Source: Candidatus Kapaibacterium sp. (GTDB lineage: Bacteria > Bacteroidota > Ignavibacteria > Kapaibacteriales > UBA2268). Taken from it: DNA of 64,000 bases. Every line of letters starts with the position of its first letter. Position 1 is the first letter of the stretch. Under the pieces are notes generated by a model. It had not been told where the DNA came from. It saw nothing but the letters and a program-made list of their open reading frames with translations, and did not search any database. Shown here in pieces: positions 1-64,000 of the stretch. Where the stretch lies: the NCBI GenBank assembly GCA_963665665.1, contig OY762428.1, positions 1,952,001 through 2,016,000 on the forward strand. The letters run 5' to 3'. The position numbers were made by a program, and so were the translations under genes.

Positions 1-150
1 ACCCACGATAATAACAAGAATACCGATCAGGGCAATTTTAATATTTTTCCCGGATAAAGGAAATTCCCATTTTACAGTATTTTTATTTTTGATACTTCTT
101 TTGGCCGCTACAGGATTTTTTCTGACTTTTTTTGATGCTGTTTTTGCCAT
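1..150 (-). CDS. DUF3098-family small membrane protein (5' part; runs off the window)
   Basis: ATG at 150 reads MAKTASKKSQKK...WEFPLSGKNIKIALIGILVIIVG: a basic N-terminus followed by an FP-x-G-K-N segment and a TM helix, as in DUF3098. Confidence 0.6.
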   Translation of the reverse strand, partial: MAKTASKKVRKNPVAAKRSIKNKNTVKWEFPLSGKNIKIALIGILVIIVG

Positions 151-516
151 TATCTGCCTTTATAACTAATTAGTGTTTATATCTTATATCTATTTAACTA
201 CAAATTTAATAAATTCAAGACAATTGCCAATACTATTAGGCGTATTATTCAAATTAATATTATGAATAATTTTAAAATTTGATAAGTTAGTCAAACCAGA
301 TACAGGGCAACCCTAAATGCAGCAAATGTCCATAATTTTTAAATCTATCTTCCAGATGGATTTGAAAACTGTTTACTAAAAAAATATATATAATAAAATT
401 TTCAATTGCAATGCAAAGCATTCAGAAAATAAGAATATCTTAAATTTGAGTACTAAAAGTATAATATTTTGTAAATTAGCAATAATTACTGACGGAAATA
501 AATCAGGGAATAGTAA

Positions 517-1458
517 TTGTATTCGTTTTTAGAAAAAAAATGCCCGAAACTTTACAAGATCATTTTTCGGATAGATGATTTCTTTGAACGTGTATCAGAA
601 CATCACGTTTATCTGATCGGGGCCGGTATTGCTTTCAATATTTTTCTTTATCTGATCCCGCTTTTCCTTTTGGCTGTTTATGTTGTCAGTTTGCTGTTTG
701 GCCAGGAACTGATGAACAACACGCTCGAAACAGCAATGACGGATCTTTTCCCCCCGACTGATACCGCGCGAAACCTGATCTCTGCAATTCTGAACGAAGT
801 GTATTTTATAACCGAGCATAGCAACTGGGCAGGATGGATTGGCCTTGGTATTTTGTTATGGCTGTCATCCACTCTGTTCAATTCATTGCGCACGGGGCTG
901 AACGCGGTTTACGAAATAGAAACACCCAAAATATTTATTTTCTACCGCCTGAAGGATATGTTCCTTGCGGTAATACTTGCTGTTTTGATATTACTATCCT
1001 CCTATGCCGTACCAATATATTCTTTTATAATATCTATCCTGGAACGTGCCCTGCCGAGTACTTTCGAACCTTTCATCTCGGGTTTTGTTTTAACAGGCGG
1101 TTCCATGCTAATGTCCTTTGTGTTTTTCTACCTTCTTTTTCGTTTCGTTCCCAACAAGCGTGTTGAACGATACCCCCGTCTGATAAGCACTGCTATGAGC
1201 GTTATCCTGATAGAAGTTTCCAGAAATCTCTTTGCATGGTATCTGACCAGCCTGAGCAATTACGGCCGTTTTTATGGCACTTATGCTGCCCTTGTATCCA
1301 TGGCGCTCTGGGTATATTATTTCACTCTGATAATTTTGATTTCAGCAGAAGCCGGCTATTATATTAATGAATTGAGAAAAGCCGGAAAAGAAAAAAAATC
1401 AAAAGCAGAGCAAACAAAAACAGAAGAAACACAGCTTAGTAATTCCGACAACCCCTGA
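517..1458 (+). CDS. YihY/virulence factor BrkB family membrane protein
   Basis: Multi-TM protein with GIAFNIFLYLIP, LRTGLNAVYE and YGTYAALVSMALWVYY..IILISAE motifs. Confidence 0.85.
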   Translation: MYSFLEKKCPKLYKIIFRIDDFFERVSEHHVYLIGAGIAFNIFLYLIPLFLLAVYVVSLLFGQELMNNTLETAMTDLFPPTDTARNLISAILNEVYFITEHSNWAGWIGLGILLWLSSTLFNSLRTGLNAVYEIETPKIFIFYRLKDMFLAVILAVLILLSSYAVPIYSFIISILERALPSTFEPFISGFVLTGGSMLMSFVFFYLLFRFVPNKRVERYPRLISTAMSVILIEVSRNLFAWYLTSLSNYGRFYGTYAALVSMALWVYYFTLIILISAEAGYYINELRKAGKEKKSKAEQTKTEETQLSNSDNP

Positions 1459-1838
1459 TTCTTCAACATAGATTATCACGGTTAGAAATATGCGATAGAA
1501 ACAAAAGTGTATAAAAACATTTATAAGCTCTAAAACTATGTGCCGAAGCAGGATACGATATTATAAAATTTAATAGCCCGATTAATAATACGCAATATAT
1601 AGTAAGTATTGTCCTATTGATAATATTTCAAGTTCATAGTGAATACTACTGATATAAAGGTCGGCAATGATGAGATTGAAATTAGCCTTAAAAAGAAGAG
1701 AAACCTTCCGTTGTTATTGGTGGTAATGTCTGATTTCAAACGTCAGGATTATGGGTGGTTGGGAAATAAAAAGTTATATTCTCCGGTAAAGTTATTCCTG
1801 ATTTACGCACGGCTGTTTATGTGACAATCTGTGCTCAT

Positions 1839-1872
1839 AAAAAAAAAGGCCGCCGTTTGGCAGCCTTTTTTT
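1839..1872. terminator. Intrinsic terminator downstream of dnaK (bidirectional shape)
   Basis: A-tract, AGGCCGCC-gttt-GGCAGCCT stem, T-tract. Confidence 0.75.
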
Positions 1873-1893
1873 CAAATCTTAGCTAAAGACTTA

Positions 1894-3849
1894 TTATTTG
1901 TCGTCGTCAACTACTGTGTAGTCGGCTTCTTCAACGTTGCCGTCTTTCTTGTTATTGTCCTGTGCGCCGCCGGCATTCTGCTGCTGTGCATTGGGGTCGA
2001 AACCTTCTGCACCGGGCTGGCCCTGCGGACCCTGCTGCTGGTACATGTTCGTGGAAGCTTCGCTCCATACGGCATTCAGTGCATCCATTGCCGGCTGAAT
2101 ATCGGCAGCATTTTCTTTAACTGCTTTTGCAAGACGTTCCTTGGCTTCCTCGATTTTCTTCTTGTGTTCTTCGGGGATCTTGTCGCCAAGTTCTTTAAGC
2201 TGTTTCTCTGTTGAATAAACCAGGTTGTCAGCTTTATTTCTTGTTTCAATATCGTCCTTGCGTTTTTTATCTTCAGCCGAATTGTCCTCAGCCTGTTTTT
2301 TCATATTTTCGATCTCTTCTTTCGAGAGTCCGCTCGAAGATTCAATCCTGATATTCTGCTCTTTGTTTGTTGCTTTATCTTTTGCAGCAACACCAAGAAT
2401 ACCGTTAGCATCGATATCGAATGTTACTTCAACCTGCGGGATACCGCGTGGTGCCGGCGGAATTCCGTCAAGGTGGAAACGTCCGAGCGACCTGTTATCC
2501 CTTGCCATGGGGCGTTCGCCCTGGAGAACGTGAATCTCTACCGATGTCTGGTTGTCCGTGGCTGTCGAGAAAATCTCTGTTTTGCGTGTAGGTATTGTAG
2601 TGTTTGCCGGAATCATAGGAGTCATAACACCGCCGAGTGTTTCAATACCGAGAGTCAGCGGAGTTACGTCGAGAAGAAGAACGTCTTCCACGTCGCCGGA
2701 AAGAACACCGCCCTGAATTGCTGCGCCGATTGCAACAACTTCATCGGGGTTAACGCCTTTTGAAGGCTCTTTGCCAAAGAAGTTTTTCACGAGATCCTGG
2801 ATTTTTGGAATCCTTGTAGAACCACCAACAAGAATGATATCGTCAATCTGGTTGGGTGAAAGTTTTGCATCGTTCAAAGCCTGCTCTACAGGCCTTAGTG
2901 TTTTTTCAAACAGGTCAGCACAAAGTGACTCGAAAGTTGCACGTGTAATATTTATGTTAAGGTGCTTTGGCCCGTCCTGTGTAGCTGTAATAAACGGCAG
3001 GTTCACGTCGGTTGAAAGCATCTGTGAAAGTTCTGTTTTTGCTTTTTCGGCAGCTTCGCGAAGCCTCTGGAGCGCCATCGGGTCTTTCCTGAGGTCTATG
3101 CTTTCCTGCTTGTTGAACTCGTCGGCAAGATAATCAATAAGTTTCTGGTCGAAGTTATCGCCGCCAAGGTGTGTATCACCGTTAGTTGACTTCACTTCAA
3201 ATACGCCGTCGCCAATTTCAAGGATAGAGATATCAAATGTACCGCCGCCAAGGTCATAAACTGCAACTGTCATGTTTTTGCCTTTTTTATCAAGGCCGTA
3301 AGCAAGGGCTGCTGCCGTTGGTTCGTTGATAATCCTTCTTACTTTAAGGCCTGCAATCTCGCCGGCATCTTTTGTTGCCTGGCGCTGAGAGTCATTAAAG
3401 TATGCAGGAACAGTGATAACGGCTTCTTCAATTTTTGTTCCGAGGTAATCTTCAGCTGTCTGTTTCATTTTCTGGAGAACCATTGCTGAAATTTCGGGCG
3501 GAGAGTACTGACGTCCGTCGATATTAACACGAGCTGTGTTGCCATCTCCCGAGCCGACTACTTCATAAGGTACCATTGAAGTCTCTTCGCCAACTTCACC
3601 CATCCTGCGGCCCATGAACCTCTTGATTGAATAAACCGTGTTGTTCGGATTTGTAACTGCCTGGCGTTTAGCTGCCTGGCCCACGAGCCTTTCGCCATTC
3701 TTGGCGAAGCCAACCATCGAGGGAGTTGTCCTTGCACCTTCGCTGTTAGCAATAACTGTCGGGTTTGAACCTTCCATTACTGCAACGCATGAGTTGGTTG
3801 TTCCAAGGTCAATTCCAATAATTTTTCCCATAATATTACTCCTTTTCAA
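1894..3849 (-). CDS. dnaK: Chaperone DnaK (Hsp70); real start probably MGKIIGID
   Basis: [25 protein letters not shown] and GVNPDEVVA motifs. Confidence 0.99.
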
Positions 3850-3954
3850 TAAATTCTGTTATGTGATAAATATTAATTTTTTCTTCAATAGTAATTTGAT
3901 TTATTGTCTTTCCGAGCTCCTCAAATCCCTCAGGAAGAGGATATTTGCATCTTA

Positions 3955-3986
3955 GCCCTTCCCTTAGGGGAGGGTTGGGAGAGGTC
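3955..3986. repeat. REP-like GC-rich palindromic element (CCCTTCCC..GGGGAGGG-TTGGGAGAGGTC family)
   Basis: Related sequence, in both orientations, at 19584-19670. Confidence 0.5.
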
Positions 3987-4228
3987 GAAAAATATTTCTT
4001 TTATTCTTTGCTCGTCTGGATTTCCATATCCCTACTTATAATAGGGAAAGGATTTCCCAATCCATCTTTCTTTCGGATAAGATATCCGAAAGAGACTTTT
4101 TCCAACATTATCGTCAATAATATTTCGTATATCTTAAAACAACTGTCTTTTAAAAGATAAATGTATGTCATTCAAACTCTATAAAAGAAAATTCCTGCCT
4201 CAGGAAATGGCAATTAAATAACGGGGAA

Positions 4229-4321
4229 TTCCCCTCCTGCGGAGGGGTGCCCGAAGGGCGGGGTGGTGAATAAATTAAAGATTAATAAAACCACCCCTTT
4301 AATCCCCTCCAGCGGAGGGGA
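4229..4321. repeat. Paired inverted GC-rich REP-like elements (CCCCTCC..GGAGGGG)
   Basis: ttcccctcctgcggaggggtgcccgaagggcggggtggt followed by accacccc...cccctccagcggaggggg. Confidence 0.5.
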
Positions 4322-4486
4322 ATACCATTTAAACAAGCTTCCTTTTAATTCAAATTTTCAAAGTTCGTTTTAACCATTTCAAATATTCTTTTTAAGTATG
4401 ACAGCAAGAAAGGGATTCTTTCCTGCTGCCGGTGTTCCATAATCTATAGCTTACAAAATTAACACATATTTTTATATTTTATATGC

Positions 4487-4924
4487 TTATGCAATATTTA
4501 TTTCAATTTCTTTCGGTTTTTCCGGTTCAATCTTGTCAATTTTCAGTTCAAGAATACCATTATTGAAAGATGCGGAAACACTTTCGCGATTCACTTTATC
4601 TGTTAGTTGTATCTGGCGGCTGAAATCACCGAACATTCTTTCATTGCGGATGCAGCAAACTTCCTGGTCGCCTTCGGGACGCTGTTTTTTACCTTTTAGG
4701 GTAAGTACATTTTCTTCACTCACGCTGAGTTTCACATCTTCCTTTGCCACACCGGGAATTTCAAATTTAATATATACTGATTTTTCATCTTCCAGGATAT
4801 CCATGCGGGGCGAAAATCCGCCGAATTCAAAGTTTACGCCTTTTTCCATTTCGCCGGCAATATCGCTCATACGTTTTGTGATTGAACCAAAGCTTCTGTA
4901 GGGATCAAATCTTAACATAGCCAT
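4487..4924 (-). CDS. Small heat-shock protein, Hsp20/alpha-crystallin family
   Basis: PRMDILED, EIPGV.KEDVKL, ERMFGDFSR and NGILELKI motifs. Confidence 0.95.
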   Translation of the reverse strand: MAMLRFDPYRSFGSITKRMSDIAGEMEKGVNFEFGGFSPRMDILEDEKSVYIKFEIPGVAKEDVKLSVSEENVLTLKGKKQRPEGDQEVCCIRNERMFGDFSRQIQLTDKVNRESVSASFNNGILELKIDKIEPEKPKEIEINIA

Positions 4925-4973
4925 TTTATTACTCCTTAAATTTTATTTTCAATTTATTTATTTTTATTCTTTT

Positions 4974-5060
4974 TGTCATTCTGAGCGCAGCGAAGAATCC
5001 ATTCTTAATTTTTTAACCGGGAAATTCATGGATTCTTCAGTCGCTTCGCTCCATCAGAAT
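4974..5060. repeat. REP/MITE-like inverted element (GTCATTCTGAGCGCAGCGAAGAATC...GATTCTTC..CAGAAT)
   Basis: Imperfect terminal inverted arms; degenerate second copy at 45049-45120. Confidence 0.6.
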
Positions 5061-5090
5061 TATATAGTTTTTTCAAAGTTCTAATCAGTT

Positions 5091-5528
5091 TTACGAAATC
5101 TCAACATTTATTTCTTTCGGTTTTTCCGGTTCTTTCTTGGCAAGCGAAATTTCAAGAACGCCATTTACAAATTTTGCTTTTATGCTGTCGTCATCAATAT
5201 TTTCCGGGAGAACGAAAGCCCTTGTAAATTCGCCTGCGCCTCTTTCGGATTTAACAACTCTCATGCCTTCGGCAAGTTCTTCATTTTTCTTTGCGCCCTG
5301 GATAGTTAGCACTTTGTCTTCATTCACACTGATCTTTACATCTTCTTTACTGAGGCCGGGAAGTTCCACATTAACAAGAACTGAATTATCATCTTCGGTT
5401 ATGTCCACCCTGGGAGTAAAGCCTCCGGTTTCAAAGCTGAAGCCTTTGTCGAAATCGCTAAGGAAGTTATTCATTCTGCGGTTCAGGCCTTCAAAGCCTC
5501 TGAAAGGATCAAATTTTACGAGTGTCAT
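5091..5528 (-). CDS. Small heat-shock protein, Hsp20/alpha-crystallin family
   Basis: PRVDITED, ELPGLSKEDV, ERGAGEFTRAF and NGVLEISL motifs; paralog of 4487-4924. Confidence 0.95.
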   Translation of the reverse strand: MTLVKFDPFRGFEGLNRRMNNFLSDFDKGFSFETGGFTPRVDITEDDNSVLVNVELPGLSKEDVKISVNEDKVLTIQGAKKNEELAEGMRVVKSERGAGEFTRAFVLPENIDDDSIKAKFVNGVLEISLAKKEPEKPKEINVEIS

Positions 5529-5603
5529 ATCAAATCTCCATTAAAATATTTATAAATTCTGTAGTAGTTTATTTTTCAATTTCCGTTCTTGATTAGCCAA
5601 TAC

Positions 5604-5746
5604 ACGAAAAGTGTGCCAAACTTAAAAACCTGAAATTATTACAGTTAATACTGATTTAATGGCATGATGCATGGCAGAACATACTGACAAAATGAACACC
5701 TGATTGCGACATTGCGACATAATGACAGAATTAATGACAATATGGC
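5604..5746 (-). promoter_or_regulatory. Putative sigma54-type promoter of the hsp20-hsp20-dnaK cluster with upstream repeated TGACA-like motifs
   Basis: Minus strand TTGGCACACTTTTCGT (5619-5604); TGACAAAATGA, CGACATAATGACA and TGACAATATGGC at 5685-5746. Confidence 0.5.
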
Positions 5747-5863
5747 TATTGTAGAATCAGGGCAAAAATATACTATACATTTTGACGAATTATCAAGATT
5801 TTTATAAACAAACATAAATTCGTAAATTATAGCAAACGTTATTTATCATAGAGGACTGCTATT

Positions 5864-8113
5864 ATGAAAGCCGTAACCCTGATCATCATTTTATTTGTTT
5901 CTATTGCTGTTACTATTGCCAATGACGATGTGGTGTGGATAAAATCCGGGGGGAGATATGGAAGCACAGCATCAAACTATAAAATTGCGGGAAACAATAA
6001 GTATTTCATATTTGAAGAAAACAATGCTACCAATTACATTGATATTAAAACCGGTAACCTGGTAAAAACCTATACAAATTCCATTAGTGATGACGATTAT
6101 TTTGATAATCGAATTTTTGAAGATTTTATTGATGATTCAATTCTTGTTCAGGTATATAGGGATACAATCAACTATTTGAATTTCTATACCAATGAGATTA
6201 AAAAGCAAATAATTCATAATGGTGATTATATTGGTTTCGGAGAATTTGGTTTTGCTGATTATTATGAGGAAAAAAGTTTTTATTCAGAAAAATATAATGC
6301 TCTTATTACAACCAGCAATTCTAAAAGTATCGGAATATGGTATTTTGATACCGGAGTAATTGAAGAATATGAAGGACGCTCAAAAATCATGGGATTGAAC
6401 TATTTGGAGAAAACATCAGAAATAATATTTAGTGATGATGTTAAAATTTACGTATATGATATTGAACAAAAAAAAATAACTCGTGAGTGTATGGTAACAG
6501 AAGGCTGTCCTAATAAAGCAGCCTATAATATTGTTTTATCTCCGGACGAAAGCCTGTTTGCTTTTCAGACATACGATTATTATAACGGATCGTACCTGTA
6601 TATTTATAATTCAAAAACATTGGAAAGAATTAATGTTTTTGAATGCAGGTGGTTTTCCTGCCAGGCATCCATAAGCTTTGATAATAAAGATATAGCTTTT
6701 CCTGATAAAAACGGAAATATTAAAATACTTGATATTGAAACAGGAGAAATAAAGTTTGATTATGATCCAATTGACATTTTGTCCCAGGTATTTTTCTATA
6801 ATAATGATAAAAGTCTCATAGCCGTAAATCAATATACCGGAGTCACTTTGATGTTCGATATTGAAACGGAAGAACAAGTTAAAACATTGGTTGTTAACGA
6901 CGATGAAACTGATATTTTAAAATTGTCCGATAACGGGGAATATCTTGTTGCTTATGGCTATGGTTATGGCAGAATGAAAATCATCAACAGCGAGACGGGA
7001 AATCTTGAACAACTTTGGGTGCTAAGCGGCGCTTTTGGCGACAATGAGTTTTTCCAGGTTGATTTCCACGATGACCTGATATTATGCTGCAATCAGTCCA
7101 AAAGAATTTACCTGATTGACAGGTTCGAAGGAATCCTCGGAAGGTATGATATGGATGAGGAAATTTGGGACGTTGCTTTTGCCCCGGACGGTAATACATT
7201 TTTGTCGGGAAGTGTTGACGGGAAGATAAGAATACACAACACATTGAACGGCATAGTAATTAACGAATTGAATGAACAAGATGGTTTAACCATTTCACAC
7301 TTATCATACTCGGATGATCCTTCAATTGTTTATGTAATATCATTGGATCAGAATGCTGATTCATACGGCAAATATCATCATTGTAAATTTTCAACTAATC
7401 AATTGATTTTTCAGTATCAGGGGTTTGAAAAAATATATTACAGATGGTCACGGGATATAATAAATAACAGGTATTTTAAAACTCTTGGAAAGATATTTGA
7501 TCTTAAACAACAAAAATATATTTTGGACATGGATTTGGAATATTCTGTTGTAAATTTAGATATATCAAAAAACAATAAATATGTTGCGTTTGGAAATCCG
7601 AGCCATCAGTTTTTTGAAAGAGAATATTTTGATTTATTCAACTTTGAAACCAATAAATTAGCATATAGGTATTATATCCCTGACTACTGGACTCGGGTAA
7701 TAGAAAAGAATTTTCGGGGCAGATTTGGTATTCCCTCGTCTGTTGCGATTTCGCCGGATAATAAATACATATATACAGGCTTAAATAACGGTACGATTAT
7801 GAAACTTAAGCTGAAAGATACTCTCGGCACAGACGTAACAGAAGAATATAATCGGGAGGAAGGACTTTTAGCTTATCCCAACCCGCTAACCGACAGGATA
7901 ATAATTGAAAACCGGGCCGACGATAAAATAATTAGTGGCCTTTGCCTGGCGGATATCTTCGGAAACGAGATTGTATCGTACTCTGGTATTGAACTTAGCA
8001 GTTCGAATAATAATATTGAAATAAATTCATTAAATCTGCCAGCCGGAACATATCTCCTTATTGTCCGCTATTCGGACGGAGGGCAGGCGGTTAAAAAACT
8101 GATTAAGTATTGA
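5864..8113 (+). CDS. WD40/beta-propeller secreted protein with T9SS C-terminal sorting domain (paralog 1)
   Basis: Signal peptide; WD-like VAFAPDGNTFLSGSVDGKIRI and SVAISPDNKYI; CTD AYPNP...LPAGTYLLIV...KKLIKY. Confidence 0.85.
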   Translation: MKAVTLIIILFVSIAVTIANDDVVWIKSGGRYGSTASNYKIAGNNKYFIFEENNATNYIDIKTGNLVKTYTNSISDDDYFDNRIFEDFIDDSILVQVYRDTINYLNFYTNEIKKQIIHNGDYIGFGEFGFADYYEEKSFYSEKYNALITTSNSKSIGIWYFDTGVIEEYEGRSKIMGLNYLEKTSEIIFSDDVKIYVYDIEQKKITRECMVTEGCPNKAAYNIVLSPDESLFAFQTYDYYNGSYLYIYNSKTLERINVFECRWFSCQASISFDNKDIAFPDKNGNIKILDIETGEIKFDYDPIDILSQVFFYNNDKSLIAVNQYTGVTLMFDIETEEQVKTLVVNDDETDILKLSDNGEYLVAYGYGYGRMKIINSETGNLEQLWVLSGAFGDNEFFQVDFHDDLILCCNQSKRIYLIDRFEGILGRYDMDEEIWDVAFAPDGNTFLSGSVDGKIRIHNTLNGIVINELNEQDGLTISHLSYSDDPSIVYVISLDQNADSYGKYHHCKFSTNQLIFQYQGFEKIYYRWSRDIINNRYFKTLGKIFDLKQQKYILDMDLEYSVVNLDISKNNKYVAFGNPSHQFFEREYFDLFNFETNKLAYRYYIPDYWTRVIEKNFRGRFGIPSSVAISPDNKYIYTGLNNGTIMKLKLKDTLGTDVTEEYNREEGLLAYPNPLTDRIIIENRADDKIISGLCLADIFGNEIVSYSGIELSSSNNNIEINSLNLPAGTYLLIVRYSDGGQAVKKLIKY

Positions 8114-8128
8114 TATTTAAATGTATTC

Positions 8129-8159
8129 CTCACCCGATCGCTTGAAGTCATCGGTTGAG
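8129..8159. repeat. REP-like palindrome family A, copy 1 (probable terminator)
   Basis: ctcacccgatcgcttgaagtcatcggttgag followed by a T-tract. Confidence 0.75.
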
Positions 8160-8238
8160 TTTTTTTCTTCATATTTTTATAAACAAACATAAATTCGTAA
8201 ATTATACCAAACGTTATTTATCATAGAGGACTGCTATT

Positions 8239-10449
8239 ATGAAAGCTATTGCCCTGTTCATCTTCTTGTTTGTATCAATTATTTCCGAAACTATTGCCAA
8301 TGACGACGTGGCCTGGATCAAGTCTGGTGGAAATATTGGAGTGGAAAATATTATCGAGGCTAAAGTATCTAAGAATCCAAAATATTTTATTCTAAGAGAG
8401 CATGAAGCAACCAAATTTATTGATATTGAATCCGGTAATTTAATTAAAACATATACCAACTATGGCGGTATAGATTTCAGAGTTTATGAGGATTTCGTTA
8501 GTGATTCTCTAATAATACTGGTTAAGCGGGATACTATAAGATATATTAATTTCTATACTGATGAAATTGAGAAAGAACTCATTGATGTCGGAGCAGCTAT
8601 TGGTGGTCGCAGGCTGGGATTTTCAGATTACAGGGAAATGAAGAACTATTATTCTGAAAAATTAAATGCTTTAATCTCAACAGTCAGTGAAACCGAAATT
8701 GGTGTGTGGTACTTTGATGAAGCAAGAATTGAAAAATTTGGAAAAAATTCAGGAATTCTGGGTGTAAACTACCTTGAGAAAAGTGGAAATATAATATTCT
8801 CGGACTTGTTTGGGACATACTTATATAGTATTGAACAGAAAAAAATAATTAATCAGTGTGATATTTCCGGATATAACATTGTTCTTTCTCCGGACGAGAG
8901 CCTTTTTGCGATACAGACTTACGATTACTACGATGGTTCATATATTCATATCTATAGCAGCTTGAATATGCAAAAAATAAAAACTTATGAATGTAACAGC
9001 TATCCCTGTGAAGCTTCAATAAGTAGTGATAATAAATTTATTGCATTTACTGCTGAAGATTGGAATATTAAAGTTGTTGAAATTGAAACAGATAATATAA
9101 TTTTTGATTATGATCCAATTGACATTTTATCCCAGGTATTTTTCTGTAATAGCGACAAAAATCTTATAGCCGTAAATCAATATACCGGCGTTACTTTGGT
9201 GTATGATATTGAGACAGAAGAACAAGTTAAAACATTAGTTATTAACGACGATGAAACTGATATTTTAAAATTGTCCGATAACGGGGAATATCTTGTTGCT
9301 TATGGTTATGGTTATGGCAGAATGAAAATCATCAACAGCGAGACGGGAAATCTTGAACAACTTTGGGTGCTAAGCGGCGCTTTTGGCGATAATGAGTTTT
9401 TCCAGGTTGATTTCCATGATGATCTGATATTGTGCTGCAACCAGTCTAAAAGAATATACCTGATTGACAGGTTCAAAGGAATTCTCGGCAGGTATGATAT
9501 GGATGAGGAAATTTGGGACGTGGCTTTTGCTCCGGACGGTAATACATTCGTCTCAGGCAGTGCAAATGGTAATCTTAGAGTCCATAACACCGGCAGTGGA
9601 GAGGTTATTAAAGAGATAATTGATGATAATATGCAAGCTGTTCCATTAATATCTTACTCGGATGATCCTTCCGTGGTTTACTATATTTCAGCAGATATGG
9701 AATCTTCTCATATTGGCAGATTTTATCATTGGAACCTTGAAACGAATACTTTGAAATATCAAAACCAGGAATTTTATGACATTTATCCAAGCAGAGCCAA
9801 AGATATAATAAACAGGAGATATTTTACCTATCGCGATTACATTTTTGATTTAAAAGAAATGAAAATAATTTACCATGATTTTCTTGAATATTATTCGGCA
9901 AATATTGATATATCCGATAACGGAAAATATATAGCTTACGGCCATAATTCAAATCAGGAATATTTTGACTTGTATAATCTTGAAAATATGGAGATTGCTT
10001 ACAGATATTCTATTAAAAATTATTGGAAAAGGGTTATTCTTACAGATTACTTTCTTTATCGTGGGATACCCAAATCGATATGTATTTCTCCTGACAATAG
10101 ATATTTATATGTCGGGTTGAATCCCGGCGAGATTATGAAACTTAAGCTGAAAGATACTCTCGGCACAGACATAGCAGAAGAGTATAATCGGGAGGGCGGA
10201 CTTTTAGCTTATCCCAACCCGCTAACCGACAGGATAATAATTGAAAACCGGGCCGACAATAAAATAATTACCGGCCTTTGCCTGGCAGATATTTTCGGGA
10301 ATGAAATTGTATCTAAATCTGCTAACGAATTATACAGTTCGGATAATAAATTTGAAGTGAATTCTTTAAACCTGCCAGCCGGAACATATTTCCTTATTGT
10401 CCGCTATTCGTACGGAGGGCACGCGGTTAAAAAACTGATTAAGTATTGA
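8239..10449 (+). CDS. WD40/beta-propeller secreted protein with T9SS CTD (paralog 2, tandem duplicate)
   Basis: Same architecture as 5864-8113, with near-identical central and C-terminal blocks. Confidence 0.85.
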   Translation: MKAIALFIFLFVSIISETIANDDVAWIKSGGNIGVENIIEAKVSKNPKYFILREHEATKFIDIESGNLIKTYTNYGGIDFRVYEDFVSDSLIILVKRDTIRYINFYTDEIEKELIDVGAAIGGRRLGFSDYREMKNYYSEKLNALISTVSETEIGVWYFDEARIEKFGKNSGILGVNYLEKSGNIIFSDLFGTYLYSIEQKKIINQCDISGYNIVLSPDESLFAIQTYDYYDGSYIHIYSSLNMQKIKTYECNSYPCEASISSDNKFIAFTAEDWNIKVVEIETDNIIFDYDPIDILSQVFFCNSDKNLIAVNQYTGVTLVYDIETEEQVKTLVINDDETDILKLSDNGEYLVAYGYGYGRMKIINSETGNLEQLWVLSGAFGDNEFFQVDFHDDLILCCNQSKRIYLIDRFKGILGRYDMDEEIWDVAFAPDGNTFVSGSANGNLRVHNTGSGEVIKEIIDDNMQAVPLISYSDDPSVVYYISADMESSHIGRFYHWNLETNTLKYQNQEFYDIYPSRAKDIINRRYFTYRDYIFDLKEMKIIYHDFLEYYSANIDISDNGKYIAYGHNSNQEYFDLYNLENMEIAYRYSIKNYWKRVILTDYFLYRGIPKSICISPDNRYLYVGLNPGEIMKLKLKDTLGTDIAEEYNREGGLLAYPNPLTDRIIIENRADNKIITGLCLADIFGNEIVSKSANELYSSDNKFEVNSLNLPAGTYFLIVRYSYGGHAVKKLIKY

Positions 10450-10464
10450 TATTTAAATGTATTC

Positions 10465-10495
10465 CTCACCCGATCACTTGGAGCGATCGGGTGAG
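10465..10495. repeat. REP-like palindrome family A, copy 2
   Basis: ctcacccgatcacttggagcgatcgggtgag between convergent genes. Confidence 0.75.
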
Positions 10496-10513
10496 TTGTA
10501 ACTATAAAGAATT

Positions 10514-12688
10514 TTACCTTACTTCAGCGCCAAGGCCGATTTCCGGATTCTCCGGAGTCATCACGCAGAGCTTGCCTTCCTCGTTGCTCGCGGCAAGTAT
10601 CATTCCCTGGCTTTCCACGCCCATCAGTTTGGCCGGTTTCAGGTTTACAACCACCGAAACAACCTTGCCGATTAGTTCTTCCGGTTTGTAGTGTTCTGCT
10701 ATTCCGGCAACTATCTGCCTTTGTTCCGCTCCAAAGTCCACCTGGAGTTTGAACAGCTTCTTTGATTTCTTGATCTTCTCGGCGCTGATAATTTTTCCGG
10801 TACGAATTTTTACTTTCATAAAATCGTCGAATTCTATCAGTTCGTAAACCGGTTTTTCCGGCGCATTCTTCTCGCCGAGCTTGGCTGTTTGCTCTTCAAC
10901 AAGTTTGTCCTCAATCTTTCCGAAAAGTATTTCAGGTTTGTTTATCTCCCTGCCTGATTCCAACTTCGGTAGAATAGCGGCATTAAATACATCCATACCT
11001 GGAACGCCGTTGTTTGGTAAGCCTGTTACTGCTTCCTCGTTGATCAGGCGGAAAGTTCTATCCATGCTGAAAGGCAGTATCGGAGCAAACAGAACTGCAA
11101 GCGAGCGGACAAGCTGAGCACAAACATACATGGTTTTGCCGCATTTGTCTTTATCGGTCTTGCCTGATTTCCAGGGTTCCTCGTCGTTGAAATACTTATT
11201 TGCTGCGCGGGCTATGTTCATTGTCTCGGTTATAGCGTCGCGGAAGCGGAAACGACTGTAGTTATTGTTTATCTTATTTATTCCGGAAGCTAATGAACGG
11301 AAAAGAAGAAGATCGTTTTCATTCAGCCCGGAATAATCAGCCAAATTAATTTCAGCATCAGGTTTCTCGCAGAAAATGCCGGTAAGTTTTTCCCAGCTAT
11401 CATTCAAATTTTTATAATCGCCGCTGAGTTCCGGTACTTTTCCATCAAAATTCTTATGGATGAAATGTACCGAGCGGTTAACGAAATTGCCAAGAATGGC
11501 TGCAAGTTCGTTATTGTTCCTTGCCTGGAAGTCCTTCCATGTAAAATCGGAATCCTTTGTTTCCGGGAAGTTCATTGCCAGGGTGTAGCGCAGCGCGTCG
11601 ATATATTGCGGCTCCGGCAGGTCGGCAATGAAATCTTGCAGGTCGATGCTCCAGTTGCGGGACTTGGAGAATTTCTGCCCTTCCAGGTTCAGGAATTCAT
11701 TCGCCGGAACGTTATCAGGCATAATATATCCGCCTCTGGCATGAAGAAGCGCCGGGAATATCAATGTATGAAAAACAATATTATCCTTGCCGATGAAAGC
11801 GATATATCTTGTTTCTTCATCCTGCCACCATTTTTTCCAGTCTTCGGCCCTGTCCAGTGATGCCATTAATTGCTTAGTAGCTGAAATATATCCCAGAACG
11901 GCTTCGAACCAAACGTAAAGAGCTTTACCTTCGGCTTTTTCGTCAGGTACGCCCTTAATATCATTAATCTTTACGCCCCATGTCAGGTCGCGCGTAATGG
12001 CTCTTTCTGCCAGCCCCTGTTTCAGCCAGCTTCTGGTTTGCTGGAGTACGTTGTCTTTCCAGTCTTTGGCATGGCTCTCGATATAATTTTCAAGGTATTC
12101 CTGAAATTCATTGAATTTCATATACCAGTGAACAGTTTTCCTTGCTTCGGGGGTTTTACCGGAAACAAGGCTGATCGGATTTTTCAGTTCCGTCTGGTTG
12201 TAGTATGCACCGCAGGCATCACACTGGTCGCCGCGTGCACCAGTAGTTCCGCAATTAGGGCATTCGCCCTCCACGTACCTGTCCGGCAGGAACATATTTG
12301 CTCCGGGGTCGAAGAATTGTTCTTCCTCTTTTTCAATCAGCAGGTTCTTAGCAAGCAGATCGGCAAAGAATTCGCGGGCTGTTTCGTGGTGTTCGGCAAT
12401 AGAAGTCCTGGAATAAATATCAAAAGACATCCCGAACTTCGCGAAAGCTTCTTTATTGGCATTATGGTATTTATCAATAATATCCTGAGGCTTAACTTTT
12501 TCTTTTTCTGCGGCAATAGTAATAGCCACTCCGTGCTCGTCCGAACCGCATACCCATATCATTTCCCCGCCCGAAAGCCTTGTTTTACGTGCATAAATAT
12601 CGGCTGGCAGGTAAGCACCGGCACAATGCCCAAGGTGCAGGAAACCGTTGGCATACGGCAGAGCTGAAGTTATCAATGTTCTTTTCAT
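10514..12688 (-). CDS. metG: Methionine--tRNA ligase with C-terminal tRNA-binding domain
   Basis: TSALPYANG.LHLGH (HIGH), zinc-knuckle CPNC/CDAC, KFSKS, C-terminal Trbp111-like domain; start set at MKRTLIT. Confidence 0.98.
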   Translation of the reverse strand: MKRTLITSALPYANGFLHLGHCAGAYLPADIYARKTRLSGGEMIWVCGSDEHGVAITIAAEKEKVKPQDIIDKYHNANKEAFAKFGMSFDIYSRTSIAEHHETAREFFADLLAKNLLIEKEEEQFFDPGANMFLPDRYVEGECPNCGTTGARGDQCDACGAYYNQTELKNPISLVSGKTPEARKTVHWYMKFNEFQEYLENYIESHAKDWKDNVLQQTRSWLKQGLAERAITRDLTWGVKINDIKGVPDEKAEGKALYVWFEAVLGYISATKQLMASLDRAEDWKKWWQDEETRYIAFIGKDNIVFHTLIFPALLHARGGYIMPDNVPANEFLNLEGQKFSKSRNWSIDLQDFIADLPEPQYIDALRYTLAMNFPETKDSDFTWKDFQARNNNELAAILGNFVNRSVHFIHKNFDGKVPELSGDYKNLNDSWEKLTGIFCEKPDAEINLADYSGLNENDLLLFRSLASGINKINNNYSRFRFRDAITETMNIARAANKYFNDEEPWKSGKTDKDKCGKTMYVCAQLVRSLAVLFAPILPFSMDRTFRLINEEAVTGLPNNGVPGMDVFNAAILPKLESGREINKPEILFGKIEDKLVEEQTAKLGEKNAPEKPVYELIEFDDFMKVKIRTGKIISAEKIKKSKKLFKLQVDFGAEQRQIVAGIAEHYKPEELIGKVVSVVVNLKPAKLMGVESQGMILAASNEEGKLCVMTPENPEIGLGAEVR

Positions 12689-12858
12689 TAAAATCCACAA
12701 TCAAATATTTGTTACATTTTTTTCAATTTCAACATTTTTTTCAATTTCAATCATATTCAAATCCAATAAGTATAAGAACTACAAAGATAAGCTATTCGGA
12801 CGGATAATGAAAATCCGAGCTTTATACTGAATTGGGTGTGAATGGTTTTCTATAATAT

Positions 12859-13776
12859 TTATTCTCCGCCTGCTCCCGGTTTGCCTTCTTTCTTGTTGTA
12901 GTAATAGCGGGTTGTAGGATATGCAAAATCTATATCGTCATGTTTTGCAAAGCCATCCAGCAAATCCTCCCATACTATCTGGTGACTGTCCCGGCGGGCT
13001 TTTATATTGCAGGGATAACGGGCGGTAAGCATAACCCCGCTATCCTTAACTGATGTATATACAACCGGCATAATATTCTGATCCAGCAATAAATATTCCC
13101 CGGAAAGTTTCTCAAGTTCCCCGGCTGCTTCAAGGCTAAGGTCCATTGCATGGCGGTTTACCACAGCCTCGATTATTTCCTTGGCTTTTTTCCAGTTGCT
13201 TTCGAATGTTACAAGTACGCCAATTTCATTCCACACAAAGCTGAAACCCTTATTATAATTATATTGCATTTCAAGGAATACTTTACCATTGGGTATCATT
13301 ATCATTCTGCCTGTATGCTGGTCTGCGTCAACCCAATTACCAATTTCCATTACCGTGAACTGGAAAATTCGCTGATCGATAATATCACCTGAAACATCCC
13401 CGATCTGAACCCTGTCCCCAACAGCGAATGGTTTGCGCCAGATGATAAAAAGCCATCCGGCAAGGTTTACAAGCGGATCTTTCAATGCAATTGCTATACC
13501 TGCCGAAAGCAAACCTACAAATGTACCGACAGAACGTGCCTCCTCGGACCATATTCCTGCAACGATAACGATGCCAACAGCCACAAAAATATAAGTAGTA
13601 TATTTCCTCCAGTTATATATTATCCTGGATTCGTGAGACTGGCGCCGGACAATTCTCAGAATAATCCAGCGTATCAGCACAAGTATTAAAATAAAAACAA
13701 CAGATGTCAGTAGGTTTGCAGCGAGCTGAGAAGTCAGTAATAGTTCATAATCAGCAAAAGAATTTAATTTATCCAT
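12859..13776 (-). CDS. Small-conductance mechanosensitive channel (MscS family)
   Basis: GLLSAGIAIALKD, KPFAVGDRVQIG, IPNGKV and IDFAYPT motifs. Confidence 0.9.
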   Translation of the reverse strand: MDKLNSFADYELLLTSQLAANLLTSVVFILILVLIRWIILRIVRRQSHESRIIYNWRKYTTYIFVAVGIVIVAGIWSEEARSVGTFVGLLSAGIAIALKDPLVNLAGWLFIIWRKPFAVGDRVQIGDVSGDIIDQRIFQFTVMEIGNWVDADQHTGRMIMIPNGKVFLEMQYNYNKGFSFVWNEIGVLVTFESNWKKAKEIIEAVVNRHAMDLSLEAAGELEKLSGEYLLLDQNIMPVVYTSVKDSGVMLTARYPCNIKARRDSHQIVWEDLLDGFAKHDDIDFAYPTTRYYYNKKEGKPGAGGE

Positions 13777-13903
13777 AGATCACCGGAATAGCTAATTCAG
13801 AAAACAAAGTTGCATTTATTGAAAAATAGTAAAAAACATTATTCTACCAAAGAAAATCCCCTCCGGATATTTGCCGGAAGGGAGTGATTTTTTAAACACA
13901 ATC

Positions 13904-14341
13904 TTATGATACCTTACCGCTTATGTAATCATAAAGATACTTCTTCTCGTCGCGGACCTGTGTAAGAAGCGACTTAACAACATCGCCTATAGAAATCATA
14001 CCAACAAGGCGTTTTTCACTAAGAATAGGCAGGTGGCGGATGTGATTGCTTGTCATTACTGATTCAACATACTCAATATCGTCTTCGGGTTCGGCAATAA
14101 TTAGTTTTTCGGTCATTATTTTGTTAACCGGAAAATTCCGAAATTCATCGGGGAATTCATGCCCTGCTTTTAGAATGTCCCTTTCAGTAATAATTCCTAC
14201 CATTCTGCCTTCGGCGTTTAGAACAAGTAGGGCGCCGATATTATTAACCACCATTACTTCCCTGGCATCGGCTACTGTTTTTTCGTCACCAATAGTCATA
14301 ACCTGGGGGCCTTTTGCTTTCAGAATGTCTTTTACTTTCAT
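13904..14341 (-). CDS. CBS-domain pair protein
   Basis: MKVKDILKAKG start; NIGALLV..GIITERD and HIRHLPI..GMISIGD motifs. Confidence 0.9.
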   Translation of the reverse strand: MKVKDILKAKGPQVMTIGDEKTVADAREVMVVNNIGALLVLNAEGRMVGIITERDILKAGHEFPDEFRNFPVNKIMTEKLIIAEPEDDIEYVESVMTSNHIRHLPILSEKRLVGMISIGDVVKSLLTQVRDEKKYLYDYISGKVS

Positions 14342-14911
14342 AATATCTCCATAAGTATATTTATTATTTTGGTTTATATTGTATTTATTAATCGAATCAA
14401 GAGACAATTTATTTTTAATGTTACCCGGATACCAAATATAAACTTCATCGATTAGTTCCACTTGAAAAAACTATAAAAGTTGAGAATAAAATAGTATCAA
14501 TATATTATTGAAAGGCATAGGTATAAATTGGTTATTGGGGAATTACAATATAATATCCGTATTAGCGTTGCCTAATTATATTGTTCGTTGACAATAATAT
14601 TATAGATGTACCGGAATATTATATTCTGGATCAAAAATGTCATCCTCTGATTATTTTTAAAACATCACTACTGATAATTCCTGTAAAAAAGGTATCCCCG
14701 GAATTTGTTTTATAAAAAAACATTCCTTTAAAAAAAATTATATCTTTTTTATTACTCCAAAGGAATGTGTATAGTCAAGGCTTTTACAATGTTAAATTGC
14801 CATGAAATAAATGAATACAATATTTTTTTGAAACCCTCTTGATGAATTATCGTATTTCCAAGTAGAACTTGAATTTAGAAACAATGTAACACTTAACATA
14901 CAGGAGCAGAC

Positions 14912-15277
14912 ATGACAAGCAGGATTACAAAACTTTTCGCAGCAGCAGCAGTAGTAATGGTTCTTTTCGCCGGATATTCATTCGCGGCAGATAAAGTTCA
15001 GAAAGAAACTACAATCAAAACATCAGCTTTCACATGGGAAAGCAAGAACTCTCTTGAAAACGAGATCAACGATATTGAAGGTGTAACAGATGCATACCTC
15101 GACATCGACGAGCAGGTTTTCACAATAACATACGACGGTGAGAAAGTTTCAGCAGACCAGTTAGTTTACACAATAACAGACCTTGGATATACGGCAGAAG
15201 TAATGGAAACAAAAGACCTGAAAAAGAAAGACGACAATAAAGCATCGGCAAAGATCAAAGAACCGAGCATGAACTAA
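14912..15277 (+). CDS. Secreted HMA-fold (heavy-metal-associated-like) protein lacking CxxC
   Basis: Signal peptide; IEGVTDAYLD..TITYD...ITDLGYTAE HMA pattern; no cysteines. Confidence 0.65.
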   Translation: MTSRITKLFAAAAVVMVLFAGYSFAADKVQKETTIKTSAFTWESKNSLENEINDIEGVTDAYLDIDEQVFTITYDGEKVSADQLVYTITDLGYTAEVMETKDLKKKDDNKASAKIKEPSMN

Positions 15278-15300
15278 CTGATGATAGGCATAAGTTAAAG

Positions 15301-15328
15301 AAACCGGCTTGCGAGCCGGTTTTTTTTA
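15301..15328 (+). terminator. Intrinsic terminator
   Basis: aaaccggct-tgcg-agccggttt followed by a T-tract. Confidence 0.8.
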
Positions 15329-15360
15329 TGCACATATATTCATTGTTCTAAGTGCATAAA

Positions 15361-15391
15361 TAAAAAATAAAGGCAAACCGAAGTCTGCCTC
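15361..15391 (-). terminator. Intrinsic terminator of the 15446-15568 small ORF unit
   Basis: Minus strand AGGCAGAC-TTCG-GTTTGCCT-TTATTTTT. Confidence 0.7.
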
Positions 15392-15445
15392 TATTTTTAG
15401 TTGCTTTATTGCAACTCGTGGGGGGGGGATGTTATTTTATTGGCT

Positions 15446-15568
15446 TTATAGTAAAAACAGCGCCGAAAATGTTGCAGCAGAGATCGATACTGCATACAGC
15501 AGAAGCAGTACGTTTTCTTTCTTCAGCGGTTTTTCTTCTATACTTATTTTAATCGTTCCGTTATTCAT
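15446..15568 (-). CDS. Unannotated 40-aa small membrane protein (MNNGTIKISIEEKPLKKENVLLLLYAVSISAATFSALFLL)
   Basis: GGAGG SD 6 nt before the ATG, a single C-terminal hydrophobic helix, and its own promoter and terminator. Confidence 0.65.
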   Translation of the reverse strand: MNNGTIKISIEEKPLKKENVLLLLYAVSISAATFSALFLL

Positions 15569-15614
15569 ATATTCCTCCGTTCAAATTTCCATTATCAAAT
15601 ACACAATACTTATA

Positions 15615-15630
15615 TCAATTGCCGTGCCAA
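15615..15630 (-). promoter_or_regulatory. Sigma54-type -24/-12 promoter
   Basis: TTGGCACGGCAATTGA compared with consensus TGGCACG-N4-TTGC. Confidence 0.65.
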
Positions 15631-15791
15631 ATATGGCGCAATAGCAACTCTTGTGTTTATATATAATTATGGGCATCCAAATCTAAGGTAGGGCGCAATT
15701 CTTTCAATTTCAGGCGTTATTACCACTGGCTTGAACCTCGAAAAAACTTTGGAAACATATACGGCAACAGCCTGCTTTTTTCCAATCTAAC

Positions 15792-16193
15792 TTATTCTTC
15801 CGAATTAACAAGAATTCTGAATCCTCCGTAGGCCATTCTGTCGGCGTTAAAAATCAATTTTTCGGGATTGGTAAGTGGCGCTATTATTTCTGCCATTCTC
15901 AGGTCTGTGGGTACTTTTTCGTTGGCCGAATCGCGTATCTCCTTTGAAGGAAACACAACCCAGCCAAAAACGATCAGCTCATCTTCTTTTGCAGCAACAG
16001 CTTCTATGAAGGATTTAGTACCTTATAATTACATGTCATCACCAACGAATTCGTAGTAGGCAATAGCGCCATACTCTTTCCAAATTTCAGCAACTTTTTC
16101 AGCCGCCTTTTTGTATTCGTCTATATAAATCCGTGGTATCGATAGAATGAAGCCGTCTATGTAGTTTGTCATAATTTTATCTTCAGTGTTCAT
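15792..16193 (-). pseudogene. DUF1428 (YbaA-like) pseudogene with two in-frame TAA stops
   Basis: YIDGF...WKEYGA..Y.EFVGDDM*L*GTKSF...VFGWVVFPSKEIRD...RMAYGGF, one continuous frame. Confidence 0.8.
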
Positions 16194-16508
16194 GTTTTGT
16201 GTGGGTTGGTGGGTGATTGTAGAAACAGTTAAATTATCATAAATCATAATATTAATCAAGATTCGAATCACAACCCCTATTTTATCTCCAATACATTTAT
16301 CATGATGAGCGGAGCAAATCTTGCAAAAACATAATAAAACTTAATATACAAATAAATCTGATAATATTCAGCTTATCCTTCTGTTTTTATTTGTTTTTAC
16401 GATTAATAAAAATCATCCTCTAAGCTTCTTTTACGGAACTTATTTGCAGAAATTCAGTTAATATTGTAGGTGTTAATGTATTTTTGAAATTGTCTGAGTG
16501 GAGTTAAC

Positions 16509-17420
16509 GTGCGTTTTATCATTTTTGTATTAATTGTTGTACTTGCAAACACCTACTATTTATTTGGCCAGGAAATTGAAGAAGTTACTATCGGCTCGCA
16601 AACCTGGATGGCTAAGAACCTTGATGTGGTAACTTACCGAAATGGCGACACTATCCCCAGGGTTACTGATCCGAAAGCTCTTTACACCAGAACTTACGGA
16701 GCCTGGATGTATTACAATAATGATCCTGCGAATGGAGAAATCTATGGTAAAATATATAACGGATATGCTGTTCTTGACCCAAGGGGCCTGGCGCCGGAGG
16801 GCTGGCATATTCCGCTTAATAAAGAATGGAAAACACTCGAGATTTATTTAGGAATGAGTCAGGAAGAAGCTGACAAAACCGGCTATCATAGAGGTACAAA
16901 TGAGGGATCGAAACTTGCCGGAGGATCTAATCTGTGGATTGACGGGGATCTGAAGAATAATAATGAATTCGGAAAAAGTTCGTTTAACGGCCTCCCCGGA
17001 GGATACCAGTTATATAAATCCAGGAATTTAGGAGAAACCGCTATGTGGTGGTCTTCTTCATTGAAACTGTCATCTGATTCAGTTCTTTCTATCAGGCATT
17101 TGGAAGCTACTGACAGCAGCATTGTCAGCGATGCCATATTTTTATTTGCCGGTTGCTATGTACGCTGTATAAAAGGGCCGCCCCTTAGCGTAAATTGTAA
17201 TAACCCCGGTGATATTAACATAAAAATTTACCCCAACCCGGCACAGGACGAAATCCATATCTTAAAATATGAAGGCCGGATAGCTATCTTCAATTCCCTC
17301 GGTATTGAAGTCTGGAATGGCTATGTTCAGGAAGGCGCTTCAATTGATATTTCCGGATTCGCCGAAGGCTGCTATATTGTAAGAATGAAAGATAGGATCG
17401 CTAAGTTTATCAAGTGGTGA
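16509..17420 (+). CDS. Fibrobacter succinogenes major paralogous (FISUMP) domain protein with T9SS CTD
   Basis: VTIGSQTWMAKNL, YGKIYN, LAPEGWHIP, WWSSS and YVRCIK motifs; CTD IYPNPA...GCYIV..KFIK. Confidence 0.85.
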   Translation: MRFIIFVLIVVLANTYYLFGQEIEEVTIGSQTWMAKNLDVVTYRNGDTIPRVTDPKALYTRTYGAWMYYNNDPANGEIYGKIYNGYAVLDPRGLAPEGWHIPLNKEWKTLEIYLGMSQEEADKTGYHRGTNEGSKLAGGSNLWIDGDLKNNNEFGKSSFNGLPGGYQLYKSRNLGETAMWWSSSLKLSSDSVLSIRHLEATDSSIVSDAIFLFAGCYVRCIKGPPLSVNCNNPGDINIKIYPNPAQDEIHILKYEGRIAIFNSLGIEVWNGYVQEGASIDISGFAEGCYIVRMKDRIAKFIKW

Positions 17421-17437
17421 TCTGATTAAGTAGTTTA

Positions 17438-17779
17438 TTACTTGAAATATTTCAGGATACGCTCTCTGTTCTCAAGCGCTTTTTGTGATTTGTGGTATAA
17501 TTCAATAAAGACAATTCTGTTCTCTTCTTCGAACCAGGCATATACTAACCTGAATCCCGACTGTACGCCCTTGCCTTTGAAACTTTTACTGGCAATCTTA
17601 TTCACTTTGATCGTGCAACTTTCTATGCCAAGATCGCTGATCCGGTAACTGAACGGAGGCCTTGCATCCGGTTTTACTTTTAGAACCTTCTTTACTACTT
17701 CAACGTCGTCGTATATGGTTTTGTATTTTTTTGAAAGTTTCTTTATATCTTTCCGGTATTCTTTTAGCTCTTCAAACAT
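17438..17779 (-). CDS. RelE/ParE-like toxin
   Basis: Basic 113-aa protein with KDIKKLSKKY and KGVQSGFRLVY..IVFIELYHKS motifs; starts 2 nt after the antitoxin stop. Confidence 0.7.
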   Translation of the reverse strand: MFEELKEYRKDIKKLSKKYKTIYDDVEVVKKVLKVKPDARPPFSYRISDLGIESCTIKVNKIASKSFKGKGVQSGFRLVYAWFEEENRIVFIELYHKSQKALENRERILKYFK

Positions 17780-17781
17780 TA

Positions 17782-18570
17782 TCAGCCATTATCTCCGGAA
17801 TCGTTATAATTTCTTGCTGAAAAAGGCTCTTCACGGTAAAAAGCCAGTTCATAGTCAATTATTTCGCCGTCTTCGGAGGCCAGCCAGGGCATATCTTTGT
17901 GGGAGTATTCGCTGATCTTTGCTGCTGTCCAGTCTGAATATTTTTCGATTACTTTATCAAGAACATCTTTCTCATGCGCCCGAAGTTTTCTGAGATCAGC
18001 TTCCTGAAGCGCTATATGCCTTGTTTGCGGGTAAGAAAGAAATTGCGTTTCAAATCGTAGAATTTGCCCCTGTTTTACCATATAATTCAATATGCTTTCA
18101 ATATCTTCCGGTACCGGTCCGTAAGGTAGTTTTTTATATATTGCCCCGCTCAGGTGTTCTTCATAAATTTCATAGAAATCAAAATCAGAAAAATAGAGTA
18201 TCTTGTTTAGAACTGTTTTGCCAAAGTTAGCCTTTCCTCCACACTTGTTTAGGATGTAGAGCAGAATGTTTTTGAATTTATCCATATCCATTGTTGGCAC
18301 AGAAATCCTTGTATCATCTTTACTTTCAGAATTTTCTTCAAATTTTATCTCAGGCGCTTTAAATTCATCAGCAAGAATTTTCTCAATGGAAATTTCAAGA
18401 ATATCAGTAATTTTTCTCAATTCTATTGCTTTCAGGTTTCTATTCCCTAACTCAATCTGGGTCATGGTAGATCTTTTCATATCCAATAATGCAGCCAATT
18501 GTTCCTGGGATAGTCCCCTGTTCTGACGAATCCCGGATATTCTTTTTCCAATTTCTTTTTCTGTTATCAT
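17782..18570 (-). CDS. XRE HTH + DUF4065 (SocA/Panacea) antitoxin
   Basis: N-terminal HTH (LSQEQLA...IELGNR); KTVLNKILYFSDF, YGPVP and YSHKDMPW motifs. Confidence 0.85.
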   Translation of the reverse strand: MITEKEIGKRISGIRQNRGLSQEQLAALLDMKRSTMTQIELGNRNLKAIELRKITDILEISIEKILADEFKAPEIKFEENSESKDDTRISVPTMDMDKFKNILLYILNKCGGKANFGKTVLNKILYFSDFDFYEIYEEHLSGAIYKKLPYGPVPEDIESILNYMVKQGQILRFETQFLSYPQTRHIALQEADLRKLRAHEKDVLDKVIEKYSDWTAAKISEYSHKDMPWLASEDGEIIDYELAFYREEPFSARNYNDSGDNG

Positions 18571-18902
18571 ATTTTCTCCTGTTCTTTTATGCTAAAATAC
18601 ATAATGTTATATTTTCATACAATATATTGTTGCATTATCTAACAGTAAAACGAAATATGTATGTTTTTCTTGTGATATGATTTGAATTAAATAACTTTAT
18701 AACTGCCATATTAAGTTCAAAATAAAATACTAATATTTTGATAATTGCTGAAAAATGAATATATTATACGTAGTATAATGAGGTGTTTTATAGTTTTGCC
18801 AAATCATCATTCTGGTATTCCATGGTGAAAATGCAATAATTGAATAGTTGAGATTTATAATAAATATTTTGATAAAATTAATGTTTTCTTATAAGGTGAG
18901 AT

Positions 18903-19430
18903 ATGAAAAGAATGATACTGTTTATTGCAATTTTATTATTTGTTTGGGGAATTTCCGGCTTGCAGGCTGCTTCAAAAATTGAAGTATTCGACCAGGCAAA
19001 GGAATCAGTAGTTAAGATTAAAACATTTTCAAAACCGAAATTTACCGGATTTCAGGCTGTTGGCCAGGGCAGCGGTTATGTTATTGATCCCGATGGTTAT
19101 ATTATTACTAATTATCATGTAGTTGAAGACGCACTGGGAATAATTGTTTACCATAGTGATAATTCAGAAGAAGATACTCTTGCCGCCCGGGTGATAGTCA
19201 GCAACGAGGATATTGATATCGCTGTTTTAAAAGTTGAGAAGAATAATATGAAAGCACTGAAAGTTGCTGACAGTGCTGATATACGGCAGGGGCAGGAAAT
19301 ACTTGTGCTTGGCTATCCCGCGGCTGCAAAAAATTCCGATCTGATAAAAGTAACATGGGGAATAGCAGAATACAGGAATGCTGTTAACGAGTGGTCAAGC
19401 TTCAATATCGGAGCAGGTGTTTTCCTGTAA
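18903..19430 (+). pseudogene. Truncated or internally deleted trypsin-like (HtrA-type) serine protease
   Basis: GSGYVI..YIITNYHVV (His) and DIAVLKV (Asp) are present; the ORF ends before the GNSGG catalytic Ser. Confidence 0.6.
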
Positions 19431-19583
19431 TAGTCCGGGCACTGATTTTTGTTTCGAATTTCAGCTTTTGGCTCGGGAATGAAAAATCATGTGCTTATTA
19501 GAATAACGCCGTAAATTAATATTTCATTATATTAATTATTATAATTTAGAAATATATCTAAACTTGTAAATAATATATGGTTT

Positions 19584-19670
19584 GACCTCTCCAAGCCCGC
19601 CCTGTCCAGGACTTGTCGGGATCCGAAGGAGGGGCTAACTGCAAAGCCCTCCCCTTCCGCGAGGGGTCGG
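19584..19670. repeat. REP-like GC-rich element related to 3955-3986
   Basis: gacctctccaagccc...aagccctccccttccgcgaggggtcgg. Confidence 0.45.
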
Positions 19671-19722
19671 AAACAGAATTAGAATACTCAAATAATATCC
19701 ATAAATTATTGAAAACAAAAAT

Positions 19723-20412
19723 ATGACCAAAATAAAAATACCATGCGTACAGATAGCCGGCTGCCTTGATAAAAAGGAGGCCCAATTGATGTCCCGTTCC
19801 GGGGTAGACTATATCGGGTTCCCGTTCAGGCTTGATTTTCATGCTGAGGATACAAGTGAGGAAGAAGCAGCTGACATTATTCTATCCCTCCCGAAACAAA
19901 CGCAGCCTGTATTAATTACCTACCTGAACAAGGCAGAGGATATCCGGCTCTTAATGGATAAAATGCATTGTAATGTTGTTCAGCTTCACGGGGATATTGA
20001 TTTGCCTGAGTTGAAGAAATTGAGGGCACAGGACAGCGATATAGCTGTAATAAAAAGCATAATTATCAATAACGATGATATTGACGTTTACAAAAGGCAG
20101 GTTGATATATTTGCAGGGCTGGCAGATGCATACATAACAGATACATTTGATCCCGCTACTGGTGCAAAAGGGGCTACCGGAAAAACGCACAACTGGGATA
20201 TCAGCGCCGCGATAAGAGAATACAGCCCCCAACCGCTGATACTTGCAGGCGGAATAACCCCGGATAACGTCTATGCCGCAATTAAACATGTGAAACCCGC
20301 CGGGATAGACTGCCACACAGGTGTAGAAGATTCTACGGGCAGAAAAGATAAAGCCTTTGTGGAAAAATTTGTGAACAGAGCAAGAAAAGCGTTTGAGTCA
20401 GAAATATTTTGA
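19723..20412 (+). CDS. trpF: Phosphoribosylanthranilate isomerase (stand-alone)
   Basis: VVQLHG, GATGKTHNW, LILAGGITPDNV and GIDCHTGVE..GRKD motifs. Confidence 0.85.
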   Translation: MTKIKIPCVQIAGCLDKKEAQLMSRSGVDYIGFPFRLDFHAEDTSEEEAADIILSLPKQTQPVLITYLNKAEDIRLLMDKMHCNVVQLHGDIDLPELKKLRAQDSDIAVIKSIIINNDDIDVYKRQVDIFAGLADAYITDTFDPATGAKGATGKTHNWDISAAIREYSPQPLILAGGITPDNVYAAIKHVKPAGIDCHTGVEDSTGRKDKAFVEKFVNRARKAFESEIF

Positions 20413-20454
20413 ATTTTTATACTATAATACGGCTTCCTGATAAAAAAATCAGCA

Positions 20455-20488
20455 AAAAAAAACGGGAAAACTAAACTTTCCCGTTTTT
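20455..20488. terminator. Bidirectional terminator between trpF and fbp
   Basis: aaaaaacgggaaa-actaaac-tttcccgttttt. Confidence 0.7.
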
Positions 20489-20508
20489 AAAAAGTAATAT
20501 TTACGATT

Positions 20509-21540
20509 CTACTTGAGCCAGGAATGTTCACCATCCAGGAATTGTTGTAATTCATCAATATTTTCAGCGCTGCCTGCAAAAAACGGAACTCGCATGTGAA
20601 TATTATCGGGCTTAATATCAAGGATATTATTGCCCCGGCCATCCACACCCTTGCCTCCTGCCTGCTCGACAATAAATGATAATGGAGCAGCTTCATACAT
20701 CAGCCTGATTTTACCGTTTGGACGTTTTGAATCCATTGGATACATGAACACTCCGCCTGTGATTAGAGTTCTGTGGATATCACCTACAGCAGCGGCAACA
20801 TAACGTGATGTAAAAGGCCTGCGTTTGTCTTTCGATGTTTCTTTCACGTACTGAAGGTATTTCTGAAGATTTTCCGGCCAGCGCGGAGCATAAGCTTCAT
20901 TAACACTGTAGTATGAACCGTAAAGAGGAATTTTAAGATTTTCATAAGTCAGAAGGAATTCTCCTATAGTAGGGTCGTAAGTAAATACATTAACCCCATG
21001 CCCGGTGGTATAAACCAGCTGGGTACTGTTGCTGTAAAGAATATAACCGGCAGCCTGAAGCTGATGCCCGGTCTGGAGCACATCTTCCGGCTTTGCATCA
21101 CTGTTATCATCAGCGCTTTGCCTTTTGTAAAGGGAAAATATCGTCCCGATAGGGCAGTTTACGTCAACATTCGAAGAGCCGTCGAGAGGATCGAATGCAA
21201 GTATATACTTGCCTTTTTTATAATCTTTCGGAATAGCTATCACTTCTTCGTTTTCCTCGGAGATCATAGCGCAAAGCTGTCCGCCGTGACTCATTGCCCT
21301 GATAATAACCTCATTGGCATATTCATCAATCTTCTTTACTTTTTCCCCGTGTACGTTTGTATTCGATGTCATACCAAGGATATCATTAATACCTGCCCTG
21401 CGGACTTCCCGCGCGATAATCCTTATGGCAAAGGTCAGATCGTGTAATACTCTGGTAAATTCTCCTGTAGCGTCGGGGTATTTTCTTTCCTCTTCGGTAA
21501 TATGCCTGTCAATAGTATATAATTTTGATGTTTGAATCAT
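20509..21540 (-). CDS. fbp: Class 1 fructose-1,6-bisphosphatase
   Basis: FDPLDGSSNVD, DIHRTL..GGVFMYP and GKIRLMYEA motifs; start set at MIQTSKLY. Confidence 0.95.
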   Translation of the reverse strand: MIQTSKLYTIDRHITEEERKYPDATGEFTRVLHDLTFAIRIIAREVRRAGINDILGMTSNTNVHGEKVKKIDEYANEVIIRAMSHGGQLCAMISEENEEVIAIPKDYKKGKYILAFDPLDGSSNVDVNCPIGTIFSLYKRQSADDNSDAKPEDVLQTGHQLQAAGYILYSNSTQLVYTTGHGVNVFTYDPTIGEFLLTYENLKIPLYGSYYSVNEAYAPRWPENLQKYLQYVKETSKDKRRPFTSRYVAAAVGDIHRTLITGGVFMYPMDSKRPNGKIRLMYEAAPLSFIVEQAGGKGVDGRGNNILDIKPDNIHMRVPFFAGSAENIDELQQFLDGEHSWLK

Positions 21541-21760
21541 ATTGTAGATACTCCGCAAAAAAAAAACCGAATTAATCGGCAAAAAAGTGTTGTCTGTTAT
21601 TGCCAAACTTCGGATTAAAATTTAAGAAAGATTAAGTTCTTAGGCAAGAAAGATTTTCCTATTGACACTTTTATATTGATTATTTTTTGATTATTCCCTT
21701 TGAAGTATAAATATATTGGCTGAGTCCAATATTTATTAAAAGTTTAAGGATGATAAATTA

Positions 21761-22585
21761 TCAAAACTTTATGGAAATACTTATGCCACTCCTGTAAACG
21801 TCCGGCAGGATTGTAAGCTCTTTGCCGCCAATCTCAATTTTCTTATTCACATTCAGAACCGCAAGGGCTGATAAAGTTCCCACGCTTGCCCCTGCTATCA
21901 CATCGGACAGGAAGTGCTGATTAAGGTAAATCCTTGACCATGCGACTAATCCGGCAGTAGCATATAATGGGACTGTAGCCCACCAGCGGTCTATTTCACC
22001 GGCAAGAATTGTTGCAACACAGAATGCAACTGTTGAATGGCCCGAAGGCATAGCCTGGAAATCATTGCTCATTTCAAAAAAGCGGTAATCATTCAGGTGT
22101 TCAGCACGCCAGGGACGTGCCTTGCCAAGAATAACTTTGAAAGAACCGGTGATAATTCCCGACAAAGTCATGGCAGTAATCAACTTCAACCCGGTTCTTC
22201 TTATCCTGTCAGTACCTGAAACAAGACCTCCAAAATAGACTCCGGCGGCGAAAAGTCCGATATACTCCCGCTTAGCCAATGATGAAATACTTTTATATTT
22301 CTCATAAGTAACATCATTCATTCTTTCAACGTTCCAGTCCCGTATTTCCATTTCGGGTATTGAACTTAAAGCTATTCCGCCAAGGAGTGAAGCTGCAAGA
22401 ATCATTTCATCGCTGCCGAGATGAAATATTCCCTTTCCGATATCTATGAAATTATCTTCCATTGTAAGAATATCTTCGCCAATGGTATAAATGAAGCATT
22501 TGCTGCTGTAAGAGTCTGAAGACAACATGAGAAAAGGTGAAAGAACAAATATTAAAATAAGAACTATAATATGATTTTTCTTCAA
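21761..22585 (-). CDS. PAP2-family phosphatase (paralog 1)
   Basis: K...GKARP, MPSGH and SRIYLNQHFLSDV motifs. Confidence 0.9.
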   Translation of the reverse strand: MKKNHIIVLILIFVLSPFLMLSSDSYSSKCFIYTIGEDILTMEDNFIDIGKGIFHLGSDEMILAASLLGGIALSSIPEMEIRDWNVERMNDVTYEKYKSISSLAKREYIGLFAAGVYFGGLVSGTDRIRRTGLKLITAMTLSGIITGSFKVILGKARPWRAEHLNDYRFFEMSNDFQAMPSGHSTVAFCVATILAGEIDRWWATVPLYATAGLVAWSRIYLNQHFLSDVIAGASVGTLSALAVLNVNKKIEIGGKELTILPDVYRSGISISIKF

Positions 22586-22595
22586 TTATACACCG

Positions 22596-23414
22596 TTAGA
22601 ATTTATAGCAAAAATTAACCCCAACCGGATAAACGCTAATCGATAATGATTGAGCCTTACTTTCATTATTCCTGTCGTTTGCGTAAATTACAGCGTAAGC
22701 CCCGCCAATACCAACCAGCGCACCCATAAAAACATCGCTTATAAAATGCTGATCGTAATTAAGCCTGGATAGCGGTGTAATCGATGCAATTCCGAAAAAA
22801 AGGGGCCATCCCCACCACCTGTCCACCTGGTGCGCAAGCACTGTTGCCATAGAAAATGCAACAGTGGTGTGTCCGGAAGGGAAAGACTGGTAATCCTCAG
22901 TAAACTGCATAAATTTGAACTTTGTTACTCCCTCCTCCATATAGGGCCTTGCCCTGCCAAAACCAATCCTCATGGCCATAACGGCAGTTCCCGATACTGC
23001 CAGGGCTTCAAACATAAGCCTGCCGGTTTCCCTTATATCCTCGCATCCGGAAAACAGACCTGTTAAATATATCCCGCCGCTAAACATCTCGGCATAAGCT
23101 ATTCTGCCCATATCATCGCCGATCTTAAAAAAGTCGTCACTTTCCGCAGTTCGAATCTCCTGGAAATAATCCCTTGCCGGCCTGTCAACGGAAAACAAGG
23201 CAGCAGTAATGCCGGTATAAATTCCTGCCCGGAGAAGGTCATCGCCGTCAATTCTTCCGATTGAAGCGCCAATCTCGTAAAAATCATTTCCGGCTGATTT
23301 AATATCATCCCAGAAAACTTCATATACAGCAGGACTTGATGTTTTAACAGTATCCTCTGCTATTAAATTAAGGCAATTAAATCCAAATATTACAAATATG
23401 ATAACAAATTTCAT
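22596..23414 (-). CDS. PAP2-family phosphatase (paralog 2)
   Basis: GRARP, SFPSGH and SRLNYDQHFISDV motifs. Confidence 0.9.
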   Translation of the reverse strand: MKFVIIFVIFGFNCLNLIAEDTVKTSSPAVYEVFWDDIKSAGNDFYEIGASIGRIDGDDLLRAGIYTGITAALFSVDRPARDYFQEIRTAESDDFFKIGDDMGRIAYAEMFSGGIYLTGLFSGCEDIRETGRLMFEALAVSGTAVMAMRIGFGRARPYMEEGVTKFKFMQFTEDYQSFPSGHTTVAFSMATVLAHQVDRWWGWPLFFGIASITPLSRLNYDQHFISDVFMGALVGIGGAYAVIYANDRNNESKAQSLSISVYPVGVNFCYKF

Positions 23415-23609
23415 CGATCACGATTTACATGTAAGACCAAAATGATAAAATATTAATACTGTTGCATTAATCAAATTCTGATTGTTCTATTCATTATAAT
23501 TAAATATTGACTAAGATATTTTCAGAACATGAACAAATATTAGAAGCACAGTATTACCAAATTTTTAAAAAAATTATTACTGCAAAAAATCAGATTGCTA
23601 TTTAAAAAA

Positions 23610-25160
23610 CTATCTTCCGCCCCTAAGAACATTTGGTATTTCACGTGTTCCGTCGTAGTCCTGTTTCATTGGTACAAGGAAATAAAAAGTAGATCCTTTT
23701 TCAAGTTTGCTCCTTACCCATACTTTTCCTTTGTGTGCTTCAATTAGTTTTTTAACAATCCATAATCCAAGTCCGGATGAAGGTTCTCCTGCAGTTGGCC
23801 GGGCTGTAAGTTTAGATCCTCGTTTGAATGCTTTCTTAACATCGTTTTCCGAAAGTCCCGGGCCATTATCACTAACGCCAACAACAATAACCCCGTTGTC
23901 CTTTTGGGTTTTAATCATTACTTTGCTTTTAGGATTGGAAAACTTAATGGCGTTTGAAATCAAGTTATCCAGAACTTCTTCAATTTTCTGGGGGTCAACT
24001 TCAGCATCCGGAAGGTTTTCTTCAAGCTCTACCAGTAATTCAATCGATTTATCCCTGGCCCTTGCACTGTTTGTATGTGCAATATCTTTTACAATTTCAT
24101 TAATTGATACCGGTTCCATATCCAATACCAGTTTGCTTCCTTCCAGGGCAAGTATCCTTGAAACTTCCTGTGAAAGGAAAACAATTTTATTCGTTGTTGC
24201 AAAAATATCTTCCATTACTTCCTGTTGCTCAGTAGCAGTCAGGTCGTAAGATCTAAGAAGTTCCACCAGGCTTTTTATCAATGCGGCCGGATTCTTGATA
24301 TCGTGAATTATCATGGCAAAAAGGTCGTCCTTCTGAGTTTGCAGGTCTTCAAGTTCCCCTTTTTTGCTTTGAAGTTTTGCAACTTTTTCCTGTAATTCCT
24401 TGTTTTGTTTCATTAGTTCCGATCTTCGTGATTGCATGTTATCAATCTGTCCGCGAAGAGCAGCTATTTCGGAAAGAAGCTTTTCATTTTCTGCTTTCAG
24501 TTGAACTGGATCAAGAGTGTCATTACCAGCCTGGTTCATATTTTGGTTCCTGGTTTGTTTTGATTTTTTTATAATAAAAAGAAGTATTATTATCATAAAA
24601 ATTGCAATGCCGGCAATGCCTGCTATCAAAAATAATAACGGGATATGAATAGTTCCTGACTGGCCACTAAGTTCGCTGTTCAGGGATTTCACCGTACTGT
24701 CCTGCACTGCCGAATGTTTTCTCAGGGAGTCGAGTTCACTGTGCATAGCAGCCCGGGCATTATTTACCGCAAAATCGAGCCGCGCATGTGAAGCCATCCA
24801 TTGCTTTCCCGGATCGAAAGCCTCTATCACAAGTGAATAATTATCTTCAGCCATTTGTTTGTATTTCAGGGTTGTTCTTCTGTCGGTATGATTGGATGAA
24901 TCGACAGAATTTGAAAGCTTTATCCTGAACAGAAAAGGAGTTCGTTCCCCTCCGTTTATCTTGCAGGAATATTTAATGATCACAGAATCGCTCGTAGAAA
25001 GAACGATATTAGAGTATTCGCCTGTTTTATAGACCTTTTTACCAACAATAACCGAATCGATTACTGTTTTTCTGTCTTCTGCCAAAGTTTCGGAAAAATT
25101 CGATAAAACAAAAGCGAAAACTAAAGCAGTTAGTAGAAGTTGTATTTTAAAATATTTCAT
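23610..25160 (-). CDS. Sensor histidine kinase (extracytoplasmic domain, TM, coiled coil, HisKA/HATPase)
   Basis: HDIKNP, NLISNAIKF, DNGPG, GLGL and GSTF boxes. Confidence 0.9.
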   Translation of the reverse strand: MKYFKIQLLLTALVFAFVLSNFSETLAEDRKTVIDSVIVGKKVYKTGEYSNIVLSTSDSVIIKYSCKINGGERTPFLFRIKLSNSVDSSNHTDRRTTLKYKQMAEDNYSLVIEAFDPGKQWMASHARLDFAVNNARAAMHSELDSLRKHSAVQDSTVKSLNSELSGQSGTIHIPLLFLIAGIAGIAIFMIIILLFIIKKSKQTRNQNMNQAGNDTLDPVQLKAENEKLLSEIAALRGQIDNMQSRRSELMKQNKELQEKVAKLQSKKGELEDLQTQKDDLFAMIIHDIKNPAALIKSLVELLRSYDLTATEQQEVMEDIFATTNKIVFLSQEVSRILALEGSKLVLDMEPVSINEIVKDIAHTNSARARDKSIELLVELEENLPDAEVDPQKIEEVLDNLISNAIKFSNPKSKVMIKTQKDNGVIVVGVSDNGPGLSENDVKKAFKRGSKLTARPTAGEPSSGLGLWIVKKLIEAHKGKVWVRSKLEKGSTFYFLVPMKQDYDGTREIPNVLRGGR

Positions 25161-25168
25161 TTCGATTT

Positions 25169-25894
25169 CTATTCAATTTCAAAAGCTTTTTTTCTTTTCA
25201 ACGCAGCCTGGTGTCGGGTGCGAATTTTATTTTTTTTCACGGCATTTTCAAGGATTCTCCTTACATCAAAGAAAGTATGGTAAGGATAATGCGGCAGCCT
25301 TTTTTCGTTACAATATGCAGCAAGGTCTTTCTTTGCAAAAATAATATCAGCATGCTCGGCAGCGCAAAAATCAGAGAACCCGTCGCCAATAAGAACGTAT
25401 ATCACATCTGGTGAAGTGTACGAAAGCATCGAGTTTCTTTTGCAGGAAGCACAGGTACAATCACAGGATTCACTTGCCCCCGGAAAATACGGCTGTGGCG
25501 GCAATCCTTCCCTGAAGATCATTTTATTGCAGAATACCCTGGTATCAGTGGCCCCGGCCCTTTCCAGAACACGGTTTATATAAACGTCATAACCGTCGCT
25601 TAGTATTGTAAGTTCAAAATCATTTTGCCTGCAGAAATCAGCAAAAGCCCCGAAATAGGGATCAACTTCAATGCTGTCGGTGAATTTTTCAATATTTTCC
25701 TTTGTTGCATCCGGACGAAGTTTCGAGCATACTATACGCCAGTATTCATCAATTTTCAGTTCGCCATTTCTTAGCATACTGTGCCATGGTTCAAATTCGC
25801 CGAACTCCTGAAACAGCACATCACCTATATCTTTATGGGTAATTGTGCCGTCAAAATCTGTAAATATACTGAGTTGTTTCTTTTCCTTCCCCAT
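25169..25894 (-). CDS. MtnX-like HAD-IB phosphatase
   Basis: DFDGTIT, ILSDG, C..CK and IGDGFSDFCAA..ADIIFAK motifs; start set at MGKEKKQ. Confidence 0.8.
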   Translation of the reverse strand: MGKEKKQLSIFTDFDGTITHKDIGDVLFQEFGEFEPWHSMLRNGELKIDEYWRIVCSKLRPDATKENIEKFTDSIEVDPYFGAFADFCRQNDFELTILSDGYDVYINRVLERAGATDTRVFCNKMIFREGLPPQPYFPGASESCDCTCASCKRNSMLSYTSPDVIYVLIGDGFSDFCAAEHADIIFAKKDLAAYCNEKRLPHYPYHTFFDVRRILENAVKKNKIRTRHQAALKRKKAFEIE

Positions 25895-26231
25895 TTTTGC
25901 CGGTTTTCTTTTTCGATAATAACTAAATATTCCGCTAACAAATTTAATCATCCATCAGGAATATATTACGATTTTTTCACATAGCAAACAATAAAATTTT
26001 GTTCTGAAAGATTTCAAAGAACATAACTATACAATATTCTTATCGGTAATAAAGTACTATTCTTTATTAGTGAAAATCAAATTTTATCCTGCCTTGTTCA
26101 TGGAATTACCGGATTACTACTTTAAATAAAAATGAACAACAAATAATCAAAAAATACCTAAAACAGGGTATTGACTTTTTAGGATAAATGGTGTAATATA
26201 TCTTTATTTCAATATTTTATCCGGAGGGGTA

Positions 26232-26594
26232 ATGTCTGGTTCAAACAACAGAGAGGTAGGCCAAAAAGGAGAGGAAGAAGCTGCAAAATTCCTTGTTGAC
26301 AATGGATATAAAATTATTAAGAAAAACTTTCATTTCGGCAAAACCGGAGAAATTGACATCATAGCAGAGAAGGATGATATACTTGTGTTTGTAGAAGTAA
26401 AAACCCGCTACAACGATAAATATGGCGATCCATTACTTTCAATTACCTACCGAAAGCAAAAATCAATTCGTAAAGTTGCAGAAGGATATTTGTATATAAA
26501 TAAAATCCGGGATCAAGAATGCCGATTTGATGTGATCATAGTGGATAAACGGCCGGGAATAAATGAAATTTTTCAGATGGAAAACGCATTTTAA
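26232..26594 (+). CDS. YraN family (UPF0102) protein
   Basis: GQKGEEEA, GEIDIIA, LVFVEVKTR and CRFDVI motifs. Confidence 0.92.
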   Translation: MSGSNNREVGQKGEEEAAKFLVDNGYKIIKKNFHFGKTGEIDIIAEKDDILVFVEVKTRYNDKYGDPLLSITYRKQKSIRKVAEGYLYINKIRDQECRFDVIIVDKRPGINEIFQMENAF

Positions 26595-26610
26595 TATTAT
26601 TCTGGTTTTC

Positions 26611-28353
26611 TTATGCCTTGTATCCGTTATGAAGGATTTCTCTTATATCATTCATACAAAATGCATTCAAGGCTTTTCCGGCAATTCTTTTTGAACGTGT
26701 CATGTCTGTATTTCTTATTCTGCTTTTTAGTTCAAGCAGCACGGAAGGCGGAACAGAAAGTTCCTCGATCCCCATGCCGATAAGTAATTCAGTGGCAGCT
26801 GCATGGCTGGCGATCTCGCCACAAAGCCCCACCTTTACATTGTTGGCTTTTGCAGCATCAATCACAGATTTGATCATTCTCAGCACTGCCGGATGGAAAG
26901 GGTCAAAAATATCTGCAACCAGTTCATTTGTTCTGTCAGCGGCAAGTGTGTATTGTGTCAGGTCGTTAGTTCCGATACTGAAATAATCCACATGGCATGC
27001 TATGTCCGGTGCCAGCATAACAGCCGCAGGTGTTTCTATCATAATACCAATCGGGAGATTATGGTCATAATGGATCCCTTTGGCATCAAGTTCAACTTTG
27101 CATTTTTCTACCAGGTCAATGGATTCAAGTACTTCACCGATATTTGATATCATTGGAAGCAACAGCCTGACATTTTTGTTTTTTGAAGCCCGGAGAATAG
27201 CTTTAACCTGTATCTCGAACAGATCTTTCCTGGACAGTAAGAACCTTATTCCCCTGAAACCGAGCGCCGGGTTATCCTCGTGTTTGGGAATACCTTCGGC
27301 ATATTTATCGCTGCCAACATCAAAAACACGAATAGTTACAGGATGCGGGTAAATCCTTTCAGAGAGTTTGTTGTACCAGTCGTATTGTTCTTCAATAGAC
27401 GGAAACACTTTTACCGGGAATATCATGTGCTCGGTTCTGACCAGGCCTATTCCCTCTGCTCCAACTTTCACGGCATTTTCAACTTCGCGGGTAAAATCAA
27501 TATTTGCCAGGAGGTGGATCTTTTTCCCGTCCTTGGTTTCCGAGGGCAGTTTAACCAGCTTGCCAAGCTTCCTTTTATATTTAATTTCGTCGGCTTTCTT
27601 CTTCCTGTAAGCCAAACGGGTTTCATCAGAAGGATTGGTAATAACAGTACCGGTAAATCCGTTCATTACAATATTTTTGCCGTTTTTTATTCCGGAAGTG
27701 GCATTTTTTACACCAATAACTGCCGGAATTTCAAGTGACCTTGCAAGAATGGAAACATGTCCGGCAATCCCCCCGACTTCAGTTACTAATCCGGCAATGC
27801 CGATTTCTTTGAAGTGAACAATGTCAGTTGGAGTTAAAGAATTAGCAACCACAATTGAATCCTTGCAGGCAGAGTGGAATATATTTCTGTTCCTCAAAGC
27901 TGCAAGCAGCCTTTCCTTCAGGTGGTCAAGTTCGGCGGCCTTTTCCCGGAGTATCCTGTCGTTGGAATGTTTGAAGAACTTCATTTGGGCGTCGAATGAT
28001 TGAATAACAGCACTTTCCGCCGCAATAGATGTTTTAATTATATTCTGAACCGATTCAATGAAAAACGGATCCTTCAGTATAATAATATTGGCGCTAATAA
28101 TATCCCCGACTTCTTTTGGCTGCTGGCCAACTTTTCCCAGGGCCTGATCAAATTCTTTGATAAGCTCCTCGGTAGATGAAGCAAAGCGCTCAAGCTCTGA
28201 ATCAATTTCAGATTCGGATATCTTTACTGTCGGGACTACAACTTTTTCGGGTTTGATAACAAATGATTTTCCAACGGCTGTTCCGGGAGAGGATGGAATA
28301 CCTTTCAATAACTTTTCTTTTTGGGTTGTACCTGTTCGGGAAACGCTTTTCAT
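26611..28353 (-). CDS. ptsI: PTS enzyme I (PEP-protein phosphotransferase)
   Basis: GG..GHVSILARSL phospho-His, EGIGLVRTE, NPALGFRGIR and SIGTNDLTQY motifs. Confidence 0.95.
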   Translation of the reverse strand: MKSVSRTGTTQKEKLLKGIPSSPGTAVGKSFVIKPEKVVVPTVKISESEIDSELERFASSTEELIKEFDQALGKVGQQPKEVGDIISANIIILKDPFFIESVQNIIKTSIAAESAVIQSFDAQMKFFKHSNDRILREKAAELDHLKERLLAALRNRNIFHSACKDSIVVANSLTPTDIVHFKEIGIAGLVTEVGGIAGHVSILARSLEIPAVIGVKNATSGIKNGKNIVMNGFTGTVITNPSDETRLAYRKKKADEIKYKRKLGKLVKLPSETKDGKKIHLLANIDFTREVENAVKVGAEGIGLVRTEHMIFPVKVFPSIEEQYDWYNKLSERIYPHPVTIRVFDVGSDKYAEGIPKHEDNPALGFRGIRFLLSRKDLFEIQVKAILRASKNKNVRLLLPMISNIGEVLESIDLVEKCKVELDAKGIHYDHNLPIGIMIETPAAVMLAPDIACHVDYFSIGTNDLTQYTLAADRTNELVADIFDPFHPAVLRMIKSVIDAAKANNVKVGLCGEIASHAAATELLIGMGIEELSVPPSVLLELKSRIRNTDMTRSKRIAGKALNAFCMNDIREILHNGYKA

Positions 28354-28380
28354 AAATTTCTCAATTTTTTAAAAAATTGA

Positions 28381-28647
28381 TCAGGGTTCACCGAATCCTG
28401 ATGCGAACAATTCCTTCAAGGCGTTTTCAGCATCTTTTTCATCTTCGCCGTCACATTGCAATTGGAGCGAGCAACCCTGCTCAGCCGCAAGAGTCATTAC
28501 GCCAATAATACTCTTTGCATTAATAGAAAACCCGTCCCTGATAAGATATATCTCGGAACTGAATTTCGATGCTGTTTTTACAAGCTCTGCGGCAGGCCTT
28601 GTGTGGAGCCCCGCCCTGTTTACTATTTTTACCTCGCTTTCGAGCAT
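28381..28647 (-). CDS. ptsH: Phosphocarrier protein HPr
   Basis: GLHTRPAA (His15) and NAKSIIGV (Ser46). Confidence 0.95.
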   Translation of the reverse strand: MLESEVKIVNRAGLHTRPAAELVKTASKFSSEIYLIRDGFSINAKSIIGVMTLAAEQGCSLQLQCDGEDEKDAENALKELFASGFGEP

Positions 28648-29050
28648 TCAAACTATCCAATATCAAAACATAAAAGATTACTAATATACGAATGTTTTCC
28701 ATATTTTTCAAAAATTTAGATCGGTTGCTGTTATATAAATACAAATTTCATTGAATAATGATGTATGCTGGTATTTCCGGACACTGCGCAAAGAACTTAT
28801 GCCGACAAGTTAATATTTAAAATATATCTTTCTGCCCTCCTGAACCTTTTTCGCCAATAATTCTTATGAATTTGTACATTAGCAAAATATTCCTTTCAGG
28901 CCCAAATTTAAATGGACTTTGCAATTTTTCCGGATTAGCTGATTAGCTGTGCCCGGTATTAATTTAAAAAACAGATCAAAGTATGCGAAATTATCGGATA
29001 ATTATCTTAATTTTGAAAAAAATAATTACACGATTTAAAGGAGCTGTTTC

Positions 29051-30760
29051 ATGGCAGACAACAACAAAACTGAAAATGAAGAAAATGCTAACAAGCCTTC
29101 CAACTTTATCAAGTCGATAATCAGGGAAGACCTTAAAAATAATAAAAATGATGGCAGGGTGCACACTCGTTTCCCACCGGAACCAAACGGCTACCTGCAT
29201 ATTGGCCATGCCAAATCCATCTGCCTGAACTTTGGGCTGGCAAATGAGTTCGGCGGCAAAACCAACCTCAGGTTCGACGATACCAACCCGAGCAAGGAAG
29301 AAACCGAATACGTAGAATCGATAATGGAAGACGTACACTGGCTGGGATTCGACTGGGAAGACCGCATGTTCTACGCTTCGGATTATTTCGATAAACTTCA
29401 CGCTTATGCTATCCAGCTTATCAAACTTGGCAAAGCGTTCGTATGCGACCTGAATGCCGAGGAAATTCGCGCGCACAGGGGCACGCTAAAGGAACCCGGC
29501 CAGGAAAGTCCCTACCGCAACAGAAGCATCGATGAAAACCTTGATTTATTCGAAAGAATGACAAAAGGCGAATTCCCGGACGGAACCAAAGTACTCAGGG
29601 CAAAAATTGATATGGCCTCGCCAAACCTGAATATGCGCGACCCCGTTATTTACAGGATAATGCACCGCGAACACCACAGGACAGGCGATAAATGGTGCGT
29701 TTACCCGATGTACGACTGGGCGCACGGACTCAGCGATTCTATTGAGGGGATAACACACTCAGTTTGTACTCTTGAGTTTGAAGACCACAGGCCGCTTTAT
29801 GACTGGTGCTTAGAGCAGCTTGGTGTTTTCCATCCACAGCAGATTGAGTTTGCAAGGCTGAACCTAAGCAACACAATAATGAGCAAAAGAAAGCTGCTCC
29901 AGCTTGTTGAAGAAGATATCGTCAGCGGTTGGGACGACCCGAGAATGCCCACAATTTCCGGCTTGCGGCGCAGGGGTTTTACACCCGAATCTATCAGAGA
30001 TTTTGCCGAGAGAATAGGCGTAGCAAAAAAAGACAGCCTTGTTGATTACGCCCTGCTGGAATACTGCGTCCGTGAGGACCTGAATAAGCGCGCACAGAGG
30101 GTAATGGCCGTTCTCAATCCTGTGAAAGTCATCATTGACAACTATCCCGACGATATTGAGGACGAGCTTGATGCCATTAATAATCCTGAAGACGAATCAA
30201 TGGGTAAAAGGAAGGTTCCTTTCTCGAAAGAAATATATATTGAACGAGACGACTTCATGGAAGATCCGCCCAGAAAATTTTTCAGGCTGGCTCCGGGCCG
30301 CGAGGTAAGGTTGCGCTATGCATACCTTGTAACCTGCACCGACGTTGTGAAGGATGAAAACGGTGAAGTAAAAGAAATTCACTGCACTTACGATCCCGAA
30401 TCGCGCGGCGGCAACGCCCCCGACGGAAGAAGAGTGAAGGGCACTATCCACTGGGTATCGGCAAAGCACGGAATCGATGCCGAAGTAAGGCTTTACGAAC
30501 ACCTGCTAACACTGGAAGACCCCGGCGACGCCGAGGAAGGCAAGTCGTTCATGGATTATATTAATACGGACTCCATGCAGACGATCAATGCCAAAGTAGA
30601 GCCTTTCATGCAGGGCAAAGAAGCGGGCTTCCGCTGCCAGTTCGAGCGCAAGGGCTATTTCTGCGTTGATAAGGATAGTACAAATGACAAACTGGTTATT
30701 AACAGGACAACGGGCCTGAGAGATTCCTGGGCAAAGATGCAGCAGAAAAAGAAAAAATAA
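29051..30760 (+). CDS. glnS: Glutamine--tRNA ligase
   Basis: [20 protein letters not shown] and KGTIHWVS motifs. Confidence 0.98.
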
Positions 30761-30785
30761 TTAAAAATACAAAATATATTAGAAT

Positions 30786-30814
30786 ACATCCGATGACTTA
30801 AAGTCATCGGATGT
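30786..30814. repeat. REP-like palindrome family A, copy 3 (glnS terminator)
   Basis: acatccgatgactt-a-aagtcatcggatgt followed by a T-tract. Confidence 0.8.
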
Positions 30815-30860
30815 TTTTTTATAAAGTCCTGATAAGTAATATAGTTATAAAATCATAAAT

Positions 30861-30925
30861 ACTTGTGAAAAATAATTATGATTATTTGTTTTTTTCTTGC
30901 TTTTTCAATTTCTTTTATTTAAGTT
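30861..30925 (+). promoter_or_regulatory. Conserved promoter of module 1: TGTGA element + TTGCTT-N17-TAAGTT
   Basis: Same layout at 42244-42304 and 52609-52671 (minus strand). Confidence 0.65.
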
Positions 30926-30958
30926 CATGTCAGATCATATTAAGTGTATTTTATAACA

Positions 30959-31219
30959 GAGCCAATGCTTTTATTAAGCCAAAATTATTGGAGGTTGAGA
31001 TGAACAGAAGCCCGTAGCAGAATATTATCCCCATAACAGCAATAATAAAAAGGCCGGGGAAAGCCCCGACCCCACATTGACTCTACGTTCCCACCGAAAA
31101 GGAATATTATAGAGGACAATGTGCCATATTTTTCAGACGCTCTTGCGTTTGCTGTATTGCGTTGCAGTAAATGCAATGAAATTTTCAAAAAATGTAAAAA
31201 TAACAAAATAGTGTGATAT
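30959..31219 (+). ncRNA. Putative structured 5' leader RNA with 5-codon uORF (MNRSP, 31000-31017)
   Basis: Near-identical to the reverse complement of 52253-52506; three predicted hairpins. Confidence 0.5.
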
Positions 31220-31840
31220 ATGAAAAAGACAATATTTTTAATATTTGCAGTATTAGTGCTTTCGTTTAGTTTAAGCCAAAATGCTGAAGCAGGTTGTTCT
31301 CCTGGATGGGATGAGTATTCAGTATCCGGAACATATTACCACAATGGTACATTGTGCAATTATACTGCTTATTACTGCGTTTTTGTCGATGCTATGGGAA
31401 TGATAAATTCTTATATTGACAGGATTTCTATTGATTACGCATGTATTGATGTTTTTACGGAAGATGGATTTTGGATGAATGTTGAGAATGAAGTTATAAA
31501 TCACTTAATAGAAAATGGTAGTTTCTCTCAATGCCCATTGTCTTCATACAATGTATCAATAAAAAGAAGTCAATGTTGGAAAGTAATAAATATACCCTGC
31601 CAAGGAATCTACGAAATTGTAAATTGCGGTTATGTTGGTGCATGCCAGTATCTATATAAAGTATGTACTGACTATACCCAAAATCCACCGGAAAATCAGT
31701 GGGAAATTGTTTCCAGACAAGCGATCGGAACAGCTGATTGTAACGATCAGGGATTGCCGGACTTACCCCCAGACGGAAAAACAAAAGAAGATGAATGGGA
31801 AACAGATTGTTTTCTGATTGGATGTTTTAATTGTAATTAA
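31220..31840 (+). CDS. Secreted cysteine-rich protein (14 Cys), unknown function
   Basis: Sec signal MKKTIFLIFAVLVLSFSLSQNAEA; no T9SS CTD; signal peptide shared with 51608-52252. Confidence 0.8.
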   Translation: MKKTIFLIFAVLVLSFSLSQNAEAGCSPGWDEYSVSGTYYHNGTLCNYTAYYCVFVDAMGMINSYIDRISIDYACIDVFTEDGFWMNVENEVINHLIENGSFSQCPLSSYNVSIKRSQCWKVINIPCQGIYEIVNCGYVGACQYLYKVCTDYTQNPPENQWEIVSRQAIGTADCNDQGLPDLPPDGKTKEDEWETDCFLIGCFNCN

Positions 31841-31846
31841 TTATTA

Positions 31847-31874
31847 TGCTTCCTTGGCTTATGTCAAGGAAGCA
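31847..31874 (+). other. Intergenic hairpin without a strong U-tract
   Basis: tgcttccttggc-ttat-gtcaaggaagca. Confidence 0.6.
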
Positions 31875-31896
31875 ATTTTATTGAAAAGGTGATTTT

Positions 31897-34119
31897 ATGT
31901 TGAAATATTTATTATTTATTTTTTTTCCGATAATTGCTTTCTCTAACGAACTAAATTTCGACTATAAAAGATTGACCATTGATTATTCGGGAATTGCTTC
32001 CAATGACAAAGCGGCTTTATTCTATGGCAATGCAGACTTTATAACGAAGTTTGTATTTGCAGATAATGAATGGGAAAATATTTATTTGAATACAGGAATA
32101 GATAGAATTTCAAGTATCAGAAACGACGATGAAGGTTTTTTCGGCGTGTTTAACAAACAAAATGTTTTTCGGCTTGACTCCGATGGCTGTTTAGTAGAAA
32201 TACAGGAAATTACAGGCGATTCCTTGCTTGTATTGAAAGATATACAAAAGTTTGAAAATAATTATTATATACTAAGCGATAAAAAAATCATCGTCTTAAA
32301 TTCAGATCTTCATTTTGAAAATGAAATAACGTTTAACGGGAATATTGGTGTCACTGAGTTTATAATATTTAACAACCAGTTGATTGTAGGCACCGAAAAT
32401 GCCCGGCTGATATTATACAATCTTCCATCCCTAAATGATAATAATATTCTTAATCTTTATGAATTAGGGCTTTGCGATCCGGATGTCAAAATCAGCAGTT
32501 TTAAAAAATCATCAGGCCTTTTTTATTTTATTGACGGAACTAAAATATACTCTACTGAAGATTTTTCTGATTTTATTGCCCACGAAACAAAAAATCTATT
32601 CTACGAAGTTTGCGACGGAAATATTTTTACAATGGCTATCGGAGGAAACAGATTAAACAGGTTGCTTTTTTATGGTTATACCGAACAAGGGCCGTATTCC
32701 ATAAGCACTGGTATTTTAGACAGATATACAGGTATGCTCTATACGGTTTGTTTCAATTTTATTGATAAAAGTCAATTATTTGTTGTTGGTAATGACAATT
32801 TTATTTCTCGTTCAACAGACGGGGGAATACATTGGGAAGTACAATCCTATTATACCTTGGGAAACTTTAGTTTTTCTTTAAACGATAAATTTGCTTTCCA
32901 GATAGAAAAAAATGCGCTTTTTTTTAAAACAACCAACGGCGGAATTACCTGGCTGACCCAACTTGCGAATAGCTATTCATTTGATAATTTCAACGGAGAT
33001 TACGCTTATCACTTTTCTGAAGACGGCAGGGGTGTAATTTTCAGGTCTCATACCCAGGGCAGCAGCCCCCAGGCTTTAATAACAACAGACAGCGGCAATA
33101 CTTATAAAGCAGTTAGAATTGATTCGATTAGATCTTACGGATTTATCGGTAGTTCAGCGCCATTAATCAGAAATAATAGCGAGTATGAACTGTTTTACCC
33201 TGCGATGTTTGGAACAACATATAAATATACTCTGCATTTTACGCTTGATTTGGATCTAAATTGCAAAAGGAAGGAACTTCTTGATTCTATTCAGATATTT
33301 CAAATTTTGAAACGTAAACAAGGCTGGATTGCCCTGTCGCAAAATTATAAAAGCTCCTCCGGAGAAAATAATGTTTACCAATTGCTATGGGCGGAGAAAC
33401 TCGGAATTGATTGGGAGGTTCTTGCAACGATGAATGTTAAAGATACAATTTTACAGGGAATGACAATCATTGACGACAACGCATATCTTAACGGAATTGT
33501 TTGGGATGAACCGGAAGATATAAATATTTATAAAATTTGTTATATAGTTAATCTGAATTCCTACGAATATAAATTGATAAGAAGTGATAATCGAGGATAT
33601 TATAATAGTTTCATCAAATTAAATGATAATATCGTTACCGGAATAAAAGAAGGTTTTTTATATAACGATGATATAAATAATAATCCATATAAATGGGAAG
33701 TTGATTCAATTCCTGATTGTTCTATTACGTGGCTATCAACTTTATTTCAAAATCAATGTTTTGCAATAACAGCCGGAGCCCTTAAAAAATTCACATTCTA
33801 CGAAGATACACCAGTAGAAGAACCAGGGGCAGAAGTAATAAAAATGTACAACTATCCTCCATATCCACAACCTGCAAACAACCATGTTAGTACGGAAATA
33901 TACTGGGATAGCAGGTACGATATGCAAAACGCCGCAATAACAGTACACGACTACACGGGCAAAACAATCAGCAAACCCGGCGAGATAAGCGTAAACAAGA
34001 TGAATGTATATCACGGCGAAATAATCTGGGACTGCTCCTCAGTCTCATCAGGAGTGTATTTTATTAATATCCGTCTTGGCGGCACAACAAGGACTGTGCC
34101 GGTTGTTGTGGGAAGGTAG
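31897..34119 (+). CDS. BNR/Asp-box beta-propeller protein with T9SS CTD
   Basis: Signal peptide; RSTDGGIHW, KTTNGGITW and TTDSGNTY motifs; CTD PPYPQPA...SSGVYFINI. Confidence 0.8.
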   Translation: MLKYLLFIFFPIIAFSNELNFDYKRLTIDYSGIASNDKAALFYGNADFITKFVFADNEWENIYLNTGIDRISSIRNDDEGFFGVFNKQNVFRLDSDGCLVEIQEITGDSLLVLKDIQKFENNYYILSDKKIIVLNSDLHFENEITFNGNIGVTEFIIFNNQLIVGTENARLILYNLPSLNDNNILNLYELGLCDPDVKISSFKKSSGLFYFIDGTKIYSTEDFSDFIAHETKNLFYEVCDGNIFTMAIGGNRLNRLLFYGYTEQGPYSISTGILDRYTGMLYTVCFNFIDKSQLFVVGNDNFISRSTDGGIHWEVQSYYTLGNFSFSLNDKFAFQIEKNALFFKTTNGGITWLTQLANSYSFDNFNGDYAYHFSEDGRGVIFRSHTQGSSPQALITTDSGNTYKAVRIDSIRSYGFIGSSAPLIRNNSEYELFYPAMFGTTYKYTLHFTLDLDLNCKRKELLDSIQIFQILKRKQGWIALSQNYKSSSGENNVYQLLWAEKLGIDWEVLATMNVKDTILQGMTIIDDNAYLNGIVWDEPEDINIYKICYIVNLNSYEYKLIRSDNRGYYNSFIKLNDNIVTGIKEGFLYNDDINNNPYKWEVDSIPDCSITWLSTLFQNQCFAITAGALKKFTFYEDTPVEEPGAEVIKMYNYPPYPQPANNHVSTEIYWDSRYDMQNAAITVHDYTGKTISKPGEISVNKMNVYHGEIIWDCSSVSSGVYFINIRLGGTTRTVPVVVGR

Positions 34120-34157
34120 TTGCTTTAATGGGAATTATAATTGTTTATAAAATTAAC

Positions 34158-34184
34158 AAAAAAGGCGGGTAATACCCGCCTTTC
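34158..34184. terminator. Terminator between the convergent T9SS gene and ugd
   Basis: aaaaaaggcgggt-aat-acccgcctttc. Confidence 0.75.
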
Positions 34185-34205
34185 AGAACAATATATTTAT
34201 CGTTA

Positions 34206-35549
34206 TTATTTTTTTACATTTACTGCCCTGCGTCCAATACAGTAGTATTCAAATCCGAGTTCTTCCATGTCATCGGGTTCGTACAGGTTGCGGCCGTCAA
34301 AGATAAGATTTTCTTTAAGCAGTTCTTTCAGCTTATTAAAATCCGGATTGCGGAATACATTCCATTCCGTTGCTATCACAAGGAAATCGGCTCCGTCTAT
34401 ACATTCATACATGTTTCCGGCATAAGAAATTTTATCACCAAACCTCAGCCTTGTGTTATCAGCAGCTTCCTGGTCGTAGGCAATTACGTTTGCACCTGCT
34501 TCAAGAAATTTATCAATAAGTACAAATGCCGGGGCTTCGCGGGTATCATCAGTATTTGGTTTGAATGCCAGGCCCCATAAAGCGATCTTTTTATCCTTCA
34601 GGTCTCCGTTGAAACGATTATTAATTTTATCAAAGAAACGAAGGATCTGCAAATCATTCACCTCGTGAGCAGCCTGAACGATTTTTACAGGATGGCCTAC
34701 GGACTCGGTGGAATGAATAAGCGCCCTGACATCTTTAGGGAAACAGGAGCCTCCGTAGCCAATGCCTGCAAAGAGAAAACGTTTTCCAATTCTTGAGTCA
34801 GAACCAATACCGCGACGTACCATTTCAATATCTGCTCCAACTTCCTCGCAATATCTTGATAAATCGTTCATAAACGAAATTTTTACTGATAGGAAGGAAT
34901 TTGCAGCATATTTGGTTATCTCGGCACTGTACTCATCCATGATATGGATTGGATTACCGCTTCTTACGAAGGGGGCATACAGGTCGCGCATGATTTCTTT
35001 TACATACTCGCTTTTTGTACCTACAACCACACGTTCCGGTTTCATCGAATCTTCAATAGCAAAGCCTTCCCTCAGGAATTCCGGGTTGCTGACAACCTCA
35101 ATAGGTTTTCCGGGGATAACTTCATCGAAAATTGCCCTTACTTTGTCTGCTGTTCCAACCGGAACCGTACTTTTATTTACAACAATTTTTTTGTCATTTA
35201 TGTCGTTCTCTTTAATAATCTCGCCGATCTGCCTTGCAACATTCATAACATGATGAAGGTCTGCCGAGCCGTCTTCATTTGGCGGTGTAGGCAGGCACAG
35301 GAAGATCAACTGTGATGATTTAACGGCATCCTCAAGCTGTGTTGAGAAGTGCATTCTTTCTTCGGCAATATTATTTTTCAGTAGCCTTTCAAGGCCCGGC
35401 TCAAAGATCGGGGGAATACCCTGACGGAGTTTCTGTACTTTTTCTTCAACGATATCAATGCAGGTTACATTGTTACCAGTTTCGGCAAAACAAGTACCCG
35501 TTACCAGCCCTACGTATCCTGTTCCGATAATTCCAATATCATAAGCCAT
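34206..35549 (-). CDS. ugd: UDP-glucose/GDP-mannose 6-dehydrogenase
   Basis: GTGYVGL, KSTVPVGT, SNPEFLREG, GYGGSCFPKD and GLAFKPNTDD motifs. Confidence 0.95.
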   Translation of the reverse strand: MAYDIGIIGTGYVGLVTGTCFAETGNNVTCIDIVEEKVQKLRQGIPPIFEPGLERLLKNNIAEERMHFSTQLEDAVKSSQLIFLCLPTPPNEDGSADLHHVMNVARQIGEIIKENDINDKKIVVNKSTVPVGTADKVRAIFDEVIPGKPIEVVSNPEFLREGFAIEDSMKPERVVVGTKSEYVKEIMRDLYAPFVRSGNPIHIMDEYSAEITKYAANSFLSVKISFMNDLSRYCEEVGADIEMVRRGIGSDSRIGKRFLFAGIGYGGSCFPKDVRALIHSTESVGHPVKIVQAAHEVNDLQILRFFDKINNRFNGDLKDKKIALWGLAFKPNTDDTREAPAFVLIDKFLEAGANVIAYDQEAADNTRLRFGDKISYAGNMYECIDGADFLVIATEWNVFRNPDFNKLKELLKENLIFDGRNLYEPDDMEELGFEYYCIGRRAVNVKK

Positions 35550-35690
35550 TGAAAATCCTTTATTTTGATAGTCAAAAAAACTACAGTACCAAAATTAGTA
35601 AATTTTATTGATATGAAAGGAAAAAAAATAAAAAAACCTTTCGAAGTTATGAAGCGACGAAAGGTTGGGTAAAAAATATCAATAATTCAA

Positions 35691-37415
35691 TTATCTTAGT
35701 TTTCTGCGATATTTATTCTTTTTGGATTTTTTTCTTTTTCCGTATCCCGATTCTTCTTCGTTATCGTCATTTGCAACAGGTTCCACAAGCAGCATCTCGC
35801 CATTGTATGAAGCCTGCTGGAATGCATCAACAACATCCGATTTATATCGGCTGTCAATCTCGAAAAAGGAAAATTTCTTCATCAGGGATATTTTGCCAAT
35901 CATTGCACGGCTGTTGCCAAGCCCTTCGTTAATTATACCCATGATCTTCTGAGCAGACATGCGGTGGCGCAGCCCCAGGTTGATATAGAATTTGGCAAAA
36001 TCTGTTTCCCTCCTCTGTCCTTTTGATTTTTTTCCATCACGGCGGTCGTTCCTGTCATTTCTGTCCCTTCGGCCTTTTCTGTCCCGATCGGGATTATAAT
36101 TCAGGTCGCGTGAGCCTTTATAATAAGACAGGTAGCGGTCGAATTCCATCCATACAAATTTCTTGATAAATTCCTCGCGACTCATATTTTCAGTTTTTGC
36201 ATAAATGTCATCGAGAAATGGCTTAATCTGTTCTTCATCTACATCCACCTGATCCAGCCTGTCAATAAGATTGAAAAGTCTTTTCTCGCAAACTGCTCTT
36301 CCCCCGGGAACTTCCTTTTTCTCGAATTTTTTACCAATTTTCTTTTCCAGGCTTCTAATTTTACTTTGAGCGCGGGAGTGTACAATCGAAATAGATATCC
36401 CGCTTTTGCCTGCACGGCCTGTTCTGCCACTGCGATGTATATAAACTTCCTGCTCCTCGGGGAGTTTGAAGTTTATAATATGGCTCAGGTCATTTACATC
36501 AAGGCCCCTGGCAGCTACATCAGTAGCAACAAGAAACTGCAGGTGGCGATCGCGGAAGCGGTTCATTACTATATCACGTTGTGCCTGGGACAAATCTCCG
36601 TGAAGGGCATCTGCATTATATCCGTCCTGAATGAGCTTATCAGCGATTTCCTTGGTTTCGCGGCGCGTCCGGCAAAACACGATACCATAAATATCAGGAT
36701 TTATATCGGCAATACGTTTCAGGGCTTCGTACCTGTCTTCCGCCCTGACCATATAATATTCATGCTGAACATTTTTTGCACCAGTATTTTTCTTCCCGAC
36801 GGTTATTTCGTATGGATTGGTCATATATTTCTTTACAATCCCTTTAATTTCTGCGGGCATGGTAGCCGAGAAGAGCATGGTCTGTTTGTCATCCGGCATG
36901 GATTTAAGAATGCCGTCAAGTTCTTCCTTGAACCCCATGGTGAATATTTCGTCAGCCTCGTCGATAACCAGGAATTTTATCTCTGTAATATTAAGTTTTT
37001 TTCTTTTTATCAGGTCAAGGGCCCTGCCAGGAGTACAGGCAACAATCTGTGCGCCCTTGTGTAACTTGTTTATTTGTGTTTCAATTTTAGCTCCGCCGTA
37101 AACAGCTACTGTTCTAATCCCGTCAAGATATTTTGAATAACTGTCAATATCTTTTGTTATCTGCATGCAAAGTTCTCTTGTAGGGCAAATTACAATACCC
37201 TGTGGGATTTTTGAACTGAAATCCACCTGCTGTATCATGGGCAGCCCGTAAGCTGCTGTTTTACCCGTACCTGTTTGTGCCAGGGCTATCATATCCCTAT
37301 TGGAGGCAAGAAGTTCCGGAATGGCTTTTTCCTGTATCGGAGTGGGTGTTTCAAATCCCAAATCACTTATCGCCTTTATTATTTCTTCATCAAGTCCAAT
37401 TTCTTCAAATGTCAT
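35691..37415 (-). CDS. DEAD-box RNA helicase with DbpA-type C-terminal domain (DeaD/CsdA-like)
   Basis: AQTGTGKT, PTREL, DEAD, SAT and HRSGRTGRAG motifs. Confidence 0.95.
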   Translation of the reverse strand: MTFEEIGLDEEIIKAISDLGFETPTPIQEKAIPELLASNRDMIALAQTGTGKTAAYGLPMIQQVDFSSKIPQGIVICPTRELCMQITKDIDSYSKYLDGIRTVAVYGGAKIETQINKLHKGAQIVACTPGRALDLIKRKKLNITEIKFLVIDEADEIFTMGFKEELDGILKSMPDDKQTMLFSATMPAEIKGIVKKYMTNPYEITVGKKNTGAKNVQHEYYMVRAEDRYEALKRIADINPDIYGIVFCRTRRETKEIADKLIQDGYNADALHGDLSQAQRDIVMNRFRDRHLQFLVATDVAARGLDVNDLSHIINFKLPEEQEVYIHRSGRTGRAGKSGISISIVHSRAQSKIRSLEKKIGKKFEKKEVPGGRAVCEKRLFNLIDRLDQVDVDEEQIKPFLDDIYAKTENMSREEFIKKFVWMEFDRYLSYYKGSRDLNYNPDRDRKGRRDRNDRNDRRDGKKSKGQRRETDFAKFYINLGLRHRMSAQKIMGIINEGLGNSRAMIGKISLMKKFSFFEIDSRYKSDVVDAFQQASYNGEMLLVEPVANDDNEEESGYGKRKKSKKNKYRRKLR

Positions 37416-37744
37416 TTTATATCAATCCTGTTGTTTCGTAAAGCCAATCCGAAAAGTATCGGCAAAATAATTGTTATTCTTATACTTACAAAGATAAGCA
37501 AATTAATTGAGAATCAGCATAAAGAATTATTTTTGCATTTTATCAATTTCTAAGTAAATTTACTGAAATTACAAATAATTAATACTTTTATGAAACTTTG
37601 TTTTTTTTTCACGTTATAAATAAGTATAATATATGATAGCAGAAGCAGATTCTGCTTTTTAGTGTTTTAAATTATTTAGCGGCAATATCGTCTTAACAGG
37701 AAATTAATTTAAATAGTTTATAAATTAAAGAGGTTCGCAAAATT

Positions 37745-39856
37745 ATGAGTTTCAGGACATTAAAATATTCCGGGGCCCTATTATTAATTATCAGTTCGAT
37801 GTTCTTCTGTTCCAATTCCCCTATGAACGAACTGAAGAAAACCGATGCTATAAAAAATCTAATGATGAGAAATATCAGCCAGGGACATTACAGTACATTA
37901 AATCTGAACGACAGCCTGTCTTCAAAAATATTTGATGAATATATCCGCCGCCTGGATTATGGAAAGCGTTTTCTCCTTCAATCAGATGTTGACCAATTGG
38001 AGAAATACAGGTTTAAAATTGACGACCAACTTAAAAAAGATCCGGTAACAATTTACCAGGAAGCTTCGGAAATAATCAATAAAAGAATAAAAGAAGCTGA
38101 GAAATATTATCTTGATATTATTGATAAGCCCTTCGATTTCACTAAAGAAGAAGTGATACAACTTGATCCGGAAGAACTTACTTTTGCCAAAACAACTGAC
38201 GAGCTTAAAGACTACTGGAGGAAATCACTTAAGTATGATATCATGAACAGAATAGTTGATAAATTAAAAATGCAGGAAGATGCAAAAGAGAAAAATGATA
38301 CAACCGTAAAGCAACTTCCTTATGATTCTGTTTATGCCCAGTCAGTTGAAAAAATTCGCAAGCGCTACCACGACTGGTTCCACAGGATGTACAAAATTGA
38401 AGAAAATGACCGTCGGAATAATTTTTTCAATACTGTAGCAAACGTGATTGACCCCCACACGGGATATTTTCCGCCAAAGGACAAAGAAGATTTTGATATT
38501 AAGATGTCCGGTAAGCTTGAAGGTATAGGGGCATTACTTTCACAGAGTGACGAATACATAAAAGTGGAAAGAATTGTTCCCGGCAGCCCTTCCTACAAGC
38601 AGGGCGAGCTTGAAGCAGGGGATATTATTATGGCCGTTGCCCAGGCTGAAGAAGAACCTGTTGACGTGGTTGATATGAGGCTGGATAAAGCTGTTAGGCT
38701 TATTCGCGGCCCCAAGGGATCTGAAGTAAGGCTGACAGTTAAGAAAATTGACGGCGCTATAAAGATAATCCCGATAATCAGGGATGTTGTTTACCAGGAA
38801 GAAACTTTTGCCAAATCAGCAATTATTGAAGAAGATAACGGAGCTAAAGTCGGCGTTATCAAACTTCCTTCTTTTTATATTGATATGAAAGACCCGCGTG
38901 GCAAAAATTGCTCGAAAGATATGAAAGAAGAAATTCGCAAGCTGAAAGAAGAAAATGTTGACGGAATTATTGTTGACCTGCGTAACAACGGTGGCGGTTC
39001 GCTTCAGTATGCTGTGGAGATTGCAGGCCTCTTCTTTGATAAAGGGCCGGTTGTTCAGGTTCATTCACGCTATGGCCAGCCTTACATTTTCCAGGATCGC
39101 GATCCTTCGGTACAGTATGGCGGCCCGCTGATAGTACTTGTAAACAATTTTAGCGCTTCGGCTTCCGAAATTTTTGCAGCTGCTATGCAGGACTACGGCA
39201 GGGCAATGATAATGGGTACTAAATCCTCTTATGGAAAAGGTACTGTTCAGCGTTTCTTCGATCTGGACGAAAGGCTTCCGAAGATGCTGGATGATGTGAA
39301 ACCGCTTGGTTCGATTAAAATGACTATTCAGAAATTTTACAGGATCAATGGCGATGCCACTCAGCTTAAAGGCGTAATTCCGGATATTATTATGCCTGAT
39401 TACTACAAATATATTGATATTGGCGAGGCCGAATATGACTTTGCTATGCCCTGGGATGAAATACAGCCCTCACAGTATAAACCCCTGAACAGCATTGCGG
39501 ATAAAGATGAAATTATTAAAAATGCTTATGCCAGGATTGAAAAAGATACATTGTTCCGCCTAATTGATGAAAATGCAAAAAGGCTGAAAGAACTTCGCGA
39601 GGACAGAGACTATACGCTGAATATGGAAAATTTCAGAAAATTTAAGGAAGAACGCGAGGAAAGCGGCAAAAAATTCAAGCGCATTGGCAAAGATTCACTC
39701 GGCTTGATTTGCAACGCCCTTGAAGCTGATATTCCTGAGCTTGAAGCCGATTCAACCAAGCTGGCAAGCGCTAAGGAATGGAGAAAATCTCTTGTAAAAG
39801 ATATATATCTTTACGAGGCTTACAACGTTATGCAGGATATGATAAAAAATCCCTGA
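37745..39856 (+). CDS. prc: Carboxy-terminal processing (tail-specific) protease
   Basis: DPHTGYF, PDZ GIGALL, DLRNNGGGSL, SASASEIFAAAMQDY and GKGTVQ motifs. Confidence 0.93.
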   Translation: MSFRTLKYSGALLLIISSMFFCSNSPMNELKKTDAIKNLMMRNISQGHYSTLNLNDSLSSKIFDEYIRRLDYGKRFLLQSDVDQLEKYRFKIDDQLKKDPVTIYQEASEIINKRIKEAEKYYLDIIDKPFDFTKEEVIQLDPEELTFAKTTDELKDYWRKSLKYDIMNRIVDKLKMQEDAKEKNDTTVKQLPYDSVYAQSVEKIRKRYHDWFHRMYKIEENDRRNNFFNTVANVIDPHTGYFPPKDKEDFDIKMSGKLEGIGALLSQSDEYIKVERIVPGSPSYKQGELEAGDIIMAVAQAEEEPVDVVDMRLDKAVRLIRGPKGSEVRLTVKKIDGAIKIIPIIRDVVYQEETFAKSAIIEEDNGAKVGVIKLPSFYIDMKDPRGKNCSKDMKEEIRKLKEENVDGIIVDLRNNGGGSLQYAVEIAGLFFDKGPVVQVHSRYGQPYIFQDRDPSVQYGGPLIVLVNNFSASASEIFAAAMQDYGRAMIMGTKSSYGKGTVQRFFDLDERLPKMLDDVKPLGSIKMTIQKFYRINGDATQLKGVIPDIIMPDYYKYIDIGEAEYDFAMPWDEIQPSQYKPLNSIADKDEIIKNAYARIEKDTLFRLIDENAKRLKELREDRDYTLNMENFRKFKEEREESGKKFKRIGKDSLGLICNALEADIPELEADSTKLASAKEWRKSLVKDIYLYEAYNVMQDMIKNP

Positions 39857-39875
39857 TAATCACTATTGTTAAAAC

Positions 39876-39910
39876 AACTCATCCGATCACTTCAAGTGGT
39901 CGGATGAGTT
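39876..39910. repeat. REP-like palindrome family A, copy 4
   Basis: aactcatccgatcactt-c-aagtggtcggatgagtt. Confidence 0.8.
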
Positions 39911-39939
39911 TTTTTTATAAACAATTCCAAAATGAATAA

Positions 39940-42174
39940 TCACCGCCCTACAACCACCGGCACAGTCCTTGTTGTACCGCCAAGGCGGATATTAATAAAA
40001 TACACTCCTGAAGAGACCGAGGAACAATCCCAGATTATTTCGCCGTGATATACATTCATTTTGTTTACGCTTATCTCTCCGGGTTTGCTGATTGTTTTGC
40101 CCGTGTAGTCGTGCACGGTTATTGTGGCGTTTTGCATATCGTACCTGGCATCCCAGTATATTTCCGTACTAACACGGTTGTTTGCAGGTTGTGGATATGG
40201 AGGATAGTTGTACATTTTTATTACTTCTGCCCCTGGTTCTTCTACTGGTGTATCTTCGTGGAATGTGAATTTTAGAAAATGTCTGTCAAGGGTATAAGCA
40301 TACATTGTATTGTCAAAAAAACCGGTTATTTTCCAAACGAAGTATCCCGGTACCGGTTCTTTCTTCCAATAATAGGGATTGTTTTCAATATCCTCGCAAT
40401 ACAAAAGGCAATTGTCACCTCCGGCTACGATGTTGTTTTCCCATTTTATTAAAAATGCTTTATATCCTGATTCGTTGTCCAATCTTATTCTTTTATATGT
40501 ATTTGTTTTTAGGTCAACTTTGAACAAAGGATGCCTGCTGTTTGTATCTTCACCCGGATACCAAACAATACCACTGAGGAAAATATTATCATCGATTATT
40601 GACATATAATTTATTATTGTATCCATCATGCTCAGATTAACAAGTGTATCCCAGGCAACACCTGGCGCATCTGCCGTAAGTATCTGATATGTGTTAGTAT
40701 CTACCCCATAGCCATCTTCATGTCTTCCGTCAAATGAAAGCGCATAATATTTGCCATTATATTTTTGTATATTAAAAAGCTTAGCTGAATCTATACATTC
40801 AGTACTTTTGCAATTCATATCTAAGTCCAATGTAAAAATAAGTGTATAATACAAAGATTTGAATCTGGAAGGATAAAACACTTTATATTCATCATTTATT
40901 CTGATAATTGGAGCATCAGAGCTAAAACCATATCCGTATATTTCATCAATACAAGTTGTATCCCATGTATCGCCGTAGTCATTTGTGTAAAATGTGGTTG
41001 GATAATTGACCTGTGAATGGCTGCCGAAAATAACACCCCTGCCATCTTCGCTGTAGAAATAAGAATATCCTAATGACCAATTCTTTAGATTATAGTTGCC
41101 TGTTTTTTGTGTTTGCCATGATACTCCTCCATTCCTTGTTTTGTAAACTTCTTCTTTTCTTTCTGTCTGGTATCCTGTATTAACATTTACCCATTGCATA
41201 CTTCCACTCGGGTTTAGGTATGATATTAATTCCCAGTTATACCCGCCGTCAGTTGATCTTAAAATTAAATTTTGGGAACCGTAAGCAAAAATCAAATTCG
41301 AATTAATAAATTCAAAACCTATTATCCTGAGCATTTCGCAATACCTGTCTAATTCCGGGTTGCTGATTTGCTCAACTATAGAATCGCTGCTACGGCAGAA
41401 TTTTACAAGGTTATAATCACTGCTGCCAAAACCTGTATATGAATGAATGGAATAAATATTATCATCATAAATATTGAATACTAATGAACCGCTATTTTTT
41501 TTGGTATAATTTTTTAGATCGTTTGTTTGATAAATTGAACTGCCAACCAAAATGTAAAGATCAGAGTTGTATTTTTTAAAACGATAAATTTTAGCAGCAG
41601 AATCCAGGTAGCCCTTTTCTACAAAATCAAATATTTTCGGCTCGTTATCAATGCCATTAACAAATGAATAAAGCGAACCGTTTGTTGTCCCGACAATCAG
41701 ATTATCGTTGAATAATTCCATTTCAGTTGGTACAATATTTTCATCTAAATAAACGGAATTTATTTTTTCAAAATCATTATCAAGAATATCAATACTGTTC
41801 TCATTAAGAATCAAGAAATTATTATCAAGTTTGATTACATCTTTAAATTTTGAAATCGCATCAAAAGATTTTGTATTCAATGGCCTACCTTCACTGTTCA
41901 ACCTAAAAACAGATTGTTCGGATATACCGTAAAAACCGCTATCTTCATTCCTGATTTTGATAATATCGGTTTCCTCGTTAATGATTTTTATCAATTCCCA
42001 GTTTTCATTATTCAAATCAGTTCTTGCAATAGAATTATTAGCCCCGTAAAAAAATATGTAATTATCATTAAAAACCAAGCCGTCGTAATGCATATCCAGC
42101 CGTTGATAATCAAATTTCAAACCGGCATTGGAAATATATACAATTATTAAGAATAGCGGTAATATCTTTTTCAT
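39940..42174 (-). CDS. BNR/Asp-box beta-propeller protein with T9SS CTD (paralog of 31897-34119)
   Basis: RSTDGGYNW and KTRNGGVSW motifs; last ~110 aa almost identical to 31897-34119; start set at ATG 42174. Confidence 0.8.
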   Translation of the reverse strand: MKKILPLFLIIVYISNAGLKFDYQRLDMHYDGLVFNDNYIFFYGANNSIARTDLNNENWELIKIINEETDIIKIRNEDSGFYGISEQSVFRLNSEGRPLNTKSFDAISKFKDVIKLDNNFLILNENSIDILDNDFEKINSVYLDENIVPTEMELFNDNLIVGTTNGSLYSFVNGIDNEPKIFDFVEKGYLDSAAKIYRFKKYNSDLYILVGSSIYQTNDLKNYTKKNSGSLVFNIYDDNIYSIHSYTGFGSSDYNLVKFCRSSDSIVEQISNPELDRYCEMLRIIGFEFINSNLIFAYGSQNLILRSTDGGYNWELISYLNPSGSMQWVNVNTGYQTERKEEVYKTRNGGVSWQTQKTGNYNLKNWSLGYSYFYSEDGRGVIFGSHSQVNYPTTFYTNDYGDTWDTTCIDEIYGYGFSSDAPIIRINDEYKVFYPSRFKSLYYTLIFTLDLDMNCKSTECIDSAKLFNIQKYNGKYYALSFDGRHEDGYGVDTNTYQILTADAPGVAWDTLVNLSMMDTIINYMSIIDDNIFLSGIVWYPGEDTNSRHPLFKVDLKTNTYKRIRLDNESGYKAFLIKWENNIVAGGDNCLLYCEDIENNPYYWKKEPVPGYFVWKITGFFDNTMYAYTLDRHFLKFTFHEDTPVEEPGAEVIKMYNYPPYPQPANNRVSTEIYWDARYDMQNATITVHDYTGKTISKPGEISVNKMNVYHGEIIWDCSSVSSGVYFINIRLGGTTRTVPVVVGR

Positions 42175-42243
42175 CTCCAATCCTTTATAATTATGGATAA
42201 TTATTTTCCCCGAATGATTAATATCTAAATCTGATTCTTTATT

Positions 42244-42306
42244 AATGTAGGAAATATTTTATACATAAGCAAGAAAAAATAAATAACCTTAATTTTTTTT
42301 CACAAG
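42244..42306 (-). promoter_or_regulatory. Conserved promoter: TGTGA element + TTGCTT-N17-TACATT
   Basis: Homologous to 30861-30925 and 52609-52671. Confidence 0.6.
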
Positions 42307-42614
42307 CGGAAATGCTTCTCCACTAACTGCCTGTCGGGATATTGGTATCCCGCAAAGCAATTTTACAAATATCATTTCTTCATGGGTAAAAGATTGTTTG
42401 ACAGTGCAATCAGAATAATGCTTCAAGACTTTTGAGACATTAGCTTCTACCCCCGTAATTACTATTCAAATAAATTATTCAAAACGGGAAAATACTCAGG
42501 CGATTATTCGTCAATTGTAATTTAAGGGTATAATTTAATATTATTTTTTGGCAATTTACCCGTTCTTTTATTAAATTCAGAAATTATTGAAATATTAATA
42601 TACACGGCAGAGAT

Positions 42615-44954
42615 ATGGAAAACTATAGGAAACAGATCATTAAAGAAAAGAAAACCTGCAATTGCAAACCTGAATGGCAAATAATTCTTGATCACCTTGT
42701 TTATCAGGATCAGATTTTGCTTTTCAGAATTTGCCGGAAAATGATCATTTACCTGAACAGGATAAATGTTCCTGAAATACAGGATATTATGGAAGGACTT
42801 AACCCGACTCTGAATACTCAGGATAATATACAGAGCTACGGCCCGAACTGGCCAAAGCCCAAGGGAGCCCCTTTTGTGGCTGATATAATGTTTGATAAAA
42901 TTTTCGGGATCGCGGACATCTATATCTCTGACAATGATATTTCCCGCCTTCTGCGTCAATGGATACACCAGGAACATCTCGGGGTTCTGTCCCGTGTTTT
43001 AGAAAAGAAAGACGCTCCTTTCAACGAGATCCAGGAAGCCGTTAAAAAGTATCTGAAACTATTCGGACCCAAAAACTACCAGTCAATAGATGAAATTGTC
43101 GGGCTGAGGGTAGGGCTTATTTCAAGGTTCCTGTCGGAAAATTTGAGATATATTAATATTGCAAAGCGCCATCTGCGAATCAAAGTAATGGATGAAATTC
43201 TGAACAGAACTATCGGCCCGGCTGCCGGGTACGGTAAGCTTGGCGGTAAAAGTGCAGGGCTTATACTTGCCAGACAGATACTACTCGATAAGAAAAAATA
43301 TAACCCCCTGCTTGAAAAGGTTGCCACGCCAAAAAGCAGGTTTATCACATCTGACAACCTTTCGGACTTCCTGCATTACAATGCCCTGGAAGAGTTCATT
43401 TATACTAAATACCAGGACGCTGAAGATATTAAAAATGAAGCTGCCTTTGTTGAATATATTTTTAAAAATTCAGTATTCCCGCCGGAAGCTATAAGTGCAT
43501 TCAAAATGATTCTTGATGATTTCGATGGCAAGCCAATAATTGTTCGTAGTTCAAGTTTGCTGGAAGACAGTTTCGATGCCTCATTCAGCGGAAAATACAA
43601 AAGCCTTTTCCTGTCGAATATCGGAACAAAGGAAGAAAGACTAACAGCCCTTGTAAATGCCATATCAGAAGTTTATGCATCTACTTTCGGGCCTGACCCG
43701 ATAGAATACCGCCATGAGCGCGGCCTGATAGATTTCAGGGAGGAAATGGGTATTCTCGTGCAGCAGGTTGTGGGCAGGAAAGTTGGAAAATACTACCTTC
43801 CGACCCATGCCGGCGTAGCATTTTCAAATAACGAGATGAGATGGTCAACAAGGATAAAACGTGAAGACGGAATTATCCGGCTGGTTGCAGGGCTTGGCAC
43901 AAGAGCCGTTGACCGGACGATAGATGATTATCCTTTGCTGGTATCCCCGGGCAAACCGAATATTAAAGCAAATACAAGCTATGAGCATACTGTTATGTAT
44001 TCCCAGAAATATGTGGATGTAATAAATCTGGAAACAAATAATTTCGAGACAATAGAATTCAGCGAACTTGTAAAAGAAGCCAAAGGGCAGATACCGGGAA
44101 TTGGCAAAATAGTATCATTTGATCGCGGTGGAATTATTGTTGATCCGATTACCAACCTGGCGGATTACGAAAAAGAAGACCTGGTGGTTACTTTCAATAA
44201 TCTGATCGGGAAAACCAATTTTATTACACAGATGAAAGAAATGCTTCGCGAATTAAGCGATGCAATAGGAGGGCCGGTGGATATTGAATTTGCTCATGAC
44301 GGAGAAAGGTTATACCTGCTGCAGTGCCGTCCGCAAAGCCAGTCAACTTACACGCGGGTTGAAAAACTTCCAGCCGGATACAAGGACAGGGATGTAATAT
44401 TTTCGGCAAATGAATTTGTAAATTCAGGATACGTTCCTGAAATACAATACCTGGTATATGTTGATCCTATCGAATATTCCAAGCTTCCGTCAGCCGAAGA
44501 TATGAAGGAAGTCGGGGCAATTGTCAGCCGATTAAATACTAATCTGCCGAAAAGAAAATTTGTTCTGATGGGGCCGGGACGCTGGGGCAGCAAAGGCGAT
44601 ATTAAACTCGGAGTACCGATTATTTACAGTGATATCAACAATACCTCTATGCTGATAGAGATTGGCAGGGAAAGCAAGGGCTATGTGCCGGAATTATCTT
44701 TTGGTACTCATTTCTTCCAGGACCTTGTGGAAGCTGATATTAAATACCTGCCTCTTTATCCTGATAAAAACGGTAATAAATTCGACTATGACTTTTTCCA
44801 GAATACCGAGAATTCATTACATAAATTTGTACCCGGTAAAGAAAGTTTCGATAAAGTGGTTCGTGTAATTGATACGGACGATGTAAAAATCGGAAAAGTA
44901 GTTAATGTTTATATGGACGGTGATAAAGGCGAAGCCCTGGCAATACTTGTATAG
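42615..44954 (+). CDS. PEP/pyruvate-binding (PPDK_N ATP-grasp) domain protein
   Basis: LGGKSAGL, IVRSSSLLED..FSGKY.S, VDIEFA..LLQCRPQ, GPGRWGS and ELSFGTHFF motifs; no phospho-His swivel domain. Confidence 0.85.
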   Translation: MENYRKQIIKEKKTCNCKPEWQIILDHLVYQDQILLFRICRKMIIYLNRINVPEIQDIMEGLNPTLNTQDNIQSYGPNWPKPKGAPFVADIMFDKIFGIADIYISDNDISRLLRQWIHQEHLGVLSRVLEKKDAPFNEIQEAVKKYLKLFGPKNYQSIDEIVGLRVGLISRFLSENLRYINIAKRHLRIKVMDEILNRTIGPAAGYGKLGGKSAGLILARQILLDKKKYNPLLEKVATPKSRFITSDNLSDFLHYNALEEFIYTKYQDAEDIKNEAAFVEYIFKNSVFPPEAISAFKMILDDFDGKPIIVRSSSLLEDSFDASFSGKYKSLFLSNIGTKEERLTALVNAISEVYASTFGPDPIEYRHERGLIDFREEMGILVQQVVGRKVGKYYLPTHAGVAFSNNEMRWSTRIKREDGIIRLVAGLGTRAVDRTIDDYPLLVSPGKPNIKANTSYEHTVMYSQKYVDVINLETNNFETIEFSELVKEAKGQIPGIGKIVSFDRGGIIVDPITNLADYEKEDLVVTFNNLIGKTNFITQMKEMLRELSDAIGGPVDIEFAHDGERLYLLQCRPQSQSTYTRVEKLPAGYKDRDVIFSANEFVNSGYVPEIQYLVYVDPIEYSKLPSAEDMKEVGAIVSRLNTNLPKRKFVLMGPGRWGSKGDIKLGVPIIYSDINNTSMLIEIGRESKGYVPELSFGTHFFQDLVEADIKYLPLYPDKNGNKFDYDFFQNTENSLHKFVPGKESFDKVVRVIDTDDVKIGKVVNVYMDGDKGEALAILV

Positions 44955-45048
44955 TCTTTATCATTGTTTTTAGGTGCTGTCTTATTCGTTTGTAATTATT
45001 ACACCTGGAATGCCTCCCTATAAATCATGGAAGGCCGGGATATTAGTT

Positions 45049-45120
45049 TGAGCACATTGAAGGATCCATTCTTAAGCAATTTCTGATTGGAACGATGGAT
45101 TCTTCAGTTGTTTTGTTTCG
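45049..45120. repeat. Degenerate copy of the 4974-5060 element
   Basis: tgagcacattgaaggatccattcttaa ... atggattcttcagttgttttg. Confidence 0.5.
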
Positions 45121-45494
45121 TAAGCCTGCCCGTGGTTTGTATGTGAATAACATCTGCCCTGTAAATTACTTAATGGTTATTAGCCTGTTTTCGTGTTTCA
45201 ACCAATAATGACAAATCGTAAAAATTCAGAATAAGGGTATCTCTCCCAGGGTTGGCCAATTGTAGGCAGAACAAATTGCATATTTTGATTATACACGGAA
45301 TTTATAGGAATTATTCAAAGCCTGAATATTTTTTTCGGATTTTTTAAAATTCAAAATACTATTAACCGTTTAATGTTTCAGTTTAATATGTTATTGCCTA
45401 AAGTTAGGCAAGCTAAAATTATATTCTGATATATTACAAAAATATTTGTAATTTTGTAATTCGTTGGTTTTACTAACTAATTTCTGAAGGTTCT

Positions 45495-46475
45495 ATGAGA
45501 GCAATTATTCCGGTAGCCGGCGCGGGAACAAGACTTAGGCCGCACACCTACACACTCCCGAAAGTATTACTTAATGTAGCAGGCAAACCTATTCTTGCAC
45601 ATATCCTTGATGCCCTGAATATAAGGGGTGTAAAAAAAGCAACGATCATCACCGGATACATGGGGCAACTGGTGGAGGATTTCGTCCGTGAACGTTACGA
45701 TATGGACGTGGAATTTGTTGAACAGCATGAAAGGCTCGGCCTTGGGCATGCTATATGGACTGCCAGGGAAACTTTCGAAGAAGAACCGCTTATGATAATT
45801 CTTGGCGATACAATTTTTGACGCCGATCTTACACTTGCTCTTAAATCAGGGCTTAGCTCCCTTGGTGTGAAGGAAGTTGAAGATCCGAGAAGGTTCGGTG
45901 TTGTGGTTCCCTCCGAGGATGGATATATCTCGAAACTGGTGGAAAAACCCCAGGAAATTATTTCAAAGATGGCGCTTGTAGGTATTTATTATATTAAAAA
46001 TCCTGCTGTTCTTACAGAAAGCCTCGATGAAATGATTAAAAAAGATATCCGCACAAAAAACGAATACCAATTGACTGACGCGCTTCAGCTTATGATAGAT
46101 AAAGGCGAAAAATTCACAACCTTCCCGGTTGACGGATGGTATGACTGCGGTAAGCCGGAAACCCTGCTTTCAACTAACCGCTTTCTTCTTGATCATTCTC
46201 CAAAAGAAAGAAAATTCAAAGATGCTGTTATTATACCGCCGGTTTATATTGCTGACGATGCTAAAGTTGAACGTTCCGTAGTTGGCCCTTATGCTACAGT
46301 AGCCAGTGGAGCCAATGTTTCGGACAGCATTGTAAGGAATTCAATAATCAGCGATAAAGCTCACGTGTCTTCTATGGTATTACAGAATTCAATAATTGGA
46401 AACGGAGCCTCTGTTGAAGGCCATTTCAACAGCTTCAATGTCGGCTCATTAAGCGAGATAAAACAATCAGGTTAA
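45495..46475 (+). CDS. Sugar-phosphate nucleotidyltransferase (glucose-1-phosphate thymidylyltransferase-like, long form)
   Basis: PVAGAGTRLRPHT..PK, LVEKP, EYQLTD and WYDCG motifs; C-terminal hexapeptide repeats. Confidence 0.88.
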   Translation: MRAIIPVAGAGTRLRPHTYTLPKVLLNVAGKPILAHILDALNIRGVKKATIITGYMGQLVEDFVRERYDMDVEFVEQHERLGLGHAIWTARETFEEEPLMIILGDTIFDADLTLALKSGLSSLGVKEVEDPRRFGVVVPSEDGYISKLVEKPQEIISKMALVGIYYIKNPAVLTESLDEMIKKDIRTKNEYQLTDALQLMIDKGEKFTTFPVDGWYDCGKPETLLSTNRFLLDHSPKERKFKDAVIIPPVYIADDAKVERSVVGPYATVASGANVSDSIVRNSIISDKAHVSSMVLQNSIIGNGASVEGHFNSFNVGSLSEIKQSG

Positions 46476-46499
46476 TTTATAGATTTATATCAGGTTATA

Positions 46500-47645
46500 A
46501 TGGATAAGAACACATATTATTTTACATCGGAATCAGTTTCCGAAGGCCACCCGGATAAAGTTTGTGACCAGGTGTCGGATGCTGTTCTTGATGCGATGCT
46601 AAAGGATGATCCGGCAAGCCGCGTAGCATGCGAATGCTTTGCTACAACAGGAATGATATTGATTGGCGGAGAAATTTCAACACAAACATATTGCGACTTG
46701 CAGCAGCTTACAAGAAATGTTATAAAAGATATTGGTTATACAAGGGGTGTTTACAGGTTCGAAGCGGAATCAGCCGCTGTTGTAAACGTTATTAATCATC
46801 AGAGTCCTGATATTGCCCAGGGCGTTGATATTGGCGGCGCAGGCGATCAGGGTATGATGTTCGGTTATGCATGTACCGAAACTGAGGAACTTATGCCAGC
46901 GCCAATAATGTATGCTCATAAACTCGTTAAGAAACTTGCTGATATCAGGAAAACAACAAAAGATATTTCTTACCTCAGGCCGGATGCAAAATCACAGGTT
47001 ACACTGGAATATTCTGATTCAGGTGAAATTTTAAGAGCTGATACAGTTGTTATTTCCACTCAGCATGACGGCGGGATAACCAACGATACTATCCGTGAAG
47101 ATATGATAGAAAAAGTAATCAAAAACGTGATCCCCTCTAATTTGTTAGATGAAAAAACAAAGTATCATATCAATCCTACCGGTAAATTTGAAATTGGCGG
47201 CCCTCACGGTGATACCGGCCTTACCGGACGCAAGATAATTGTTGATACATACGGTGGACGCGCTCCTCATGGCGGCGGTGCTTTTTCGGGCAAAGATCCT
47301 TCCAAAGTTGATCGCTCGGCTGCTTATGCAGCAAGATACCTTGCCAAGAATATTGTGGCTGCCGGACTTACCAGTGAGTGTACAATTCAGCTTTCTTATG
47401 CTATAGGCGTGGAACAGCCAGTGTCTGTTCACGTTGATACTCATGGGAAAAGCGAAATTCCAGGTTACAAAATTGCTGATTTCATAATGAAAGAAATTGA
47501 CCTTACACCAAAAGGAATTATTACTACGTTAGATCTGCTCAGGCCGGTTTATCGTGCAACGGCAGCTTACGGGCATTTCGGAAGGCAGGAATTCAGTTGG
47601 GAAAAAACTGACCTGGTTGACAAATTCAGAACGATCAATGGTTAA
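46500..47645 (+). CDS. metK: S-adenosylmethionine synthetase
   Basis: [19 protein letters not shown] and GGGAFSGKD motifs. Confidence 0.99.
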
Positions 47646-47683
47646 TAATATAGTTTATAGTTTTTTATATCAAGGATTTAGAA

Positions 47684-48997
47684 ATGGCAGAATATCCCCC
47701 AAAAAAAGCACAGGGAAAATTTGACGAAAAACCCGGAGTTTATTGTGTAAAAGACCTCGGGCAGGCAGAAGAAGGAAAAAAATTAATTGACTGGGCAGAA
47801 TCAAGAATGCCTGTTCTGATGTCGCTCAGGGAAAAATACAAAGAAACAAAGCCTTTCAAAGGTTATAAAGTATCCGGTTGCCTTCATGTAACAAAGGAAA
47901 CAGCCGTACTTATCAAAACATTCCAGGAAGCAGGCGCTGAAGTTTCATGGTCAGGATGTAACCCGCTTTCAACAAATGATGCCGTTGCTGCTGCTCTTGC
48001 AGCAGATGGTACTTCAATTTATGCATGGTATGACAATGGCGAGGACTTTTACTGGTGTATCGAACGTACAATCGACACTCCTCCGCACCTGACTCTTGAT
48101 GACGGTTGCGACCTTATCAACACTGTTCATGAAGACCATATTGATATGGCTAAAAACTTTGTAGTTGGCGGTACAGAAGAAACAACAACTGGTATCCAGC
48201 GCCTTCGCGCCAGGGCTTCTGCCGGTAAACTTTACTATCCTGTTTATGCTGTTAACGATGCCGAAACAAAATGGGATTTTGATAATGTATATGGTACAGG
48301 CCAGTCCACTCTTGACGGTATCATGCGTGCTACATCAATCCTTTTTGCAGGTAAAACAGTAGTTGTTGCCGGACACGGCCACTGCGGTTCGGGTGTTGCC
48401 AAAAGGGCAAAGGGCCTTGGAGCAAACACAATCATTACAGAAGTTAAAGCAACTGCCGCTATCAAAGGTACACTTGAAGGCCACGAAGTAATGAAAATGG
48501 ACGAAGCTGCCAAGCACGGCGATGTTTTCGTTACAGCAACCGGCGTGAAAGATGTTATCCGCAAACAGCACTTCGAATCAATGAAAGACGGCGCTATTAT
48601 TTGCAATACAGGCCATTACGATGCGGAAATCAATATTCCCGAACTTGAGGAAGTATCTGTTTCCAAACGTACAATCAGGCCGAATTGCGAAGAATATACT
48701 CTGAAAAACGGCAGAAAAGTTTATCTGCTTGCACAGGGACGCCTTATCAACCTGGCAGCTGCCGAAGGACACCCGTCAGAAGTTATGGATATGAGCTTTG
48801 CTAATCAGTTCATGTCTCACCTCAGGCTGGTAGAAGCACACAAGGCAGGCAACAAACTTCCGAATGAAGTGCTTGATTTACCGGAAGAACAGGATCAGTA
48901 TATTGCAGGAACAAAACTTGATGCAATGCTGATGAACATTGACGAACTTACAGAAGAGCAGAAGAAATATATCACCGACTACAACGCTGGCACATAA
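47684..48997 (+). CDS. ahcY: Adenosylhomocysteinase
   Basis: GCLHVT, CNPLST, EETTTG, FDNVYGTGQS and GHPSEVMDMSFANQ motifs. Confidence 0.97.
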   Translation: MAEYPPKKAQGKFDEKPGVYCVKDLGQAEEGKKLIDWAESRMPVLMSLREKYKETKPFKGYKVSGCLHVTKETAVLIKTFQEAGAEVSWSGCNPLSTNDAVAAALAADGTSIYAWYDNGEDFYWCIERTIDTPPHLTLDDGCDLINTVHEDHIDMAKNFVVGGTEETTTGIQRLRARASAGKLYYPVYAVNDAETKWDFDNVYGTGQSTLDGIMRATSILFAGKTVVVAGHGHCGSGVAKRAKGLGANTIITEVKATAAIKGTLEGHEVMKMDEAAKHGDVFVTATGVKDVIRKQHFESMKDGAIICNTGHYDAEINIPELEEVSVSKRTIRPNCEEYTLKNGRKVYLLAQGRLINLAAAEGHPSEVMDMSFANQFMSHLRLVEAHKAGNKLPNEVLDLPEEQDQYIAGTKLDAMLMNIDELTEEQKKYITDYNAGT

Positions 48998-49020
48998 TTT
49001 CCAATAGCTCGTATTATTTT

Positions 49021-49055
49021 AACTCATCCGATGACTTGAAGTCATCAGATGAGTT
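49021..49055. repeat. REP-like palindrome family A, copy 5
   Basis: aactcatccgatgactt-g-aagtcatcagatgagtt. Confidence 0.8.
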
Positions 49056-49069
49056 TTCTTATTCTCTTT

Positions 49070-51517
49070 CTACTTCTCCACCACTATCGGAATACTGTCC
49101 GTGATGCCGTTGTGACGGACGAGTATGAAATAAATGCCCGAGGGTACTGCCGAGCAGTTCCAGATGAATTCAGCCGAGGCTTTGTTTAGGTGGTTGACTT
49201 TAATATTTTCTTTTCCCTGAACTTTCTCGCCGGATAGATCGTAAACGCCCATAATTGATTCTTCAAGATCGAAGCTCATATCGTAGGATATCAGGGTTTT
49301 TATCAGGTTGCGGCCCGGCAAGGGATATGGATTCCCTGCATAGAAATGATTAGTGTAGTAAAGCTTTTCGGCTTGTATTTCAACCCCGACCGGGGCGTGT
49401 TCTTCTGTCATCATGCGGTAGTAGTTGAAGGGGCGCAGGCTGTCACTTAGCCCGACGAGAGACACATTGCCCTTGCATATAACGGAAGAAAATGTCGGGC
49501 GGCCATAATCCCAAGGGGCGTCCTCCCATTTCGTCAGGTCGTTTCGGTCAGTATTTTCAAGGAAAAGCTCCTCGCCGAGAATGTAGAACTTCCCGCTAAG
49601 TTCCATAAAGAAAATGCTGTCCAGCTCAGCGTTTTCGTAAAGATTATCGAATGTATTGCGTTTCCTGTCGTACATCAGTATTCGCGCGGGATATGTAGCT
49701 GCAAAGAAAACAGAATCCTTGTTCAGTTCGTATATCTGCTTAACGGCTAACGAATCCTCGATTTTGCAAATAGATGTTTTTGTTTTGCCGCTGTCATTAG
49801 TTTCAAAAACCTCGAAACTCGTAAAATTATGATACCTGTCTTCCTTTACCGAGCAAAACATAAGGAAATTCTCAAATTCTTCAGCCAGAATATGATGAAC
49901 ATAGAATAGAGAATCATAAGTTATATACCTGAAATTTTCAAAATTTTTATCAGTAAAGTAAAACATTGTGCCTGATTTTTCATATGAGTCTGTACAAATA
50001 AACATATAATTATTATTTATTTCAATAACATTGCTACCTTTTGCAAGTTTGTTTGAATTGCTGGAATAGAAATTATTTAATGAAAGTAATTTAAAAGTAC
50101 GTCCGGCATCCTGTGTAATTGCTATATTATTTTTATCTGTATCAACAACTTTTTCAAACCCAATAAAACCACTACCATCACTGCTAAAGTGCTTTACAAT
50201 CGGACCTAAATTCCATGATAGTAAACTATTGCTGGTATCTGACAAATAAGTAGGCTTAAATGAATTGCCATAATTGTAGCTGCTGTTTATCTCATTATAA
50301 TTTGATTTCGAATATCCACTTCCAAAATTAATATCATTATAAAATATATAAACAGAATCATTAATAATTTTTTCAGGAACTCCCGATAAAAAGGACAAAA
50401 GAGACCAGTTAGCACCTTTATCTGCCGAAATCATAAGCGAACGACTCATACCTGCTTTTACATATATTCCATTCTTTAATATATTACACTTTTTTGTAAA
50501 CAAGCCTGACGAAAGATCGTAACAACCTTTGTTTTCTGCTCCAATTGTTTGGTATTTATTTATATAATGCTTATTGATTAATTTGAAAGTGTCTTTAGGT
50601 ATTTCGCTATATATTTTTATCAGCATATTTGTTGATCCTTGGTCGTTGCCTTCCAGACTTACTCCATATAGATCTTCGTTATCAGTAAAATAAGTATTGT
50701 CATTAATCCAACGCTTAAGATATATCAATGAATCACTTCGATTCATGAACAGACTGTCCTGGAAAAAGAAATTCCAATTATTGTAATCATCGCTCATTCT
50801 GTATAAATTGCCTCCGATATTAAATATATTTTCATCCTTTATTTTATAAATATCATTCAGATTATAATATTCCGGATTGGTGGTATATACTTTCCCCTTC
50901 ATATTTATCATTTTGAAATTCTCAAGCTCTGATGTTAGTTTTGCAAAACCGTTGTTTTCTGATATAAGGTCTATTAGCAAATCGTTTTTTAATAAAAATA
51001 TATTCGAAACCGAATAATTTTCATAATATACTTTGGGCTTGTAATAGAATGAATCAATTTTGCTCTCAATTATTACGTTTTCAAAATGATTAATCAAATT
51101 CATATCTTTATCATAACGCAGAATACTTTTCAAACTTCTAACATAAACAAAATTGTCAGATATAATAATATTTATTAGTCGGTTTGAAGTATCAATCAAA
51201 ACATTAAACTGTTCCCAATTTAAGCCATTATTAACCGATCTGATAACATTACCGTAATTTACTACTCCCCACAAGGTATCATTATAATTAACAATTTTAT
51301 TAATCTGCCCTCTCTGAGCGATACATTTTTGCCTCCAGCTTTGCCCTTTATCGGTTGAAAGCAGGTAAGCCCCGTTAGTCCCGTAAGAAATAATGTTATC
51401 CCCCGCTCCAACGGCCCCGAGATAATGAATTTTCAGCGGCATCAGGTTGAAAGTTTCGGAATATGAATAAGTAAAGCAATTGAAAGTAATGATTAAAATA
51501 ATAGAAAAATATTTCAT
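49070..51517 (-). CDS. BNR/Asp-box beta-propeller protein with T9SS CTD (more distant paralog)
   Basis: STDKGQSW, SVNNGLNW and SADKGANW motifs; CTD NPYPLPG...VPSGIYFILV. Confidence 0.8.
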   Translation of the reverse strand: MKYFSIILIITFNCFTYSYSETFNLMPLKIHYLGAVGAGDNIISYGTNGAYLLSTDKGQSWRQKCIAQRGQINKIVNYNDTLWGVVNYGNVIRSVNNGLNWEQFNVLIDTSNRLINIIISDNFVYVRSLKSILRYDKDMNLINHFENVIIESKIDSFYYKPKVYYENYSVSNIFLLKNDLLIDLISENNGFAKLTSELENFKMINMKGKVYTTNPEYYNLNDIYKIKDENIFNIGGNLYRMSDDYNNWNFFFQDSLFMNRSDSLIYLKRWINDNTYFTDNEDLYGVSLEGNDQGSTNMLIKIYSEIPKDTFKLINKHYINKYQTIGAENKGCYDLSSGLFTKKCNILKNGIYVKAGMSRSLMISADKGANWSLLSFLSGVPEKIINDSVYIFYNDINFGSGYSKSNYNEINSSYNYGNSFKPTYLSDTSNSLLSWNLGPIVKHFSSDGSGFIGFEKVVDTDKNNIAITQDAGRTFKLLSLNNFYSSNSNKLAKGSNVIEINNNYMFICTDSYEKSGTMFYFTDKNFENFRYITYDSLFYVHHILAEEFENFLMFCSVKEDRYHNFTSFEVFETNDSGKTKTSICKIEDSLAVKQIYELNKDSVFFAATYPARILMYDRKRNTFDNLYENAELDSIFFMELSGKFYILGEELFLENTDRNDLTKWEDAPWDYGRPTFSSVICKGNVSLVGLSDSLRPFNYYRMMTEEHAPVGVEIQAEKLYYTNHFYAGNPYPLPGRNLIKTLISYDMSFDLEESIMGVYDLSGEKVQGKENIKVNHLNKASAEFIWNCSAVPSGIYFILVRHNGITDSIPIVVEK

Positions 51518-51566
51518 GATTAATCCTAAATAAGAATAAAATATTTATTATCAATAAAATTATCGA

Positions 51567-51588
51567 AGGATTGGAAAAATCCAATCCT
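51567..51588 (-). other. Intergenic hairpin between the Cys-rich gene and the T9SS gene
   Basis: aggattgga-aaaa-tccaatcct. Confidence 0.6.
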
Positions 51589-51607
51589 CCATATTAAAAA
51601 ATACTAC

Positions 51608-52252
51608 TTATTCACAATGACTTATGACACCACGTACTTTTGAACATAAGATAGACCATGGTTTTGAACTGTATTCATATCCAGGAACTCCATCTCCATA
51701 TGGTTCTTTTACACATTCACCATTACCAGTTAAATAAGTATAATTCCAAGTTATAACGGGATGTGGCACACAATCTGGATCAGTATCGCAATCAGGGGTG
51801 CAATTACACATACATATTGTTAAATTTAAAGTACACCTTAAGTCACATGTTTCGCTTCTTGTATAATTCAAATACGTACCATTCCAAAATATGTCATAAC
51901 AAACGGGATCAGTAATTTCCAGAGTTAGTGAACCCTGATCGCATGGTTGCAACCCACAAAAATCGCCATGATTGTTATAAATGTAATTATACGTCGCATC
52001 CCAAATGGCATCTTCATATCCTGGACATACGTTGTTAACCGCCAAAATTTCAACTTTTGTAAAGAAATTGCCTGTTGGGCTACATGTGTAGCAAACAACT
52101 ACTTCTGCATCAGGACAACCAGGGACAAAATCTCCCACTGGTAAAGTTGTACAAATCCCAGGTGTAAGACAAGCCGCGCATGGATCCTGTGCCTGGCTTA
52201 AACTAAACGAAAATACTAATACTGCTATTACTAAAAATATTGTCTTTTTCAT
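51608..52252 (-). CDS. Secreted cysteine-rich protein (20 Cys), unknown function
   Basis: Signal MKKTIFLVIAVLVFSFSLSQA; Cys spacing partly alignable with 31220-31840. Confidence 0.8.
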   Translation of the reverse strand: MKKTIFLVIAVLVFSFSLSQAQDPCAACLTPGICTTLPVGDFVPGCPDAEVVVCYTCSPTGNFFTKVEILAVNNVCPGYEDAIWDATYNYIYNNHGDFCGLQPCDQGSLTLEITDPVCYDIFWNGTYLNYTRSETCDLRCTLNLTICMCNCTPDCDTDPDCVPHPVITWNYTYLTGNGECVKEPYGDGVPGYEYSSKPWSILCSKVRGVISHCE

Positions 52253-52483
52253 ATATCACACTATTTTGTTATTTTTACATTTTTTGAAAATTTCATTGCA
52301 TTTACTGCAAAGCAATACAGCAAACGTAAGAGCGTCTGAAAAACAAGGCACATTGTCCTCTAATATTCCTTTGCTTGGACGTAGAGTCAATGTGGGGTCG
52401 GGGCTTTCCCCGGCCTTTTTATTATTGCTGTCATGGGGATAATTTTTGTTACGGGCTTCTGTTCATCTCAACCTCCAATAATA
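52253..52483 (-). ncRNA. Putative structured 5' leader, copy 2 (uORF MNRSP at 52449-52466)
   Basis: Reverse complement near-identical to about 30980-31219. Confidence 0.5.
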
Positions 52484-52574
52484 TTGGCTTAATAAAAGCA
52501 TTGGCTTAATAAAAGCATTGGCTTAATAAAAGCATTGGCTTAATAAAAGCATTGGCTTAATAAAAGCATTGGCT
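52484..52574. repeat. 17-bp tandem repeat TTGGCTTAATAAAAGCA x5 plus a partial unit
   Basis: Perfect units start at 52484, 52501, 52518, 52535 and 52552; a single unit occurs at the homologous site near 30960-30982. Confidence 0.95.
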
Positions 52575-52608
52575 CCACTGTTTTCAATTTGAAATATAAC
52601 TTTGGATA

Positions 52609-52673
52609 AAGTTAATTAAAAGAAAATAAAAAAGCAAGAAAAAAAATCAATAATCTTAATTATTTTTCACAAG
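52609..52673 (-). promoter_or_regulatory. Conserved promoter of module 2: TGTGA element + TTGCTT-N17-TAACTT
   Basis: Homologous to 30861-30925. Confidence 0.65.
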
Positions 52674-52720
52674 TATTTCTATTTTTATAACTATATTACT
52701 TGTCAGGATATTATAAAAAA

Positions 52721-52741
52721 ACATCCGATGACTTTAAGTCA
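52721..52741. repeat. REP-like palindrome family A, copy 6 (truncated)
   Basis: acatccgatgactttaagtca; the outer part of one arm is missing. Confidence 0.7.
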
Positions 52742-52943
52742 GGATAGGTGTCGATAAAATCAAATATATCCCTACCGAGCGAAACGTCGTCATTATCGTA
52801 AGTATTAAACGGTTCCGCGTCAAAATCCTGATCATCGTAACAGTCATAGAGATTATGCAACAATCCGGCCATTTGTGATATTTTCGTTTTCCTTATCCAC
52901 TCTGCTTGAGCTTCTGCCGGCGGAAGCGTATTATCATAACCGG

Positions 52944-53057
52944 CTACTCTTGGAAAACGTCTTCCTTCCTGGTCATACCTGAGTCTTCCCATTCACCGTA
53001 AGAATATGAAAACACTGATAATAGGAATATAAGGCTTAGGGTTAATTGCTTTTTCAT
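52944..53057 (-). pseudogene. Truncated fifth member of the tandem T9SS array (signal peptide only)
   Basis: MKKQLTLSLIFLLSVFSYSYGEWED followed by unrelated SGMTRKEDVFQE*. Confidence 0.8.
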
Positions 53058-53069
53058 TGGATTGCCTTT

Positions 53070-54416
53070 CTATTTTATAATTATCATTTTCTTGCTGGCA
53101 GCAATTCTGCCGTTTATCTCTATTGCATATACATATACTCCTGTAGGAAATTCCCCGGCGTCAATAGTAATGGCGCAGGGCCTGCCAAAACATGCTTCGG
53201 TTTCTTTTATTATACTTTCGCCCCTTTCGTCGCTGATAATCAACCGGACGCTGCCGCTGTAATTATCGGGAATATAATACATTATCTCGGTTTCATCCGA
53301 AAAGGGGTTGGGGTTGTTCTGGTAAAGGAGGATATCGCTGCCGTTCATTTCCTCTCCTTCTATTCCCATTACTTCGTCAACTATACAATCGGTTAGTTCG
53401 TGGCGAAAATACCTGTTTGTCCAGAATTTCATTGACAGGATGGCATAATTATTATTAAAAATCGGAACATAAGGTTCCATATCTCCCGGTATAATCTTTT
53501 GCCATGTAAATCCCTGGTCTGTTGATAAAAATAATCCAGCCGATGAGTTGATATTATTAACTAAAGCGCTTGCATATAAATTTTTATTGCAACTCGAAAA
53601 TTGATTCAAACAAGTATAATAGTGTTTGCCTTCAATAACACCATTATTGAATTCATGAATCTTTTCCCAGCTCATGCCATTATTTATAGTGGAAAACAGG
53701 TAGGGTCCAATCGATAAAAAAACTTTGTTTTCTATGTTTGTAATTCCGCGTTGAAGATAATGCCTATAAGTATTAAACACATTTCTAATCTCTTGATTTG
53801 TTATAATTTTCCAGTCAAGGCCGTTATATGAAAACAATATTTCCCTTGTTGTAAGTGCGAATAATCCCTTGCCCAGTGCTCCAAAGCCTTTGTTCGTAGC
53901 TAATATCTCGTCCGAATTTCCGGCATTGTTTCCGTAATCTCGGAAAGTCCAGGTAGTTCCGCCATCTGCGGAATAATAATAACCAATATATTTTTCTCGC
54001 AACATATATAATGTATCATTTTGCGCGGTAATCTGCTTTATTCTAAAAAAATAGCAATCCTCGTTATTATCATCTTTCAATACAATTCTTTCGAAAGTAT
54101 TACCCTTATTTTTAGAAACAAAACATCTTCCGCTCGTTGTCTGAACTATCAGGCTTTCGTTAATAAATTGCAAATATTCAAGAGATTTATCATTATATTC
54201 ATTTTTAAATACCAAAAACTGCTCCCATGATTCGCCATTATCAGGGGAATAATATATTGTACTATCCATCGCAATATAAAGAGTATCCGAATAGCTAGCC
54301 ATATTGTAATATAATGGGAATTTCGGAAAATTTAAAGAAAGGTCTTCCCATTCACCGTAAGAATATGAAAACACTGATAATAGGAATATTAGGCTTAATG
54401 TTAATTGCTTTTTCAT
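53070..54416 (-). CDS. BNR/Asp-box T9SS cargo protein, tandem array member
   Basis: Signal peptide; SPDNGESW, SADGGTTW and STDQGFTW motifs; CTD LYQNNPNPF...PTGVYVY...KKMIIIK. Confidence 0.85.
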   Translation of the reverse strand: MKKQLTLSLIFLLSVFSYSYGEWEDLSLNFPKFPLYYNMASYSDTLYIAMDSTIYYSPDNGESWEQFLVFKNEYNDKSLEYLQFINESLIVQTTSGRCFVSKNKGNTFERIVLKDDNNEDCYFFRIKQITAQNDTLYMLREKYIGYYYSADGGTTWTFRDYGNNAGNSDEILATNKGFGALGKGLFALTTREILFSYNGLDWKIITNQEIRNVFNTYRHYLQRGITNIENKVFLSIGPYLFSTINNGMSWEKIHEFNNGVIEGKHYYTCLNQFSSCNKNLYASALVNNINSSAGLFLSTDQGFTWQKIIPGDMEPYVPIFNNNYAILSMKFWTNRYFRHELTDCIVDEVMGIEGEEMNGSDILLYQNNPNPFSDETEIMYYIPDNYSGSVRLIISDERGESIIKETEACFGRPCAITIDAGEFPTGVYVYAIEINGRIAASKKMIIIK

Positions 54417-54428
54417 TGGATTGCCTTT

Positions 54429-55778
54429 CTATTTAATAATTATCATTTTTTTACTCGCGGCTATTCTGCCGTTTATCTCTATTGCATATACATAAACGCC
54501 TGTAGGAAATTCCCCGGCGTCAATAGTTATAGCGCAGGGCCTGCCAAAGCATGCTTCGGTTTCTTTTATTATACTTTCGCCCCTTTCATTGCTGATAATC
54601 AACCGGACGCTTCCGCTGTAATTATCGGGAATATAATACATTATCTCGGTTTCATCCGAAAAGGGGTTGGGGTTGTTCTGGTAAAGGAGGATATCGCTGC
54701 CGTTCATTTCCTCCCCTTCTATTCCCATTACTTCGTCAACTATACAGTCGGTAAGTTCATAGCGGTAATATCTATTTGTCCATAATCCCATTGCCAAGAT
54801 TGCATAATTGTTACAAAAAATCGGGACAGAAGGGTCCATTTCTTCCGGTATAATTTTCTGCCAGGTAAATCCTTGGTCTGACGAAGAGTAAATTCCGACG
54901 GAATTATGAAAAGTATTAATGCACGCCTTAGCATATAACACATCATTGCAACTTGAAAATTCAGTCAAAATTGTGTCATACTGTATGCCTTCAATTACAG
55001 GCGATTCGAACTCATGAATCTTTTCCCAGCTCATACCATTATTAATGGTGGAAAACAGGTGGGGTCCTATAGATAAAAAGACTTTGTTTTCAATATTAAT
55101 AATTCCGCGTTGTCTATGATGGCCATAAGTATTTAATAAATTTTTAATCTCTTTGTTAGTTATTATTTTCCAGTCCAGGCCGTTAAATGAAAACAATATT
55201 TCCCGTATTGTAAGCGCAAACAAACCCTTGCCCAGGGTTCCAAAGCCTTTGTTAGTAGCTAATATCTCGTCTGAATTTCCGGCATTTATTTTGTAATCTG
55301 CGAAAGTCCAGGTAGTTCCGCCATCTGCAGAATAATAGTAACCATTATAAACGTCTTCTCTTATAAGATATAAAGTATCATTTTGGCTCACAATACTTTT
55401 TATACTAAAATAATACCAATCCTCGTTATATTCATCTTTCAGAATTATCCTTTCATAAGAATTGCCGATATCTTTTGAAATATAACATCTTCTTTTCGTA
55501 GTTTGGATTATCAGGCTTCCATTTATAAATTGAAAGTATTCAATGAATTTATCATCATATTCATTTTCCAAATTTAAAAAATATAGCCAGGAATTGCCAT
55601 TATCTGAACTGTAATATATTGTATCTTCAATTGCAATATAAAGAGTATCTGAGTAACTTATCATATTATATTCTATAGGGAATTCAGAAAAATTATTAGT
55701 GAGGTCTTCCCATTCGCCGTAAGAATATGAAAACACTGATAATATGAATATAAGGCTTAGGGTTAATTGCTTTTTCAT
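54429..55778 (-). CDS. BNR/Asp-box T9SS cargo protein, tandem array member
   Basis: Same signal peptide and CTD; passenger most similar to 53070-54416. Confidence 0.85.
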   Translation of the reverse strand: MKKQLTLSLIFILSVFSYSYGEWEDLTNNFSEFPIEYNMISYSDTLYIAIEDTIYYSSDNGNSWLYFLNLENEYDDKFIEYFQFINGSLIIQTTKRRCYISKDIGNSYERIILKDEYNEDWYYFSIKSIVSQNDTLYLIREDVYNGYYYSADGGTTWTFADYKINAGNSDEILATNKGFGTLGKGLFALTIREILFSFNGLDWKIITNKEIKNLLNTYGHHRQRGIINIENKVFLSIGPHLFSTINNGMSWEKIHEFESPVIEGIQYDTILTEFSSCNDVLYAKACINTFHNSVGIYSSSDQGFTWQKIIPEEMDPSVPIFCNNYAILAMGLWTNRYYRYELTDCIVDEVMGIEGEEMNGSDILLYQNNPNPFSDETEIMYYIPDNYSGSVRLIISNERGESIIKETEACFGRPCAITIDAGEFPTGVYVYAIEINGRIAASKKMIIIK

Positions 55779-55790
55779 TGGATTGCCTTT

Positions 55791-57119
55791 CTATTTTATA
55801 ATTATCATTTTCTTGCTGGCAGCAATTCTGCCGTTTATCTCTATTGCATATACATATACTCCTGTAGGAAATTCCCCGGCGTCAATAGTAATGGCGCAGG
55901 GCCTGCCAAAACATGCTTCGGTTTCTTTTATTATACTTTCGCCCCTTTCGTCGCTGATAATCAACCGGACGCTGCCGCTGTAATTATCGGGAATATAATA
56001 CATTATCTCGGTCTTATCCGAAAAGGGGTTGGGGTTGTTCTGGTAAAGGAGGATATCGCTGCCGTTCATTTCCTCCTCTTCTATTCCCATTACTTCGTCA
56101 ACTATACAATCGGTAAGTTCGTGGCGAAAGAATGAAGAACTATATAAATCCCAGCGTACTGCTACGAAAAGGTAATCATTATTTACTGCAAGATTAAAAG
56201 GTTCTATGATTCCCGGTATAAGGTTCTTCCATGTTTTACCGCTATCGGCAGAGCATAACAAACCGGCAGATTCAGATCTTTGAGCACAATAATCAGCGGT
56301 TGCATAAAGAATGTTATCGCAGGAGGCTAATCTCGTTATTATTGTATCGTAATCGCGGCCTTCAACTGTTTTTGTTTCAAACTTGCTTACAGAATCCAAA
56401 TAATGCCCCTGGGCGATTGTTTTAAATAAGTATGGCCCAACGGAAAGAAAAACCATGTCTCCCATTTTACCCATAGTTACATCATCATTAAAAATATATT
56501 TTTTCCATTTATCATTCAATTCAAGCGAACTGACCAACTTCCAGTTTTCAAGGTCTTCAGACATATATACTTCTTGATATAACAAAGCAAATACGCCGTC
56601 TCCAGTTGTTTCAATATCATAAATAATTGTTTCATATTGTTTAACGGTCTCATTATTCCAGGTTTTTCCCATATTTTCCGAGATATATAATCCATCATTT
56701 GCTGCTAATAAAATATTACCTTCCCAAAAATTTAAACATTTGTAATTATAAAAAAAGTAAACATCATCATTATTATTTTTTGTAATAACTCTTTCAAAAC
56801 TATCTCCCATATCGCGGGTTATAAAAAACCTGTTCAGATTTGTAATTAGAAAGAATACGCCGTCAAAATATTTATAATCTATTATTGCAGTGTCATCAAA
56901 TTCCGTAACTAAAGTAAATAACGTTTCCCAAGTTTCCCCGTTATCCGTACTTTGATATAAGTTCATACCGCCCGTAGTATATAAGTAATTGTTTTCAGGA
57001 GATATATATACTTTGCCGGGATTCTTTTGAAATAATTCCGTTACATTTTCCCATTCACCGTAAGAATATGAAAACACTGATAATAGGAATATTAGGCTTA
57101 GGGTTAATTGCTTTTTCAT
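55791..57119 (-). CDS. BNR/Asp-box T9SS cargo protein, tandem array member
   Basis: Same signal peptide and CTD; C-terminal ~270 aa identical to 57132-58460. Confidence 0.85.
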   Translation of the reverse strand: MKKQLTLSLIFLLSVFSYSYGEWENVTELFQKNPGKVYISPENNYLYTTGGMNLYQSTDNGETWETLFTLVTEFDDTAIIDYKYFDGVFFLITNLNRFFITRDMGDSFERVITKNNNDDVYFFYNYKCLNFWEGNILLAANDGLYISENMGKTWNNETVKQYETIIYDIETTGDGVFALLYQEVYMSEDLENWKLVSSLELNDKWKKYIFNDDVTMGKMGDMVFLSVGPYLFKTIAQGHYLDSVSKFETKTVEGRDYDTIITRLASCDNILYATADYCAQRSESAGLLCSADSGKTWKNLIPGIIEPFNLAVNNDYLFVAVRWDLYSSSFFRHELTDCIVDEVMGIEEEEMNGSDILLYQNNPNPFSDKTEIMYYIPDNYSGSVRLIISDERGESIIKETEACFGRPCAITIDAGEFPTGVYVYAIEINGRIAASKKMIIIK

Positions 57120-57131
57120 TGGATTGCCTTT

Positions 57132-58460
57132 CTATTTTATAATTATCATTTTCTTGCTGGCGGCTATTCTGCCGTTTATTTCAATTGCATATACATATAC
57201 GCCTGTAGGAAATTCCCCGGCGTCAATAGTTATGGCGCAGGGCCTGCCAAAACATGCTTCGGTTTCTTTTATTATACTTTCGCCCCTTTCGTCGCTGATA
57301 ATCAACCGGACGCTGCCGCTGTAATTATCGGGAATATAATACATTATCTCGGTCTTATCCGAAAAGGGGTTGGGGTTGTTCTGGTAAAGGAGGATATCGC
57401 TGCCGTTCATTTCCTCCTCTTCTATTCCCATTACTTCGTCAACTATACAATCGGTAAGTTCGTGGCGAAAGAATGAAGAACTATATAAATCCCAGCGTAC
57501 TGCTACGAAAAGGTAATCATTATTTACTGCAAGATTAAAAGGTTCTATGATTCCCGGTATAAGGTTCTTCCATGTTTTACCGCTATCGGCAGAGCATAAC
57601 AAACCGGCAGATTCAGATCTTTGAGCACAATAATCAGCGGTTGCATAAAGAATGTTATCGCAGGAGGCTAATCTCGTTATTATTGTATCGTAATCGCGGC
57701 CTTCAACTGTTTTTGTTTCAAACTTGCTTACAGAATCCAAATAATGCCCCTGGGCGATTGTTTTAAATAAGTATGGCCCAACGGAAAGAAAAACCATGTC
57801 TCCCATTTTACCCATAGTTACATCATCATTAAAAATATATTTTTTCCATTTATCATTCAATTCAAGCGAACTGACCAACTTCCAGTTTTCAAGGTCTTCA
57901 GACATATATACTTCTTGATATAACAAAGCAAAAACGCCGTCGCTTGTTGTTTCAATATCAAAAATATTTGAATTAAATTCCTTAACATTTATATAATACC
58001 AGTTTTTTCCCAAGTCATCAGATACAAATATTCCATAGTATGTTGATAAAAGAATATGATTATTCCAAAAATCAATTTTATTATGATAATTTAAAAAATA
58101 AATATCTTCATTGTTTTTATTTAATACAACTCTCTCAAAACTATTACCCATATTTCTGGTTATATATAAACTGCTTCTGTCAGTAATTAGAAAGAAAATA
58201 TCTTGATATACTTGAATATAAATAATTGCATAATCATCATATTCAGTTTCTAAGGAAAACAGATTGTTCCAACTTTCTCCGTTATCTGTACTTTGATAAA
58301 TATCAAGGCCATCGGAATGATACATATAATTATTATCTGTATCAATGGCTATTCTTCCCGGATGAACCTGGTTTAATTCAGAAACATTTTCCCATTCCCC
58401 GTAAGAATATGAAAACACTGATAATAGGAATATTAGGCTTAGGATTAATTGCTTTTTCAT
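57132..58460 (-). CDS. BNR/Asp-box T9SS cargo protein, first gene of the tandem array
   Basis: Start set at MKKQLILS (ATG 58460, GGGAG upstream); same CTD. Confidence 0.85.
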   Translation of the reverse strand: MKKQLILSLIFLLSVFSYSYGEWENVSELNQVHPGRIAIDTDNNYMYHSDGLDIYQSTDNGESWNNLFSLETEYDDYAIIYIQVYQDIFFLITDRSSLYITRNMGNSFERVVLNKNNEDIYFLNYHNKIDFWNNHILLSTYYGIFVSDDLGKNWYYINVKEFNSNIFDIETTSDGVFALLYQEVYMSEDLENWKLVSSLELNDKWKKYIFNDDVTMGKMGDMVFLSVGPYLFKTIAQGHYLDSVSKFETKTVEGRDYDTIITRLASCDNILYATADYCAQRSESAGLLCSADSGKTWKNLIPGIIEPFNLAVNNDYLFVAVRWDLYSSSFFRHELTDCIVDEVMGIEEEEMNGSDILLYQNNPNPFSDKTEIMYYIPDNYSGSVRLIISDERGESIIKETEACFGRPCAITIDAGEFPTGVYVYAIEINGRIAASKKMIIIK

Positions 58461-58737
58461 AAATACTCCCATAAATTATGTTGTTTGTATTTATCCGGAA
58501 AAATGAAATAACCGGATAAATCATCTAACTGCCGCGCATACAATACACAACAGTTGTGAACTAATTAAGTTTCAATTCTTTCAATATCAATTAAAAAGCA
58601 AATGATGCGGCAATTATCCAAAGCCTGTAATCAATAACCCTTTATCAATCCTCAATTTCCAAATTCCAAAAATATTCTCCTTTTTCCCCCGTAGTGTCGT
58701 AAAGGCATTTTCGGGAGCAGTAATACGCATCAACCAT

Positions 58738-58766
58738 AAAGTAAATAAAAGAATTGATATTTGCAA
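58738..58766 (-). promoter_or_regulatory. Putative promoter of the tandem array: TTGCAA-N17-TACTTT
   Basis: Spacer atatcaattcttttatt resembles tttcaatttcttttatt of the 30897-30925 promoter. Confidence 0.5.
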
Positions 58767-58820
58767 GTAAATATACAAAGAATATATATTCATAAAACAC
58801 AGCTCACCGTTTGCTTAAAA

Positions 58821-60650
58821 TCACTTCTTATTTACCATCATCATGCTCTGCAGGGCAAGCTGATAGTCCGGTTTTACTTTCAGCGCCATACCGAATGCTT
58901 CCCTGGCGGTTGTTGTGTCCTGAACAAACATGGCATAGCGGCCAATATTTGTCAGGTTCATAGCGGCGGTTTCCGTTATGCCTTCGTCAAGGTATGATTT
59001 TTCCTCAGGAATTGAAGCAATGAACTTATCAAGATTAATATTCTTACAGGAGGCTTTATAAACGCCTTTCTTTTCCAGCCTGAAAGCAAATCCCTGGGGG
59101 ATTTTTTCATAATTTTGCGCCACCTGCTGTTCGGATTGCAATACATCCATTGTGATATAAACCGGACGCGTTTCAATATTTTTATCGATAAAGGAATTCA
59201 GCATCCTGACAAAATTAGCCTGAATGCTGGCAGGATTGTAAGGTTTATCCGCCTCGAACAGTTCAAGGTCCCGCGAGAAAGCATCAATTTCCGGACGGCT
59301 CTTGTCTGTTATTTCCGGGTACCAACGGGACAACTGCGGCAAAAACCATGTGCGGCGCAGGAGTTCTTTCTCAATCAGCGCCACGTCCGGCCTAAGGCCT
59401 TCCACTCTTTGCTTATACCAGAAAGCCGAACACCAGAAGTCCCACTGGGCGGATATAATAATAGCATTCTCATCTAAGTTGTCGACAAGTATATTTGTGT
59501 ATTCGGAAACAAGGTAGTCTCCGGATTCATCGTTTTCTGTATAATTCATTACTGCTGAAAGCAGCGGTATAACAAATAAGGCAGGCAGCAAAGCTTTTTT
59601 CTTTTGCCAGATAAAGTAAAACCCGGCGCTCATGAAAAGAAGCAAAGCAATTATTGCAAGCGAGAAATAAGCATCAATATCATGGATGGAATAATTCATA
59701 GTATAGAAAAGGCATGTAAGAACCAGCAGAAGCATGAATAGAAACAGTTGCTTTGACTTCTTCCATACCTGCCAGAAACCGGCAAGTAAGGGCAGAATGC
59801 CTATCCAGCCGAACTGCAATGGCAGAGCACTGAAAAATTTACCAAGATTTTTTCCCCATACTGAGCTGTCCGAAAACATCCATACCTGGTACTGCTTGCC
59901 CTGCACGTGATACATAAATTTATCAAATCCCCGGGAAACCCATCCCCAGTTGAACTCGGGCTGCGAAGCACTACGCAGCGGCAGGTAGATATATAGGCTG
60001 ATGCCGATAAGCAGGGGGATGAATAACAAAAGCAATAACTTAATATTTGCCGTGCTGAAATCTGCTTTCTCTCCCGGTTTGAAGAAAAATATAAACAGCA
60101 GGGCAGGAACAAGAAGAATTGCCGTCATGTGGTTGGCAAATGTAAGGCCGAGCATTAGAGCCGCAACAAAAAGCATATTGACGGATTTTTCAAATAATCC
60201 CCTGAAAAGAAAATATAATACAAGGTTGAACATGAGGAGCTGGAGGCTGTAAACTTCGAGAGAAACGCCCTGCGCCCATATCGTAAGCGCGAATGAATAC
60301 GCAAGCGACGATGCCAGCGCAATGATGCTGTGATCGTCATCTTTGCCAGAAATATACTTTATCAAATTTCCGGAAAGCAGGTAGAACACCAGCCCCGAGG
60401 CTGCAGTAACAAACGCGGCGAATATATTCAGCGCAAAGATCTGCGATCCGGGCAATGGCAGATAAGTCCATAAATGACCAAGGATGGTAAACAGCGGATA
60501 GCCCGTGGGGTGAGCTATGCCAAGAGTGGAACATACAGCCGCAAGTTCGCCGCTGTCGGTATATTGCACGTCCGGCGCAAGCGTCAGCAAATAAATAATA
60601 AAAGGCAAAATAAACGAAAGGCTCAAAAATATAGGTTTTAGCTTCTTCAT
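58821..60650 (-). CDS. DUF2723 / TMEM260-like GT-C membrane glycosyltransferase
   Basis: TLAPDV..DSGEL...GIAHPTGYPLF, EVYSL and YLPLRS..P.FNWG motifs; C-terminal TPR-like helix pair. Confidence 0.85.
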   Translation of the reverse strand: MKKLKPIFLSLSFILPFIIYLLTLAPDVQYTDSGELAAVCSTLGIAHPTGYPLFTILGHLWTYLPLPGSQIFALNIFAAFVTAASGLVFYLLSGNLIKYISGKDDDHSIIALASSLAYSFALTIWAQGVSLEVYSLQLLMFNLVLYFLFRGLFEKSVNMLFVAALMLGLTFANHMTAILLVPALLFIFFFKPGEKADFSTANIKLLLLLFIPLLIGISLYIYLPLRSASQPEFNWGWVSRGFDKFMYHVQGKQYQVWMFSDSSVWGKNLGKFFSALPLQFGWIGILPLLAGFWQVWKKSKQLFLFMLLLVLTCLFYTMNYSIHDIDAYFSLAIIALLLFMSAGFYFIWQKKKALLPALFVIPLLSAVMNYTENDESGDYLVSEYTNILVDNLDENAIIISAQWDFWCSAFWYKQRVEGLRPDVALIEKELLRRTWFLPQLSRWYPEITDKSRPEIDAFSRDLELFEADKPYNPASIQANFVRMLNSFIDKNIETRPVYITMDVLQSEQQVAQNYEKIPQGFAFRLEKKGVYKASCKNINLDKFIASIPEEKSYLDEGITETAAMNLTNIGRYAMFVQDTTTAREAFGMALKVKPDYQLALQSMMMVNKK

Positions 60651-61024
60651 GCCAATTCCTGAATAATAGGGAATAATCAATTAACACAACATGGCAAAAA
60701 TAACAAAGCTGATGGATATATGAAACTTATTTAGGAATTTTGAAATTTTCCGAAATTTTCACTCAGGTATTTAATTAAAAAGAAATTTGGATAATTCTAT
60801 CCGGTTGAAATTATCGCTTCTCTTCTGAAATATTCAAAGAATTAAACTATTATTGAAATAAAGTCTGTTGTTAATTGTCTGTCTGACATAATTTTGTGAG
60901 TGTTTTTCTGAGTTAAAGTCTGATTTAACTTTGTTTAGATTAGTTAGTTAAAAACCTCAGATGATTACTTTGCATTTAACAAAATCATTACAAGTAATGA
61001 AAATATCAGGATAAAGAGATTAAC

Positions 61025-61405
61025 ATGACAGCAACAACGGCAGCAATAATTTTCGCAATTTTTTCAGGAGTAATCATGGTGTTCCAGGCATGCCTTGCAG
61101 CGGGACTGCCATGGGGAGCAGCATCAATGGGAGGAAAATACCCCGGAAAATATCCGCCTAAAATGAGATTTGTAGCTGTTTTAAATATATTTATTCTTGG
61201 ATTTATGGCACTTATTGTTTTATCAAGAGCCGAAGTGATACTTTCCGCAATGAGGGGCTTTTCGGAAATTGCAATATGGGTTGTTGTTGTATTCTATTTT
61301 GTCAGTACAATATTGAATACCATCACACCAAGCAGAATAGAAAGAATATGGGCGCCGGTAGCTTTCATATTATTGGTATCAGGTATTATTGTTGCACTGA
61401 GTTAA
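61025..61405 (+). CDS. Small multi-TM hypothetical membrane protein
   Basis: Four hydrophobic segments; FQ..LAAGLPWG...GG and N..TPS..ER..WAP motifs. Confidence 0.75.
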   Translation: MTATTAAIIFAIFSGVIMVFQACLAAGLPWGAASMGGKYPGKYPPKMRFVAVLNIFILGFMALIVLSRAEVILSAMRGFSEIAIWVVVVFYFVSTILNTITPSRIERIWAPVAFILLVSGIIVALS

Positions 61406-61520
61406 CGCCTTCAAACCTGGAAAATTTGTTTTATTAACTGTTAATCAGTACGTAAATTAAAATAAATGATTTCTGTTATCGTTGTTTCGCATTAATAATT
61501 AATGTTATAATGAGGCTATA

Positions 61521-61979
61521 ATGTATCAGAAAATTATTCCACTATTAATTTTTGTGGTTGCCATATTTCTTTCCTCATGTTCGGAAGATGATCCCGTCGA
61601 ACATCATGAGGAGCATTTCGAAGCTGACGGTATTATCCTGTATCTGGATAACGAGGAGTACCTGAGAATCTACCAGGGGCAGATTGAATCCGAACGAACA
61701 TCATTCGAGATGACAAACAGCGAAACACTGGGAATCTTTACATTGAAATTTATTGATGATCACGGAGATTTGATTGATCCCCCGGATGATTTGGATAAAA
61801 ATCTTTCCATTCAGATTGATGATGAAGGCATTGCAAGCTATACTATCGACAGTAATAACCGTTGGGGATTTAGCATTACAGCTATTAGCATTGGTGTCAC
61901 ACAGATTGAAATAAGGGTGCAGCACGAAGACCACTTTGGTTTCCGTACTCCAAAAATAGATCTGAATGTGAGCGAGTAA
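61521..61979 (+). CDS. Lipoprotein with His/Glu-rich N-terminus (putative metal binder)
   Basis: Lipobox FLSSC; VEHHEEHFEADG and QHEDH; directly precedes the TonB-dependent receptor. Confidence 0.7.
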   Translation: MYQKIIPLLIFVVAIFLSSCSEDDPVEHHEEHFEADGIILYLDNEEYLRIYQGQIESERTSFEMTNSETLGIFTLKFIDDHGDLIDPPDDLDKNLSIQIDDEGIASYTIDSNNRWGFSITAISIGVTQIEIRVQHEDHFGFRTPKIDLNVSE

Positions 61980-61980
61980 G

Positions 61981-64000
61981 ATGCCGAAATTGTTGAATGG
62001 CCTGGTAGCGATAGTTGTCTTTATAATTACAGTTACTGCCGATCTATACTCCGGCGTTATAACTGTTGAAGGGCAGATCGTTGACTCTGAAAGCGGAAAT
62101 CCTGTTGATAATGCTGTCATCAGGATACCTTCCGCTAAAAAGACGATTATCACTGATGCTGACGGCTTTTTCACAATTGACAGCATTAGCCCCGGAGAAT
62201 ACCACGTGAATTTTTCCCGGCTGGGATATAAAAGTTTCCAGAAACATTGTATAATAAGCGCCGATTCTCTTTGCGGTATGGCGATAAAAATGACACCGAT
62301 GGGTGTTAGTTTTCCAACCGTTGTGGTATCAGGAAAAAAAGGAGAGCTTAAATTTGTTGAAGTCAGCGGAAATAAAACCGACCTGTCCGGCAGGAAACTT
62401 CAGAAAGTAATGGGGCAAAGCCTTGCCTCTACCTTGAAGAACGAAGCCGGAGTATCAGTCAGAAGCCTCGGGCCGGCACCTTCAAGGCCGGTTATTCGGG
62501 GGCTTGGCGGCAGCAGGGTGGTCATTGCCGAGGATGGCGTTCAGTCAACCGATCTTTCAGCAACTTCACCTGATCATGCCGTTACAGTAGATCCGTTCAC
62601 TCTTGATGAAATCTCTATCATGAGGGGTCCTGAAGCTGTTCAGTATTCCACTTCTCTTGCCGGGGGAGTTGTGAACGCCACGAGGAATGAAATACCCATG
62701 GATATTCCCGAGAAAATACTTCTCGGTTTGGGAGGTTTTTACGAATCTGCTAATCAGGGCAAGCTTCTCGCTGCTTCTATTGAAGGGCCTTACAATAAAT
62801 TTGCTTATAATACTGATATATCATACCGGAATACCGCTGATATGACCTCGCCGGATAAAAAGCTGGATAATACATCGATCAGGACTCTTAATTATAATGC
62901 CGGGATTGGGTTTGAAGGAGATGGCTGGGTAATAGGTGCAGGATTCAGGGAGTTCGATTCCGAGTATGGTATTCCCGGAGGATTTGTTGGTAGTCACCCG
63001 AACGGCGTTGATATTAAAATGCTGAAAAGAGCTGCCGGGATAAAGGGCATTTATCATTTCCACGGATCATTTATCGACAACCTTAAGTTCAGCGCCGAAA
63101 GGTCTTATTACAAGCATACGGAATATGAATCGGATTCGACTATCGGCGCGGAATTTGTGATCAGGGATTACATTGCAAATATCAGTTTGCATCAGAGAAA
63201 AGGAAATATTTTTGAAAACGGAAGTATGGGATTATTCTTTAATTATAAAGACCACAAAATGGGAGGCTATGTTTTCACTCCCCCGACCGAGGCATTTACT
63301 GCTGCAGCTTTCATTTTCGAAGAATATAAATTCGGAGATAATTTCATTCAGTCTGGCCTGCGCTATAGTTTTGATACATATATCCCAAATAAAAATTCCC
63401 TGATAACCGAGAAAGAAAGCCTGGAACAGAGGGATTTCCATTCATTCGCTTTTTCAATTTCCGCAGCGCGTGAACTATTCGATGACTATTTCTTCGGTAT
63501 AAATCTTTCCAGGTCTGTACGTCCGCCTTCTATCGAAGAACTATTCAATAAAGGGCCGCACCTTGCCGCATATTCCTACGAGAGAGGAAATCCTGATCTG
63601 GATGGGGAAAATGGCATGTCTTACGAAATATTTACAGGCTATCGCACGGATAAGTTCAGTCTGAACCTAAACGCCTTTTATAATCATTTTGATTATTATA
63701 TAATTCCCAGGAATACTGGTGATACTAATTATTCTGTACTCCTGCCAATTTATATGTCCGAAGGAGTCGAGGCTGAGTTCATGGGTTTCGAACTTGAAGG
63801 TTCTTTGTCTGTCGGTGGTTTTGATATCAGCGCCGACGCCGCTTACACCCGGGGTGAAATAGTTGATGAAAATTCTCCGCTGCCAATGATTCCGCCGTTT
63901 AAATCAAATCTTGAGATGGAATACAATATAAGCAGGATGAAATTCGGCGTACGCTTCGAATATGCCGCCCAACAGGACAGGGTTGACCGTTTCGAGGAAA
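61981..64000 (+). CDS. TonB-dependent receptor, ZnuD-like metal transporter (3' end outside the window; absent from the ORF track)
   Basis: ATG 61981; carboxypeptidase-regulatory-like N-domain; plug GPAPSRPVIRGLGGSRV...SPDHAV...RGPEAVQY..GGVVN; ELFNKGPHLAAYSYERGNPDL. Confidence 0.9.
   Translation, partial: MPKLLNGLVAIVVFIITVTADLYSGVITVEGQIVDSESGNPVDNAVIRIPSAKKTIITDADGFFTIDSISPGEYHVNFSRLGYKSFQKHCIISADSLCGMAIKMTPMGVSFPTVVVSGKKGELKFVEVSGNKTDLSGRKLQKVMGQSLASTLKNEAGVSVRSLGPAPSRPVIRGLGGSRVVIAEDGVQSTDLSATSPDHAVTVDPFTLDEISIMRGPEAVQYSTSLAGGVVNATRNEIPMDIPEKILLGLGGFYESANQGKLLAASIEGPYNKFAYNTDISYRNTADMTSPDKKLDNTSIRTLNYNAGIGFEGDGWVIGAGFREFDSEYGIPGGFVGSHPNGVDIKMLKRAAGIKGIYHFHGSFIDNLKFSAERSYYKHTEYESDSTIGAEFVIRDYIANISLHQRKGNIFENGSMGLFFNYKDHKMGGYVFTPPTEAFTAAAFIFEEYKFGDNFIQSGLRYSFDTYIPNKNSLITEKESLEQRDFHSFAFSISAARELFDDYFFGINLSRSVRPPSIEELFNKGPHLAAYSYERGNPDLDGENGMSYEIFTGYRTDKFSLNLNAFYNHFDYYIIPRNTGDTNYSVLLPIYMSEGVEAEFMGFELEGSLSVGGFDISADAAYTRGEIVDENSPLPMIPPFKSNLEMEYNISRMKFGVRFEYAAQQDRVDRFEE

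Follow-up and report, generated by a model that had tools for sequence, protein, structure and literature searches.

A candidate contingency-type surface cassette family with repeat-bearing leaders and T9SS-type propellers in Candidatus Kapaibacterium

Two loci with the same gene order

The window, a stretch of 64,000 nucleotides from a Candidatus Kapaibacterium genome, contains two loci (A and B) at which a gene for a small secreted Cys-rich protein is followed by a gene for a large beta-propeller protein. The open reading frames match an earlier sequence-only reading, which had described the same gene order at both. The features of locus A are as follows.

30786-30820, forward strand: glnS terminator hairpin and T-run, upstream of the locus (13-bp stem, then TTTTTTT)
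30821-30902, forward strand: shared promoter-upstream block, 88-95% identical in five cassettes
30896-30899, forward strand: putative -33-like box CTTG, at the end of the shared block
30920-30927, forward strand: putative -7-like box TAAGTTCA, 20 nt beyond CTTG
30961-30982, forward strand: 17-nt repeat unit GCCAATGCTTTTATTAA in the leader, about 1.3 copies
30990-31017, forward strand: GGAGG and 5-codon mini-ORF (ATG AAC AGA AGC CCG TAG) in the leader
31050-31174, forward strand: structured part of the leader, with three hairpins
31050-31073, forward strand: GC-rich hairpin of the leader
31073-31123, forward strand: long-range hairpin of the leader
31145-31174, forward strand: third hairpin of the leader
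31220-31840, forward strand: gene for small Cys-rich secreted protein A (206 aa, 14 Cys; ORF list)
about 31220-31291, forward strand: Sec signal peptide of small protein A, a protein without a CTD
31847-31874, forward strand: intergenic hairpin A (12-bp stem, tail ATTTTATTGA), 22 nt before the propeller ATG
31897-34119, forward strand: gene for propeller A (740 aa: signal peptide, tandem beta-propellers, type-A T9SS CTD)
about 33862-34116, forward strand: CTD of propeller A

Locus B lies on the opposite strand, and the window holds a third member of the propeller family between the two loci.

52607-52741, reverse strand: shared promoter-upstream block of locus B (alignment to locus A)
52638-52635, reverse strand: putative -33-like box CTTG
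52614-52607, reverse strand: putative -7-like box TAACTTTA
52483-52574, reverse strand: 17-nt tandem repeat in the leader (5.4 perfect copies, 100% matches, score 184)
52466-52449, reverse strand: mini-ORF in the leader
52253-52466, reverse strand: rest of the leader, with distal hairpins
52415-52396, reverse strand: GC hairpin of the leader
51608-52252, reverse strand: gene for small Cys-rich secreted protein B, subtype I (214 aa, 20 Cys)
51564-51591, reverse strand: intergenic hairpin B (12-bp stem, tail ATAATTTTAT)
49070-51517, reverse strand: gene for propeller B (815 aa, BNR/Asp-box motifs, CTD)
42267-42306, reverse strand: fragment of the shared promoter-upstream block before the orphan propeller (88% identity to query positions 69-109)
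39940-42174, reverse strand: orphan propeller gene, without a small gene (744 aa)

The glnS terminator hairpin is one of a family of REP-like palindromes, a type with 29-33 copies in the genome, and the sequence shared between cassettes starts immediately past it. The leaders of A and B, including the signal-peptide codons, align almost base for base (about 30795-31280 versus the reverse complement of about 52741-52195), in agreement with the near-identity reported earlier. The alignment has a single long gap, which is due to B's additional copies of the 17-nt tandem repeat. The match far exceeds chance expectation, as the genome has five leaders of this type (E 1e-145 to 1e-172). In these five pairs, about 430 nt of promoter and leader plus the signal peptide are 87-95% identical. 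The shared promoter-upstream block also precedes four propellers that have no small gene.

The CTTG and -7-like boxes of A and B probably represent the promoter, and transcription would start beyond them. A -33/-7 promoter consensus is typical of Bacteroidota, and in relatives TTTG-N19/20-TAAnTTG was read by eye at the equivalent leader position.

An intergenic hairpin following the small gene had also been described, and it is present at both A and B. Stems of 8 bp or more, ungapped and with three or more GC pairs, were found in 27 of 39 intergenic regions, including all eight from the present genome; in 24 of the 39, at least five T occur within the 10 nt after the hairpin. The hairpins end 20-46 nt ahead of the propeller ATG, too close for a separate propeller promoter to fit in between. 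Three cassettes in genome G128, with intergenic gaps below 30 nt, have no hairpin. The hairpin is a candidate partial terminator, which would lower read-through into the propeller gene.

The Cys-rich protein and the propeller

The mature small proteins A and B share 27% identity over 125 residues, and identity collapses directly past the signal peptide. The strong divergence claimed from the sequence is thus borne out, as are the Sec signal and the lack of a CTD. The Cys counts of 14 and 20 were correct; that both are even is, however, not a rule, as other copies have 13 or 21. When 64 sequences were aligned, nine Cys columns proved invariant and two nearly so, while no other column was invariant and no catalytic-looking conserved residue was found. 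This pattern is more in keeping with a scaffold whose surface varies than with a housekeeping helper. The AlphaFold model of the small protein is confident (pLDDT 92.9). Foldseek against the PDB returned no match at E up to 0.001, and VIA-align against 48,161 chains gave a best Z of 4.5 and no PDB neighbour; this absence of a fold match is no proof of a new fold. The small proteins matched none of the Pfam families, and in NCBIfam they gave just a chance-level match on the signal peptide.

Propellers A and B are paralogous, as proposed (26% identity over 413 residues, E 5e-21, with the C-termini aligned). Both were said to carry a T9SS CTD. For propeller A this agrees with Pfam (Por_Secre_tail, PF18962: 28.7 bits, cut-off 27), with TIGR04183 slightly under its cut-off (21.2 versus 23). 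The CTD of propeller B is under both cut-offs (16.2 bits for Por_Secre_tail and 14.0 for TIGR04183), so that part of the claim is not confirmed by the models. The N-termini of the propellers are hydrophobic, as expected of Sec signals. The genome codes for SprA (956.6 bits, cut-off 200) and for at least 150 proteins with CTD matches. Taken from sequence, these data support the assignment of the propeller as a T9SS-type cargo. The AF2 model of propeller A (pLDDT 84) has tandem propellers, followed by a beta-sandwich at the C-terminus. Its first-ranked Foldseek match in the PDB is PorZ (5M11; E 1.9e-18, TMq 0.43, 12% identity).

Family matches of the propellers are weak. They include BNR, Ycf48 and F510_1955 glycosylhydrolase-like models; propeller B reaches 27.1 bits for BNR (PF02012, cut-off 27) and propeller A 21.5 bits for PSII_BNR (PF14870), under the cut-off of 27. 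Such matches would be expected if T9SS BNR propellers of a glycan-binding or glycosidase-like kind had undergone an ordinary expansion within the lineage, accompanied by a periplasmic helper such as a folding or maturation factor. The small protein, which conserves Cys alone and nothing that looks catalytic, does not favor this explanation. Further evidence that bears on it is given below.

A second alternative treats the gene pair as a bacteriocin-like or toxin-immunity cassette, with the small protein as a toxic or antimicrobial effector that would have its immunity, receptor-decoy or export partner in the cognate propeller. A disulfide-rich scaffold with a variable surface, a fixed gene order, multiple copies and joint core divergence (see below) are all compatible with this. 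However, neither small protein and neither propeller matches PF14055 (NVEALA) or PF17170 (DUF5128) at E up to 0.1, and PADLOC, searched for the small Cys-rich protein as well, returned no model match. There is no dedicated exporter, peptidase or double-glycine leader adjoining loci A and B, both of which are flanked by housekeeping genes. With about 200 aa and an ordinary Sec signal, the small protein has no recognised exit from the periplasm across the outer membrane, and display outside the cell via T9SS is unexpected for an immunity protein. We consider a toxin-immunity function improbable. The pair had not been recognised as a described system, and this still holds, with no match to a described family or operon in Pfam, NCBIfam, PADLOC or the literature searched.

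Copy number, distribution and mosaic identity

The sequence-only reading counted two loci. The shared module is real, but the number was wrong: the genome has nine pairs of a Cys-rich gene and a propeller gene, and five close orphan propellers, one of which is inside the window. That orphan (39940-42174) shares 46% overall identity with propeller A, and their last 110 residues are almost the same. In this genome, all nine small genes have a propeller of the family at most 400 nt downstream, and a small gene is found upstream of 8 of the 13 close propeller paralogs (E below 1e-180). In three relatives, a propeller-family ORF comes next after the small ORF in 35 of 38 cases (median gap about 66 nt). 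Small genes are thus found preferentially beside this propeller family, as the earlier reading had implied, and the two genes form a genuine unit that has been conserved. The pairing is not obligatory, as five close propeller paralogs stand without a small gene and three small genes without a propeller. The orphan propellers are also in line with an ordinary expansion of the propeller family.

The family is present in 78 of 120 other genomes from the same taxonomic family and, when the present genome is included, in 44 of its 55 genera, with up to 20 copies per genome. In a phylum-wide sample, four families of the same order were represented by 17 genomes, of which 8 had it, and no member turned up in 283 genomes sampled from other families. 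Propeller relatives come from sources named as Ignavibacteriaceae and Kapaibacteriota. The cassette family appears limited to a single order of FCB bacteria that possess a T9SS.

The copies form a mosaic. Leader and signal peptide are 87-95% identical and the 3' CTD ends about 90-97%, while the cores between them have 40-60% DNA identity. Propeller A shares its last ~340 nt (33782-34121) with four other copies at 88-93% identity, and propeller B roughly its last 650-900 nt (about 49070-49955) with two other copies of subtype I at 89-94%. Leader class and core type are reassorted: locus A and one further copy (c5) have the leader of the subtype-I copies and the CTD of two others (x1 and x2). 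Homogenisation of the ends within a genome was found again in three other genomes. Near-identical ends beside cores of 40-60% identity point to gene conversion at the ends.

The reading as an ordinary expansion attributes the near-identical ends to recent duplication and neutral conversion. Noncoding leaders at 87-95% beside cores at 40-60% would, however, need ongoing conversion rather than a single recent duplication. Core divergence of the small protein and of the propeller is correlated (34 pairs, Mantel r 0.78, reached in none of 2000 permutations), a point in favor of the pairing, although co-duplication alone would give the same correlation. Lineage-specific expansion is mixed into it, as the nearest neighbours of every part mostly come from the same genome (27-29 of 34), which again is compatible with an ordinary expansion. 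So is the stability of locus A. Compared with a second sample, its core differs at 5 of 2,699 nt, fewer than in its housekeeping flanks (13 of 1,206 and 23 of 1,826). There is thus no sign of ongoing rapid diversification, and the term hypervariable, used earlier for the small protein, is true between paralogs but not between samples.

Three features had been overlooked by the sequence-only reading: the leader repeats, the gene-conversion mosaic and the promoter block in common with propellers that lack a small gene. It is these features that say most about the mechanism.

Repeat-bearing leaders, proposed mechanism and known systems

The five leaders of the A/B type have 1.3 (A), 2, 2, 5.4 (B) and 8.4 copies of the 17-mer, with flanks that are otherwise 87-95% identical. 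These differences in tract length are between paralogs; contigs of four sequencing runs break at the leader and none spans the tract. The leaders of x1 and x2 carry a T13 tract instead, and these two tracts are among only six A/T runs of at least 12 in 5.46 Mb. The leaders of relatives have (GA)n, (TA)n or G9. In genome G128, all five sites with (GA)7 or longer are located 189-211 nt upstream of family genes. Of 18 full-length leaders from genome G072, 11 have (TA)5-15 at 124-260 nt before the ATG, as do 7 of 9 from genome G099. (TA)n tracts are not rare in the AT-rich relatives: in genome G006, just three of the seven listed sites with (TA)7 or longer precede a known small gene, and the control pattern is uninformative for this repeat. 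A contingency locus has a hypermutable repeat tract in its promoter, 5'-UTR or reading frame, and such tracts are found in the leaders here and in relatives, at a constant distance from the ATG.

If the cassettes were an ordinary expansion, the repeats would be incidental to AT-rich, recombining DNA, and no switching would occur. The (TA)n tracts elsewhere in the genomes of relatives are consistent with this. The strong concentration of repeats in leaders, seen for the (GA)n sites in G128 and the long A/T runs of the present genome, argues against it, as do the four unrelated kinds of repeat at the same place in the leader across genera. Overall, we regard an ordinary expansion as unlikely.

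The leader might itself be functional as a riboswitch, an attenuator or a small RNA, in which case it would be conserved by selection on RNA structure and not by conversion. The leader of locus A folds into a structure (MFE -75.1 kcal/mol, z -3.15) that none of 100 shuffled sequences equalled in stability. Three hairpins are identical in kind across all five copies, which are too similar for a covariation test. All five also keep the mini-ORF with its Shine-Dalgarno-like GGAGG, and its stop varies only among stop codons (TAG/TAA). On the other hand, covariance models from Rfam had no match in the whole window at the gathering score; at E up to 1 there were four matches of 21-28 bits, far under the gathering scores. 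The leader sequence has no similarity in other genomes of the family, not even between two species of one genus, and the mini-ORF is not conserved in their leaders when inspected by eye. Moreover, homogenisation extends equally to the coding sequences for the signal peptide and the CTD, silent sites included. Selection on a leader RNA is thus a very improbable cause of the conservation.

We favor the reading as a multi-copy family of contingency-type surface cassettes, each a repeat-tuned two-gene operon with converted ends, and assign it a probability of roughly 55%. Each cassette would be a single operon, in the order promoter block, leader, small gene, hairpin and propeller gene. The long, structured leader would extend over about 290-400 nt from the putative promoter boxes and would hold the hypermutable repeat tract. 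Slippage at the repeats would alter tract length and so set or switch each cassette's output independently of the others, as a contingency locus does. Locus A, with 1.3 repeat units, may be locked. The hairpin would let only part of the transcripts pass, so that the small protein would be made in excess over the propeller. The small protein of about 200 aa would be exported by Sec, fold and oxidise in the periplasm into a disulfide-locked structure, for which no solved neighbour was found, and work with its own propeller. The propeller would leave the cell via T9SS and stay held on the surface. Segmental gene conversion would maintain the near-identical promoter, leader, signal peptide and CTD among copies. 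With the cores remaining distant, the cell would hold a set of different surface modules in one regulatory and secretion format. The likeliest purpose is a variable surface or ligand-binding coat, which might act against phages or grazers. Judged from the repeats in its control regions, this probably free-living bacterium may be able to vary its surface as some pathogens do.

It is tempting to go further and to envisage a true contingency system, in which nine to twenty independently switched cassettes are reshuffled by conversion and the small protein rides its cognate PorZ-like propeller through T9SS. We consider this extended version doubtful. If it were true, the small protein, devoid of a CTD, disulfide-locked and with a new fold, would be the first hitch-hiking T9SS cargo. 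The family would also be the first described case of pathogen-style antigenic variation from an environmental FCB lineage. The surface modules on display would change in combination, with phages or grazers as the likely selective pressure.

Families of similar multigene surface proteins are the Neisseria opa and the Mycoplasma vsp genes. The vlhA genes of Mycoplasma gallisepticum are described as a multigene surface-protein family with promoter-proximal repeats and gene conversion (PMC6258824). The cassettes resemble vlhA-type families in having many paralogs per genome, near-identical 5' regions and signal peptides with diverged mature parts, and a repeat tract near the promoter. They differ in that those families belong to host-associated pathogens and have a single lipoprotein-like or porin-like gene, whereas a two-gene cassette from a probably free-living FCB bacterium is found here.

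PorZ of Porphyromonas gingivalis (PDB 5M11) has two beta-propellers and a T9SS CTD (PMC5121618, PMC8545088). The layout of tandem propellers plus CTD and the size of about 750 aa are similar. The structural alignment to propeller A has just the 12% identity mentioned above. PorZ is one essential component of the T9SS attachment complex, whereas the present genome has 13 close paralogs; the propellers give weak Asp-box/BNR matches, and PorZ is not known to have a Cys-rich partner gene. At E up to 0.1, the propellers had no sequence match to PorZ or to regulator-propeller families. With no sequence-family match, and with 13 close paralogs versus the single-copy role of an A-LPS-binding machine component, an assignment of the propeller as a member of PorZ was rejected.

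For the control region, a close parallel is provided by the adhesin genes hmw1A and hmw2A of Haemophilus influenzae. They carry a heptamer repeat in the 5'-UTR, and for HMW1A this transcribed repeat sets the expression level (PMC12721329). Both systems consist of paralogous loci for secreted surface proteins in which repeat number differs between copies. Both have a variable-number tandem repeat downstream of the promoter in a long structured leader, the transcription of which is predicted for the cassettes. The phylum, the proteins and the repeat unit are different. The HMW proteins use two-partner secretion, in contrast to Sec and T9SS for the cassettes, and the effect of the repeat on expression is established for hmw1A/hmw2A, while for the cassettes the repeat is known from the DNA.

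Two cassettes in the window and their family in the genome

The window carries two loci with a small ORF followed by a propeller ORF, both arranged as the sequence-only reading had claimed. Each forms a cassette: a leader, a gene for a small Cys-rich secreted protein, an intergenic hairpin, and a tandem-propeller gene with a predicted T9SS CTD. A further propeller gene of the family lacks a small gene upstream (termed an orphan). Features are given in window coordinates.

31220-31840, plus strand: small ORF of locus A, 206 aa
31897-34119, plus strand: propeller ORF of locus A, 740 aa
39940-42174, minus strand: orphan propeller, 46% identical to propeller A, with the last 110 residues nearly identical
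49070-51517, minus strand: propeller ORF of locus B, 815 aa
51608-52252, minus strand: small ORF of locus B, 214 aa

The near-identity claimed for the upstream DNA and signal-peptide codons is borne out. From just 3' of the upstream gene's terminator through the signal-peptide codons, A and B align at nearly every base; the sole long gap arises from a 17-nt tandem repeat of which B has more copies. Identity drops sharply right 3' of the signal-peptide codons. The mature small proteins are strongly diverged, as proposed (27% identical), and the propellers are indeed paralogous (26% identity, E 5e-21). The Cys numbers (14 in A, 20 in B) are correct, but an even number is not a rule, as other copies carry 13 or 21. 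The T9SS sorting domain of Pfam matches propeller A above the cut-off (28.7 bits vs 27) and propeller B below it (16.2 bits); the latter has a BNR/Asp-box match (27.1 bits). Neither small protein has a family match in Pfam or NCBIfam.

The description as hypervariable applies between paralogs but not between strains. The core of A is near-identical in a second sample, where a contig over window positions 31131-33829 shows 5 differences in 2,699 nt; the housekeeping flanks show 13 in 1,206 nt and 23 in 1,826 nt. The cassette cores are old and stable, and diversity resides between paralogs.

Two ORFs on the minus strand lie next to locus B. One (53070-54416) codes for a propeller of the Sortilin/BNR type (448 aa) that matches the T9SS CTD weakly and is placed outside the cassette propeller family by its size. 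The other (52711-52992) codes for an acidic protein of 93 aa without a Pfam match; its end coincides with the start of the conserved leader of locus B, and it overlaps a partial copy of the terminator palindrome.

The source genome (5.46 Mb, one contig, 38.6% GC) contains five copies of the class-1 leader, a putative promoter and 5' leader block of ca. 430 nt (cassettes A, B, c1, c2 and c5; E 1e-145 to 1e-172). Cassettes x1 and x2 have a second leader class in common (class-2), while x3 has its own. All nine small genes found by HMM in this genome have a propeller within 400 nt downstream; the small gene of the ninth pair is located at 88940-89551. In x2, an in-frame TAA interrupts the diverged 5' part of the small gene (genome positions 4886472-4887086, minus strand), whereas the propeller gene is intact. 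This small gene is probably a pseudogene or a donor copy.

There are 13 close propeller paralogs (E <1e-180), eight with a small gene and five orphans. In four orphans, the first ca. 80 nt of the class-1 leader sit directly before the propeller gene, and this retained block stops at a -33-like CTTGC. It may represent a common promoter and operator region. Just upstream of the block, three orphan upstream regions contain a stretch of ca. 190-200 nt (window ca. 42310-42500, minus strand; upstream of the orphans at genome positions 2605354 and 2365954). It has internal GC-rich inverted repeats, visibly splits the promoter block in two of the three cases, and is possibly a miniature mobile element.

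The encoded proteins and their linkage in relatives

For the small protein, AlphaFold2 (64-row alignment; pLDDT 92.9, pTM 0.84) confidently predicts an alpha/beta fold of ca. ten strands plus two helices. Foldseek returned no PDB chain at E 0.001 or below, and exhaustive alignment to 48,161 chains gave a best Z of 4.5, which is under the usual level for unrelated models. The predicted fold thus appears to have no solved neighbour, which does not prove that it is new. The only invariant columns in the 64-row alignment are Cys (nine invariant, two nearly so). Such a pattern suits a scaffold that is locked by disulfides and free at its surface better than it suits an enzyme. The family comprises about a hundred 50%-identity clusters, none of them annotated, and PADLOC gave no match. 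A bacteriocin/immunity-like pair, as a rival reading of the cassette, is considered quite improbable.

In the model of propeller A (pLDDT 84), two beta-propellers are followed by a terminal beta-sandwich. PorZ ranks first among its PDB matches (5M11; E 1.9e-18, TMq 0.43, 12% identity), ahead of tandem-propeller sensor domains from hybrid two-component systems in Bacteroides. PorZ is a protein of the T9SS attachment complex and has its layout in common with the cassette propeller, which is, however, no PorZ orthologue judged by sequence and copy number. A T9SS is encoded in the genome (SprA scores 956.6 bits), along with 150 or more CTD proteins. Complex prediction for mature small protein A and propeller A minus its CTD gave scores of 0.00, 0.34 and 0.00 against a mark of 0.32, an outcome that speaks neither for nor against binding.

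Of 120 other genomes in the same taxonomic family, 78 were positive for the small protein with a profile built from 64 sequences (A3); at genus level, the figure is 44 of 55 (source genome included). A single genome carries as many as 20 copies. A sample taken across the phylum had the small protein in 8 of 17 genomes from four families of the same order and in none of 283 genomes from other families. An HMM scan of 1.84 billion cluster representatives gave 108 matches at E 0.001 or below (40 at 1e-10 or below), about 15 of the 108 being long Cys-rich proteins with multiple matching stretches. A word-index protein search retrieved just 7 relatives, and a search of genome contigs for related loci with alignment A2, in which just signal-peptide words were used, yielded no confirmed locus. 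In the ESM Atlas, only unnamed Bacteroidota clusters were hit (scores 0.86-0.89). Two propeller relatives carry the source names 'Ignavibacteriaceae bacterium' and 'Candidatus Kapaibacteriota bacterium'. No description of a cassette of a Cys-rich protein and a propeller was found in the literature searched.

The adjacency of the two genes extends to relatives. In three well-assembled genomes, a propeller-family ORF comes next after 35 of 38 small ORFs (median gap ca. 66 nt), and two further small genes, missed by ORF calling, likewise precede propellers. One relative (G128) has an 18-kb tandem array on one strand with four small genes and five propellers, one of which lacks a small gene (locus L076, G128:C1:463500-481800). 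Exceptions to pairing were noted at L081 (G128), L102 (755-1390) and L103 (both G099), and L040 (G006:C43): three small genes lack a downstream family propeller, and downstream of one lies the gene for a large protein of another kind (at least 750 aa).

Co-divergence, which the sequence-only reading had put forward for checking, was found. Distances between mature small proteins and between propeller cores are correlated over 34 pairs (Mantel r 0.78, reached by 0 of 2000 permutations; r 0.77-0.91 within single genomes), leaving out the broken x2 pair, the ninth pair of the source genome, small ORFs below 170 aa, and incomplete propellers as well as those below 650 aa. As far as sequence distances go, this shows that the cores of both genes travel together, not that their products bind; co-duplication alone would yield it. 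A neutral expansion with a periplasmic helper, another rival reading, is regarded as unlikely.

Mosaic identity, repeat-bearing leaders and hairpins

Leader and signal peptide are 87-95% identical among the five class-1 copies. At the other end, subtype-I propellers (B, c1, c2) are ca. 90-97% identical over their last 650-900 nt (100-nt windows), and subtype-II propellers (A, c5, x1, x2) are 88-93% identical over their last ca. 340 nt. Between these conserved ends, DNA identity is 40-60%, which is near saturation. Leader class and core type are reassorted among copies: A and c5 have the leader of the subtype-I copies and the CTD of x1 and x2, whose leader differs. Between x1 and x2, tracts of 93-96% identity alternate with diverged ones. 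Because noncoding leaders and silent coding sites stay alike beside saturated cores, repeated gene conversion is, on the sequence evidence, required. Selection for a specific leader sequence is the alternative. It is unlikely, since a search of 120 other genomes from the family did not recover the leader (the matches were AT-rich, just 22-84 nt long, and are regarded as chance), and since the leaders of two species in one genus are dissimilar. Metagenome contigs had no match to an exact leader pattern of 26 nt.

Homogenisation within a genome is also seen in G128, G072 and G099, both for upstream regions (ca. 75-96% over up to 596 nt) and for 3' ends (up to 97%). Contigs assembled from short reads of two samples break exactly at leader and CTD, where the summed depth is ca. 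six-fold, and no read or contig spans a leader repeat tract. A nearest-neighbour test for concerted evolution (ends grouping by genome, cores across genomes) was non-discriminating, as every part groups mostly by genome (27-29 of 34).

The class-1 leaders differ in the number of copies of a 17-mer, GCCAATGCTTTTATTAA: ca. 1.3 in A, 2 each in c1 and c2, 5.4 in B and 8.4 in c5, with flanks that are 87-95% identical. The arrays of B and c5 are the sole perfect period-17 arrays in the genome and account for two of its ten arrays of period 10-40 (period 21 excluded). Period 21 itself is represented by 51 arrays across the genome (3.6-20 copies, 90-98% matches; for example 156660-156917, 546328-546606 and 5180355-5180777), many with the unit TGAACACTTGGTTGACCTTAC.

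Other leaders carry other tracts. Both class-2 leaders have T13 located 201 nt upstream of the ATG, and A/T runs of 12 or more occur just six times in the genome. In the 2.66 Mb of G128, (GA)7 or longer is found at five places: four precede small genes by 189-211 nt, and the fifth precedes an orphan propeller by 207 nt. G8 or G9 is present in two other leaders of this genome. G072 and G099 belong to one genus, and most of their full-length leaders (11 of 18 in G072, 7 of 9 in G099) have (TA)5-15 at a distance of 124-260 nt upstream of the ATG. Tract length varies among copies, and (TA)n is also present elsewhere in both genomes. Thus, four unrelated slippery tracts occupy an equivalent place in leaders without common sequence, which argues for selection of mutability itself. 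Selected mutability is a hallmark of contingency loci.

Upstream of the tracts, boxes of the form TTTG-N19/20-TAAnTTG were noted by eye, which resemble the -33/-7 promoter consensus of Bacteroidota. Being downstream of these boxes, the tracts are probably transcribed, similar to the 5'-UTR of hmw1A from H. influenzae, where repeat number sets the adhesin level (PMC12721329).

The leader may also be viewed as an RNA. Leader A has a lower folding energy than its shuffled versions (z -3.15), and three hairpins are common to all five class-1 leaders, which are too similar for covariation testing. Rfam gave no leader match. A function of the leader as a regulatory RNA is the least probable of the rivals and, in our estimate, very unlikely. 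Pairing of the 17-mer array with a distal region, as in hmw, was unsupported, as the array only self-pairs in MFE folds. A mini-ORF (MNRSP) following GGAGG is kept in all five class-1 copies; it was rejected as a general conserved leader peptide upon inspection by eye, being missing in the leaders of other genomes. On the minus strand, the leader hairpin at 31050-31073 is GC-rich, is followed by TTTATTATTG and has a terminator-like score. It could be the end of an antisense transcript or a relic; no minus-strand promoter was found by eye.

All eight cassettes examined in the source genome have an ungapped stem of 11-15 bp between small gene and propeller. Three of these hairpins belong to a REP-like palindrome type (CATCCGATCAC..GTGATCGGATG plus variants) that has 29-33 genomic copies (window 8134, 10470 and 30790 among them) and also forms a terminator-like hairpin 3' of glnS. 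A survey of 39 intergenic regions of at least 30 nt from four genomes found a stem of 8 bp or more, with three or more GC pairs, in 27, and a hairpin followed by at least five T within the next 10 nt in 24. Many intergenic hairpins from G072 and G099 resemble full intrinsic terminators. Three G128 cassettes have a gap below 30 nt and no hairpin. As the hairpins end 20-46 nt upstream of the propeller ATG, there is no room for a separate propeller promoter, and the propeller would be expressed from read-through transcripts, with the small protein in excess.

A proposed contingency-type family and its relation to known systems

We interpret the cassettes as a contingency-type family of two-gene surface modules, at a probability of roughly 55%. 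Repeat-switched, gene-converting surface-protein families are textbook knowledge for host-adapted pathogens (Neisseria, Haemophilus, Mycoplasma). To our knowledge, they are hardly described from free-living bacteria or from lineages that have a T9SS. The logic of pathogens would thus appear in an environmental group, made of new parts: an unannotated small-protein family with a confidently predicted fold that lacks a solved neighbour, and a PorZ-like tandem propeller. If switching and partnership are true, the cassettes provide a tractable handle on surface variation in such bacteria, on whether T9SS cargo can carry partners outside the cell, and on the tuning of expression by repeat-bearing leaders. 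They are systematically fragmented in metagenome-assembled genomes, because short-read assemblies break at the cassette leader and CTD.

The adhesin and antigen families of pathogens are tuned by repeats and undergo gene conversion, a working mode that the cassettes appear to have too. Unlike these families, the cassettes use a new small-protein family together with PorZ-like T9SS cargo.

Follow-up and report, generated by a model that had tools for sequence, protein, structure and literature searches.

A candidate antisense small RNA opposite the leader of Cys-rich/BNR type IX secretion operons in Candidatus Kapaibacterium sp.

The region considered here lies in a 64,000-nucleotide stretch of the genome of Candidatus Kapaibacterium sp. 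(a single 5.46-Mb contig of 38.6% G+C); this stretch is referred to below as the window. On its plus strand, a gene for a secreted Cys-rich protein of 206 amino acids with 14 cysteines (31220–31840, copy A) is followed by a gene for a BNR-repeat protein with a type IX secretion C-terminal sorting domain (31897–34119). Promoter, leader, and signal-peptide codons of the Cys-rich gene form a module that occurs in five copies in the genome (A to E, 93–95% identity). The second copy reported for this leader is copy B, located at window 52194–52741 on the minus strand, as is its Cys-rich gene (51608–52252). Each copy of the module leads into a gene for a secreted Cys-rich protein of about 200 amino acids (13–21 cysteines, counted in four of the five) and then into one for a BNR-repeat protein of 740–832 amino acids, which bears the type IX C-terminal sorting domain. 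The Cys-rich proteins have no match in Pfam, and a protein atlas returned only unnamed Bacteroidota clusters. At the 5′ edge of the module lies the terminator hairpin of a glnS-like gene (30786–30814, plus strand). This hairpin is itself a palindromic repeat of about 27–33 nt with near-identical copies at more than 30 genome sites in both orientations, and may be a REP-like or a standardised terminator element.

Identity between the copies is sharply bounded. In all pairs it amounts to 90–100% between about −450 and +70 (counted from the ATG) and is near random (38–55%) in the gene interior; in copy A, only the signal-peptide codons (31220–31291) belong to the conserved module. Conservation had been described as focused on the leader, and it extends instead over the promoter, the upstream flank, and the whole signal peptide. 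Within each protein type, identity reaches 90–98% again over the last 300–900 nt of the second (BNR) gene; the final ~300 nt of the copy A gene (window ~33800–34119), for example, are 92–97% identical to those of copy D. These homogenised 3′ ends, a further example being window 49070–49970, encode the type IX sorting domain, and the two-gene cassettes are homogenised at both ends. Copies B and D are 97–100% identical upstream and have unrelated gene bodies, and the relationships among leaders (B = D) are at odds with the protein types (A and D versus B, C, and E). The identity between copies is thus a product of gene conversion (concerted evolution) rather than of selection on an RNA fold; the earlier note had itself listed identity due only to recent gene conversion among the findings that would undo its proposal. 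Two counts of compensatory pairs among the five copies gave 0 of 38 and 0 of 65, and the copies are therefore uninformative on structure. In metagenome contigs, this organism was present at low depth, with no usable information on variants or on joints.

Homogenised ends are also seen elsewhere. In the window, two adjacent genes (53070–54416 and 54429–55778) encode paralogous secreted proteins of 448 and 449 amino acids whose N- and C-terminal parts are almost identical and whose middles diverge, another case of concerted evolution. A complete genome from another genus (G114) carries five Cys-rich paralogs (L067–L071) with a common signal peptide and about 330 nt of common upstream sequence, in which a variable-length (AG)n repeat and a GGAGG followed by a 2-codon ORF are found. 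Homogenised 5′ modules are thus a habit of the family. Many matches to the Cys-rich proteins in draft genomes of the family start less than 300 nt from a contig end, which suggests that the upstream modules are assembly-breaking repeats in other genera too.

The three hairpins first noted in the leader of copy A were all recovered: a G+C-rich hairpin at 31052–31071 (hairpin 1), a long interrupted stem at 31073–31123, and a G·U-rich stem at 31143–31176. The apical part of the long stem, said to differ between two copies, is hypervariable in the five-copy alignment, and an eye count on that alignment indicates that most substitutions fall outside the stems and are densest in the apical loop. Compared with shuffled sequences, the leader folds with z-scores of −4.0 (plus strand) and −4.3 (minus strand), and none of 200 shuffles was as stable. 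The first reading had found no fit to the SAM, cobalamin, c-di-GMP, or T-box consensus, and a search with Rfam 15 gave no match in the window at the gathering threshold; the best E-value within 30760–31300 was 0.07 and fell on the upstream terminator.

On the gene strand, a promoter consisting of a TTGCTT box, a 17-nt spacer, and a −7 box (30897–30927, plus) precedes the Cys-rich/BNR operon. Both rRNA operons of the genome (~2676800–2677260 and 3512800–3513240) have three promoters in tandem ahead of them, each composed of CTTGCA, 17 nt, and TAAnTT; these supplied the consensus for promoters of this organism. The site at 30897–30927 has the same layout and is the sole promoter-like site retained in all five copies, so that a real plus-strand leader probably crosses the region of the hairpins. 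Transcription would start near 30932, giving a leader predicted to be about 290 nt long here and about 290–400 nt across the copies. Between 30815 and the ATG, no terminator was found on the plus strand. The upstream half of the promoter module is common to four stand-alone BNR/type IX paralogs (genome 2547866–2547945, ~2366047–2366089, 1994267–1994306, and 2605447–2605486), with homology stopping right after the TTGCTT box; downstream of it, these genes have a different leader of about 90 nt and an ordinary ribosome-binding site. The shared promoter half suggests that the cassettes and these paralogs form one regulon.

Behind the promoter lies a perfect tandem repeat with a unit of 17 nt and a variable copy number: 1.4 copies in copy A (30960–30982, plus), 5.4 perfect copies in copy B (52483–52574, minus), and, copy B included, 2.4, 2.4, 5.4, and 8.4 copies in the four modules other than A. 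In one of the paralog leaders it lies at L003 1382–1523. The repeat looks slippage-prone and could tune or switch expression. Pairing of the repeat with the leader (−16.2 kcal/mol) was not significant relative to shuffles (mean −13.7, sd 2.6). The repeat is followed by a Shine-Dalgarno sequence (GGAGG, 30990–30994) and a mini-ORF of five codons (MNRSP-stop, 31000–31017) at optimal distance from it. The 16S rRNA tail carries the standard anti-Shine-Dalgarno sequence, and a pattern of GGAGG, 4–8 nt, and ATG is expected only 0.015 times per 300 nt. The mini-ORF ends 202 nt upstream of the main ATG; its stop codon is TAG in two copies (A and C) and TAA in the three others (B, D, and E). Descent of the leader from a decayed alternative leader or from the 5′ ends of paralogs was also considered and rejected: local alignment scores were within the null, so that the resemblance between the start regions of the mini-ORF and paralog H provides no evidence for descent.

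The earlier note had proposed a riboswitch-like or protein-binding leader, which is to say that the hairpins act in the plus-strand mRNA; the mini-ORF might then add translation-dependent control. A structured element and a long gene-strand leader behind a strong promoter, conserved 290–400 nt upstream of the ATG in all five copies, are indeed there, and the plus-strand fold is itself significantly stable. The 14-pair stem at 31143–31176 also speaks for the mRNA: it contains three G·U pairs that become C·A mismatches on the minus strand, making it the only helix that favours the gene strand, though it could be either an mRNA leader hairpin or a DNA inverted repeat. The remainder of the proposal has fared less well. 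Nothing indicates ligand binding, Rfam has no match, and the gene strand has neither a terminator nor a helix sequestering the ribosome-binding site 3′ of a would-be aptamer; the consensus fold leaves the A-rich 45 nt next to the ATG unpaired. The identity of the copies, from which the leader had been proposed, reflects gene conversion and includes no compensatory pair, and hairpin 1 and the long stem favour the other strand, as set out below. On balance, it seems unlikely that the hairpins work as part of the mRNA.

Read on the minus strand, hairpin 1 is an intrinsic terminator of classical form (31039–31073) with a 4-nt loop and a T-rich tail. Its stem of 10 pairs, 7 of them G-C (31073 to 31050), has the properties of intrinsic terminators; on the plus strand, the same hairpin contains a C·A mismatch and lacks a U tail. 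The long stem (31073–31123) would precede this terminator as the long hairpin, H1, of a small RNA. Together, the two elements reach −34.5 kcal/mol (z −6.0, 4 G·U pairs) on the minus strand and −26.8 kcal/mol (z −3.9, 1 G·U pair) on the plus strand. A possible −7 box of the small RNA is located at 31189–31196 (minus) and is invariant in the five copies. Read by eye, it agrees at 7 of 8 positions with TAnnTTTG, the Bacteroidetes −7 box described in PMC7366714. The box is weak: a TTG box at the right distance is missing, and a better-looking site exists in only two of the five copies. All five local units are divergent to and directly beside the first gene of the operon; that of copy B occupies 52350–52430 (plus), opposite the copy-B Cys-rich gene. 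A minus-strand small protein of 73 amino acids running through the terminator was considered and discarded, as loop indels in the five-copy alignment would shift its frame.

The genus is represented by this genome alone. A DNA search of 100 family genomes returned no homolog of the leader. A covariance model built from the five local copies (R1) gave only terminator-like chance matches in 129 family genomes, a metagenome pattern scan gave three chance matches in unrelated G+C-rich DNA, and two pattern scans of genome collections as well as scans of plasmid and phage collections gave none. A word-based protein search found this species' own proteins only and missed the relatives, which were recovered by a six-frame profile search with the five Cys-rich proteins: homologs are present in 31 of 129 other family genomes. 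The same profile also identified three more paralogs in this genome, upstream of which no hairpin-plus-terminator unit was recognisable by eye. Two Cys-rich paralogs other than the five copies, at genome 4886481–4887074 and 2235087–2235680 (both minus), share a leader of about 215 nt that is distinct in sequence; one of the two contains an in-frame TAA and is probably a pseudogene.

Upstream of the homologous genes, the same architecture recurs. At 14 loci in 11 genomes, the strand opposite the gene carries a long hairpin and, immediately after it, a second hairpin that resembles a terminator and ends in a T-rich tail; the unit lies 35–170 nt ahead of the ATG. By eye, 9 of the 14 loci have an exact TAnnTTTG −7 box 5′ of the hairpin on the opposite strand. 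The conserved T-rich tail and the −7 box of these relatives make sense only on that strand, which counts against a role of the hairpins in the mRNA. On the gene strand, 11 of the 14 have a Shine-Dalgarno sequence with a mini-ORF of 5–7 codons just beyond the terminator of the unit, 148–241 nt before the main ATG. This recurrence argues that the gene strand is transcribed and translated there, and so favours the mRNA as the site of action; a clear gene-strand promoter upstream of the mini-ORF was not found in the few relatives inspected by eye. The closest relative is a locus in another genus (G009a), whose mini-ORF likewise ends in RSP-stop, whose 13-nt stretch at the foot of the hairpin is identical to the local one at 12 of 13 positions, and which has the same arrangement of A-run, hairpin, and tail. 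At the G114-type loci of genus g14, the unit was not recognised in a parse of hairpins. Rfam matched nothing on the units of 13 related loci. A pseudoknot seen by eye in relatives, between the loop and a motif after the mini-ORF, was rejected; the opposite-strand fold accounts for the bases concerned as an extended terminator stem.

The relatives also speak on the strand. The opposite strand is more stable by 6–16 kcal/mol at 11 of the 14 loci and the remaining 3 have no strand preference; G·U pairs number 76 on the opposite strand versus 18 on the gene strand, in a test whose hairpins were chosen from opposite-strand folds and which is thus mildly biased towards that strand. Three paralogs from one genome (G057), aligned by sequence alone, have two compensatory pairs as well as three one-sided changes that are kept as G·U on the opposite strand only. 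A covariance model made from these three paralogs (R2) picked up the units of four further genera, each where it was expected and on the expected strand. In the resulting alignment of seven sequences from five genera, 17 of 30 pairs have changed on both sides, and 94.7% of cells pair, compared with 79.1% in shuffles (0 of 500 reach the observed value) and 38–49% with slid partners; the alignment was fitted to the structure of the model and leans towards it. Covariation of gene-strand helices, as a riboswitch-like leader would be expected to have, was not found in the five copies, and in relatives it is the opposite strand that the one-sided changes and the G·U pairs support. The hairpins are real, and most likely they belong to an opposite-strand small RNA and not to a riboswitch-like leader.

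A broader covariance model (R3) detected 20 matches in 9 of the 129 family genomes. Of the 19 that could be tested, 18 lie 34–70 nt from a divergent gene for a Cys-rich secreted protein; the exception adjoins a gene for a secreted protein of 101 amino acids, and one further match is cut by a contig end. The association extends to matches outside the seed (11 of 12 testable ones beside a Cys-rich gene), some of them in genomes without a match to the protein profile. In 112 genomes from ten other families of the order, no match was obtained at E ≤ 0.001. This distribution bears on the possibility that the unit gives rise to nothing but a divergent by-product transcript that is terminated at once, hairpin and terminator insulating the upstream genes and the RNA itself having no regulatory role. 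A clear terminator, the position of the unit against the 5′ end of a gene in every case, and the lack of a good promoter at the local copy would all fit such a by-product. A mere insulator, however, would not need the pairing of the long hairpin, which is kept across genera with 7 of 13 pairs compensated, nor would it be expected to track a single gene family at 18 of 19 testable matches, and a by-product is accordingly an improbable explanation.

The unit might also encode a small RNA that acts in trans and only happens to lie beside the operon, either regulating other targets through the loop of the long hairpin or being co-regulated with the operon. In relatives it has a promoter box and a terminator of its own, and R3 finds it repeatedly within a genome (six times in G057, three times each in G018, G048, and G049); the apical loop, moreover, varies among the local copies. 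The constant divergent position 34–70 nt from the ATG is difficult to reconcile with this, as overlap with the mRNA would be hard to avoid, and no copy-specific complement of the variable loop was found in the copy's own cassette. We regard a purely trans-acting RNA as very unlikely.

How securely the local unit can be joined to that of the relatives is a separate matter. Models built without any sequence of this genome match at window 31038–31122 on the minus strand, and do so in all five copies. The scores are low: 7–13 bits with R2 and 12–17 bits with R3, corresponding to E-values of 0.08–0.9 in 27 kb, and false matches score similarly; a search of the whole local genome with R3 gave no significant match. 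Position and orientation agree, as do the parts: the hairpin and the terminator, a mini-ORF on the far side of the latter, and a neighbouring gene that is homologous. The proposed homology rests on this shared position, orientation, and architecture and not on a significant score.

Alternatively, there may be no RNA function here at all, the module being a homogenised relic kept by gene conversion: a promoter with the fossil of a start codon and its ribosome-binding site, together with a terminator that was captured and palindromes that might be DNA operators. The sharp-edged mosaic, the conflict between the tree of leaders (B = D) and the protein types, the absence of covariation in the copies, and the weak match to the relatives' model all agree with this. 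It does not account for the occurrence of the same architecture with a different sequence at homologous genes in other genera, nor for fold z-scores of −4 to −6 and substitutions that by eye mostly spare the stems and cluster in the apical loop. A relic is assigned a low probability.

The reading that fits best, to which we give about an even chance, is a DonS-like cis-antisense small RNA convergent with a strong operon promoter. The region would then be a convergent control region with two transcripts. On the gene strand, the rRNA-like promoter near 30897–30927 would start the ~290-nt leader with its 17-nt repeat and mini-ORF. The opposite strand would yield a small RNA of about 85–145 nt, with the long stem as its hairpin and hairpin 1 as its terminator; its transcription would begin somewhere between the ATG of the Cys-rich gene and the long stem and stop shortly before the mini-ORF is reached. 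This transcript would damp the Cys-rich/BNR type IX operon, either by forming a duplex with the leader or through collision of polymerases. In relatives, a gene promoter of its own would not fit into the 34–70 nt that separate the unit from the ATG, and overlap of the two transcripts is therefore likely. For the local copy, we infer that it is transcribed, where its transcript starts, that this is antisense to a real mRNA leader, and in which direction it acts. More speculatively, the hypervariable apical loop might set the specificity of each copy.

DonS (Cao et al. 2016) is described in PMC7366714 as a family of RNAs of 78–128 nt that are divergent to susC genes and lower their expression. 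The unit resembles DonS as a candidate RNA of about 80–130 nt divergent to the first gene of a secreted- or surface-protein operon, with several copies per genome, in an organism with Bacteroidetes-type promoters; a promoter of its own is putative here. Several differences exist nevertheless. The unit accompanies orphan Cys-rich and BNR/type IX operons rather than susC, is unrelated to DonS in sequence or in Rfam, and has a Shine-Dalgarno-led mini-ORF flanking its terminator; its local copies, in addition, are embedded in a gene-converted module with a variable tandem repeat. By analogy, it may work like DonS without being a member of that family. In plasmids under antisense control, specificity between related systems is set by the sequence of the loop, which would fit the hypervariable loop seen here. 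Plasmid R1 offers another comparison (CopA/CopT-tap-repA): according to PMC12361487, its antisense RNA, which is structured and has a terminator, pairs with an mRNA leader containing a short upstream ORF, and blocks translation of a leader peptide that is translationally coupled to repA. At the Kapaibacterium locus, in contrast, the mini-ORF (31000–31017) lies outside the region complementary to the antisense RNA (31039–31123 or further) and about 200 nt before the ATG; coupling of the R1 type is therefore not expected, and the mechanism of R1 does not apply.

The module as a whole recalls another type of system. The vlp, vsp, and vlhA families of Mycoplasma consist of paralogs with near-identical promoters, 5′ untranslated regions, and signal peptides, divergent mature parts, and upstream repeats that vary. 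Surface-lipoprotein families of Mycoplasma switch by repeat slippage or by site-specific inversion; to our knowledge, no antisense RNA is part of the picture in vlp, vsp, or vlhA. The Cys-rich modules, too, combine a common promoter, leader, and signal peptide with divergent bodies and a variable repeat. It is conceivable, although highly unlikely, that each of the five cassettes is gated by its own antisense RNA, made copy-specific by the hypervariable hairpin loop much as in plasmid incompatibility, and that strong convergent promoters together with the slippage-prone 17-nt repeat let them switch on and off independently; the ensemble would then be an antigenic-variation-like generator of diversity for secreted type IX cargo in a free-living member of the Bacteroidota group, kept by gene conversion of the shared ends.

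Near-identity of paralogous leaders, as this case cautions, can be due purely to gene conversion, and it was the protein-anchored homologs in other genera that were informative. In those relatives, the candidate small RNA is backed by covariation and by a near-perfect tie to Cys-rich/BNR type IX operons. If the reading is correct, it would constitute a new, family-wide small RNA absent from Rfam. It would extend antisense control of the DonS type beyond polysaccharide utilisation loci and gut Bacteroides, and would provide a handle on the regulation and the function of a Cys-rich protein family of no known role.
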